DNA of 50,913 nucleotides from Octopus sinensis. Its lineage: Eukaryota. Where the stretch lies: contig NW_021834210.1 of assembly GCF_006345805.1 (NCBI RefSeq), positions 1 to 50,913 on the forward strand. Reading direction: 5' to 3'. Shown here piece by piece: positions 1 to 50,913 of the stretch. Below the pieces are notes generated by a model, which saw only the letters and a program-made list of their open reading frames with translations, was not told where the DNA came from and did no database searches. The first letter of the stretch is position 1, and each line of letters begins with the position of its first letter. Both the position numbers and the translations under genes were made by a program.

Positions 1-2280
1 AGAGAGAGAAAGGCGAGAAAAAACGAGACAAAAAGGAGAGAAGAAAAGGAGAGCAAAAATGGAGAGCAAGGAAGGAGGGCAAACTAGCAGAAAAAATAAA
101 GAGAAGAATGGAGAGCAAAAAAGGAGAGAAAAAAGGAGGGAAGGAAAGAGATGAGAAGATGGAGAGAAAAGGAGAGCAACGAAGGAGAGAAGATAGGAAA
201 GAAGAAGGGAGAGTAAGAAAGGATATCAAAAAAGACGAGAAAAGAGAACAACAAAAGGAGAGCAAAATGGAGAGCAAAACAAAGGAAGAAAATCGAGAGA
301 AAAGGAGAGCAACAACGGAGGGCAAAACAGGAGAGAAAAGGAGAGCAAAGAATGAGAGTAAAAAGAAGAGAAGAAAGGACAGAAAAAGGAGAGCAAAAAA
401 GGAATTCATGAAAGGAGAGCAAAAAGGGAGAGCAAGGAAGAAGAGAAGAAAGAGAGAAAAAAGGAAGGAAGGAAAGCAAAAAGCAGAAAAAATGAGAAAG
501 GGAAGGAGAAAGAAAGGGAAAGAAAGAAGGAGAGCAAGAATGGAGAGCAAGTAAGGGGAGAAAGAGGTGAGAAGAAAGGGAGTAAAAAATGGAGAGCAGG
601 GAAGGAGTGAAGAAAGGAGAGAAAAAAGAAAAGAAGAAAGGGAGAGAAAAAAGAACAGCAACAAAAGGAGATAAGAAACGAGAGAGAAAAGGAAGAGAAA
701 AAGGAGATCAAGAAAGGAGATAGGAAAGGAGAGAAGAAAGGGAAAGAAAAAGAGTGGAAAAGGGAGAAATCAAAGAAACCAGGAAACCAAAAAAAAAAAA
801 AGAAAAAAAAACAAAAAAAAAGAAAAACAGAAAAAAAGGAGAGCAGGAGAGCAAGAGCAAAAAGGAGAGCATGGAAAAAGAGCAATATAGGTGAGAAAAA
901 GAGCAAAAATGGAGGGTGAAAAGAGAGATGGAGAGAAAAGGAGAGCAACGAAGGAGAGAAGATAGGAAAGGAGAAGGGAGAGTAAGAGGGGACAGAAGAA
1001 GGAGAGAAAAAAACGGAGAAAAAAAGAGAGAAAGAGGAGAGCAAGATAGAAGAGCAAAAAGGAGAGCATAAAAGGAGACTAAAAAGGAGAGAAGAAAGGA
1101 GATAAAAGGAGGGAGAGAAAAGGAAACAAAAAAGGAGAGCAACGAAGGAGATCAATAAAGGAGAGTTAAAAGGAGAGAAGAAGGGAGAGCAACAGAAGGA
1201 GAGACAAAAATGATAGCAAAAAAGGAGAATAAGTAGAAAGGAGAGAAGAAAAGAGAGCAACAAAAGGAGACCAAAATAGTAAATTAGTAAAGAAAGGAAA
1301 GAAAGGGAGGTTAAAAAGGGAGAGCAAAACTTGGGAGAAAAAGGAGAAAAGGAAGGAGGGAAGAAAGGGAGAGAAAAACGAGAGAAGAAAGGAGAGTAGA
1401 AAGAGAATGAATAAAAGTAAAGCAAGAAAGGAAATCAAAAAAGGAGATAAAAAAGCAAAGAAAGGAGAGAAAAGGAGAGAAGAAAGAAAAGAAAGTAGAG
1501 AAAATGGAGAGCAAAAAGGAGAGAGAAAAACGGAGAGCAGGAAGGAGAGCAATAAAAGGAGAGAAGAAAGGAGAGCAACAAAATGAGCCCAAAAAAGGAA
1601 AGAAGGGTAAGTCAAAAAAGGAGAGCAAAGATGGAGAGAAAAAAGGAGAAAAGAAAAGAGAGCAATAAAGGAGAGCAACAATAGAAGAGCAAAAAAGGAG
1701 AGCAAGGAAGGAGAGATGAAAGGAGAGAAAAAAGAAGAGAAGAAAGGGAAACAAAAAAGGAGAGCAACAAATGGAGATAAGAAAGAAAAGGTGAGAAGAA
1801 AGGGAGATGAAAGGGAGAGAAAAATGAGCAAATAAGGAGAGTGATAAAGGAGAGAAAAAAGAAGAGAAAACAGGAGAGCAAAAAATGAGAGAGAAAAGGA
1901 GAGAATGGGAAAGCAAGAAAGGAGAGTAAAAATAGTGCAAAAACGGAGAGTAAAAATAGAGCAGAAAGGAGAGAAAAGAAGGGAGAGAAAAGGAGTTCGA
2001 GGAGAGCAAAAAAGGGAGAGCATAAAGGAGAGAAAAGTTGTGAGAAAAGGAGAGCAACAAAAGGAGAGATAAAAGGAGAGCAACAAAAGGAGAGTAAGGA
2101 AGGAGAGCATAAAATAAGAGAGAAAAGAAGAGATGAAAGGGAGAGAGAAAAAGGAGAGCAAAAAAGGAGTGCAAAATGAGAGAAGAAAGGGAGAGAAAAA
2201 GGATAGCAAAAGGGAGAGCAAGGAACGAGAGCAAAAAAGGAGAGAATAAGAGAAGAAGGGATAGAAAAAAGGGGAGACAA
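1..2280 (+). repeat. Purine-rich degenerate satellite/low-complexity tract built on the motif AAAAGGAGAG(CAA)
   Basis: The + strand is almost entirely A/G. GGAGAGCAA and AAAAGGAGAGAA recur dozens of times with variable spacing. The tract runs off the left edge of the window. Confidence 0.9.
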
Positions 2281-2349
2281 GATGAAACCAGCAAAAATTA
2301 CTAGTATCATCATGTATCTGTCTTCTCTCCATGTTGCTATATGAACACT

Positions 2350-2414
2350 TAAGGCAGTTTTAGAGTCGGATCATGGCTGCTATTTTCAGCATGGTGGTGT
2401 CTCGTAGATACCCT
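2350..2414 (+). mobile_element. Fragment of the interspersed repeat also present at 50137-50205 and 50628-50695
   Basis: The reverse complement AGGGTATCTACGAGACACCACCATGCTGAAAATAGCAGCC matches AGGGTATCTAAGAGACACCACCATACTGAAATAGCAGTC at 50137. Confidence 0.7.
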
Positions 2415-2461
2415 AATTTATAATTTTAATATACATATATATATGATATACATAAACTCCA

Positions 2462-2765
2462 GGCGTAGGAATAGCTGTGTGGTAAGAAGCTTGCTTCCAA
2501 GCCACATGGTTCTGGGTTCACTCCCACTGCGTGGCACCTTGGGCAAGTGTCTTCTACTATAGCGTCGGGCCGACCAAAGCCTTGTGAGTACCGATGCTGG
2601 TGTGTTTACGTCCCCGTAACTTAGCGGTTCGGTAAAAGAGACCGATAGAATAAGTACTAGGCTTACAAAGAATAAGTCCTGGGATCGATTTGCTCGACTA
2701 AAGGCGGTGCTCCAGCATGGCCGCAGTCAAATGACTGAAAAAAAGAGTAAAAGAGTAAAAGAATA
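2462..2765 (+). mobile_element. tRNA-derived SINE, family A (internally deleted copy)
   Basis: Head GGCGTAGGAATAGCTGTGTGGTAAG...GGGTTCACTCCC has A/B-box-like motifs; tail ATGACTGAAA...AAGAGTAAAAGAGTAAAA. Compared with the copy at 3401 the middle is deleted at ~2589/2590. Confidence 0.85.
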
Positions 2766-2767
2766 TA

Positions 2768-2806
<39 letters not shown>

Positions 2807-2825
2807 AATATATATATATATATAT

Positions 2826-3382
2826 AATTTGTTGCACCACGCATTTTTGCTAATACATACGCGGTTTGAGCTACACATTAGCGTCGTATTTTTACGTTCG
2901 CTATTTCCAGTAAATATCGGTACTTAGTTGTGCCCATTATTTACTATTTGTGTATTTTTTCCTCACGGGCTACTTTTTACTGGAAGGCAATACTTTGTAT
3001 TGCATTACTGATATTTTGAAACTTCTTCACCCGTTTCTCGTACCGTTAGCGTTCCGCTTTCAGTCGAGTGTGTTAGTATTAATGTGGTAACCGTAGTTTT
3101 CGTCTTGGTATATGTTTGGCTGATGAGGTAAAACAAAATATGGGTGAGAGACATATCTGTAAAACCTGAAACCTGCAGGTACCACATTATCCTTTTCCGG
3201 TGTTTCATCTTTCAGATGTTTCCCTGGAGGTAAGACGGTTTTTTTTTTTCCTCTAATTTGTTGCACACACACGCATTTTTGCTAATACATACGCGGTGAA
3301 GCTACACATTAGCGTCGTATTTTTACGTTCGCTATTTCCAGTAAATATCGGTACTTAGTTGTGCCATTTATTTACTAATTTG
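2826..3382 (+). mobile_element. Hammerhead-containing partial tandem element (~429-bp unit, ~1.3 copies), Penelope pLTR/retrozyme-like
   Basis: 2826-2950 is directly repeated at 3255-3382. A hammerhead lies in the unique part. (TA)n flanks both ends. Confidence 0.7.
3117..3184 (+). ncRNA. Type I hammerhead ribozyme motif
   Basis: TGG-CTGATGA(3120-3126)-GGT..long hairpin..ACC-T-GAAA(3168-3171)-CCTGCAGG-T-A-CCA. Helix III ACCTGCAGGT is palindromic; predicted GUA cleavage triplet. Confidence 0.7.
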
Positions 3383-3400
3383 TATATATATATATATATA

Positions 3401-3790
3401 GGCGCAGGAGTGGCTGTGTGGTAAGTAGCTTGCTAACCAACCACATGGTTCTGCGTGGCATCTTGGGCAAGTGTCTTCTGCTATAGCCCCGGGCCGATCA
3501 ATGCCTTGTGAGTGGATTTGGTAGACGGAAACTGAAAGAAGCCTGTCGTATATACGTATATATATATAAGTGTGTGTGTATATGTTTGTCTGTGTTTGTC
3601 CCCCTAGCATTGCTTGACAACCGATGCTGGTGTGTTTACGTCCCCGTTACTTAGCGGTTCGGCAAAAGAGACCGATAGAATAAGTACTGGGCTTACAAAG
3701 AATAAGTCCCGGGGTCCATTTGCTCGACTAAAGGCGGTGCTCCAGCATGACCGCCGTCAAATGCCTGAAACAAGTAAAAGAGTAAAGAGT
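3401..3790 (+). mobile_element. tRNA-derived SINE, family A (near full length)
   Basis: GGCGCAGGAGTGGCTGTGTGGTAAGTAGCTTGC head, internal TA/TG microsatellite, tail CAAGTAAAAGAGTAAAGAGT. More than 10 homologous copies occur in the window. Confidence 0.9.
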
Positions 3791-4393
3791 ATATATGCAT
3801 ACCTACATACATATATGCGTACACTAAATAAGGACGAATATATTAGTGGTAGGTGGATGCTTGTATGGATGAACAGGTATTTAATGTATGTGCTATAGAT
3901 GTAAACGAAACTTGATCTCTCTACCTGTAATAATGTATGTACGCGTGCGTTTTTTCCATTAACGCATGCGTATAAGCCTCCGACCGCGTATGTGTGTCCG
4001 TGTGTATATTTGCTTTTAGGCATTTAGGAATATAGACCGAACGTATAAGACGTATGCTTATCGATGTGTCCCTTCGTCTTAGGATTGTCTGCGTTAAAAG
4101 GAGACGAGAAAAAAGCAACAGTAGCAACATTAGTAGATAAAAAACAACAACAACTATTAATAACAAAAACAATAACAATAACAAAGAATGAAGACAAAAG
4201 AAAGCGTCTTCATTTTGCTTTTCTTTTTGTTTGATTCACTCTTTTAGTGCAGCCATTGTTTTCTTTACAGCTGTTGATTTTTCGTTTGGTTACTTTCTGT
4301 CCGGCCTTTGTCTAGCTTTTATTTGGTTTTCCTTTTAAGTTTTGTTCGTTGGTTTTTGTTAATGTTTTTTTTTATCTGTTTTCTCTCTTTCTT

Positions 4394-4439
<46 letters not shown>

Positions 4440-4599
4440 TTCTTTTTCTTTTTTGGTTTTTGGTTTGGTTTGTTTTTTGTGGGGTTGGACGAGGTTTCGA
4501 TTTTTTTTTTTTTTTCATAGTCTCTCTCTCCTTGTTCAGAATGTGTTATCATGTTTTAAAGCGAAGACTGAAAGCTCTCTGATTATTGGTTGAGTGGGA

Positions 4600-4887
4600 G
4601 AAAGAAGAAAAACGAAGAAGAAAGAAAGAAGAAGAAGAAAGAAGAAGAAGAAGAAGAAGAAGAAGAAGAAAGAAGAAGAAGAAGAAGAAGAAGAAGAAGA
4701 AGAAAGAAGAAGGAGGAGGAGAAGAGAAAGAAAGAAAGAAAGAAGAAAGAAGAAGAAAAAAAGAAAGAAAGAGAAAGAAGAAGAAAGAAGAAGAAAGAAG
4801 AAAAGAAGAAGAAAGAAGAAGAGAAAGAAGAAGAAGAAGAAGAAGAAGAAGAAGAAAGAAAGAAAGAAGAAGAAGAAGAAGAAGAAG

Positions 4888-4919
<32 letters not shown>

Positions 4920-4948
4920 GAAGAAGAAAGAAGAAGAAGAAGAAAGAA
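4600..4948 (+). repeat. (GAA)n imperfect microsatellite
   Basis: About 350 bp of GAA/GAAA repeats. Confidence 0.95.
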
Positions 4949-5175
4949 GGCGGGTGGGTTTCTTCCTATCCAGACACGCACATCTATAAACATTAAGCAC
5001 TGAGTGACACTCGACTCCGACCGTTCTTCGTTCATATCCACTTCCTTTTGTTTTCTTGGATTAGTTGAGTTCTTTCCTCTTTTTTTCCATTCAAATATTG
5101 CATGACATCGCCATTTGCGTTTGCGCCCGTTTCTATTACCGCACGCGGCCTCTGTGCGCATGTGCGTGTACACAC
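4949..5175. promoter_or_regulatory. Possible promoter-like, CpG-retaining unique segment
   Basis: Locally CpG-rich and not repeated elsewhere in the window. Contains CGCCATTTG (YY1-like), TGCGCATGTGCG (NRF1-like) and GGCGGGTGGG (GC-box-like). Motif evidence only. Confidence 0.25.
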
Positions 5176-5177
5176 TT

Positions 5178-5395
<218 letters not shown>

Positions 5396-5779
5396 CGTAT
5401 CTGTGTGGTAAATAAAGATCCCAACCACATAAACCTTTCGTGCAATCAATTTAAATACGTTCAGGTGACTTCAGCCATCGGTGGTGGTATGGTTAAATAA
5501 CAGCAAATGTTGTTATAGGTTGTTTTTCATTTTTTTTTTTTGCTTTAATTTTTCTTCTTTGTTTTCCTTATCACATCATTTCATCTATTTACGTTGTTTA
5601 TAAACATCAAACGGTGTCATCTCCTGGGCGCTGCGTATAAAAATACAAAGAAAGAACAAATATTGTTGACAGGTTGAGAAGAAGTCCAAAATGTCATATT
5701 ACAAGATGGAAATACAGCATAAAACTTAATCCGTTACTCCACCGATTCTTCTAGTCCTCCATTCTCTTCCACTACAGAT

Positions 5780-5995
5780 TATTAACTACCAGTACCACTC
5801 CATGTTCTTAACTAGTCGATATTTCTCCATGTTATAAACCAATCAATGTGTCTCCATGTTTGAAGTAATCAATATGTCCCCAGGTTATTAGCTGGGCAAT
5901 TTCTTTCCGTGTTATTAACTTAAAACTTAGCAAATATCTCGTGGTATTAAGTGAATTAGTTAACATCCTTTCATGTTTATTAACTAGACTATCTC
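5780..5995 (+). repeat. Degenerate ~27-bp minisatellite
   Basis: A CTCCATGTT-like core recurs about every 27 bp (unit approx. AACTAGTCGATATTTCTCCATGTTAT). Confidence 0.55.
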
Positions 5996-6005
5996 AGTCC
6001 TTTAA

Positions 6006-6419
6006 GGCGGCGAGCTGGCAGAATCGTTAGTACGCCGGGCGAAATGCTAAGCGGTATTTCGTTTGCCGCTGCGTTCTGAGTTCAAATTCCGCCGAGGTCG
6101 ACTTTGCCTTTCATCCTTTCGGGGTCGATTAAATAAGTACCAGTTACGCACTGGGGTCGATACAATCGACTTAATCCGTTTGTCTGTCCTTGTTTTCTCT
6201 CTCTGTGTTTAGCCCCTTGGGGGCAGTAAAGAAATAGGTATTTCGTCTGCCGGTACGTTCTGAGTTCAAATTCTGCCGAGGTCCAGTTTGCCTTTCATCC
6301 TTTCGGGGTCGATAAATTAAGTACCAGTTACGCACTTGGGTCGATATAATCGACATAATCCCTTTGTCTGTCCTTATTTGTCCCCTCTATGTTTAGCCCC
6401 TTGTGGGCAATAAAGAAAT
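6006..6419 (+). mobile_element. tRNA-derived SINE, family B, dimer (head + 2 bodies)
   Basis: Head GGCGGCGAGCTGGCAGAATCG...GAGTTCAAATTCC, central GTCGACTTTGCCTTTCATCCTTTCGGGGTCGAT..AAGTACCAG, tail TTTAGCCCCTTGTGGGCAATAAAGAAAT. The second body restarts at GGTATTTCGTC (6237). Confidence 0.9.
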
Positions 6420-7187
6420 GTTCTCAACAAAAATTTCGCAAAACAACCAAAACGTAATCGAGCAAGACAAAAGAAAAAACAATAAAAATATGAATTATTA
6501 GCATACATGTTTCACTATTACCATATTACGTAAGTTTACTTACATAAATGTCCCTAGATCATCTCTTAGTGGTAAGACCATAGCGGATCTATTCCTAGCA
6601 TAAGGGTGTCCACATAGTGGTTTCCCTCTAATATGTATATAATACAATTTTACTGAACCTTCAGTTTTTTTATATGCTAGACCACTGGTGTGAAATCGAT
6701 GTTAATTAAATCAATATCTAATTTCTCACCCTCATTTTAAATTTAAATTTAAATTTAAATTAATACTTTCTCTAACCGGCAAAGGCCGCTGCAGTAAAGT
6801 AGTATCTGCAGCATCAGTTTTTCCGGTAATTTAGCGCGCCAAAACGAGGACATTTGAAATAGTAGCCACGAGTGTAATGGGTAGGACTGTTTTACAAGTC
6901 TGACTTTGTGCGAACGTCCTAGTATGCAGTCCTACAAATTATATTCATCTGTACGGTCGCACCGATGATCTACGGGAATTTATGTAAGTAAACTTACGTA
7001 ATATGTTAATAGTGAAACATGGATGCAAATAATCCATATTTGTATTGCTTTTTCTTTTGTCTTGCTCGATTACGTTTTGGTTGTTTTGCTAAATTTTTCT
7101 TGAGAACATTTCTTATTGGTAAGACTATAGCGGATCTATTTCTATCATAAGGGTGTCCACGTAGTGGTTTCCCTCTAATATGTATAT

Positions 7188-7190
<3 letters not shown>
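6408..7190 (+). mobile_element. Penelope-like remnant with inverted plus direct terminal repeats
   Basis: 6408-6562 is the inverted copy of 6964-7117. 6562-6640 is directly repeated at 7110-7190. The element ends in (TA)n. A degenerate hammerhead-like CCGATGA...GTAAAC-TTACGTAA lies near 6962-7001. Confidence 0.55.
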
Positions 7191-7236
<46 letters not shown>

Positions 7237-8399
7237 TGTATATATATATATTTGTATATATATATTTGTCCAGGATCACGCCGGACGCAGAGGAGGAAAG
7301 AAAATAGTAATTCAGTGAAGGAGAAGTAGTGAGAGTAATAGCCCTGCCTGAGAGGGAGTGAGAAGAAGTCATAGCAATAACATAGAGGAAGGGGTGATAG
7401 AGGAATAAAGAAGGAGGGGGTGAAAAAACACAAATCAGCGGTTTAATTCTGTATGAATATATGTATGTAGGTGTGTGCGAGTACAAGGGAAGTATGCGAA
7501 TGTTTGTATGTGTGAGTATTATGTACCTTATTTATATATAAAATACTACAATTAGCCGTCATATTTGACGTCACGTGGTCGCAGGAAGGAATTGCAAGAT
7601 AGATTCTTTAAACCGAGCCAATCGATAAGAGACTTAGGGGAAACCCGTGAGTGAATTGGATAGATAATATCTATAGTCTGAGATGGTCACGGTTGGGAAT
7701 CTAGTCAGAAAATGTAATGACGATAGAACCTTATGGAGGTGGGCAGAGGACTCTACCTCACAACTCCCTCCCCTCCTGGAATAATTGGCAGTGAAACAGA
7801 TGGAAATGAATAAGAAGTTACTAAAAATAAACGACAAGCGGAATATTTCAAAAATATACTGACAGGGGTATATTTTTTATATATTTTCCAATTATACGCT
7901 GAACTTCATCCGTGAATAATATTGTAACATTCTCAGGAATTTTCCAAAATAATTGCAATAAATAAATTTCTCCTTAAATAATTATCTACTCAAGTTAGCA
8001 ATGTTTCAATTATCTTTCAAATATATTCCACTGACGAAATATTTTATCATTTAATACATTCCAAACTTCGATTAATATCTCTTCAAATTCATATAACTTG
8101 TCGCAGCTAATTTTCTCTTCCCTAGAATGTACCACATGACATTAGCTGCTCCAACCTACGCCTATCATACAATAGATCGGCCTATCGTTGTAATTTCGGT
8201 ATTCAAAGAGGACAGTAAATTAATATTTAATCGCTTTAACTCTTATCTTTGATCAATCAGATTAATAAGCATTAGTCGCATTCAACCTCCATCCTCCTTT
8301 CCATCATCCGTATTCTAGTTCGTTATACATTAATCTCCTTCCCATTGTTCCTGCATCTCTCGTCCTGCATCAAGATAATACATCTCAGTTAACCCTTCT

Positions 8400-10240
8400 A
8401 TAGAGTTATTACCATTAGAGATATCAATGTCCACAGCACATGGCACTCTTCAATTAAACACTGTTGGTATGTAAGTGCAAACTTTTGCGGTTTTGAACCC
8501 TCTAATCTCGCCCATTGCACAGACAAGCCAAAAAACCGTGGCTGAACTCCAAGTATATCACAAGCAACATTGGTGAAGAACATGACCTATAGCAACGAGA
8601 AAATACCGTCTGCCTCAACATACTGAAGAATATGACCTACAACAACCAGAAACTACTAAATACCAACCATCCTTACATATTTAGTAGGTTTACACACGAT
8701 CACAATTTCTGAAATTACAGTCGAAAATCATGCATTCGTACATTGCACATCCTACATCTCTTCCAACTCACTTTTTGTGCTTTACCAGGAAGATTTCTGC
8801 CAGCTTGTATGAAATCTCTTGCCTCCACTCTTCAACCGAGATATACTCTCAGCAGTATTCCAAGAAAGGAGGGTTTTATATTTGCTGCCCGCTTTGCCAC
8901 CAACTCTATATTGCTCGGAGAAACCTCTCCGCTTCAGAAGTCTTACCATTACGAGCATATACGTACCGAATGCAAATCACTAGTCTGTTCGAAGATGCCC
9001 AAGAAGGCTAACATCAGCCAACTATCGATCTATCTCTCACACTTCCAACATCTCAAAGTTAATGGAAATAGTTGGTTATTATAATCCACCTTCCTCAACA
9101 TCCCTTGAATGTCTTGCTCTCTCCAGTTCTTTATTGAACGACTTATGCTGAGGATCTGCCCATCTGTGTCACACAAAGTGACTCCCCATCATTGACAAAC
9201 TCAGTTGAAATAATTTCGCTTCTCTTAGCTGAATCTATCTCTCACGGGAATCTCCAGTGCAAGTTGCCAATTTATAGATTCTATTTGTTTGTTGCCACTT
9301 TCAATATCAGATGATACCCTCACAATGCACATGGATGGGGCCCTTCCGAAGTAACAATCTGTCAACTCCGATGTACTTTAAGTTCTTCACGTTGCCGGCA
9401 CTCTCTTTGCTTCTACTTTATCTATCTTCATATTGTTGCCTCTAACAAGGAGCAGATGATATTAATCTTCGTTTCTCCCTCTACTTATGACCACAAGTGT
9501 CATGCAAATGCCACCAAGATGTCATACAACATGCTGCACTCCAGGTAAATAGACTTCGAAAACAATCACCAATGGAGCTCTACCAATCTTGTAACCTTCA
9601 ACACTACAAAAGCACAATCACTGTACATATCAAGGAAAGGTTTTTTTCTACTTTTTTAAATCTTAGACATCCAGAAGCTAAAATCTCAAAGCCATGTTGG
9701 ACTTACCATCACCGATCATCCCTCCTTGTCATCTCTCACTTATAACAGAAAAAACTGCATCCCTAAGACTAACCTTCAACTTTAGGTCCAGAAAATACTT
9801 TAAAACCTTCTTCACTATAAAATCCAAGTTTGTCACGCAAAGCGACATCTCAGGCTGATGTCCAAATGCTCACACATTAATACACTTCCAATTCTAGCCC
9901 ACAGATTCGCTTTACATTCACAATGTCTCACTATCTAGCAGTCTTATAACAGCCTGTATATCTCGGAGTTGGAGTTAATTAATCTCGTATCACCTCTACC
10001 TATGTTCACCAAATATACTTGCCTCGTTTCCTTTTTGTCTCCAGTTTTCTGAGGGAAAAACACAGAATGGTTGATGAATAGAGGGGATACATGCTTACTG
10101 CTCCTGTCGTGTTTCTTCTTCCAGGCTCTGAACTAAATTACCAAACAGGGCAACACTCTGGAATCACTTTTCTGTCTGCAATGGTCTTTCAGGGATCGAT
10201 TTCAAGATGTTTAAGCTGAAAGTCAAAGGCATCCAACTTT
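8400..10240 (+). mobile_element. Highly decayed CR1/L2-like LINE ORF2 remnant
   Basis: Scattered translated motifs occur in LINE order on +: FAARFATNS, GADD (~9449), FRSRKYF, YKIQV, LAHR, TKLP, FKMFKLKV. Many stops; boundaries approximate. Confidence 0.4.
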
Positions 10241-10419
10241 CCCAATGTCAGAGAGGTAATGTAAACAACCGCATTTTTCTCGATTCGCCATAAAGAAATG
10301 AAAACTTTAAAGCATTATAAACAGGCGATATTATAATTTTGAAAATATATTTATCGCATTTGATGATTCTGTGAGAAACAGTTAAAGGTGTTTATATATT
10401 CAGTATATGAAACATTATG

Positions 10420-10750
10420 GGAAGACGCGTAGCTTAGTGGTTAAGGCTTTCGGCTCATGATTGTAAGGTCGTGAGTTCAATTCCCGGCGACTCGTTGTGT
10501 CCTTGAGCAAGACACTTTATTTCACATTGCTCCAGTCCATTCGGCTGACAAAAATAAGTAGTACCTGTATTTCAAAAGAGCCAGCCTTGTCACATTCTGT
10601 GTCAAGCTGAATCTCTCTGAGAACAACGTTAAGGGTATACGTGTACGTGTCTATGGAGTGCTCAACCATTTGCACGTTAGTTTCACGAGTAAGCTATTCC
10701 GTTGATCGGGTCAACAGGAATCCTTGTCATCGTAACCGACGGAGGGCCAG
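10420..10750 (+). mobile_element. tRNA-derived SINE, family C (CORE-like central domain)
   Basis: TAGCTTAGTGG A box, GAGTTCAATTCC B box, then TTGTGTCCTTGAGCAAGACACTT. Homologous to 39803-40123. Confidence 0.85.
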
Positions 10751-10794
10751 TATGAATCATTGAGAAGGTATGACATAGCTTGAAACATTAAGAA

Positions 10795-11180
10795 GGCACA
10801 AGTATGGTTGTTTGATTAAGAAGTTCGCTTTGCAGCCACGTAGTTCCAGGTTCAATGCCACTGCGTGGCACTTTCAGCTTGCATCTATTATAGCTCCGGA
10901 CTGACAAAAGCCTTGTGAAAAAAAGTTGATGGACGGAAGCTGTGTGGATGTCCGTTGTATATTTGTGTGTATGTGTATCTTTGCACCTGTCTTTGTCTCC
11001 TTGTATCGCTTGAGAACCTAGGTTGGTTTGTTTAAGACCCTGTAACTTAGCAGTCTGTTAAAAGAAACCAATATAATAAGTAACAGGCTTCCAAAAAACA
11101 CACAAGTCAATTTCTTCGTCAAAAGCCCTACAAGGTAGTGTCCTAGAATGATCGCAGTCCAGTGACTGAAACAAGATAAG
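10795..11180 (+). mobile_element. SINE-A, old diverged copy
   Basis: Colinear with 3401-3790 (CCACTGCGTGGCAC...GCAGTCCAGTGACTGAAACAAG). Confidence 0.75.
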
Positions 11181-11374
11181 AATAACCACATGAAAAGAAA
11201 TATGAAGTCTATCGAAATGTGATAGTGAGATGAATGACGATGGTTGAAGATAGATCAATCCGTGATCTACAGGGACATACACATAAACACAGCCATTTCT
11301 GCATGCACAACATTCGAGTTTCTAAAGTTCAGCAGATATGGAAGATAAAGTTTTATAACATCTCACGCCAACAA

Positions 11375-11590
11375 GGAGGCGAGCTGGCAGAATCGTTAGC
11401 ACGCCGGGCGAAATGCTTAGCAATATTTCGTCTGCCGCTATGTTCTGAGTTCAAATTCCGCCAAGGTCGACTTTGCCTTTCATCCTATTGGGATCGATAA
11501 ATTAAGTACCAGTTGCGTACTGTGGTCGATATAATCAACTGCCCCCCCTCTGCCATAATTTTGGGCCTTGTTCCTAGAGTAGGAAAGAAT
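11375..11590 (+). mobile_element. SINE-B head/core with an alternative 3' tail
   Basis: Same head and core as 6006, but the tail is TTTTGGGCCTTGTTCCTAGAGTAGGAAAGAAT. Approximate TSD ACATCTCACGCCAACAA / ATATCTCACATCAAGAA. Confidence 0.8.
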
Positions 11591-12361
11591 ATCTCACATC
11601 AAGAACGGAGACTCCATACGGTTGTCAAGCACATAGAACAGGTCCCTTTCACTGATGTGAGACACCACTTACAGGGTCTACTGACTAGCGTTCTATTTTA
11701 TGTCCTTTACTTCGGGTTCATCAGCGCTATTCGAATTGTGAAGCCATGTAGGTTTTCTTTAGTTCCCTTCGTATCTGACCCCTTTGCCTGTCTTGTGTAT
11801 CACATGTGGCACACAGCACATATTTCCCTGGTGTCCATGCATCATATATGATACACATGTTCATGATCTTTAACCACCGGAATGAGTTAAAACTTACGAA
11901 AGGAAAGCTTTATGTTACTCGGAAAACAAGCGTGAATGTTCAGCACAAACTTATGAAAATGCTTTTGGGCAGACAAAGGGTTAAGAATCAATCATATTGT
12001 GATGTTCCCAGAACAAAGTGTTACAGGGATGGTCTTCACTTTGATGCTTTTAATCGTAGTTGTGTTTGATCAGGGACAGCGTCGGATGAAACAAAGACAC
12101 GATTCTTGAAAGAAAAGAGATCAAAATTAAGGAAAATGTCAAACAATGATTGAAGACTTTAAATCTTATTTCAATGAGAGAATTTCTTTATTTCGAAATT
12201 AATTCACAGCAATCTTTGTTTCTGCTAAGCATTTAATCTCATTATCGCTCATTCTCTATCTTTCTCTTACATCCGCCCCCTTCACTCTCTTCTTTCACTC
12301 TCTCCTCTTCTTCTCCATCTCTCTCTCTCTCTCTTTCTCTCTGTATACGCATATACACACC

Positions 12362-12372
12362 TATAGATAGAT

Positions 12373-12459
<87 letters not shown>

Positions 12460-12469
12460 GGTAGGTAGG

Positions 12470-12555
<86 letters not shown>
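12362..12555 (+). repeat. (GATA)n/(GACA)n microsatellite at the 3' flank of LINE copy 1
   Basis: Direct reading of the sequence. Confidence 0.95.
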
Positions 12556-13000
12556 TCTTTCTTTATTAGCCAAACAGAGCTGCACACAGACGGGACAGAT
12601 TACAAAGTAGAGCTTTTCTTTTTGGGGGAGAGGAGAAAAAAAAAGAGGTGGGTTCGGTTTTCGATCAAAAGGGATCGTAAAAGGGAAAGAAGAAAATTTA
12701 GAGGGAGAAAAGGGAGAAAAAAACGAATAGGGATCATGTATCACAGTGTCATGGTGTAAAGTGTAAAGGGGGAAGCAGATAAGGTTTATCCGTGGGAAGA
12801 AAAGCTTACAGAAAAGACTACGGTAAACTCGGTCAATGATGTTACATGTTACCACATTTGTTTTCAAGTAGGTAACCCTCTGTTTTAAATTTTCCGGGTT
12901 CATAGGATTATGCTCAAGGTGGCTTCATCATTCATACGTGCCATCCTTGCTACATTCACCCATCTTTCTTTGAAACATTCGCTAGACAAAACTTGCCTCT
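12556..13000 (-). mobile_element. Tx1-like LINE, 5'-truncated copy 1 (3' UTR + end of ORF2)
   Basis: Colinear with 13112-13668. Truncated at ACTTGCCTCT|ATAGATAG (13000/13001). The sense 3' end reads GGCTAATAAAGAAAGA-TATCTATC. Confidence 0.9.
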
Positions 13001-13097
<97 letters not shown>

Positions 13098-13111
13098 CAG
13101 GTAGATAGATA

Positions 13112-14215
13112 AGTTTCTTTATTGGCCACACAGGGCTGCACACAGATGGGACAAGTTACAAGGTAGAGCTTTTCTTTTGGGGGATGAAGAGAACAAAAAA
13201 CAAAAGAAAAAAAAAAAGGCATGGTGTAGGTTTTCGATCAAGAGGGATCGTAAAAGGGAAGAAAAGAACAAAAAAAAAATTTGAATAAAATAAAAGGAAT
13301 AAAAAGAAAAAAAAAGGAAAAGGAACAAAAGGAAAGAGAAATGAAAAAAGAAGAAAAAAGGGGAAAAAAGGGGGAAGAGGAAAAAAAAAACGATCAATAG
13401 GGATCGTGTATCACAGTGTTATGATATATGATGTAAAGGGGAAAGCAAGTAAGGTTTATCCGTGGGAGGAAAAGCCTATGAAAAAGACCACGGTAACCTT
13501 GGTCAATATTGTTATATGTTACCACATTTGTTTGCAAGTGGGTAACCCTCTGTTTTCAATTTCTGGGTTCATAGGATTATGCTCAAGGTGGCTTCGTCAT
13601 TCATACGTGCCATCCTTGCTACATTCACCCATCTTTTTTTAAAACATTCGCTAGACAAAACTTGCCTCTCTACTCTCACTTTCCTTTTCAAGTGGTACTT
13701 GAAGAAGTTGATGAGAGATTGACCAGAGAGGAAAGTGTTTGTCTCCAATCCTTTCAGACGCGTCCACCAGATACATTCTTTCGCCATAGCCACAAGGATG
13801 ATGAAAATAGCTCTACCTTCCCGTTTGAAGGAAGGAGGCGTGACAATATTGACGATAGACTCAGCTGATAAACCGACTCGTCCCACACGTAACAGCAGTT
13901 GTTCGACATAAGCCCACAGGTCGGAAATTGTTGGACACTGCACGAGTGCGTGCAGAGCGGTTTCGTCGCTCTGACCGCATCTCGGGCAGGTCGGCCCCGT
14001 GTTTCTCGAGCCGTGTCTGTAGAGCTTATCCCGAACGGGTAGCGCTTCTCGGTAGCACTGCCAGGCCAGGGATCTCTGGAAGTTGTCCATGGGCCCTGGC
14101 CCGAAAGTCGTCCTGAACAGGCGGGTCAGGTACTCCTCGTCGACGTCCAGGTTCGCCCCGAGCTCGTCGTCGTACCTCCCCTCCACTAATCCCCTATAGA
14201 ATGCTTTGGTTGTGC
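13112..14215 (-). mobile_element. Tx1-like LINE, 5'-truncated copy 2
   Basis: Encodes the ORF2 C-terminus (13569-14215) including CPRCGQSDETALHALVQC, highly similar to copy 3. Flanked by (GATA)n at 13001-13111 and 14216-14517. Confidence 0.92.
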
Positions 14216-14257
14216 GATAGATAGATAGATAGATAGACACGTAGGTAGGTAGCTAGA

Positions 14258-14293
<36 letters not shown>

Positions 14294-14378
14294 TGTATGT
14301 ATGTATGTATGTAGGTAGGTAGGTAGGTAGGTAGACGGGCAGACAGACATACAGACAGACAAACAGATATATATATAT

Positions 14379-14518
<140 letters not shown>

Positions 14519-14841
14519 CTTTTTATTGTAGCCACACAGGGCTAAACACAGAATAAAAATGGACGAAATACAATGTAGAATTTTTTCTTTTCGAGGTGGG
14601 ATGGGTGGGGCATAAAAAAAATACGTTTGATCATTAGGAATCTGTGGGTTGTGTGGTGTATAAAAAAGCAATATATATATATATATATAAATTTCACAGT
14701 TTAGGAGTAGCCTTGGAAAGAAAAACCTACAAAAAAGACCAAGGTCACCTCAGACAGTTCGTAAAAGAACACATGAGTAAGTCGCCTTACTTCTCGTTGT
14801 CTCTTTTGGTTACAGATTTATGCTTAAAATAGTGTCGTCTT

Positions 14842-17800
14842 TCATACTGACCATTTTGCCACTTTTACCCACTTTTTATTAAAACATTCGTTCGACAAAG
14901 TCTTCCTCTCTATTCTCATCCTCCTTTTCAAGTGGTACTTGGAAAAGTTGACGAGAGACTGACCAGAGAGGAAGGTGTTTGTTTGCAGTCCTTTCAAACG
15001 CGTCCACCACACACATTCTTTCGCCATAGCCATCAGCGTAACGAAAACCGTTTTCCCTTCCCGTTTAAAGGAAGGTGGTGGAACAATATACACGATAGAC
15101 TCGGCCGATAGGCGAGCCCGGCCTACACGTGACAACAGCTGTTCGACGAAGGTCCACAGCTCTGAAATATCTGGACACTGCACGAGTGCGTGCAGAACGG
15201 TTTCATCGCTCTGACCGCATCTCGGGCAGGTCGGTCCGGTGATGATTTTCGAACCGTGTCTGTAGCTCTTCTCTCGAACAGGTAGTGCGTCTCGATAGCA
15301 CTGCCAAGCCAGGGATTTCTGGAAGTTATCCGTAGGCCCCGGCCCGAACGTCGTCCTGAACAGGCGGGTTAGGAATTTCTCGTCGACGCTCAGATTTGCC
15401 CCGAGTGTGTCGTCGGACCTCCCCTCCACTAGTCCTCTATAGAACGCTTTAGTCGTTTGTAAGTTGCACAAGTTTGACCCCGGTCGGCAGAGCTGCTGTA
15501 GAGCTTGGCGACACTCTCGGTGCCAATCGCCCAGTTTCTGTCTCTTCTTGATCCACGTTTGCAGTTCGGTCAGTGAGACGAGCTGCGGGAAGGCGCACCT
15601 CACAAACGGCGCCCACACCTGTTCATCGTCGTCGATGAAGTTCCAGAGATGTCGCAGTCTCAGCGCATGCCTGCGCATCATCACCCACGGTATGCCCAGT
15701 CCTCCATTCAACGGATGTTGACAGCAAATTGACTTCCTCACCATCGGAACGCCACCCTTCCACAGGAAGCGGAAGAGTATGCGTTCCAGTTTGGTGATGG
15801 TGGCGTCGGGACAAGGTACGACGCTCAGGCGGTAATCGATGACGGATGCGATGTACGCGTTCGCCACCTCCGCCCGGCCTTTTAGAGACAGCTTTCTTTC
15901 GACCCATGTTTGGCTGAGAGCGACCACTCTACTCGCGATCTCGTCCCAGTTCTTATCCATTTGGAGGTCCGGACTGAACCAGACCCCGAGCAATTTAACC
16001 GGTCCGTCCGTCCAGCGTCCCACTACTGAGCCGCAGTCGGACGGCATGGGCTTGCTTTTCCAGGTGCCGAGTAGCAAACCCACTGACTTTTCCGGGTTAA
16101 TCTTCGCTCCCGTCACCGTTTCGTATTTTCTTAGTGTCTCGCCTATCATCTGGATGTTTTTGTCGCTCGACACTATGACGGTGACATCATCCGCGTATGC
16201 CGACACGCTCGTCCCGCAACCCAGTTCCCGTGGGATGCCCCTCAGTGTCGCCAGCTTCCGTAGTAGCGGCTCGAGAGTCAATTCATACAGAAGCGCCGAC
16301 AGGGGACACCCCTGACAGACCGAACGCGTGATGTCAAACGGTTTCGACAGGTGACCGTTCACCCGAATCACCGATCGGATGCCGCTATACAAGGCAGCGA
16401 TCCAACCGCGGAAGACGGGACCGAAGCCAGCCGCCCTGAGGACGGCCGCCAAGTACCGATGGTCGACCCTATCGAAGGCTTTAAACTGATCCAAATTGAT
16501 CAGCGCCCCACCCGTGCCTGGATCCTTAACTACCCTGTCCACAATGTAGCGCATCAGATGGAGGTTGTCATGTATGGTTCTGCCCAGCACGGCGCATGTT
16601 TGCGCCCTGTCGACCAGTTTACCAATGACAAGCGCCAACCTCTCGGCTATTACTTTGGCCAAAATTTTCAAATCTGCGTTGAGCAGAGTGATGGGCCTGA
16701 AATTATCTATAAAATTCCCCTTGTTTGGGTTTTCTTCAACAACGTCACTGCACCTTGGCTCACAAAACCGGGGATTCTCCCGTTTTGTTGCCAGTTGCAG
16801 TAGACTGATGCCAAGAGGTCGCCAAACAAGTCTGGCATTTGACAGTACATCTCGTAGGGTAAACCATCCAATCCAGGCGACTTATCCCTCGCGCAGCCCG
16901 CCATCGCATCCCGCACGTCAGCGGCTGTGATGGAACTTTTACAACACTCCGCTTCTCTTGCCGAGAGCCGCGGTAGGTCGGTCAGGCAGGCACTGAAATC
17001 CCTCCCGCGTTCCGACCCACCACTTGCACCAAACAGTCGAGCAAAGTGCTGTTGAAAGGCCTCACACATCCTTTCGGGTTCAAGTAAACTGCATCCCTGT
17101 TGATCTATTAGAGACCGAATGGTGGCTCTGTTGCCACGCTGCGCCTCCGCTACCTGGGCCTCTCGCGCAGCTTCGATCCCTTCGTTACTTAAGGCACGCA
17201 TTTTAGCTCTGACGACGCAACCTTCGTGCTTGGTGTTGAGGGGTTGGTCGAGGGCCATCCTCGCAGCCAGCACGTTGGTTGCGCTGCCAGTGGTAAGTGC
17301 CTCTTCTAGTTTCTTAACCAGGTCTCTCTCTACTCTATTTCGATCTATCGCTAATTCCTTGCTAAACCTAATTGATTCTGATTTTATTGCCATTTTCAGG
17401 GCGAACCACCAGCGGTTGTTAACGACGGCTCCCGTCAGCGCCCTCTTAATTAACTCGCTAATCCGGTTCCTGTAAACCTGTCGCGCTAAGAGCGACGTGT
17501 TCAGTTTCCATTAACCGGGACCCTGTCTATGTGTCTTATCTAAGTCGAGCGTACACGTCACAAATTTGTGATCTGTGTAGCTGACTATTTTAAATTGTGG
17601 ACATCCTACACTATCCCTATCCGCTGTCCTGCATAGAATTCTATCTAGATAAGATCTCGACGATCCGACGCGGTTGTCCAAGTCCACGTTGGCACGTTCG
17701 GATGGTCGAGTCGGAACCTGTCAGACAAATGGAAACGTCTGAGTAGGTCTTTGAGGCACTTACACCCCCTTCTATTCCTATCCATTCCCACATAATCTAG

Positions 17801-18247
17801 ATGCGTGTCCAAGGTAGCGTTCCAATCCCCTACTAACAGTAAAGGTCTAGACGTACCCAGGAAAACCTCTAGACGTCTGAAGAAATCCGCCCGACCCGTT
17901 AAGGACGGTGCATAAACTGCCATCAGACGGAATGCACACCCATTTCTGCCATCCACATCCAAGACAACCAGCCTACCCTCCGGGTCTAGGAATATTGTTC
18001 TTACTTTTACATTTAGACTCTTTCGAAAAAGCACCGCGGTACCTCCACCACCCATGTTCGGCAGACAGGGAGAAAAATAAATGTCGAATTGATCGCCAAA
18101 CATGGACGCGAGGGCCCGCGGCTTGCTGAGTCTGGTTTCACTGATAGCTACTATATCCACGTTCAGTGACTTGATGTCGTTTAGAAGGTAACCTTGCTTC
18201 CAAGCCGACGCCAAGCCACGCGCATTCACACAACCTAATTTAAGCAT
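14842..18247 (-). pseudogene. LINE ORF2: APE endonuclease + reverse transcriptase + CCHC zinc finger (2 frameshifts, 1 stop)
   Basis: APE motifs: NARGL, ISETRL, VYAP, GDWNATLD, SYLDRI, YTDHK. Linker PG*WKLNTSLL (TAA at ~17511-17513). RT motifs: KSPGLDGLP, FRPITLLNADLKILAK, DQFKAFDRVDH, QGCPLS, AYADD. Zn finger CPRCGQSDETVLHALVQC. Frameshifts near 17675 and 16730. Confidence 0.93.
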
Positions 18248-18313
18248 AATTGACGTTTACGAAAATTGTGTTTCACACACTACATTGGAAGAGACAAGAG
18301 GCAAGAGGGAAGG

Positions 18314-20094
18314 TCACTTACTCATTTTGAAAGTTTCATTTTTTTCTTCTTCTTTTGTAGTGTCTTTGAGGGGGTGTTTGTATAGTTTTTTGGAGAGGTA
18401 TCGTTGAAACCCGCCTACCGCATTTGGAAATATTGTTTTCAGTGTATGGTGTTGTGTTTGTGTTATGTGTACAATTCTTATGTGTTTCGGTGGTGTGGTG
18501 CGCGGATGATTGTTTGTCTTAAAGTCATCTTCACAGATGTCCGTGTTGGATGCAATGTAATCCATTAATTTTTTATTGTCTGTGTCTATTGCAGTTAGTT
18601 GTGTGTGTGGTTTTGCGGGTTCATTGATTTTTTGATTGTCTAGGGGGATGCTGTCCGGAGTTAAATATCTCCCTGCTTTACTTCCTTTTTTGGTGGGCTT
18701 TTTTGATATTTTCCTTTTACCCCCTGTGGCTATTTGCCATTCCGTCGAACTTTCGTCGTCCGACGAATCAGAAGGGGGTAAAGGCAAAGCATTTGCGTTA
18801 ATATGTATGCTTGTAGACATTGTTGATGTTTTGTGCGGTGTTTGTGTTGTTGTGGTGTTAGGGGTAGAATTTGTCTTCTCGTCACTGTTTTCTGTCTTTT
18901 TAATTGTCGTCCTCGGTGTTGGTGTTGGTCTATCTTTTGTTGGTTCATATGTTGAATTGGTTGCGACGTTAACGGTGATTGTGTTGGTACTGTTTCTTTT
19001 CTTGGTGATGTTGTTGAGGTTTGTTTGCTGGTTTGTTGTTTTTCTTGGCATTGTTCCATAATTGAGTGTGTTGGTGTTGGTGTTGGTGTTGGAAACAAGG
19101 GTTTTTTATTTGTTTTCTGATTTGTTCTTTCTTGTTTTTTCTGTGCCAGAGCGCACTTGGCAATTAAATGTTCTGGGCTGCCACGGTTGTAGCATCTAGG
19201 CTTTTTGCCTTCTGCTACAATATATAGGCTTTGCCCATTTTCTAAATGGATCCTATCAGGTAGGTTCTCGATAGAGGAGCCCTCAATCTGGATGGTCACT
19301 ACAATTGTTTTACCACCCCAATTGTCGTTTTTGTACACAACGGTTTCTAATATGTTTATCGTTTTCAAATGGTAACAGATTGCCCCTGTTATCCATTTGT
19401 TAGGTATCTCGGGGGGTACATTTTTAATGCTAATTCTACTCACTCTCTGGCCTATGGTACCATGATGATTTCATCATTTTGCAAAGACTGCGTAGAGTGA
19501 GCTTTTGCCACTTCCTGGTTAGGGAAGCGGACCACCACTGTATTAAACTGGGGACCCCAGTTTATATATTCTTTTTTTTTCATTATGTTTTTTTAAACAC
19601 TTTTCTATGTCCGTTTTTGTAATCTGTTCATTTTGTTTTTTGTTTTTTTTTATAATTTTATATATAATTGTCTTATTTTCTATTTGTTCCTTTATGTGTT
19701 GAGGTGTATGCAGCACTAAATCCTGCCCTTGGGTTGTAAATAGTGCTCTCGTTTCTATTAACTCTTCATTCGTAAATGTTATTATTTCTTTTTTCTGACG
19801 CAGAGTGTCAGCGAAATTTACTGGTGTTGTTGATTCTTTTATATTAATATCTTCACTATTAGATGGTAAGATATTTATTTCATTTTTATTGTTGTTCTTC
19901 TTGTTGTTGTTGTTTTTGTTAATAGTATTCGCGTGAGTTTCATTTTTATCATTTATGTTGGTCGTGGTGGTGGTGGTGGTGGTGGTGGTGGAGGTGGTGG
20001 TGGTGGTAGCAGTAGTAGTCTCGTTGTTGTTGTTGTTAGTGGTGGTGGTGGTGACAGGGCTGTTACCGCAAGTGGTTGCAGCGTTCACCACCAC
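18314..20094 (-). pseudogene. LINE ORF1 (RRM-like region + degenerate single zinc knuckle + T/N/K-rich tail), frameshifted
   Basis: The track pieces 19543-20094, 18730-19443 and 18314-19051 join into one ORF1. RISIKNVPPEIP...LPDRIHLE...YIVAEGKKPRCYNRGSPEHLIAKC is the Tx1/L1-type ORF1 pattern, with CX2CX4HX4C carrying one C>R change. True start uncertain. Confidence 0.8.
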
Positions 20095-20427
20095 GTCACT
20101 CAGGTTTGTCTTTGTCGAATGTGTGTGCGTGCATAAGTTCTTTTTTTTTCTCCTAGTGTTTCAATTCTAGGAAAATACTGGTCCATAAAGGAACGCGACC
20201 AGCGTTCTACAATAAAATTTCTCGACATTTTTTAATGTCGAGAAGAAAAATATACAATATAATTAGAGGTGAAACTGCCCCTAGGGGCGAATTCCTCCTT
20301 TGGAAAAGCACTCAAACGAAAGTTGGGTGCCTTACACACCTTATTTACAAAAATGTACACAAAATATGGGCTATAAATAGTCAAAATAAACGATTACCTT
20401 CGGAGCCGAAGTGACAACACGTCCGTC

Positions 20428-20590
<163 letters not shown>

Positions 20591-20842
20591 CTGTATATGC
20601 ACTGTTCCTATATAAGTACAATAGACTGTGGCAATTGTTCTCCTAACGACCTTCTTTATTCTCTTCAACTCATGGTTTTTCTATTCCATAATATCAATAA
20701 CGACATGCAACAACGACTCGGCCAACCTCGACATCTGAGCAACGTTTTAAGTCTGGACCTCTTTTGTACAGAACGATGTATGTGTACGAACTTGTTCGAT
20801 TCTTTTTATGTGCATATAAGAATATGCACTTGAAAGCCAATT

Positions 20843-20878
<36 letters not shown>

Positions 20879-20882
20879 TCCT

Positions 20883-20941
<59 letters not shown>

Positions 20942-21138
20942 ACTCTTTCTACTTCTGTTTGATTCTCTCTCTCATATCTTTGATATATATATATATATAT
21001 CAACGACTTCGAACACACAAGTGCAAACAAGGGAGTCAGAGAAAGGCAGAATGCCACTTATATCTGAACACTACTATAGAAATATTCCTTTAAAAAACTT
21101 TTCTTCTAATTTTTCTAAATTTAATTATTTAATCGTTA

Positions 21139-21176
21139 CAGTTGAAAAGGTCTCAAAATGACCGAAACCGGTACTG
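21139..21176 (+). ncRNA. Degenerate minimal type I hammerhead motif
   Basis: CAG-TTGAAAA-GGTC tcaaaat GACC-GAAA-CCGG-T-A-CTG. The CUGANGA core carries 2 substitutions; helix III ACCGGT is palindromic. Confidence 0.55.
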
Positions 21177-21225
21177 AAATGTTCACTATAAAATTATTTT
21201 AGCATTTTCTATTTTTGACTTGTTT

Positions 21226-21287
<62 letters not shown>

Positions 21288-21481
21288 ATATATACATATG
21301 TATCTATTTATATATATATATGTATATACACATATATATTTACATATATGTCTATGTGTATATATATACACGCACACACGCATATATATATATATGTACG
21401 TATATATACATATCTATATATATATATATATATATATATAAATTGATCAAAATAAAATAAAAACATGATGCGAAGGATTCA

Positions 21482-21559
21482 GCGGTACATATGTTTCGGG
21501 CCTTTATTAGACAGATTTATAACAATGCATAATGTATGTCTGTGGCCTTCTTCAGCCGC
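21482..21559 (-). ncRNA. Type I hammerhead ribozyme motif with intact core
   Basis: Minus strand reads GCGG-CTGAAGA-A-GGCC..GGCC-C-GAAA-CATATG-T-A-CCGC. Helix III ACATATGT is palindromic; GUA triplet. Confidence 0.78.
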
Positions 21560-22315
21560 GCACAACAGCTTCCACAAGGACATGTGTTACATCAAAAATT
21601 CTTGGTTGGGGATGCAAATCCTCTCATTCACGTACGACATAATGCGGCAGCAGCATAGAGTTGAAGCGTCCATCTCTTTCTTCTCTCAATGTAGAATGAG
21701 GAAAATTGGATGTTGAGGTAATGTAAATAAATAAATACATATATAGAGGTGAGGATGGAGGGGCGAGAGTTCGGGACGAGGGATAAAAAATGTATAAAAA
21801 GTGTAAGTATAGAATAATATAAAAATGTAGAGGATAAAGGGTTGTAAGTAGATGTAAAGGGGGTATAAAGAAATATAAAGTAAAAATAGAAATAGAAATA
21901 AAAGTAAAAAAGCCTGATAAAAACATGATAAAAGTGTAAAAGAATGTAAAGATAAGGGATGTATAGAGGTTATGGACCAAGCATGGTGGTCAGGAGATTG
22001 ATAAAATTTAGTTGTAGAATTGTCAGTACATCATCAGTTTCGTCTGGGGACTTAATGCGTTGTAAATCAGAGCTGATGAGCATTTAATCTGGTTCCTTGA
22101 ATTAAATGGACTTCTAGTACATACATATCATCATGGATATATACACCCACATACACGCGTACATATACGCCTCCAAGCCTATAAGCATACACACGCACTC
22201 GCGTGTAAACACGTACATAAACACACACGCACCCACACGCACGCGCGTACACACACATACATACAACAGAATATCCGCATATATACACGGACATTACGCG
22301 CGTACACGCTCACAT

Positions 22316-23052
22316 GTATATACGCGCGCCCATCACTACATACACACACGTATATGCCCACGCCTCTAGGTCCAGGTATAAGATATTAAAGGATGTGTAT
22401 AAGAACGTATGTAAAGAATCCCGTACTCATGTCAATACGCGCACGCACACACGGCTGTGTGTCCGTATGTGCGTGCACATATACCCTCATATACACACAC
22501 ATTTTTATTTTTATTTTTAATTTTATTTTTACTTTTATTCTACTTCCATTTATTCTCATTTTCATTTTCATCCCTTACCTTAACTCTTATAATTTTTATA
22601 ATTCTTATACTTCATTTCTAACTATTACATTGTATTTCTTATTTTATACTGTATTTTTTATTTCTAATCTTTACCCTTACCCTCATTCTTACCCCTAACT
22701 TATCGCTTTATACCTCTATATATGTTTATTTACTTACCTATGGATCCACCTTTTGAATATACGAGCGTCCGCGTACGTGTGTATACGCATACATACATAT
22801 GCACGCGCATATATGTACATGCATACTTCGATATCTTATAGCTATACCCATGTGCGCGTGTGTCTCTGTGTGTGTATATGAGGGTATATGTGCACGCACA
22901 TACGGACACACAGCCGTGTGTGCGTGCGCGTATTGACATGAGTACGGGATTCTTTACATACGTTCTTATACACATCCTTTAATATCTTATACCTGGACCT
23001 AGAGGCGTGGGCATATACGTGTGTGTATGTAGTGATGGGCGCGCGTATATAC
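22316..23052. repeat. 186-bp apparently perfect inverted repeat (22316-22501 / 22867-23052)
   Basis: The arms are reverse complements by eye. The ORF track gives the same peptide (MCIRTYVKNPVLMSIRARTHG...) on both strands. Confidence 0.9.
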
Positions 23053-23339
23053 TTGTATGTATGTATGTATGTATGAATGTATGTATGTATGTATGTATGT
23101 ATGTATGTATGTATGTATGTATGTATGTATGTATGTATGTATGTATGTATGCTTGATCTTATTAGTAAATAGTTTGATATGTAATTCATATCTGAAGCAA
23201 TCTATCAACAGCTAAAATGCTATTAATCTGTTACTGTGATTGTTTGGTCCCGAGATTAGCTCAAAATGAGATAACCAATAATTTTAAGCCACACGTTTTT
23301 CGGGGCTTTTGTTGTTTTTCTTTCACAAACCTAGTAAGG

Positions 23340-23710
23340 GCAGGCGTGGCTATGTGGGGGAAAAGTTCGCTTTACAGCTACGTCGTTTCGGATTCTCTCT
23401 CACTACGCAACATCCCGCACTGGTGTCTGCTACTATAGCCCCATGCCGACTAATGACTAATTCTTTGTGAGTGAATATGATAGACGGAAACTGTGTAGAA
23501 GCCCGTCATGTATATATGTGTGTGCGTGTGTCTGTGTCTATGCTTGTCCATTATACTCATCACTTGACAACTTGTGTTAGCTTCTGTACGCGCCAATGAA
23601 TTAGAGGTTCGGCGATAGAAAACGATAAACGATGAAATTGATTCATTCGTTAAAACCCTTTAAAACAGTGCCCCAGCATGTCCATAGTTCAACGGTTGAA
23701 ACAATAAAAA
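23340..23710 (+). mobile_element. SINE-A, old diverged copy
   Basis: GGCAGGCGTGGCTATGTGG...GACGGAAACTGTGTAGAAGCCCGTC...GTGCCCCAGCATG. Confidence 0.75.
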
Positions 23711-23797
23711 AAAAGATTAAAATAATGAAATAGTTCATTAAGGCTATTCTGTGCAAAGGCTATTCATTCATTTCTAAAGACGGTGGAGCGCAATGTA

Positions 23798-24685
23798 CGA
23801 GGAGGTACCCAAAAGTAACCGAGAACGTTCTCTGAGAGACAAACCCGCTGTAGTTCAGGCTTCCGCTGCTAGAATCCACTTGATGCGGCGCTCAGGCATC
23901 AGTCTGCCGACCGGCGGCGTCGGGTGAGGTCGTACTGCAACGAGGTGTGTCTTTGTTTTGCAGTGCTTCTCCTCTGTTCGTCGATTTTTGCGATGGCTGA
24001 AACGATGGAACCGCGTGCTTCCGTTAAATTTTGTTTTCTGCTGGGGGAAAACGGCGGCCGAAATAGTTGTCATGCTTCAAACAGCTCACAAGGACGTTGC
24101 CACGAGCAAGATACAAGTTTACGAGTAGTTTTCGCACTTTAGGAATGGTCACTTGGAGCTTGAAAACCAACCTCGTTCAGGGGGAACGTCGACCTCCTGA
24201 ACGAATGAGAACATCAAGAAAATTCACGAACTGATCTTGGAGGACCGTCGCCGAACAATTGACAAACTTATGACTGGTGTGTCCTGGAGCTTCTGCCACC
24301 GAATTTCGAGCGAATGATTGCAAATGAAAAGTGTTGCGGTAAAATTTGTCTCGCTTGCTCATGGAAGATCAAAAGTAGTCACGACTGATTGCGTGTCGTG
24401 AACTGAAAGAATATCTAGAAGATGATCCGGACCTTTTTTTCGAAGATCCTTACTGGTGACGAAAGCTGGTGCTACGGAATTTGCAGATGTGCAAGAGGTG
24501 AACAAAAAATCGACGGAGGCGTTAAATGGCATCACTTCGCAAGAGTTCCAGCACTGCGTTGAACAGCGGAAAACGCGTATGAATCGATGCATTGCTTCAA
24601 ATGGAGAATACTTAGAAGGTAATAAAAGTGTAAACATATAAAACTAAGTGAATAAAATAATATTACAAAATTCCGGTTTCTTTTG
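23798..24685 (+). mobile_element. Mariner DNA transposon, internally deleted and decayed
   Basis: Left end TA|CGAGGAGGTACCCAAAAGTAACCG; partial right TIR TTCCGGTTTCTTTTG. Transposase pieces MEPRASVKFCFLLG..PRSG..EDRRRTI, KILTGDESWCYG, then directly RMNRCIASNGEYLEG, so most of the catalytic core is missing. Confidence 0.88.
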
Positions 24686-25217
24686 ACAACTATTTCTAGC
24701 AGACCGTCTCACTGCCTCCATAAAGGCTACTTCATTTCGTGGTTCTTAATAGAAACCGCTTAATAGGATAAACAAGAAGAAATGTTGAAGCATAACAGCG
24801 TTATGTTACTGAGTTATTCTCCGTATAACTTATTGGAAACATCTGTCTTTTAATGCATCGTTGTAATAATGAGTAACGCGATTAAAGAATTAATCGCTAT
24901 AGGATAAGCTTCATAAGTGCGTAATAATGCTCTTAACTAAGTTTTAAGAATTATTAAAGGTCGGTTGAACTTACTACAAAATTCGTACTACAATATTAAC
25001 GTACTACAAAATTCGATTCCTTTTTATATGTGTAGTAACGACAGTATCGAAAACTGAGTTATGTCTCAGAAATTAATTACGCCCAGATTCCTATCTACTT
25101 TAATCTTTAAATCTAACTCTTCGAATGAATTAATGAATTCGTTTCTGACAGCGTGCATTTAATGGCAATTCATGTTTCGAAAACTTTGTAGTCCAACATC
25201 ACGATAAAGACTGACAA

Positions 25218-25220
<3 letters not shown>

Positions 25221-25254
<34 letters not shown>

Positions 25255-25255
25255 C

Positions 25256-25340
<85 letters not shown>
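25221..25340 (+). repeat. (CT)n microsatellite
   Basis: Direct reading of the sequence. Confidence 0.95.
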
Positions 25341-25344
<4 letters not shown>

Positions 25345-25675
25345 AGTTAACTATAAATTGCATCCTCTATGTATTGGATTTGTCGAAGTTAGATCATGTA
25401 ATTTCAGATAAGCCACAATCTTCTTTCCAAATACGCTACAAGGCCAACGAAGTGTTTATGATGTAATGATGTCTGAAAGGGTCATCTGTTGCTATTTTGT
25501 GGAATCTCTTGCTTTCACCTTACTCCGATATTTATTATGGACATTGCTATGAGCCTGTTATAGTGCCCATGGACACGTGGGCAGTTTGTTGACGGAACTC
25601 ACCGGAGAAAGAGGAACTGAGAGTAAAGATGAGTCTCACTAAATGAGCGTGAATGGTAGTGCTTTGTAGTAAAGA

Positions 25676-25828
25676 TTGTTTGCCAACATAATATGGCCGT
25701 CCTGGTTTAGGACGAATGTTGCTGTAATTTAGCCCCAGGAGACATCGTCTCCAGCAGGCTATACGACACGATCTGTGTCCTTATATTTTCGAACAAGGGA
25801 ATCTAGCACCCCCACTCAGCTCAAAACA
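25676..25828 (-). mobile_element. Fragment of the hammerhead-palindrome family (see 43861); a second fragment lies at 26094-26205
   Basis: Near-identical to 43861-44012 (GTTGCTGTAATTTAGCCCCAGGAGACATCGTCTCCAGC...CAGCTCAAAACA). Confidence 0.85.
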
Positions 25829-25835
25829 CACACAC

Positions 25836-25919
<84 letters not shown>

Positions 25920-25976
25920 AGAAAATGGAGAGATAATTAATAATTTATTATTTATTAATTAAAAAATTGACAAACA

Positions 25977-26062
25977 TCTCTTACAGCTGTTTCATTTCAA
26001 GACTTTCAGGAAGTTAATTAATGAAATTAACAATTATTTGAAAGTCGAATCTCGACAGAGTA
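25977..26062 (-). ncRNA. Degenerate type I hammerhead motif
   Basis: Minus strand reads CTGTCGA-GATTC GACTTTCA..TGAAAGTC..GAAAT-GAAA-CAGCTG-T-A-AGAG. Helix III ACAGCTGT is palindromic; one core substitution. The element tail runs into (TA)n at 25872-25920. Confidence 0.5.
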
Positions 26063-26312
26063 GTTTAAGATATACAAAACAGGTGTTCGATTCCTGTAAT
26101 TTAGCCCCAGGAGACATCGTATCCAGCTGTCTATACGACACGATCTGTGTCCTTATATTTTCGAACAAGGGAATCTAGCACCCTCACTCAGCTCAAAACA
26201 ATATCGTAAGTTTCTTTTAAAATTACAGAATGTGCAATGGGTACAGATAGAAAAGCATTACCATTATGTAAGAGAACAGTCTTAGGGTTGTACAGAGCCA
26301 CATTGTGGCGAA

Positions 26313-26468
26313 AGAGTACGGCAGGGATCACCACCAACCCCTGCCGGAGCTTCGTGGAGCTTTAGGTGTTTTCGCTCAATAAACACTCACAACGCCCGGT
26401 CTGGGAATGGAAACCACGATCCTACAACCGCGCATTTGCTGCTCTAACCACTGGGCCATTGCGCCTTC
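26313..26468 (-). mobile_element. tRNA-derived SINE, family D, 5' part
   Basis: Reverse complement GGCGCAATGGCCCAGTGGTTAGAGCAG...GGTTTCCATTCCCAGACCGG. Homologous to 40402. Confidence 0.8.
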
Positions 26469-26843
26469 ACGTATAGTTATTATTAATATTTAATTGGTGG
26501 AAGTCATTCCAGGCAATCTATTACCTGTTGTAAATATCGAATGGGTTGAAATACTTATAAGATATATTAACTTAATGCTAGGGAACATAAAAATTATAAA
26601 ATAAAATCAAGAATAAGATAAAATAAAATAGAGTAAATAGTAAAAATAGATACGGTAACAATAAATAAATGAATAAAGACTTAAAATATAACCTTTCACC
26701 CCTTAAAAACATTTATTATTGAGCTAGATTAATAGAGATAAGGAACTATTGGATAAAAAGTTTTAAAATTCAGGTAAGCAGCGTTCCCTTCGTGAGGTAC
26801 GGGATGTAAATATGTTAAGAGGCTCATGTAAGAAGATATAGTA

Positions 26844-27363
26844 CCGTAAGTCCTTGAGTATAGTCCGCCATTGAGTATAATACGCAGGGGATTTTAGAGG
26901 GCTGTACCTCTGAAAAACCTAAACGCTGTGTATAATACGCACCCCTTCTCTAACTTGAGTTAAGGAGGTCTATATAACGTCCTTGGTTTCTAAAACTGTA
27001 TACGGTAACGTCCTTTATTATTATTGCATATATAACATAATGCAAACGTGTAACGTTTTGGGGCATTTTATTTGCAGAAAATACAGAAATAACAGTAATA
27101 ACAGTAATAACGTTTAATAAATGTTGCTTACTGCAAGTTATGGATGATTCTTTTATGACTTCATTGCTTTCAGGTTTAGCTTAAGGTATTTTCGCTCCCG
27201 ACATCACAAAATGCGTCTGAATAAACATTACCGGACAGCAAATAGAGACTCGGACATTGCTTAGAAAATAATTTTCATTTTTAACCTCGTATATAGAACG
27301 CACTAGAGATTTTGACCTTTAAATTTTGGGGAAAAAATGCGGATTATACACGAGGATTTACAG
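26844..27363. mobile_element. Non-autonomous Tc1/mariner-superfamily (Tc2/Kanga-like) MITE
   Basis: TIRs CCGTAAGTCCTTGAGTATAGTCCGC / GCGGATTATACACGAGGATTTACAG, a TA on both sides, and subterminal GTATAATACGCA repeats. Confidence 0.75.
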
Positions 27364-27376
27364 TATATAACATAAG

Positions 27377-27568
27377 TCGGCGAGCTGGCAGAAACTTTAG
27401 CACGCCTGGCGAAATGCGTCGCCGTATTTCGTCTGCTGTTACGTTCTGAGTTCAAATTCCTCCGAGGTCGAATTTGCCTTTCATCCTTTCGATGTAATCG
27501 ACTTAATCTGTTTGTCTGTCCTTGTTTGTCCTCTCTGTGTTTAGCTCCTTGTGGGTAGTAAAGAAATA
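27377..27568 (+). mobile_element. SINE-B monomer (small internal deletion)
   Basis: GGCGAGCTGGCAGAAAC...CTTGTGGGTAGTAAAGAAATA. Confidence 0.88.
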
Positions 27569-27679
27569 GGTAATAATAAGGGCTTAAATATGGGTCAGTT
27601 CAACAAGATGAATTAAAACTTATTAATAAAATTATTTAAATAGTTAAATATAATGCCCTCAAAACCGGAAGTAGATATT

Positions 27680-28795
27680 TAATATGGAGGTGAAGAGCTA
27701 AAGACCAGCTGAGAATAATCTAAATTAGGGACATACCAAAGCGAAACCAGGTAGAAATAAATATGTATTATTTAGAGTGAATTAGAATAGAGCTTCAGGT
27801 TTAATTCATATCGTACAATTAATATAGAGGTGAAGAACTAATGAAAAACTAGGAACAATCTAAATTAGGGACATACAGAAAATGAAACCCGATAAATTTA
27901 AACATATATTTTACGGTGAATTAGGAAATAGCTTAAATGTGTGGTTCTTATAATATAATTCAATATTAAAGCAAATAAAGATCATTATAATCATAAATGG
28001 ATAAGTTAATGGTTAGATATACCTTCTTGCAAGGAGATAAAAAAAACCGTAAATCATTATTGTACATGAAATAGCAATACGTCGAAAGAGAGAGTGGGGG
28101 GGGGTATACAGGAGAATCATAAAAGGAATTATTATGCTTGAAATATAGAAAATCAATAGAAAGACAGTCGGGGGTAGATAAGTTACTAGAAATCAAGCAA
28201 ATAATTAATAAAAAGGGGGTAGATGAATAATGTGCAGATCAGAGTCATAGCAAACATGTACAAGGTATGAAGTATAAATTATGCTAATTAATAAGTGAAG
28301 TAGGTTTTTAAAGTAAAAATAGTAAAGCAATCAACTAAGAGATAGGAAGAAAACTATAAAATATAAATTATTTAATTAATTAAAGGCAGGGAGATATAGT
28401 ATGTTAGGAGATAGGTAAAAGTAAATTGCAATTATAGTATGTATATATATATAGGTGGAGATAGGACCAAATATGGAAAATCAATAGAAAAAATAGTCAA
28501 AGGGAGGTAATAGATAAGTTACTAGAAAGCAAAACAAATAAAAATAATAGTAAAGGGCGTAGATAAATAATGCGCAGGTAAGAGTCTTAGGAGAAGTGTG
28601 CAAGGTATGAAGTGAAAATACTATACTAAATGGTAGGTTGAGTGGATTTTTAACTAAAAAATATTAAAGCATTCTACGAAGAATTGGAAGAAAACTAAAG
28701 AAAGTAAGATATTTAACTAAATAAAGGCTGAAAGATAGAGAAAGTAATAGTGAGTGTGTTAGGAGACAGGTATAAGTAAACTGTAATTATTGTGT
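27680..28795. repeat. Old diverged tandem duplications (~140-bp and ~330-bp units) in AT-rich DNA
   Basis: 27680-27800 resembles 27820-27935 (AATCTAAATTAGGGACATAC shared). 28140-28440 resembles 28470-28795 (TAGATAAGTTACTAGAAA and CAAGGTATGAAGT shared). Confidence 0.7.
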
Positions 28796-28799
28796 GTAT

Positions 28800-29755
28800 A
28801 AAAGTACTGAAACTTGAAACAAGAATGCGGACATATCTCCATGGTGATAGATTATCTGGACAGTTTGCTCCAGACTTATTAATATTGAGACAAAGAAGAG
28901 TACCTATAGACAATGAAAATACAATAGATCTATCGTCTATTTGCATTATGGTAAAATCGAAAGAAGAACGTATCAACAAAGTCTTCCCAAATCTCAATGC
29001 TCATTATAAGGATCACAGTGAGGAATATAACAGTGAATGCAATAAACTTTGATCTTCTAATTTGCCTTCCTAATATTTACCAATCATACTAATTGTCACA
29101 GTTGGTGCTCAATGAGAATTAGTAAACTGTACGGTCGAGATTTTAAATTCACTGAAACGACCGTTTTTACCCCCTCATTAGCTTGACATGAAACTTGGAG
29201 TACCGGTAATATTTCTAAGAAATTTAGATCCTTCAAATTTATACAATAGAAGACAATTTACTGTGAAGAAAATGATGCTGTCTGTTATAGAAGCTACTGT
29301 ACTCTCTGGATGTGGAGAAGAATTCCGTTAACACCTACTGGTTTACAAATAGAGTTTAAACGAGTAGAGTTTCCAGTTTTATAATAGCCATCAGCAAATC
29401 TCAGGGATACACATTATCAGTAAATGCTTTGCAATTAGGGGAGTCTTGTTTCTCCCTTGGACAATCGTCTGTTGAAGGCTCAATTGCGGTAAGTGCGAAA
29501 CAATTATTTGTATTTATACTCCATTGTATAAATGGAAAAACTTATAATGTCTGTAAAGAAGTTGTATCCTAATTTTCTTTTTTTATGTGTTTTCTGTTTC
29601 TCGTTTATCCTTGTTGATGATCTCACACAAATGTTATTACGACAGTAATGTTAGAATCACTAATCACCATAAGTATTAAGGAAGTATATCAAGTTTAGAA
29701 AAGTGAAGTCTCATTCTTTTTCTTTAACCCGGACAACGCCGGGTACTTCTGCTAG
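28800..29755 (+). mobile_element. Helitron 3' fragment: decayed PIF1-type helicase + terminal hairpin + CTAG
   Basis: MRTYLHGD..FA..LL..INKVFPN, LPPH*LDMKLGVPVIFLRNLDP..VIEATVLSG, FKRVEFPV, ISKSQG..CFSLGQ. Hairpin ACCCGG-ACAACG-CCGGGT at 29727-29744, then CTAG at 29752-29755. Confidence 0.88.
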
Positions 29756-29867
29756 CATTATATATATATATATTATATATATATATATATATATATCCAA
29801 TAATCTGGGCTTCATTGCTCCCGAAAGAGTAACTCCTCCCGGCCTCCATCCACAATGGTCTGTTTCA

Positions 29868-31010
29868 ATGAAAACTGGAACGTACGCAAGAACTCTCTCC
29901 TCAGACCATCAGATCATCACATCGCTGAGCTCGAAGAGGAGTGATCAAAGATCGATTTTCATATAATTGGAATTAGTGAGATGAGAAAGCAGGGAGAAGG
30001 TTGCATCATGATCAGTCATAACAACCACAAAATATACAACAACCGGCGATGTTACAAACTTCAGGAGCAATCGAATAGAGTGGTGCAACTTACCATCAAA
30101 ACTAATGGTAACTGCCACCTCAACATCGTTCAAGTATTCCTGCCAACTACAAGTCCTTCGAATGAAAGGAGTCGAGGTCGTGTATGCAGGCGTAGAGAAC
30201 CTCTTCACGAGCCAAAACTTACATTGCAACATCATCAAAGGGACTTCAATTCTAAAGTAGGATGGGCAAACCAGGTGAGTTGATCACTGATTACTTTGGG
30301 TTTGGTATCAGGAACAGCAGAGATGATTCATTTATCAACTTCAGCGAGAGATATCGGCTAAAGGTCATGAACAAGTTCTTCAAGAAGATCTGCAGACGAT
30401 GGATATGGATTGCAGCCAATGGTATTATGAAGAATAAGATCGATTACATTCTAACGGATAAGTCACAGATGTTTCAAGATGTCTTAATATTACCGCCTAC
30501 TACGCGCTTCAGTCACCATCAACACGAAGCTGGAACAGGCTAGACTAACCAAATACTCAAAGAAGCCAAATTCTGTGGTGCTAGCGGCAAATGCGACTCA
30601 ATTCCAGCTACGACTTAGCAACAGTTTTGAAACCTTGGGACAACATCACACCGACAATGACTTCAGTATCTCTTCAGAAAGAAACACTACCACTATGATG
30701 GATACATCTGTAATGGCGGCCGGAAGTAATAAACCACCCAAAATGGACAAGACGTCTTCAGAAACCAAACAGCTCACAGAGAAGCGATGGCAAATGAAGA
30801 GAAGAGGGACAAGAATTGGGAACACCGAATGTGTTTTAACCTGTAAAATAATCAGCCGCTGCATGAAAGAAGACATCGGAAAATATGAAGACAGCTAAAA
30901 GATCTCAAAGAGAACAGAGGTCTGAAGTGTGGCAAGAGAAAGCAATACTTGGGACATAATTATTATCAGTGACCTTATCAGGCTTATCAAACGATGTGAG
31001 GAATTCTGAA
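29868..31010 (+). mobile_element. RTE-type LINE, decayed APE endonuclease region
   Basis: GTYARTL, IIGISEMRKQGEG, NIVQVFLPT, DFNSKVG, FGFGIRNSR, MNKFFKK..RWIW..NKIDYIL, spread across frameshifts. Confidence 0.8.
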
Positions 31011-31097
31011 GAAAGCTGTATTACACCAGACGGCATCACGACCATCCATTCTCCAATAACACAACTTCATATTTGTGTATATATATATGTGTGTGTA

Positions 31098-31130
<33 letters not shown>

Positions 31131-31399
31131 ATGTGCGTGTGTGTGTGTGTGTATGTATGTATGCATGTATGTGTGTATGTATGTATGTATGTATGTATGT
31201 ATGTATGTATGTATGTATGTATGTATGTATGTATGTATGTATGTATGTATGTATGTATATATGTGTATGTGTGTGTGTGTTTAGCCCGACCTCACCGCTT
31301 GACAACTATTTCTAGGAAATTATAGCAGTTGCATTCTTTAAGAATAGTTTAAGTAAAACAGCAATTGTTAATATTTCACTTAAGGTTGTGATTTTAGGG

Positions 31400-31586
31400 T
31401 AGGGGTCACCAAAGGGATGATATTGATCCCTGGAAGGGGGAGCACGGGACTATTCAAGGGGTCGATAAATGCACATCTAGTTGATTATTCTTATTATTCA
31501 TTTATTTTCTTGTACATGACTGGAGGTCGATGAGGGGGTCAAGGATTCCATGAAGCGGTCGATGTTTTATAGTTTGGGGAGCCATG
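31400..31586. mobile_element. hAT (Charlie-like) MITE
   Basis: Imperfect TIRs TAGGGGTCACCAAA / TTTGGGGAGCCATG. 8-bp TSD TTTTAGGG (31392-31399) / CTTTAGGG (31587-31594). Confidence 0.65.
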
Positions 31587-31769
31587 CTTTAGGGCGATGA
31601 TGAGACAACAAATGAGCGTCTACGTGGTCACAGGATTTACAAGAAATAGTCACGAAATTTTCCCCCAAACAACGCTCATTTAGAAAGGAAGGACATTTTC
31701 AATTGTGCATCCTGGACAGATTACGTGTTTATGAGATGAAGTGATCATAGTTGGAACTCTTTCTACATA

Positions 31770-32440
31770 GGCATAGGAGTGACTGTGTGGTAAGTAGCTT
31801 GCTTACGAACCGCATGGTTCAGAGTTCAGCCCCACTGTGTGGAACCTTGGGCAAGTGTCTTCTACTCTAGCCTCGGGCCGACCAAAGTCTTGTGAGTGAA
31901 TTTGGTAGACAGAAACTGAAAGAAGCCCGTCGTATATATGTATATGTATGTATATATGTGTGTATATCTTTGTGTATCTTTGTTTGTCCCCCAACATCGC
32001 TTGACAACCTATTTCTTTACTACCCACAAGGGGCTAAACACAGAGAGGACAAACAAGGACAGACAAACGGATTAAGTCGATTATATCGACCCCAGTGCGT
32101 AACTAGTACTTAATTTATCGACCCCGAAAGGATGAAAGGCAAAGTCGACCTCGGCGGAATTCGAACTCAGAACGTAACGGCTGACGAAATACCACGAAGC
32201 ATTTCGCCCGGCGTTCTAACGTTTCTGCCAGCTCGCCGCCTTATACATAACATCACTTGACAACCGATGCTGGTGTGCTTACGTCGCTGTAACTTAGCGG
32301 TTCGTCAACACAGACCGATAGAGTAAGTACTCGCCTTACAAAGAATGTCCTGGGGTCGATTTGCACGACTAAAGGCGGTGCTCCAGCATGGCCACAATCA
32401 AATGACTGAAACAAGTAAAAGAGTAAAGAGTAAAGAGTGT
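31770..32440 (+). mobile_element. SINE-A interrupted by a SINE-B insertion
   Basis: SINE-A 5' half at 31770-32009 and 3' half at 32249-32440. Confidence 0.88.
32010..32242 (-). mobile_element. SINE-B monomer nested in SINE-A with a 17-bp TSD
   Basis: TSD AACATCGCTTGACAACC (31993-32009) / AACATCACTTGACAACC (32249-32265). Confidence 0.92.
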
Positions 32441-32735
32441 AGGACAGCTCGAAGAGATCTCGTCTGGTGTTATACAATAGCATTGTCATTGAAGATCAAG
32501 CCCAGCTCTCTTTCAAAGGAGAAGATTTATTGAACAATAGATTTCTTATACGCAATATCTAAAGACATAAAAACAAATGGTGTGAGCACGGCTGGAGCGA
32601 CTTTAATAATGTGCATGTTAGAGTGAAACAAATACGATAACAGATACTTTTAATTTTGACAGAAGATATCTACGAAAACGCGTGTGCACGTTTGAGTATC
32701 AATATCAGTAACAATATATATATATAAAAACATAG

Positions 32736-33085
32736 ACGCAGGCGTGGCTGTGTGGTAAGAAGCTTGCTTTCCGACCACATGGTCTGGGTTTCAGTCCCAC
32801 AGCGTGGTACCTTGGGCGAGTGCCTTCTACTTTAGCCTCGGACCGATGGAAACTGAAATAAGCTCGACGTGTATATATATGTGCGTCTGTCTGTGTGTGT
32901 TGTGTGTGTGTGTGTGTGTGTGTATGTGTGTGTGTGTGTGTGTTTATTCCCCAACACTGCTTAACAGCCGGTGTTATGTATACTTCCCCATAACTTAGCT
33001 GTTCGTCATGGGGTTGATTCATTCGACTGAAAACTCTCCAAGGTAGTGCCCCAGCATGGCCGCAACCTAAACAATGAGACAATTA
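32736..33085 (+). mobile_element. SINE-A, diverged
   Basis: GCAGGCGTGGCTGTGTGGTAAGAAGCTTGC...GTGCCCCAGCATGGCCGCA. Confidence 0.8.
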
Positions 33086-33482
33086 AATACTAAAAGACAG
33101 AGGAAAACTATCACTTAATGTATCCTCTATCAACATCACAGCTACCAATAGTTTCCTGCAATTGTTTTAGCGCTTATTTTAATATTGTGTACATCAAATG
33201 ATATTAATCTCTCACTTGATGGAGTATCTTTACAAGTTTCTGTCATAGGGCTACGGCTATGCTGGAGCACTACCTTGAAGCGTTTAGTCGAACAATTTGA
33301 TAGCAATACTTAATATTTAAGTTTAGTACGTATTCTGTCGTCACTTTTTTGCTGAACCGCATAGTTAAACGGAGAGAAACAAGCAATCACTACCAATCGT
33401 GAAATGAGTATGTGTGTGTATGTATGTATATATATATATATATATTATATAATATATATATAATATACATATATACATACAT

Positions 33483-33514
<32 letters not shown>

Positions 33515-33548
33515 GATATATATATATATAATATATATATATATGTAT

Positions 33549-33625
<77 letters not shown>

Positions 33626-33682
33626 ATATATATATTATACACATACATACATACACACACAGCGCGCGCACACATACATACT

Positions 33683-33850
33683 CATTTGACTGCGGCCATG
33701 CTGGAGCACCGCCTTTAGTTGAGCAAATCGATCCCAGGACTTATTCTTTGTAAGCCTAGTTCTTATTCTGTTGGTCTCTTTTGCCAAACCGCTAAGTTTT
33801 GGATATGTAAACACACCAGCATCGGTTGTAAAGCGATGTTGGAGGGACAC
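33683..33850 (-). mobile_element. SINE-A 3' half (further minus-strand pieces at 33240-33390, 34480-34590, 38075-38195, 40142-40300, 50870-50913)
   Basis: CATTTGACTGCGGCCATGCTGGAGCACCGCCTTTAG is the reverse complement of the SINE-A tail. Confidence 0.8.
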
Positions 33851-34018
33851 ACACATACACACAAACAAACAAACACACACACACACACACACACATATAA
33901 AAGAAGAAAAAGGAAATGAAGATAGGGAAGTTAATAATTGTTTGTTGTTACTAATAAACAATTATTAACTTTCGAATTTCCATTTTTTCTTCTTTTATAT
34001 GAATATAAAAATATATGT

Positions 34019-34049
<31 letters not shown>

Positions 34050-34155
34050 TATATATAGAATAGATAATATATATATATATATATTATACATACATATAAT
34101 ATACATATATACATAAATATATATCTATATATATATATATATTATAACATACATA

Positions 34156-34186
<31 letters not shown>

Positions 34187-34197
34187 ATATTATATAT

Positions 34198-34232
<35 letters not shown>

Positions 34233-35439
34233 TAGATATATAGACATAGATATATATATAATATACATATACTATATATATATATAGATTTATATATATA
34301 ATTATATATATATAATATATATATATACTATACATATACCTAATATAATATATATATATATATATAATATATATATGTCATATGTATATGTAAATATGTA
34401 TTTATGCATATAATATATATACATATATATACACAAACCAACACACACACCACACACACATATATATGCTTTTAAGTATATAAGGCGGGCTTCTTTCTGC
34501 TCTCATCTACCAAATAAACTCACAAGTCTTTTAAGAGCACACACCTGTTGTAGAAGACACCTGTCCAAGGTGCCACAAAGCGAGGCTAAACCTGAAATTT
34601 CTCAATTTATATTTTCAACTTATTCAATCGATCACGTTTTCGTAGCTATTTTTGTAAGAGAATCTAATCAAACCCCAATAAGAAGGCCAATATATTACAT
34701 ATAAACGTGTGTGTATGTGTGTGTGTGGAGAAAGAGAGAGAGGGAGAGAGAGAAAGAGAGAAACAGAGAGAGAGAGAGAGAAAAGAAGTATTTCAGCAAC
34801 AGCCTATCCGTAAGAAGTTTCATTAAATGCAAGGGAGGTTACTCTCAGAAACAATTTATAAAGGGAAGTAACTTGATAGGACATTTGTAAGTTGCTTCCC
34901 TTGATAATTACATTAGCTTTTCTTTGACATTGTTTCCCCTTTACAATTGCTTGAGTTAATTCCCTTGGCAATTCTTTTTTTTTTTGTACACAAAAGCTTC
35001 AAGTTTTAAGGCGTTGGAGAATTTCTTTAAAAGGTAAACATTTTGCCACCTCCTAAAGGATAAGCAGCAAAGAGCGATCTTGGCACAATTTGAAGCAAGC
35101 ATATAAAGCCGAAATTTATACGGCTAAGTACTTCATCCGGTGTGCTATCGATCCACCGGCTGGTCGCCTTCTTAGCAATCGTAAATAAAAATGAATTTTC
35201 TTATAGATATAGGTACATTTACAAGATTTACAGAGGCACTGATCACAACTTAAATTAAAATTAATAATTAAATGATAAACACCAAACAATTTGTGACTCT
35301 TTCTTTTTTATTAAAAATAATCTTCACGTAATTCCAGGTTCTTTGACACTGAGAAATATTTAGGGTGAATGTCTTGTACATTATTTATATCTATGGGTAA
35401 CTGACTGGTTAGAAGCTTGTGGGGTGGGGCGTGGGTGGG

Positions 35440-36870
35440 TGTGTAAATATATATGTAACATATATTCGTATATAACGGGCTTCTGCACAATTTTGTGTAT
35501 GTGTGTGTGTCTGTGTGTGTGTGCGTGTGTGTAAATATATAGTAACATATATTCATTATATAACGGGCTTCTGACAATTTGTGTATGTGTGTGTGTCTGT
35601 GTGTGTGTGCGTGGTGTTAAATGTATATGTAATATATATTCTATAACGGGCTTCTGCACAATTTTGTGTATGTGTGTGCGTGTGTGTAAATATATATGTA
35701 ACTATATTGTATAACGGGCTTCTGCACAATTTTGTGTCTGTGTGTGTGTCTGTGTGTTGTGCGTGTGTAAAAATATATATGTAACATATATTCGTATATA
35801 ACGGGCTTCTGCACAATTTTGTGTATGTGTGTGTGTCTGTGTGTGTGTGCGTGCGTGTAAATGTATATGTAACATATATTCGTATATAACGGGCTTCTGC
35901 ACAATTTTGTGTATGTGTGTGTGCTGTGTGTGTGTGTGCCGTGTGTGTAAATAATAGTAACATATATCGTATATACGGGCTTCTGCACCAAATTTGTGTA
36001 TGTGTGTGTGTGTGTGTGTGTGCGTGCGTGTAAATATATATGTAACATATATTCGTATATAACGGCGCTTCTGCACAATTTTGTGTATGTGTGTGTGTCT
36101 GTGTGTGTGTGCGTGCGTGTAAATGTATATGTAATATATCGTATATAACGGGCTTCTGCACAATTTTGTGTATGTGTGGTGTATGTGTGTGTGTGCGTGC
36201 GTGTAAATATATATGTAACATATATTCGTATATAACGGGCTTCTGCACAATTTTGTGTATGTGTTGTGTCTGTGTGTGTGCGTGTGTGTAAATGTATATG
36301 TAACATATATTCGTATATAAAGGGCTTCTGCACAATTTTGTGTATGTGTTGGTGTGTCTGTGTGTGTGTGCGTGCGTGTAAATAGATATGTACATAATTC
36401 GTATATAACGGGCTTCTGCACAATTTTGTGTATGTGTGGTCTGTGTGTGTGTGCGTGCGTGTAAATGTATATGTAACATATATTCGTATATAACGGGCTT
36501 CTGCACAATTTTGTGTATGTGTGTGTGTCTGTGTGTGTGTGCGTGCGTGTAAATATATATGTAACATATATTCGTATATAACGGGCTTCTGCACAATTTT
36601 GTGTATGTGTGTGTGTCTGTGTGTGTGTGCGTGTGTGTAAATGTATATGTAACATATATTCGTATATAACGGGCTTCTGCACAATTTTGTGTATGTGTGT
36701 GTGTCTGTGTGTGTGTGCGTGTGTGTAAATATATATGTAACATATATTCGTATATAACGGGCTTTTGCACAATTTTGTGTGTGCATCCGTGTATATATGT
36801 GTGTGTGTGTAAATGTGTAAATATATATGTAACATAGTCATATATAACGGGCTTCTGCACAATTTTGTGT
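35440..36870 (+). repeat. Tandem satellite, ~87-bp unit, ~17 copies
   Basis: Unit GTAAATATATATGTAACATATATTCGTATATAACGGGCTTCTGCACAATTTTGTGTAT(GT)n. The ACGGGCTTC core recurs from ~35475 to ~36850. Confidence 0.95.
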
Positions 36871-37324
36871 TTGCGTGTGTGTGTTTGCGTCTATGTGTGT
36901 GCGTGTGTGCGTGTGTGCGTGTGTACGTGTGCGTGCATGTGTGTGTGAGTGCCTTTGTGTGTTCGTGTATATGTGTGTGTGTGTGTGCGGGCTGTGGGGG
37001 TGGTGCGTGTTTGCCTGTGTGTTGATATTAAATCAAGACTAGGAAACCTCTATGCGATCGTCTGGTCGTTCCAGGAGCTGAACAACAAAACCAAATATGA
37101 TCGGTTCTGAGAAGATATTCTTCAAAAAAGAAATCAATTTACTTTTCGAGAATCGGTAGAGCATCGAATAGACGGGTTCTCAGTTTTTGTTCCACTCTCT
37201 GCACTCTCAGTTCGATCCTCACCGAGGTCATCTTTACCTTTCGTCATTTCAGTATTGTTACAAATAAAGTGACTGAAAGTGTAAGAACGACAAACAGAAC
37301 ACTACACGATATTTATTTATTTAC

Positions 37325-37466
37325 TTTATTTACATTTGATGGATATTTGTCCTCGTCTTGTTTGTTGTTAACACGTTTCAGCTTTCATCAGGTGTCTTGG
37401 GGAAATCTCGAACCTGGGTCTTCATTCCTAAGGTATTTTTCGATGTTGTTGTTGTTGTTATTATCA

Positions 37467-37538
<72 letters not shown>

Positions 37539-37605
37539 TCACGGCTTGGAATCGAACTCGGAATCTTGTGGTTAGTAGCCCGCGCTCTTAACCACTACGC
37601 CATAT
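37325..37605 (-). mobile_element. Element with tRNA-like head + (AAT)n + hammerhead-bearing tail
   Basis: Minus strand: TGGCGTAGTGG (A box)..GAGTTCGATTCC (B box), GTGACCTGAA(TAA)n, then ACAC-CTGATGA-AAGCT-GAAACGTGTT and a tail shared with 38496-38690. Confidence 0.8.
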
Positions 37606-37974
37606 ACTACAGGCATTCCTTCTGCTTTAATTTCAAATCCCGCCGGTGTCAGCTTTGCCTTTAATTTACGGTCAATAAAAAATAACTAATCGCTGGCAGA
37701 GGATTAACAGACCAGGTTCTTTGCGATTTTTTTTTCGAGTCCCCTACATTCTGAGTTCAAATCATGGCCTGCTCGAGTAGTAGAGTTGACCCATCACTAG
37801 GCTGAATGCCACCACCGGGTGTTTTGTGAGACTCAGGGTTAGGTTTCTGGTTTGAGAATGCATTTCCTCTCTTCTACCCACCAGTTTACACATCCCTGTA
37901 ACGGGTCATGGGTACGGCCTTCCCCCTCCATTAAATCAAAATGTAATGTACAACTTTCTTTCTTCGAACCAGTG

Positions 37975-38070
37975 GAGGTGCATGGCTCGGTAGTTAGGAT
38001 ACTCGGCTCACAATCGGAGGGTTGTGAGTTCGATTCCCGCCGGCATGTTGAGCAAGCCACTTTATTTCAC
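37975..38070 (+). mobile_element. SINE-C 5' fragment
   Basis: TGGCTCGGTAG...GTGAGTTCGATTCCCG...TTGAGCAAGCCACTTTATTTCAC. Confidence 0.7.
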
Positions 38071-38389
38071 ATATGCGAGTCTTTCACACAGTTTCGCGGG
38101 GTTATAGTAGAAAACACTCGTCCAAAGTGCCGAGCAGTGGGATTGAACCCGAAACTACGTAATTGCAAAGCGAGCTGCTTAATCACCCGGCCATGCAAAA
38201 GTTAATAAATACCAAACGACTTTACGGACAGGAAATCAATCCTTAGTCTTCTATGTGACAGACAGGTACTTCTGTACCACCTAGAAGTTTTCTCGTGCAA
38301 GTTTTCCCTTGTTTCAACAGGCGTATAGTAAAATGTATTCCATCCGTGACCCTTTCATCTATTTCTTTGGATCAACGATATCTCGTATA

Positions 38390-38690
38390 ATACAGTTCTA
38401 TATTTAAGAGATGTGGGATTATGTACATTATTTACATTTGACGGATATTTGTCCTCATCTTGTTTGTTGTTATCACAACGTTTCGGCTGATATACCTGAA
38501 TAATAATAATAATGATGATGATGATGATGATGATAATAATAACATTGAAAAATACCTTAGGAATGAGAACCCAGGTTCGAAATTTGACACCTGATGAAGG
38601 CTGGAGAGTATATCAGCCAAAACATTGTGTTAACAACAAACAAGATGAGGACAAATATCCATCAAATGTAAATAATGTAAACAATGTAAA
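38390..38690 (+). mobile_element. Second copy of the tRNA-head/hammerhead family, with an inverted duplication of its tail
   Basis: 38496-38690 in sense has GACAC-CTGATGA(38591)-A-GGCTG..CAGCC-AAAACATT-GTGTT. 38422-38495 is the inverted copy of 38608-38681 and keeps CAGCCGAAACGTTGTG. Confidence 0.8.
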
Positions 38691-38791
38691 TAAGATATAT
38701 AGTGCGTTCTTTATTTTTGAAGACTAGAGGATGATTTGACGAGACCTGATTCAATTCAAACTTCACTGAGGTCGTCTTTACTTAAATAAAT

Positions 38792-39138
38792 AGGCGCAGA
38801 CGTGGGTGTGTGGCAAGAAAATTGCTTCCCAACCACATAGTTCTGGATTCAGTCCCACTGCGTCGCACCTTGGGCAATGTCTTCTGCCCTAGCGTCGGAC
38901 CCATCAAAGCCTTGTGACTGGATTCGGGAGACTGAAACTTAAAGAAGCCCGTTATATATATATATATATATATACTCTGTGTTTGTGTATTTGTTTGGTG
39001 TGTTTACATAGCGGTTCGACAAAAGAACCGATGGAATAAATATTAGGCTTACAAAGAATTAGTTCTGGGGTCGATTTCTTCGACTAAAGGCGTTGCTCCA
39101 GCATGACTGCAGTCAAGTGACTGGAACAGATAAAAGAA
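38792..39138 (+). mobile_element. SINE-A
   Basis: GGCGCAGACGTGGGTGTGTGG...GCAGTCAAGTGACTGGAACAG. Confidence 0.85.
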
Positions 39139-39802
39139 TTAAGTGAAAAACAGGCACATGTACATTAGTATAACTGATAGGAATTCATAAAAATTGTACT
39201 GCGCAAGGTACCAGTAAAATAGTCCGGTGGTCGCGGAAGCTTAAAGTTTCTGTCCGTAATGTAGCGCTAATTATCAGAGATTCGCGACCACTGCTGACTG
39301 GAAAGTCGGTGTTGGATCTGTACTCCTAAATTTAAACCGAGATGGCCTTGGATTTTAGCGCTAAATAAAAACAGTTCGTGGCGTAACGAAACGGTAACAC
39401 TTTTTTTCAGTCTGGTTGGCGCCATTGTCTATCAAACGTTCTTCTCATACTCTTGGGAAACACAGAAATACCACAACATCCAACACACGCCGTGACTTCT
39501 ATAATTAAAGAATCCAATGTGTAGTTCCTGCATGACCAGCGTTGCGGAGCGATGGCAATTTTCCGTCACAGTTTCAAATCAAAGTAACCGATTAGTCATT
39601 TTGCTAAATATTCAACAATTATAATAAATAAGTTTTTACAGATTTCTTGTAAAAATATGTTTTTAGTATTTGTTTTAAAACCATGCACTATTTATTACAG
39701 ACATTAGAAAACTTATATAAAATCAAGATTCATATCGTCATTAAAAAGGAGATTATTTTAAATTCAGTTTAGTGAGTAATTAAATGGTTTATTATTCCTT
39801 GT

Positions 39803-40123
39803 GAGGGCGCGTGGCGTAGTGGTTAGGGCATTCGGCTCATGATCGTAAGGTTGTGAGTTCGATTCCCGACAACGCGTTGTGTCCTTGAGCAATACACTTT
39901 ATTTCACGTTGCTCCAGTCTACTCAGCTGGCAAAAATGAGTAGTGCCTGTATTTTAAAAGGACCAACCTTGTCACACTCAGTGTCACCCTGAATCTCCCT
40001 GAGAATTACACTAAGGGTACACATGTCTGTGGAGTGCTCAGCCATTTGCACGTTAATTTCACGAGCAAGCTGTTCCGTTGATCGTATCAGCTGGGACCTT
40101 CGTCGTCGTAACCGACGGAGTGC
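39803..40123 (+). mobile_element. SINE-C
   Basis: TGGCGTAGTGG A box and GAGTTCGATTCC B box; colinear with 10420-10750. Confidence 0.88.
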
Positions 40124-40401
40124 TCTTTATTCGTATATTTTTTTTACTTGTTTCAGCCATTGGACTGCGGCCGTGCTGGGGCACTGCCTTGAAGGGTTTT
40201 CGTCTGGTACTTATTCGGTCGTTTTCTGCGTGTTTGTTTGTTTTTATTTGTAGCCGCTAAAGTACAGGAACGTAAACAAACCAGTACTGGTAATCATGCG
40301 GTGGACAGGGAAAAAACACAGCCACAGGTGTAGCGACAAAACAAATTTCCAATGAAGCATCAAGTACCCTTTAAATCGTTAACATTATTGTTAAAGATGT
40401 A

Positions 40402-40676
40402 GAGGCGCAATGGCCCAGTGGTCGTAGGATCGGGGTCTCGATTCCCAGACCGGACATTGTGAATGTTTATTGGGCGAAAACATATGATACCTCGGCAGGG
40501 GGGCACACCCTGCTGTACTCTTTCATCACAACTTTCTCTCACTCTTTCTTCCTGTTTCTGTTGTACTTGTAGTTCAAAGAGCCAGCCTTGTCACACTCTG
40601 TGTCACGCTGAATCTCTCCGAGAACTACGTTAAGGGTACACGTGTCTGTGGAGTGCTCAGCCACTTGCACGTTAAT
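40402..40676 (+). mobile_element. SINE-D (own head; 3' part shared with SINE-C)
   Basis: Head as at 26313-26468. 40560-40676 matches SINE-C (AGCCAGCCTTGTCACACTCTGTGTCACGCTGAATCTC...). Confidence 0.8.
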
Positions 40677-41197
40677 AAATGAACTGCGACGTCACTGGTA
40701 CCAAGCTGTATCAGCCTTTGCCTTTCCCTTGGATAACACTGATGGCGTAGAGAGGGGAGGCTGGTATGCATGGTCGACTACTGGTCTTCAATAAACAACC
40801 TTGCCCAGATTTGTGCCTCAGAGGGTCACTTTTTAAGTGCAATCATGACCAAAGGGGTCTTAAAATTGTTAAAGATATAAACCTCACAAACTGTCTCTAA
40901 TTACGGAAGCTCAAACAATTGATTGTATTTATAGTACAATAATATAATTATATCATTTTTTCATCTTTATATCATAACACTGAAGTAATTAGTGTGAAAA
41001 TTAACAGTGAAAATAAATAATGAATTGAATATTCAACGATAAAGTATTTGAATGCACGGCGAAATGTAAAGTTTGCTTAAAATATAAATAGAGAACTTTA
41101 GAAAGATTAGAAGAAAGTTGCATAAACACGCAGGCGCGGAGTACAAGCACATACGTGTCTATGTAGATATGGATGTTTAGATGGGTGAAGGGATGGT

Positions 41198-41570
41198 TTT
41201 TTTTTGTTTTGTTTTTCTTTTTAATTTAGATTAATTTTGGCCGATCAAAAAGTTGTGAAGGAAAGCATCTTGTTTTGTTCATCATCTTTGAAATCATATA
41301 AAGGTCCATCGGACTCTTATTGACCCAGATACCGTGAACATTTGTAGCGTATGAATTAAAGATTTGCGTTCTCTCCCCAAGATTCCAATTCAGCCATACT
41401 TTGCTCCAGGCGGGTTGGTATGTAGCCTTGTGTTCCAATAATTATGGGTATGGAGCTGAAAATGTATCTTGGGTACTGGATGTGAAAATTCCTTAACAAA
41501 CGTGTTCTTTCTCCTGTGTTTTTTCTGACCACATTGGTGTCCAGAGGGCAGCAGATTTTTATTGTCTGTC
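41198..41570 (-). mobile_element. 3' fragment of an RLE-type (R4/Dong-like) non-LTR retrotransposon
   Basis: Minus-strand translation IKICCPLDTNVVRK..LLRNFHIQYPRYIFSSIPIIIGTQGYIPTRL resembles the C-terminal restriction-like endonuclease region. An A-rich tail follows at 41198-41225. Confidence 0.55.
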
Positions 41571-41754
41571 AGTATGTGTATGCGTGTGTGTGTGTGCGTG
41601 TCCTTAACTCGTGATAAAATCGTACGGACGCCGTCGTATAATGCGACGAATCTGGGCAATTTTTTAAAAAATCCGGGTGCAGTCCATCTCCACAAATATG
41701 AACCCGATTTCTTCCATAGACAGATAGATAGAGAGAGAGAGAGAAAGTAAAAGA

Positions 41755-41846
<92 letters not shown>

Positions 41847-42019
41847 CATGTGCGTGTGGCTTATGAATTGATGGACTGCTTTTTCAATTATCAACCTCCA
41901 GAAAATGAAAGGTGAAGTTGACCTCGGCAAAATCTCAATTCAGTTTCCCAACCACTGCGCAGAAGTGTGTGTGTGAGTTTGTGTGTGTGTGCGTGTGTGT
42001 GTGTGTGAGTGTGCGCGCG

Positions 42020-42082
<63 letters not shown>

Positions 42083-42435
42083 CTTATGTTTATATACGGA
42101 GAGAAGCATGCAAGTAAAAGTATATAAACTATAAAGTGCTAAGAAATGAAAATCCGAAAACCAACCAACACAAACACACACACACACACACAACACACAC
42201 ACACACACACACACGCACACACACAGAAATGATTGGTATTTAGTTGCAAGGTGATAGGCAGACAAGAAAAAGGTGAAAATGACAGAACAAAATTCTTGCC
42301 TTCCGTAATTTTGTGTTAAGCACAATGGTAATTCATTGCATAACATCTACTGTGAAAGTTAAGCTGCTGGCAAAATCGTTAATAACACTGTGTTGTGTTC
42401 GATACATATACATACATACATACTATATATATATA

Positions 42436-42467
<32 letters not shown>

Positions 42468-42514
42468 GAATATATATATGTATATATATATGTGTTGTAT
42501 ATATATATATAATA

Positions 42515-42583
<69 letters not shown>

Positions 42584-43034
42584 GTATATACATATGTTTG
42601 TACGTATGTATATATATATATATATATTATATATACATATATATATATATATGTTTGTATATATATATATATATAATATATATATATTATAGCCAGATGT
42701 CTTTTGACTAGGCACAATGCCAGATTTGTAGGGCATAGATATTATGTTTGTTAACTTCAGTTAAATATTTGTTATTTAGTGTCTAAATTTCCATCGCACC
42801 AACTGCGACCTGGGCACTGACACGATTCCATTACGTCTCCGTCGATATAAAAATCAATAATCAATAATCGTATTTTGACGTTTTTATTGCAAACAAGATA
42901 CCAGATCCAACGAGAAACCATGACATCTAGATAGTTTCTAGGAAATACGTCAATAAACTCAGTTCTTTGTGAACTTCTCTGTTGGCAGAATTTGCTGCTT
43001 CAATATATCAATATTAGTTATGTTATCAAAGGTC

Positions 43035-43340
43035 ATCACTCCTCATATAGCATAGGCTATCGACGACCTTTCCCTTGTTTTCTCAACTCTGGGCCTTGAG
43101 ATAAGGCCATCTCTTCCCAGGTCTTGTTTTTGAATTGTCATCCATATTTTTGTAACTTTGCTTTCTTCTAGATAGGGATGTTGGCCCTATCCAAACCCAT
43201 TTTTAATTCTGGAAAGATGTGGTTCATATTAATTTGCCCTCTGTCTTTCACTTGTTTTTACTAATCCTTACCATGAACTTGCATCCCACTGAGATGACCC
43301 TCAGAGTCACTAAGGTTACAAGCTTCCACACTGCATAAAC
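43035..43340 (-). mobile_element. Possible decayed RTE-derived non-autonomous element
   Basis: GGGATGTTGGCCCTATCCAAACCC...CCCTCAGAGTCACTAAGG resembles the reverse complement of an RTE 5' UTR. From recall only. Confidence 0.3.
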
Positions 43341-43446
43341 GACTGGACCTTGTGCGGAATAATCAATATTAATGGTATTTAGAAAATTACTATTTTTTAA
43401 ATCTCTCAGCAATAGATATTCAGCAACAGTACTTTGGAGTACAGAT

Positions 43447-43860
43447 TACTCTTTTACTCTTTTACTTGTTTCAGTCATTTTGACTGCGGCCATGCTGGAG
43501 CACCGCCTTTAGTCGAGCAAATCGACCCCAAGACTTATTCTTTGTAAGCCCAGTACTTATTCTATCGGTCTCTTTGCCGAACCGCTAAGTGACGGGGACG
43601 TAAACACACCAGCATTGGTTGTCAAGCAATGCTAGAGGGACAAACACAGACACACAAACACACACACATACACACACATACATATATATATACATATATA
43701 CGACAGGCTTCTTTCAGTTTCCGTCTACCAAATCCACTCACAAGGCATTGGTCGGCCCGGGGCTATAGCAGAAGACACTTGCCTAAGATGCCACGCAGTG
43801 GGACTGAACCCAAAACCATGTGGTTGGTAGGCAAGCTACTTGCCACACAGCCACTCCTGC
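43447..43860 (-). mobile_element. SINE-A, young full-length copy
   Basis: Reverse complement of the 3401-3790 copy with an intact B box and (GAGTAAAA)n tail. Confidence 0.92.
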
Positions 43861-44016
43861 TTGTTTGCCAACATAACATGGCTGTCCTGGTTTAGGGCGA
43901 ATGTTGCTGTAATTTAGCCCCAGGAGACATCGTCTCCAGCTGGCTATACGACACGATCTGTGTCCTTATATTTTCGAACAAGGGAATCTAGCATCCCCAC
44001 TCAGCTCAAAACAATA

Positions 44017-44061
44017 TCCGTATATCGCAATTTCCGGGTTATTTCTCTTCATCAGCACAGA
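44017..44061 (-). ncRNA. Minimal type I hammerhead (left arm of the palindrome)
   Basis: TCTGTG-CTGATGA-A-GAG aaataa CCC-G-GAAA-TTGCGA-T-A-TACGGA. Confidence 0.65.
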
Positions 44062-44067
44062 ATAATT

Positions 44068-44110
44068 GTTCGGCTGATGAAGGGAAATAACCCGGAAATC
44101 GCGATACAGA
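44068..44110 (+). ncRNA. Minimal type I hammerhead (right arm of the palindrome)
   Basis: CTGATGA(44074-44080)-A-GGG aaataa CCC-G-GAAA-TCGCGA-T-A; helix III ATCGCGAT is palindromic. Confidence 0.7.
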
Positions 44111-44299
44111 GATATTGTTTTTAGCTAAGTGGGAGTCCTAGATTCCCTTGTTCGAAAATATAAGGACACAGATCGTGTCGTATAGCCAGCTGGAGACGAT
44201 GTCTCCTGGGGCTAAATTGCAGTAACATTCTTCCTAAATCTGGACTGCCATGTTATGTTGGCTAACAATATTTACTCTAATGGTATTTTATTATTACAA

Positions 44300-44529
44300 G
44301 GCGGTGAGCTGGCAGAAACGTTAGCACGCCGGGCTAAATGCTTAGCGGTATTTCGTCTGTGTTACGTTGTGAGTTCGAATTCCGCCGACGTCGACTTTGC
44401 CTTTCATCCTTTCGGGGTCGATAAATCAAGTACCAGTTACGCACTGGGGTCGATGTAATCGACTTAATACCTATGTCTGTCCTTGTTTGTCCCCTCTGTG
44501 TTTAGCCCCTTGTGGGTAATAAAGAAATA
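44300..44529 (+). mobile_element. SINE-B monomer with a 15-bp TSD
   Basis: TSD GGTATTTTATTATTA (44282-44296) / GGTATTTGATTATTA (44530-44544). Confidence 0.92.
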
Positions 44530-45732
44530 GGTATTTGATTATTATATTTTATATTTCAGTGTGCGCCTTAAGACACTCGCTTCATAAACTGTCGACTGGC
44601 AAACACAGCGATTTCAACTCTGAGAACATTGCGCTCCCTAGTGCTACCGAAGCAGTGTTGATATTACTAGGGAATATCTGGGTTGTTTTGGCTTACATCG
44701 TAGTCCCTTTTTTACCTCCTTCATCCATACAGCCACCAAACGAGAGACTGAAGAGATCAGCAACTTAGAATAACTGCATAAGGCATTATGTGCTAGGAGT
44801 GTTACGTCATTGTTTTTGTTTTTTTCCGAGGCGAAAATGAGAAACTATTAAATAAAATGAAACATTATCTAACTATAAAAATTCGTTGAGTGGGGTCAAG
44901 TTTAGAATATTGTTCAGGTGCTACTAACGGATGTTATGCCTTGCCCGAATTGGTTGTACAAAAAAAAAAAAATAAATAAAATTTACCCGGATGTGCGACG
45001 CATCCAATGGAAACTTCTAGATCCATTTGCTGTAATAATAAGTAACAGGATGTTTTGTGACATGTGTGGACTGCTTTAAAAAGAACGTTTGTGATGTTTA
45101 TAACTGGGCCACGAGAGAGAAACTCTTTGGTGCGCAGGAGATTAGATAGATATATGTATTGCCACTCGTGATTTAATGATTGCAATTAGTCGATGATGTA
45201 AAAAATAACTGTAAAAATTGCTATGGAAACGTTTGCAGATTTTATCGGATGTATTCTTTAAAAGGAAAGAAATTATATCTTCAGGGATTCAATAACAGTC
45301 TTCATACTTTCTTTCTTTCACCGAATCGCCATTTCATTTCCATGGTGTTCTCTGCCATCTCGAGAGCTCTTCTTATGCTTCGTTACCAACAGCGGTAGCT
45401 GGGGTGCATGAAGAATTAGATTCTCTGAAATACATAACAACATGTGAAGAAACCGGCTTTTGTAGTGTAAACTTCTTCGCCAGCTGCATTAAAGGCAGCC
45501 GAGTTTTACAGAGGAACATTTTATTCAAAATCCTGTACAGTATGGCAGTAAACCAAACCATTCTCACAGCAGGACACTTTTCGTTCTCCCAATTCTAGTA
45601 AATGATATTTCATGCATATAAACCTTCTTCCACGAAAAGATAGCTTAAACTGTGCTCTAAATGGCGGTGTAATCAAATCCTGTTTTATGGACTCAACCAT
45701 GTTCTAAAATAAGTCGAAAGGTAAGCTACTAT

Positions 45733-45764
45733 AAATCGGCACGAACTTTCCGGACAACCTAATA
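45733..45764. mobile_element. Mariner-type terminal inverted repeat remnant (second copy, same orientation, at 46792-46823)
   Basis: The reverse complement TATTAGGTTGTCCGGAAAGTTCGTGCCGATTT has the typical mariner TA|TTAGGTTG end. Confidence 0.55.
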
Positions 45765-45841
45765 TGTGTATTTCGTTTCCCACCTACAAAGGTCTTCTTC
45801 AGTGCTATCAATACTTGTCTTACAAGACACATGCTTCCTTT

Positions 45842-45898
<57 letters not shown>

Positions 45899-45959
45899 AC
45901 ACACGTCTGTGTTCGTGTGGTGCAGAAAGAGAATAGAATGTAGCAGTTCATGTGAGTGA

Positions 45960-47220
45960 ACGATATGGATAGACGGACAGACTGTAATGTTCAGTAAGAA
46001 GTATAAGGCTGCGATGTGTAACGTACGTCTACTTAGGGCGAACCCTAAGTAGATGCACTCCTTCACCTCCTCGATTTCATCGCTTCCCAACTCTATTAAG
46101 CCATGCGCTACGTCTTCCGATCTCATATATTTTGCTCAAGGCGACGTGTTGGCAGAAACATTAGCACGCCGGGCGAAATGCGTAGCCGTATTTCGTCTGC
46201 CGTTACGTTCTCAGTTCAAATTCCGCCGAGGTCGACTTTGCCTTTTATCCTTTCGCGGTCGATAAATTAAGTACCAGTTACGCACTGGGGTCGATGTAAT
46301 CGACTTAATCCGTCTGTCTGTCCTTGTTTGTGTCCTCTGTGTTTAGCCCCTTGTGGGCAGTAAAGAAATCTAAATAGATATTTCGTCTGCCGTTACGTTC
46401 TGAGTTCAAATTCGTCCCCGGTTCGTCTTTGCCTTTCATCCTTTCGGGGTCGATAAATTAAGTACCATTACGCCGGGGTCGATGTAATCGACTTAATCCG
46501 TCTGTCTGTCCTTGTTTGTGTCCTCTGTGTTTAGCCCCTTGTGGGCAGTAAAGAAATCTAAATAGATATTTCGTCTGCCGTTACGTTCTGAGTTCAAATT
46601 CCGCCGAGGTCGTCTTTGCCTTTCATCCTTTCGGGGTCGATAAATTAAGTACCAGTTACGCACTGGGGTCGATGTAATCGACTTAATCCGTCTGTCTGTC
46701 CTTGTTTGTGTCCTCTGTGTTTAGCCCCTTGTGGGCAGTAAAGAAATATGTATTTTGTTCAAGTATTTATTGACCTTTTTCTTTCCTTTAAAAATCAGCA
46801 CGAACTTTCCCGACAACCCAATAAATAGTTTACACTTTTATTTGCATGGTCATTCATGGCCATTTTCAGCAGGTAATGTCTCTGGTTCGACGTCATGTGT
46901 CTCTATTATCAACCTAAAAATTCTTAAGGTAATTATATAATTTTCTTTAGCAGCAGAAAAATATATTCGATCGGAAGACATAGCGATTCATTTTCAGGCC
47001 TACTAAGCAATAAGTATCCAGCTTTGACGGCATGGTCTACAGCTGGTCAGTGATGTGTACAATGTCACCTGCGAACCGGAGTTGTGTCCAGAGATGACAT
47101 TTTCTAGCCATGCGGTAAAGATCTTTGGAAAGATGGCCGCTCCTTGTTTGACACTTTTCCCAACTGGAGTCCTCACTGGTGATGATAGCAGAGGCATATC
47201 TGTCGTGCATCCACAGTTCG
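45960..47220 (-). mobile_element. RTE-type LINE RT remnant, interrupted by a SINE-B trimer
   Basis: VGKSVKQGAAIFPKIFTAWLE and LRFAGDIV (46990-47200) plus KYMRS..IEEVKECIYLG (46030-46135). Confidence 0.7.
46140..46748 (+). mobile_element. SINE-B trimer
   Basis: Bodies restart at 46377 and 46565. One TSD surrounds the whole array: TATATTTTGCTCAAG (46126-46140) / TGTATTTTGTTCAAG (46749-46763). Confidence 0.92.
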
Positions 47221-47525
47221 AATCTCTGAGTATATGTACGTACGTATGTATGTGTGTGTGTGTGTCCGTGTGTCCGTGTGTCTGTGTGTGTGTGTCCGTG
47301 TGTCTGTGTGTGTGTGTCTGTGTGTCTGTGTGTTTGTATGTATGTATTTATGTATGTGCATATGTATCTTTGACAAATAAATATCATTTAGAACGATCAA
47401 TCGATAGTTTGATGGAGAAATGAATGAATGAATGGATGGATGGATGGATGGATGGATGTTATGTATTCAGACGAGATGTTGCGTAAAAACAGAGATATAC
47501 AGATATAAATGTATGTATATATGTG

Positions 47526-47608
<83 letters not shown>

Positions 47609-48091
47609 GGACGGACGGACGGACAGACAGACAGACAGATTCTGCACCAATCAAATATCCAAACCGTTTTTATATCTCCACTTCCATCCATCAGCAATAT
47701 AAATATAACCTTAACCACAAATATTAATCTAATCTCTGACGGTTACTGCCAGACTATGGCCGCCCACTCTCCTAAATTTAACAAACATTTTAACTAAAAT
47801 AGTTTTTCCGTCATCCCACGGAAATTCTTTCATGTTGTGTCTGTTTATTTGTTTCCCTGACGTCTCAGTGTACAAAATAATTTGCCATTGAATCGGTTCA
47901 CTCTTCTTCTATCGTGAGCTGGTTCCTATTAGAAGCTACCTTGTTATGACTATTTACAAGTAGCAAACGAACCAACGAAGAGGTTTCTACGCAGTGATTC
48001 CACCGATATCTGTAACAACTACGTCTCACTCACATCACAACTTTTATTTTTTTTTAGTCCTTCGTCTCAAAGGGCTACTTGCACGATTTCT

Positions 48092-48844
48092 TATTTCTTT
48101 ATTGCCCACAAGGGGCTAAACATAGAGGAGACAAACAAGGACACACAAACGGATTAAGTCGATTATATCGACCCCAGTGCGTAACTGGTACTTGATTTAT
48201 CGACCCGGAAAAGATGAAAGGCAAAGTCGACCTTGGCGGAATTTGAACTCAGAACATAACGGCAGACGAAATATCTATTTCTTTACTACCATCAAGGGGC
48301 TAAACACAGAGAGGACAATCAAGGACAGATAAACGGATTAAGTCGATTATATTGGCCCCAGTGCGTAAGTGGTACTTATTTAATCGACCCTGAAAGGATG
48401 AAAGGCAAAGTCGACCTCGGCGGAATTTGAACTGAGAACGTAGTGGCAGACGAAATACCTATTTCTTTACTACCCACAAGGGGCTAAACACAGAGAGGAA
48501 AAAAAGGACAGACAAACGGAACTGGTACTTACTTAATCGACCCCGAAAGGATGAAAGGCAAAGTCGACCTCGGCGGAATCTGAACTCAGAACGTAACGGC
48601 AGACGAAATACCTCTTTCTTTACTACCCACAAGGGGCTAAACACAGAGAAGATAAACAAGGACAGACAAACGGATTAAGTCGATTTTATCGACCCCAGTG
48701 CGTAACTGGTACATATTTAATCGACTCCAAAAGGATGAAATGCAAAGTCGACCTCGGTGGAATTTGAACTCGGAACGTAACGGCAGACGAAATACGGCTA
48801 CGCATTTCGCCCGGCGTGCTGACGTTTCTGCCAGCTCGCCACCG
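48092..48844 (-). mobile_element. SINE-B tetramer
   Basis: Junctions at 48275/6, 48459/60 and 48612/3. TSD CTTGCACGATTTCT (48078-48091) / CTTGCACGGTTTCT (48845-48858). Confidence 0.92.
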
Positions 48845-48919
48845 CTTGCACGGTTTCTATGGCGTTCAAGTGACCGAGGATGCAACATTTACTCTGAACG
48901 GAACATCGGTCCGTTGCAG

Positions 48920-49125
48920 GGTTCAAAGCCAGCGATTTTGAGGGGGAGAAAGCAAGTCAATTACATCGATCCCAGTACATTTGAGATTCTATTTTATCGA
49001 CCCTGAAGGGATGAAAGGAAAAAGTTGACCTCGGCGGGATTTGAACTCAGATCGCAAAGAGCCGGAAGAAATGACGCTAAGCATTTGGTCCGACGCATTA
49101 ACAATTCAGCCAGCTCACCACCTTA
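48920..49125 (-). mobile_element. Old SINE-B-related copy with a third tail type
   Basis: The core TCGACCCTGAAGGGATGAAAGG..GACCTCGGCGGGATTTGAACTCAG is present; the tail is unlike the LINE-type tail. Confidence 0.7.
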
Positions 49126-49389
49126 TATCACAGCTTCTCATTATCTTCAAGAAATAGAAGCATTGATACATTGGATATACACAGACCTAATTGCACTACG
49201 CCAAAAGAACAAGATCGGGCGGATACAGCAAGAATCACTTACGTATGAAATTAAAGAGGTTCAACGCCTCCGATTGTTCCTCAATGCGGATATGACTAAC
49301 GTGCTCCAGAAATGGGACCAATGAATTAAGCATTTGTATCTTTGTCTCTTACGCAACGTGAAATCCATGATCCAGTCTACGTAAAGTAG

Positions 49390-49610
49390 TAATCTTTTCT
49401 ACAATAGATACAAGGCCTGAAATTTAGAGGTGGGTTGGGGCTAGTCGATTATTTCAACATAAGTGGTCAAGCGTTACTTATTTCGTCGACCCCGAAAGGA
49501 TGAAAAGCAAAGTTGACCTCGGTTGAATTTGAACTCAGAACGTAAAGACGGACGAAATGCTGCAAAGCATTTTTCCCGACGCGGTAACGATTCTGCTAGC
49601 TCACCGTCTT
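49390..49610 (-). mobile_element. SINE-B head/core with the alternative tail seen at 11375
   Basis: The sense tail TTTCAGGCCTTGTATCTATTGTAGAAAAGATT matches the tail at 11560-11590. Confidence 0.78.
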
Positions 49611-49877
49611 AAAGTCATTGAAGTGTACTTTCAAATTTTGGCACAAGGCCAGCAATTTTAGGGGGTAAGCTGATTACATCACCGTTAAATAAAGGGGACG
49701 GTCATTTTCATAGCATTTTTGTTTGTCTTAATAACTGACGAGATGCCGGAGCAGAATTCCACCCCGACATCCAAAACTCGGAGTTTTATTATGGCAACCG
49801 ACAGATTGTCACATTTAAATTTAATATATATATATATAACATATATTTATATATATATATATACATATATATAATAT

Positions 49878-49928
<51 letters not shown>

Positions 49929-50014
49929 GAAATTATAGCGAAAACAAAAGACGAAGAGACAGGTGTATGAACAACAAGCAAGTATTAGTTTCACGCTCGG
50001 GAAAATGGAAAAGT

Positions 50015-50050
50015 CTTTCACGTTTCGAGCCTATGCTCTTCAACAGAAAG
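50015..50050 (-). ncRNA. Degenerate minimal hammerhead in a ~190-bp element between (TA)n tracts (49925-50117)
   Basis: CTTT-CTGTTGA-A-GAGC atag GCTC-GAAA-CG-T-G-AAAG. Two positions depart from consensus. Confidence 0.55.
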
Positions 50051-50129
50051 GAATGAGAAAATAAACAGAGAGAGACTGAAAAAAAAAACCTTGTAGATTT
50101 CAGCGGCCAAGCATGGCATATATATATAT

Positions 50130-50735
50130 ATAAATAAGGGTATCTAAGAGACACCACCATACTGAAATAGCAGTCAAATCCCCGACTCTAAAAACCACTT
50201 TAAATCTTCATATCGCACCATGAGATAAGACAGAGAGACAAAATTAACTGGCAAAAAGATATTACTGGATAATTCAAGATCCTGGATTTCAAACTTTGCT
50301 TCAAATAAGCTCTGCCTTCATCAGTTGAATATATCAGATGGGCACATAAATACAAATATATATATACAGAACACACATTATACTTACATATACGAACGTC
50401 CATACATATATATATATATACATGTATGTACAAGGCCAGTTCAAAATGCCCGCCAACCACCTCATAAGCGCGATATTGTCAAAATAAATACCGCAGTGAA
50501 TATAGTGACGAATTATATAAATTTATAAACAAGGCTAATATCGATATTTAAATATCGATATTATCAAGTGGCCAGCATGGGAATAAATACCATACAAAGG
50601 TAACCATTTCTTTTACAACTATAAATAAGGGTATCTGAGAGACACCAACATGCTGAAATAGCAGTCAAATCCCCGACTCTAAACACCACTTTAAATCTTC
50701 ATATCGCACCATGAGGTAAGACAGAGGGACAGAAT
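50130..50735 (-). mobile_element. Hammerhead-containing partial tandem element (~491-bp unit, ~1.2 copies)
   Basis: 50130-50244 is directly repeated at 50621-50735; (TA)n lies on both sides. Confidence 0.75.
50272..50330 (-). ncRNA. Type I hammerhead ribozyme motif with intact core
   Basis: ATTCAA-CTGATGA-A-GGC..GCTT atttg AAGC..GTT-T-GAAA-TCCAGGA-T-C-TTGAAT. Perfect 6-bp helix I; AUC triplet. Confidence 0.75.
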
Positions 50736-50741
50736 AGACTA

Positions 50742-50797
<56 letters not shown>

Positions 50798-50913
50798 ATT
50801 TATAGATATATAGATAGATAGATATGTGTGTGTGTATATGTACGTATGTATGTATGTATTCCTACTCAATTTTATTATTTTACTTGTTTTTGTCATTTGA
50901 CTGCGATCATGCT

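What the first reader, a model, noticed from the sequence alone, without database searches (positions are those of the whole stretch)
13114..13163. The LINE's 3' end is the 3' tail of the abundant SINE-B: a candidate Tx1-LINE/tRNA-SINE partnership
Seen: the LINE copy 2 sense end CCTTGTAACTTGTCCCATCTGTGTGCAGCCCTGTGTGGCCAATAAAGAAA aligns with SINE-B 44481-44527 CCTTGT---TTGTCCCCTCTGTGTTTAGCCCCTTGTGGGTAATAAAGAAA at 40/47 identities plus one 3-nt gap (counted by hand). The two sequences end at the same point. Copy 3 additionally shares CTGTGTTTAGCCC exactly. Known: SINEs borrow the 3' end of the LINE that mobilises them in stringent pairs (L2, CR1, RTE), whereas mammalian L1 relies on poly(A). Inference: SINE-B is mobilised by this Tx1-like family or a close relative through sequence-specific 3' recognition, which is unusual for the L1 superfamily.
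Basis: partly seen in the sequence, partly recalled or inferred. Interest (0 to 1): 0.8.

Follow-up and report, generated by a model that had tools for sequence, protein, structure and literature searches.

The report
Octopus SINE rides SINE-targeting Tx1 LINEs
An abundant short repeat (SINE) in this probably octopus genome ends in the same 3' module as a whole radiation of Tx1-like retrotransposons, and it is likely copied not by the microsatellite-targeting family in the window but by a cousin family that inserts at exactly the same nucleotide inside the SINE itself.

Summary
The 40/47 match is real, but the pairing is misassigned. The shared tail is a terminal module (pyrimidine box, likely hairpin, A-rich end, no poly(A)) found across dozens of Tx1-like lineages here, so it is LINE-ancestral, not a captured SINE piece. 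The window's family targets (TATC)n (27/29 3' and 21/24 5' junctions), whereas 0/67 randomly sampled SINE-B ends touch TATC; its tail ranks only 14th-23rd of 57. Another lineage, family E (intact 1134-aa ORF2), sits at SINE position 53 in 38/39 places with a ~15-bp duplication. SINE-B uses that same nucleotide (13/51 loci), has 14.5-bp median duplications and favours E's target motif elsewhere. A second hot spot (position 19) is shared with a 1.75-kb ORF1-only Tx1 derivative, and the two sites sort with two SINE tail variants. Best reading: a Tx1-tailed SINE mobilised by SINE-targeting Tx1 lineages, so driver and passenger likely feed each other. The exact tail donor was not found; mobilisation is inferred, not tested.

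The parts
13114..13163 (-). 3'-terminal module of LINE copy 2, homologous to the SINE-B tail (pyrimidine box, likely hairpin, A-rich end)
13114..14216 (-). LINE copy 2: 5'-truncated copy of a (TATC)n-targeting Tx1-like family
12558..13003 (-). LINE copy 1: short 5'-truncated copy of a sister TATC-targeting subfamily
14518..20427 (-). LINE copy 3: full-length, frame-broken TATC-targeting Tx1-like element; ORF2 pieces 17645-18256 (EN), 16707-17510, 14842-16881 (RT, zf-RVT); upstream ORF pieces 18314-20160
12364..12557 (.). (GATA)n/(TATC)n array, target at the 3' side of copy 1
13001..13113 (.). (GATA)n array between copies 1 and 2
14217..14517 (.). GATA-rich microsatellite between copies 2 and 3
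20428..20532 (.). (GATA)n array at the 5' end of copy 3
44297..44529 (+).
44282..44296 (+). 15-bp target-site duplication, 5' copy; begins with the same motif as family E's target
44530..44544 (+). 15-bp target-site duplication, 3' copy (one mismatch)
6004..6419 (+). SINE-B two-unit array; junction 6236/6237 at SINE position 53
46138..46751 (+). SINE-B three-unit array with junctions at the position-53 site
48092..48843 (-). SINE-B four-unit array with junctions at the position-53 site
32011..32244 (-). Solitary SINE-B with a long duplication; used as the position reference for the SINE
27374..27568 (+). Internally deleted SINE-B copy
11373..11575 (+). Same SINE head and core with an unrelated tail (tail-swap control)

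Best explanation
SINE-B carries a 3' tail homologous to the conserved end of this genome's Tx1-like LINEs and is likely mobilised in trans by family E's lineage, which inserts at the same nucleotide inside the SINE (position 53), rather than by the (TATC)n-targeting family in the window. Shown: the shared terminal module, no poly(A); E's insertion into independent SINE copies with a ~15-bp duplication; SINE-B insertions at the same site and at look-alike sites; older E copies at the same site. Inferred: Pol III makes the SINE RNA; ORF2p binds the terminal module (hairpin plus A-rich end); the endonuclease nicks the site with a ~15-nt stagger; target-primed reverse transcription follows, and when the target is another SINE the 5' end is joined by homology, giving head-(body-tail)n arrays. 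A second Tx1 machinery, unidentified, likely serves the other tail variant at position 19. Each new SINE copy would be a new landing site for the LINE.
For: E: 12 of 12 full-length copies have SINE 1-67 on the 5' side and SINE 53 onward on the 3' side; heads are 85.7% alike between loci while the LINE 5' ends are 99.4% alike, and the first base of the duplication matches on both sides in 12 of 12; 41 of 42 loci (38 of 39 distinct places) end at this site. SINE-B: 13 of 51 independent loci have a junction there against about 109 such sites in 1.6 M strand-bases; several arrays end in an older host with a different tail; duplications in 26 of 40 ends, median 14.5 bp, control 25 of 800; 9 of 42 ends outside sense-strand SINE junctions lie within one mismatch of E's target hexamer, background 0.5%, p 7e-13. 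Older E copies (89-92% to young E) are at position 53 in 3 of 3 that keep a 3' end; in L364 and L378 a SINE-B unit lies directly 5' of an older E copy at this site. Tail variant T: 32 site-53-like vs 1 site-19-like; variant C: 1 vs 10. ORF1-only element followed by SINE position 19 in 7 of 30 loci. Watson-Crick stem of 4 or more pairs in 30 of 43 family ends, shuffle mean 10.3, maximum 22 of 300 runs, with different stem sequences.
Against: E's tail is not the best match: rank 7, 14 and 33 of 57 over the last 32, 47 and 62 nt; family A relatives lead the short windows, family B the long one, and none reaches SINE-to-SINE similarity. E is ~97% site-specific but only about a quarter of SINE-B loci are at the site. 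The best-scoring E copies (0.3% divergence, a biased sample) are far younger than SINE-B (median 5.7%), so the bulk must be laid to older E copies, which are few in my sample. The base after the SINE tail at position 53 is G in 18 of 18 sampled junctions while young E uses G and C about equally. Some arrays hold identical units and so grew by local duplication. RNAalifold found no consensus structure on the MAFFT alignment and single-sequence folds of the tails are not significant (z -1.5, +0.4, +0.1). Family C targets another SINE whose tail I did not find to be Tx1-like, so targeting a SINE does not by itself mean partnership. Counts of ends are not fully independent.
Confidence: 0.62

Rival explanations
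1. SINE-B is a generalist passenger: several Tx1 families recognise the shared module, and much of the spread was driven by a less site-specific lineage such as family A (best hairpin match) or an extinct donor with the whole tail; E contributes only part.
For: Family A relatives rank first over the last 32 and 47 nt; about 65% of SINE-B loci are not at either hot spot; three flank classes exist; the module is shared clade-wide.
Against: Family A flanks start with GGT in 2 of 19 against 13 of 42 dispersed SINE ends; dispersed SINE sites still resemble E's target; the TATC family, though abundant (9 ends in 0.8 Mb), left no SINE footprint (0 of 67), so recognition is not open to all.
Confidence: 0.22
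2. The position-53 preference is made by the SINE itself: transcripts from arrays read through into the next unit and pair with matching target DNA, whichever Tx1 supplies the enzyme; E's use of the same site is separate.
For: The base after the tail is G even where the first unit of the array has C; co-transcribed target sequence can strengthen site choice (discussed in PMC4494074).
Against: Needs two independent hits on the same nucleotide with the same duplication length, and again at position 19; L123, L252 and L364 show C after the tail, as a host-derived base would.
Confidence: 0.1
3. One reading: the (TATC)n-targeting family in the window mobilises SINE-B.
For: 40/47 match; the family is abundant and young; an AT-rich SINE flank class exists.
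Against: 0 of 67 SINE ends next to TATC versus 27 of 29 LINE ends; tail rank 14-23 of 57.
Confidence: 0.04
4. The match is convergence of low-complexity 3' ends, or a SINE piece captured by one LINE.
For: The terminal A-rich motif resembles a polyadenylation signal; the tail is short.
Against: E 4.6e-7; 17 of the alignment's columns are 90% or more conserved across 40 ends; the same SINE head and core occur with an unrelated tail, so the tail is a swapped module; no poly(A) follows.
Confidence: 0.02

Closest known systems
SINEU and Tx1-Mar of crocodilians (PMC4494074; parts 1-4 of 5 read)
   Same: A SINE assigned to a Tx1 partner by shared target site; the SINE is less specific than might be expected (13-23% for SINEU-1/2, 90% for SINEU-3); tandem insertions.
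   Different: SINEU ends in poly(A) and no LINE sharing its 3' end was found; the target is a Mariner element, not the SINE itself. Here tail homology and shared site coincide, and the target is the SINE family.
Stringent L1-clade pairs: ZmSINE2/3 with LINE1-1_ZM, SINEX-3_CR with L1-1_CR (PMC3747384; part 1 and passages read)
   Same: About 45-50 conserved terminal nt with a hairpin in an L1-superfamily LINE lineage, shared with a SINE.
   Different: Plants and algae, L1 clade, ending in simple repeats; 3 such SINEs among 58 pairs; no Tx1 pair appeared in the parts of Table 1 that I saw.
Kibi, Koshi and crocodilian (TTCC)n/(TTTC)n Tx1 families (PMC4494074)
   Same: Microsatellite-specific Tx1 elements, like the window's family.
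   Different: The target here is (TATC)n; relationship to Kibi/Koshi was not tested.
HAL1, half-L1 (PMC5753468, passages)
   Same: Non-autonomous ORF1-only derivative.
   Different: The 1.75-kb element here has a zinc-knuckle-type ORF1, the Tx1 tail module, site specificity and tandem arrays.
Mollusc HCD SINEs with swapped tails (PMC11481361 section 13 and passages; PMC4824008, PMC4758252 passages)
   Same: One head and core with alternative LINE-derived tails of 35-61 nt; tandem SINE arrays.
   Different: Partners reported are CR1, CR1-Zenon, L2 and Nimb; Tx1 occurs 0 times in the main text of PMC11481361 and PMC4824008; arrays there are ascribed to recombination between duplications.

Membership tests
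L1 superfamily LINE | APE endonuclease plus RT plus C-terminal zinc motif in ORF2; RT closest to L1 | tested here: met
   Pfam on window copy 3 and family E; best PDB match human L1 ORF2p, E 2e-64, against 2e-20 for R2.
Tx1 clade | RT groups with named Tx1 references | tested here: inconclusive
   Ten RTs from this genome form one clade (SH-aLRT 100) inside a group (91) holding an element with ZCCHC3-type, zinc-knuckle ORF1, apart from Transposase_22-bearing L1s; no named Tx1 sequence was available.
Tx1 clade | Zinc-knuckle ORF1 (feature recalled) | tested here: met
   zf-CCHC over the cut-off in family E ORF1; not detected in the broken ORF1 pieces of window copy 3.
Tx1 clade | Frequent target-sequence specificity (PMC4494074) | tested here: met
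   (TATC)n family, family E, family C, a copy at a U1 snRNA gene.
tRNA-derived SINE (SINE2) | tRNA-like head with Pol III boxes | tested here: inconclusive
   No tRNA call by ARAGORN or Rfam; A- and B-box-like motifs seen by eye and a closing 5'-3' stem in both folded heads.
tRNA-derived SINE (SINE2) | Short, non-coding, high copy, retroposed with duplications and 5' truncation | tested here: met
   About 235 nt; 67 ends in 799,700 bases (about 230,000 by extrapolation); duplications in 26 of 40.
Stringent SINE/LINE pair | Shared 3'-terminal sequence ending at the same point | tested here: met
   Met at clade level; no single family matches the whole tail.
Stringent SINE/LINE pair | Conserved 3' stem-loop with compensatory change | tested here: inconclusive
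   Shuffle test positive, 30 of 43 vs mean 10.3; RNAalifold gave no structure; single folds not significant.
Stringent SINE/LINE pair | Shared insertion signature (site, duplication length) | tested here: met
   Met for family E; not met for the window's TATC family.
Stringent SINE/LINE pair | Overlapping activity period | tested here: inconclusive
   Young E is younger than most SINE-B; older E copies at 89-92% overlap; no genome-wide landscape.
Stringent SINE/LINE pair | Tail needed for trans-mobilisation | not testable with these tools
   Needs a retrotransposition assay.
MetaSINE or other named SINE superfamily; octopus OK/OR1/OR2 | Central domain or identity with the published consensus | not testable with these tools
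   Resemblance of the core to the Meta domain is recalled only; the held supplements gave no sequence and one file could not be searched.

The most novel reading that the evidence does not exclude
A closed parasite loop: Tx1 lineages with a clade-wide, poly(A)-free 3' recognition module amplify a SINE family to some 200,000 copies and use that same SINE family as their own specific landing site, with two lineages partitioning the SINE (positions 19 and 53) and each carrying its own SINE subfamily. This would be a stringent-tail Tx1/SINE pair in an animal and a LINE that multiplies its own target.
Probability: 0.5. Interest if true: 0.82.

Novelty: new variant of a known kind. Interest (0 to 1): 0.7.

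Why it matters
It would extend sequence-specific 3' recognition in the L1 superfamily to an animal Tx1 radiation and name the driver of one of the most abundant repeats of this genome. A LINE whose target is the SINE it spreads gives a testable feedback model for target abundance and for SINE tandem arrays. The radiation also offers dozens of related endonucleases (RT 60-79% identical) with different targets (microsatellite, SINEs, U1 gene, other repeats) and many near-identical copies with open ORF2, a natural series for studying how APE endonucleases change target and how ORF2p selects RNA without poly(A).

Tried and rejected
Window family as driver: rejected. Captured-SINE origin: rejected. 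Search for a LINE with the whole ~62-nt tail through four protein queries, one Pfam query and fetched 3' ends: none found; the best profile score was 36.5 bits against 60-80 for most SINE copies. A genome-wide look for tail-bearing non-SINE loci was not done, so a better donor may exist. Family D as the autonomous driver for position 19: not supported; 10 of 11 loci fetched flank a different repeat and one had no end; only L071 sits next to the ORF1-only element. RNAalifold on the 40-row alignment: no structure. The duplication-offset test was misframed by three LINE bases, so the 15-bp length is read from the blast coordinates. The first C-terminal tree was the quick one only. RNA evidence: no RNA holder listed on record; contigs laid cannot show expression; one contig of run X2 (10 other letters in 503) crosses the E-SINE junction by 33 nt, X16 by 30 nt (under the tool's bar). 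Earlier findings of this scan: none. Nine answered literature searches plus one search listed no paper on this pair; Repbase, Dfam, SINEBase, the 1994 octopus SINE paper and most supplements were not visible, so it may be recorded there.

Full report
Observation. The window holds three related LINE copies stacked in GATA repeats, with endonuclease, RT and zf-RVT domains. The host is a 2.7-Gb animal genome; that it is an octopus is my inference from recalled features, not a tool result.

The window's LINE is a (TATC)n specialist. The genome search gave 1433 candidates, 40 scored. In the 30 loci fetched, 27 of 29 3' ends and 21 of 24 distinct 5' truncation points lie in TATC repeats, which make up 0.24% of sampled DNA. 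Repeats at both ends of truncated copies mean target, not tail. In 80 evenly chosen 10-kb stretches (799,700 bases) there were 76 tail ends, 67 SINE-B and 9 TATC-type LINE; 0 of the 67 touch TATC.

The tail is ancestral to a LINE radiation. A zf-RVT search found 24,042 candidates. From several searches I clustered 192 C-terminal fragments into 75 groups at 88% identity (many are single decayed copies, so real families are fewer); one gave an end call. The ends share a pyrimidine box, a variable middle and an A-rich terminus without poly(A). After dropping 9 of the 52 with offset or false ends, 30 of 43 have a Watson-Crick stem of four or more pairs just before the terminus, against a shuffle mean of 10.3 and a maximum of 22, and the stems differ in sequence; the families are related, so this is no probability. 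RNAalifold found nothing on the MAFFT alignment, where the stems are out of register, and single folds are weak, so the hairpin is likely, not shown. The SINE's head and core also occur with an unrelated tail ending in ATT repeats, so the tail is a swapped module. By sequence, the window family ranks 14, 21 and 23 of 57 over the last 32, 47 and 62 nt; family A relatives lead the short windows, family B the long one, family E ranks 7, 14 and 33, and none reaches SINE-to-SINE values. The exact donor was not found.

The insertion site names the driver. Family E (5.35 kb, 1134-aa ORF2, zinc-knuckle ORF1) lies inside the SINE: 12 of 12 full-length copies have SINE 1-67 before and SINE 53 onward after, a ~15-bp duplication; the heads differ between loci (85.7%) while the LINE does not (99.4%). 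41 of 42 loci, 38 of 39 distinct places, end there; the exception starts with the same motif. SINE-B uses the same nucleotide: 13 of 51 independent loci, where about 109 sites in 1.6 M strand-bases would give far less than one (my arithmetic). Several arrays end in an older copy with the other tail, which points to insertion into a foreign host, though some arrays show identical units and grew by duplication. Outside these junctions, 26 of 40 ends have duplications, median 14.5 bp, control 25 of 800, and 9 of 42 start within one mismatch of E's target hexamer against 0.5% background.

Age. SINE-B copies diverge 5.7% (2.3-12%) from the column majority (55 copies); top-scoring E copies 0.3%, a sample biased to the young. 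Of 20 loci taken from an endonuclease search, 10 E-type copies at 92-99% all begin at the site; 5 older copies with another 5' region (89-92%) end at it in 3 of 3 that keep an end; 5 more distant ones do not. In L364 and L378 a SINE-B unit lies directly before an older E copy. The targeting is thus old enough to overlap the SINE's spread.

A second site. Five of 51 loci have a junction at SINE position 19. A 1.75-kb ORF1-only element with the same tail module (557 candidates) is followed by SINE position 19 in 7 of 30 loci and by the next unit of its own tandem arrays in most others. One tail base sorts the SINEs: T goes with site-53-like flanks 32 to 1, C with site-19-like flanks 10 to 1 (p 5e-8, ends not independent; 23 ends in neither class). 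The autonomous driver for position 19 was not identified.

Classification. ORF2 is L1-superfamily. Ten RTs form one clade; the window family is 60-64% identical to E, family A 78%; the clade groups with an element that has a ZCCHC3-type ORF1, apart from Transposase_22-bearing L1s. Tx1 membership is likely but untested against named references. The tRNA origin of the head was not confirmed by tools.

Mechanism, with status. Shown: shared module, sites, duplications, arrays. Inferred: Pol III transcript, ORF2p binding of the module, nick and 15-nt stagger, target-primed reverse transcription, homology-guided 5' joining in SINE hosts. Weak points: E's tail is not the best match, E is far more specific than the SINE (as with SINEU-1/2 in PMC4494074), and G dominates after the SINE tail (18 of 18) while young E uses G and C.

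Known work. SINEU/Tx1-Mar is assigned by shared target but has no shared tail (PMC4494074, parts 1-4 of 5). L1-clade tails are known in 3 of 58 pairs, in plants and algae (PMC3747384, part 1 and passages). Mollusc SINE partners are CR1, CR1-Zenon, L2 and Nimb (PMC11481361 section 13 and passages; PMC4824008 and PMC4758252 passages). An octopus annotation lists 13 recently active L1-Tx1 families and mostly unclassified SINEs, and the word 'target' does not occur in its main text (PMC13282606, part 1 and find). PMC11203168, PMC10294476 and PMC5753468 were seen as passages only. My searches listed no report of this pair; repeat databases and most supplements were not visible.

Verdict. Observation confirmed; clade-level idea right, partner wrong. 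New variant of a known kind, interest 0.7.

Noticed in passing
L139-L141, L170, L335-L360: Family C (ORF up to 1137 aa) inserts at one site in the head of a different tRNA-like SINE; its 3' module has an extra segment after the hairpin.
   Followed up: partly
L091:2228-2391: A Tx1-like copy ends immediately before a full U1 snRNA gene (Rfam RF00003, 125 bits); single locus, possible U1-targeting family.
   Followed up: partly
L150-L152, L158, L163, L167, L169; window 43861-44268: A Tx1-like family whose flanks match the element seen in the window as a 196-nt inverted repeat; a second inverted arm pair lies at 22303-23065.
   Followed up: no
L381-L410: 1.75-kb ORF1-only (half-L1-like) element forming tandem arrays of up to about nine units; some arrays abut family E or D copies.
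   Followed up: partly
L412-L421, L090: Family D targets one site in an unidentified repeat.
   Followed up: partly
L092, L095, L096; L103, L111, L114, L118-L120, L124, L125; L222, L226, L237; L218, L219: Further families, each with its own fixed flank sequence in unidentified repeats (no Rfam match for those tested).
   Followed up: no
L049:8271-8340, L327, L296: Old Tx1-like ends next to ATT or ATC repeats, suggesting other microsatellite targets.
   Followed up: no
window 11373-11575, 49443-49611; many random loci: The other-tail SINE variant ends in and often lies within ATT repeats; a Dong/R4-type partner is a recalled guess, untested.
   Followed up: no
window 44331-44356: The position-53 site lies in one arm of an imperfect palindrome in the SINE head.
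   Followed up: no
L065, L067, L123: SINE-B inserted in reverse orientation at one site in the core of another SINE copy, at a look-alike of the position-53 motif.
   Followed up: partly
window 10422-10494: ARAGORN tRNA-Met call that looks like the head of another repeat.
   Followed up: no
window 35333-36878: Tandem array with an ~88-bp unit.
   Followed up: no
runs X15-X20: Family E sequence is held at 95-100% of words in runs under six organism labels; whether these are close species or shared samples was not examined.
   Followed up: no
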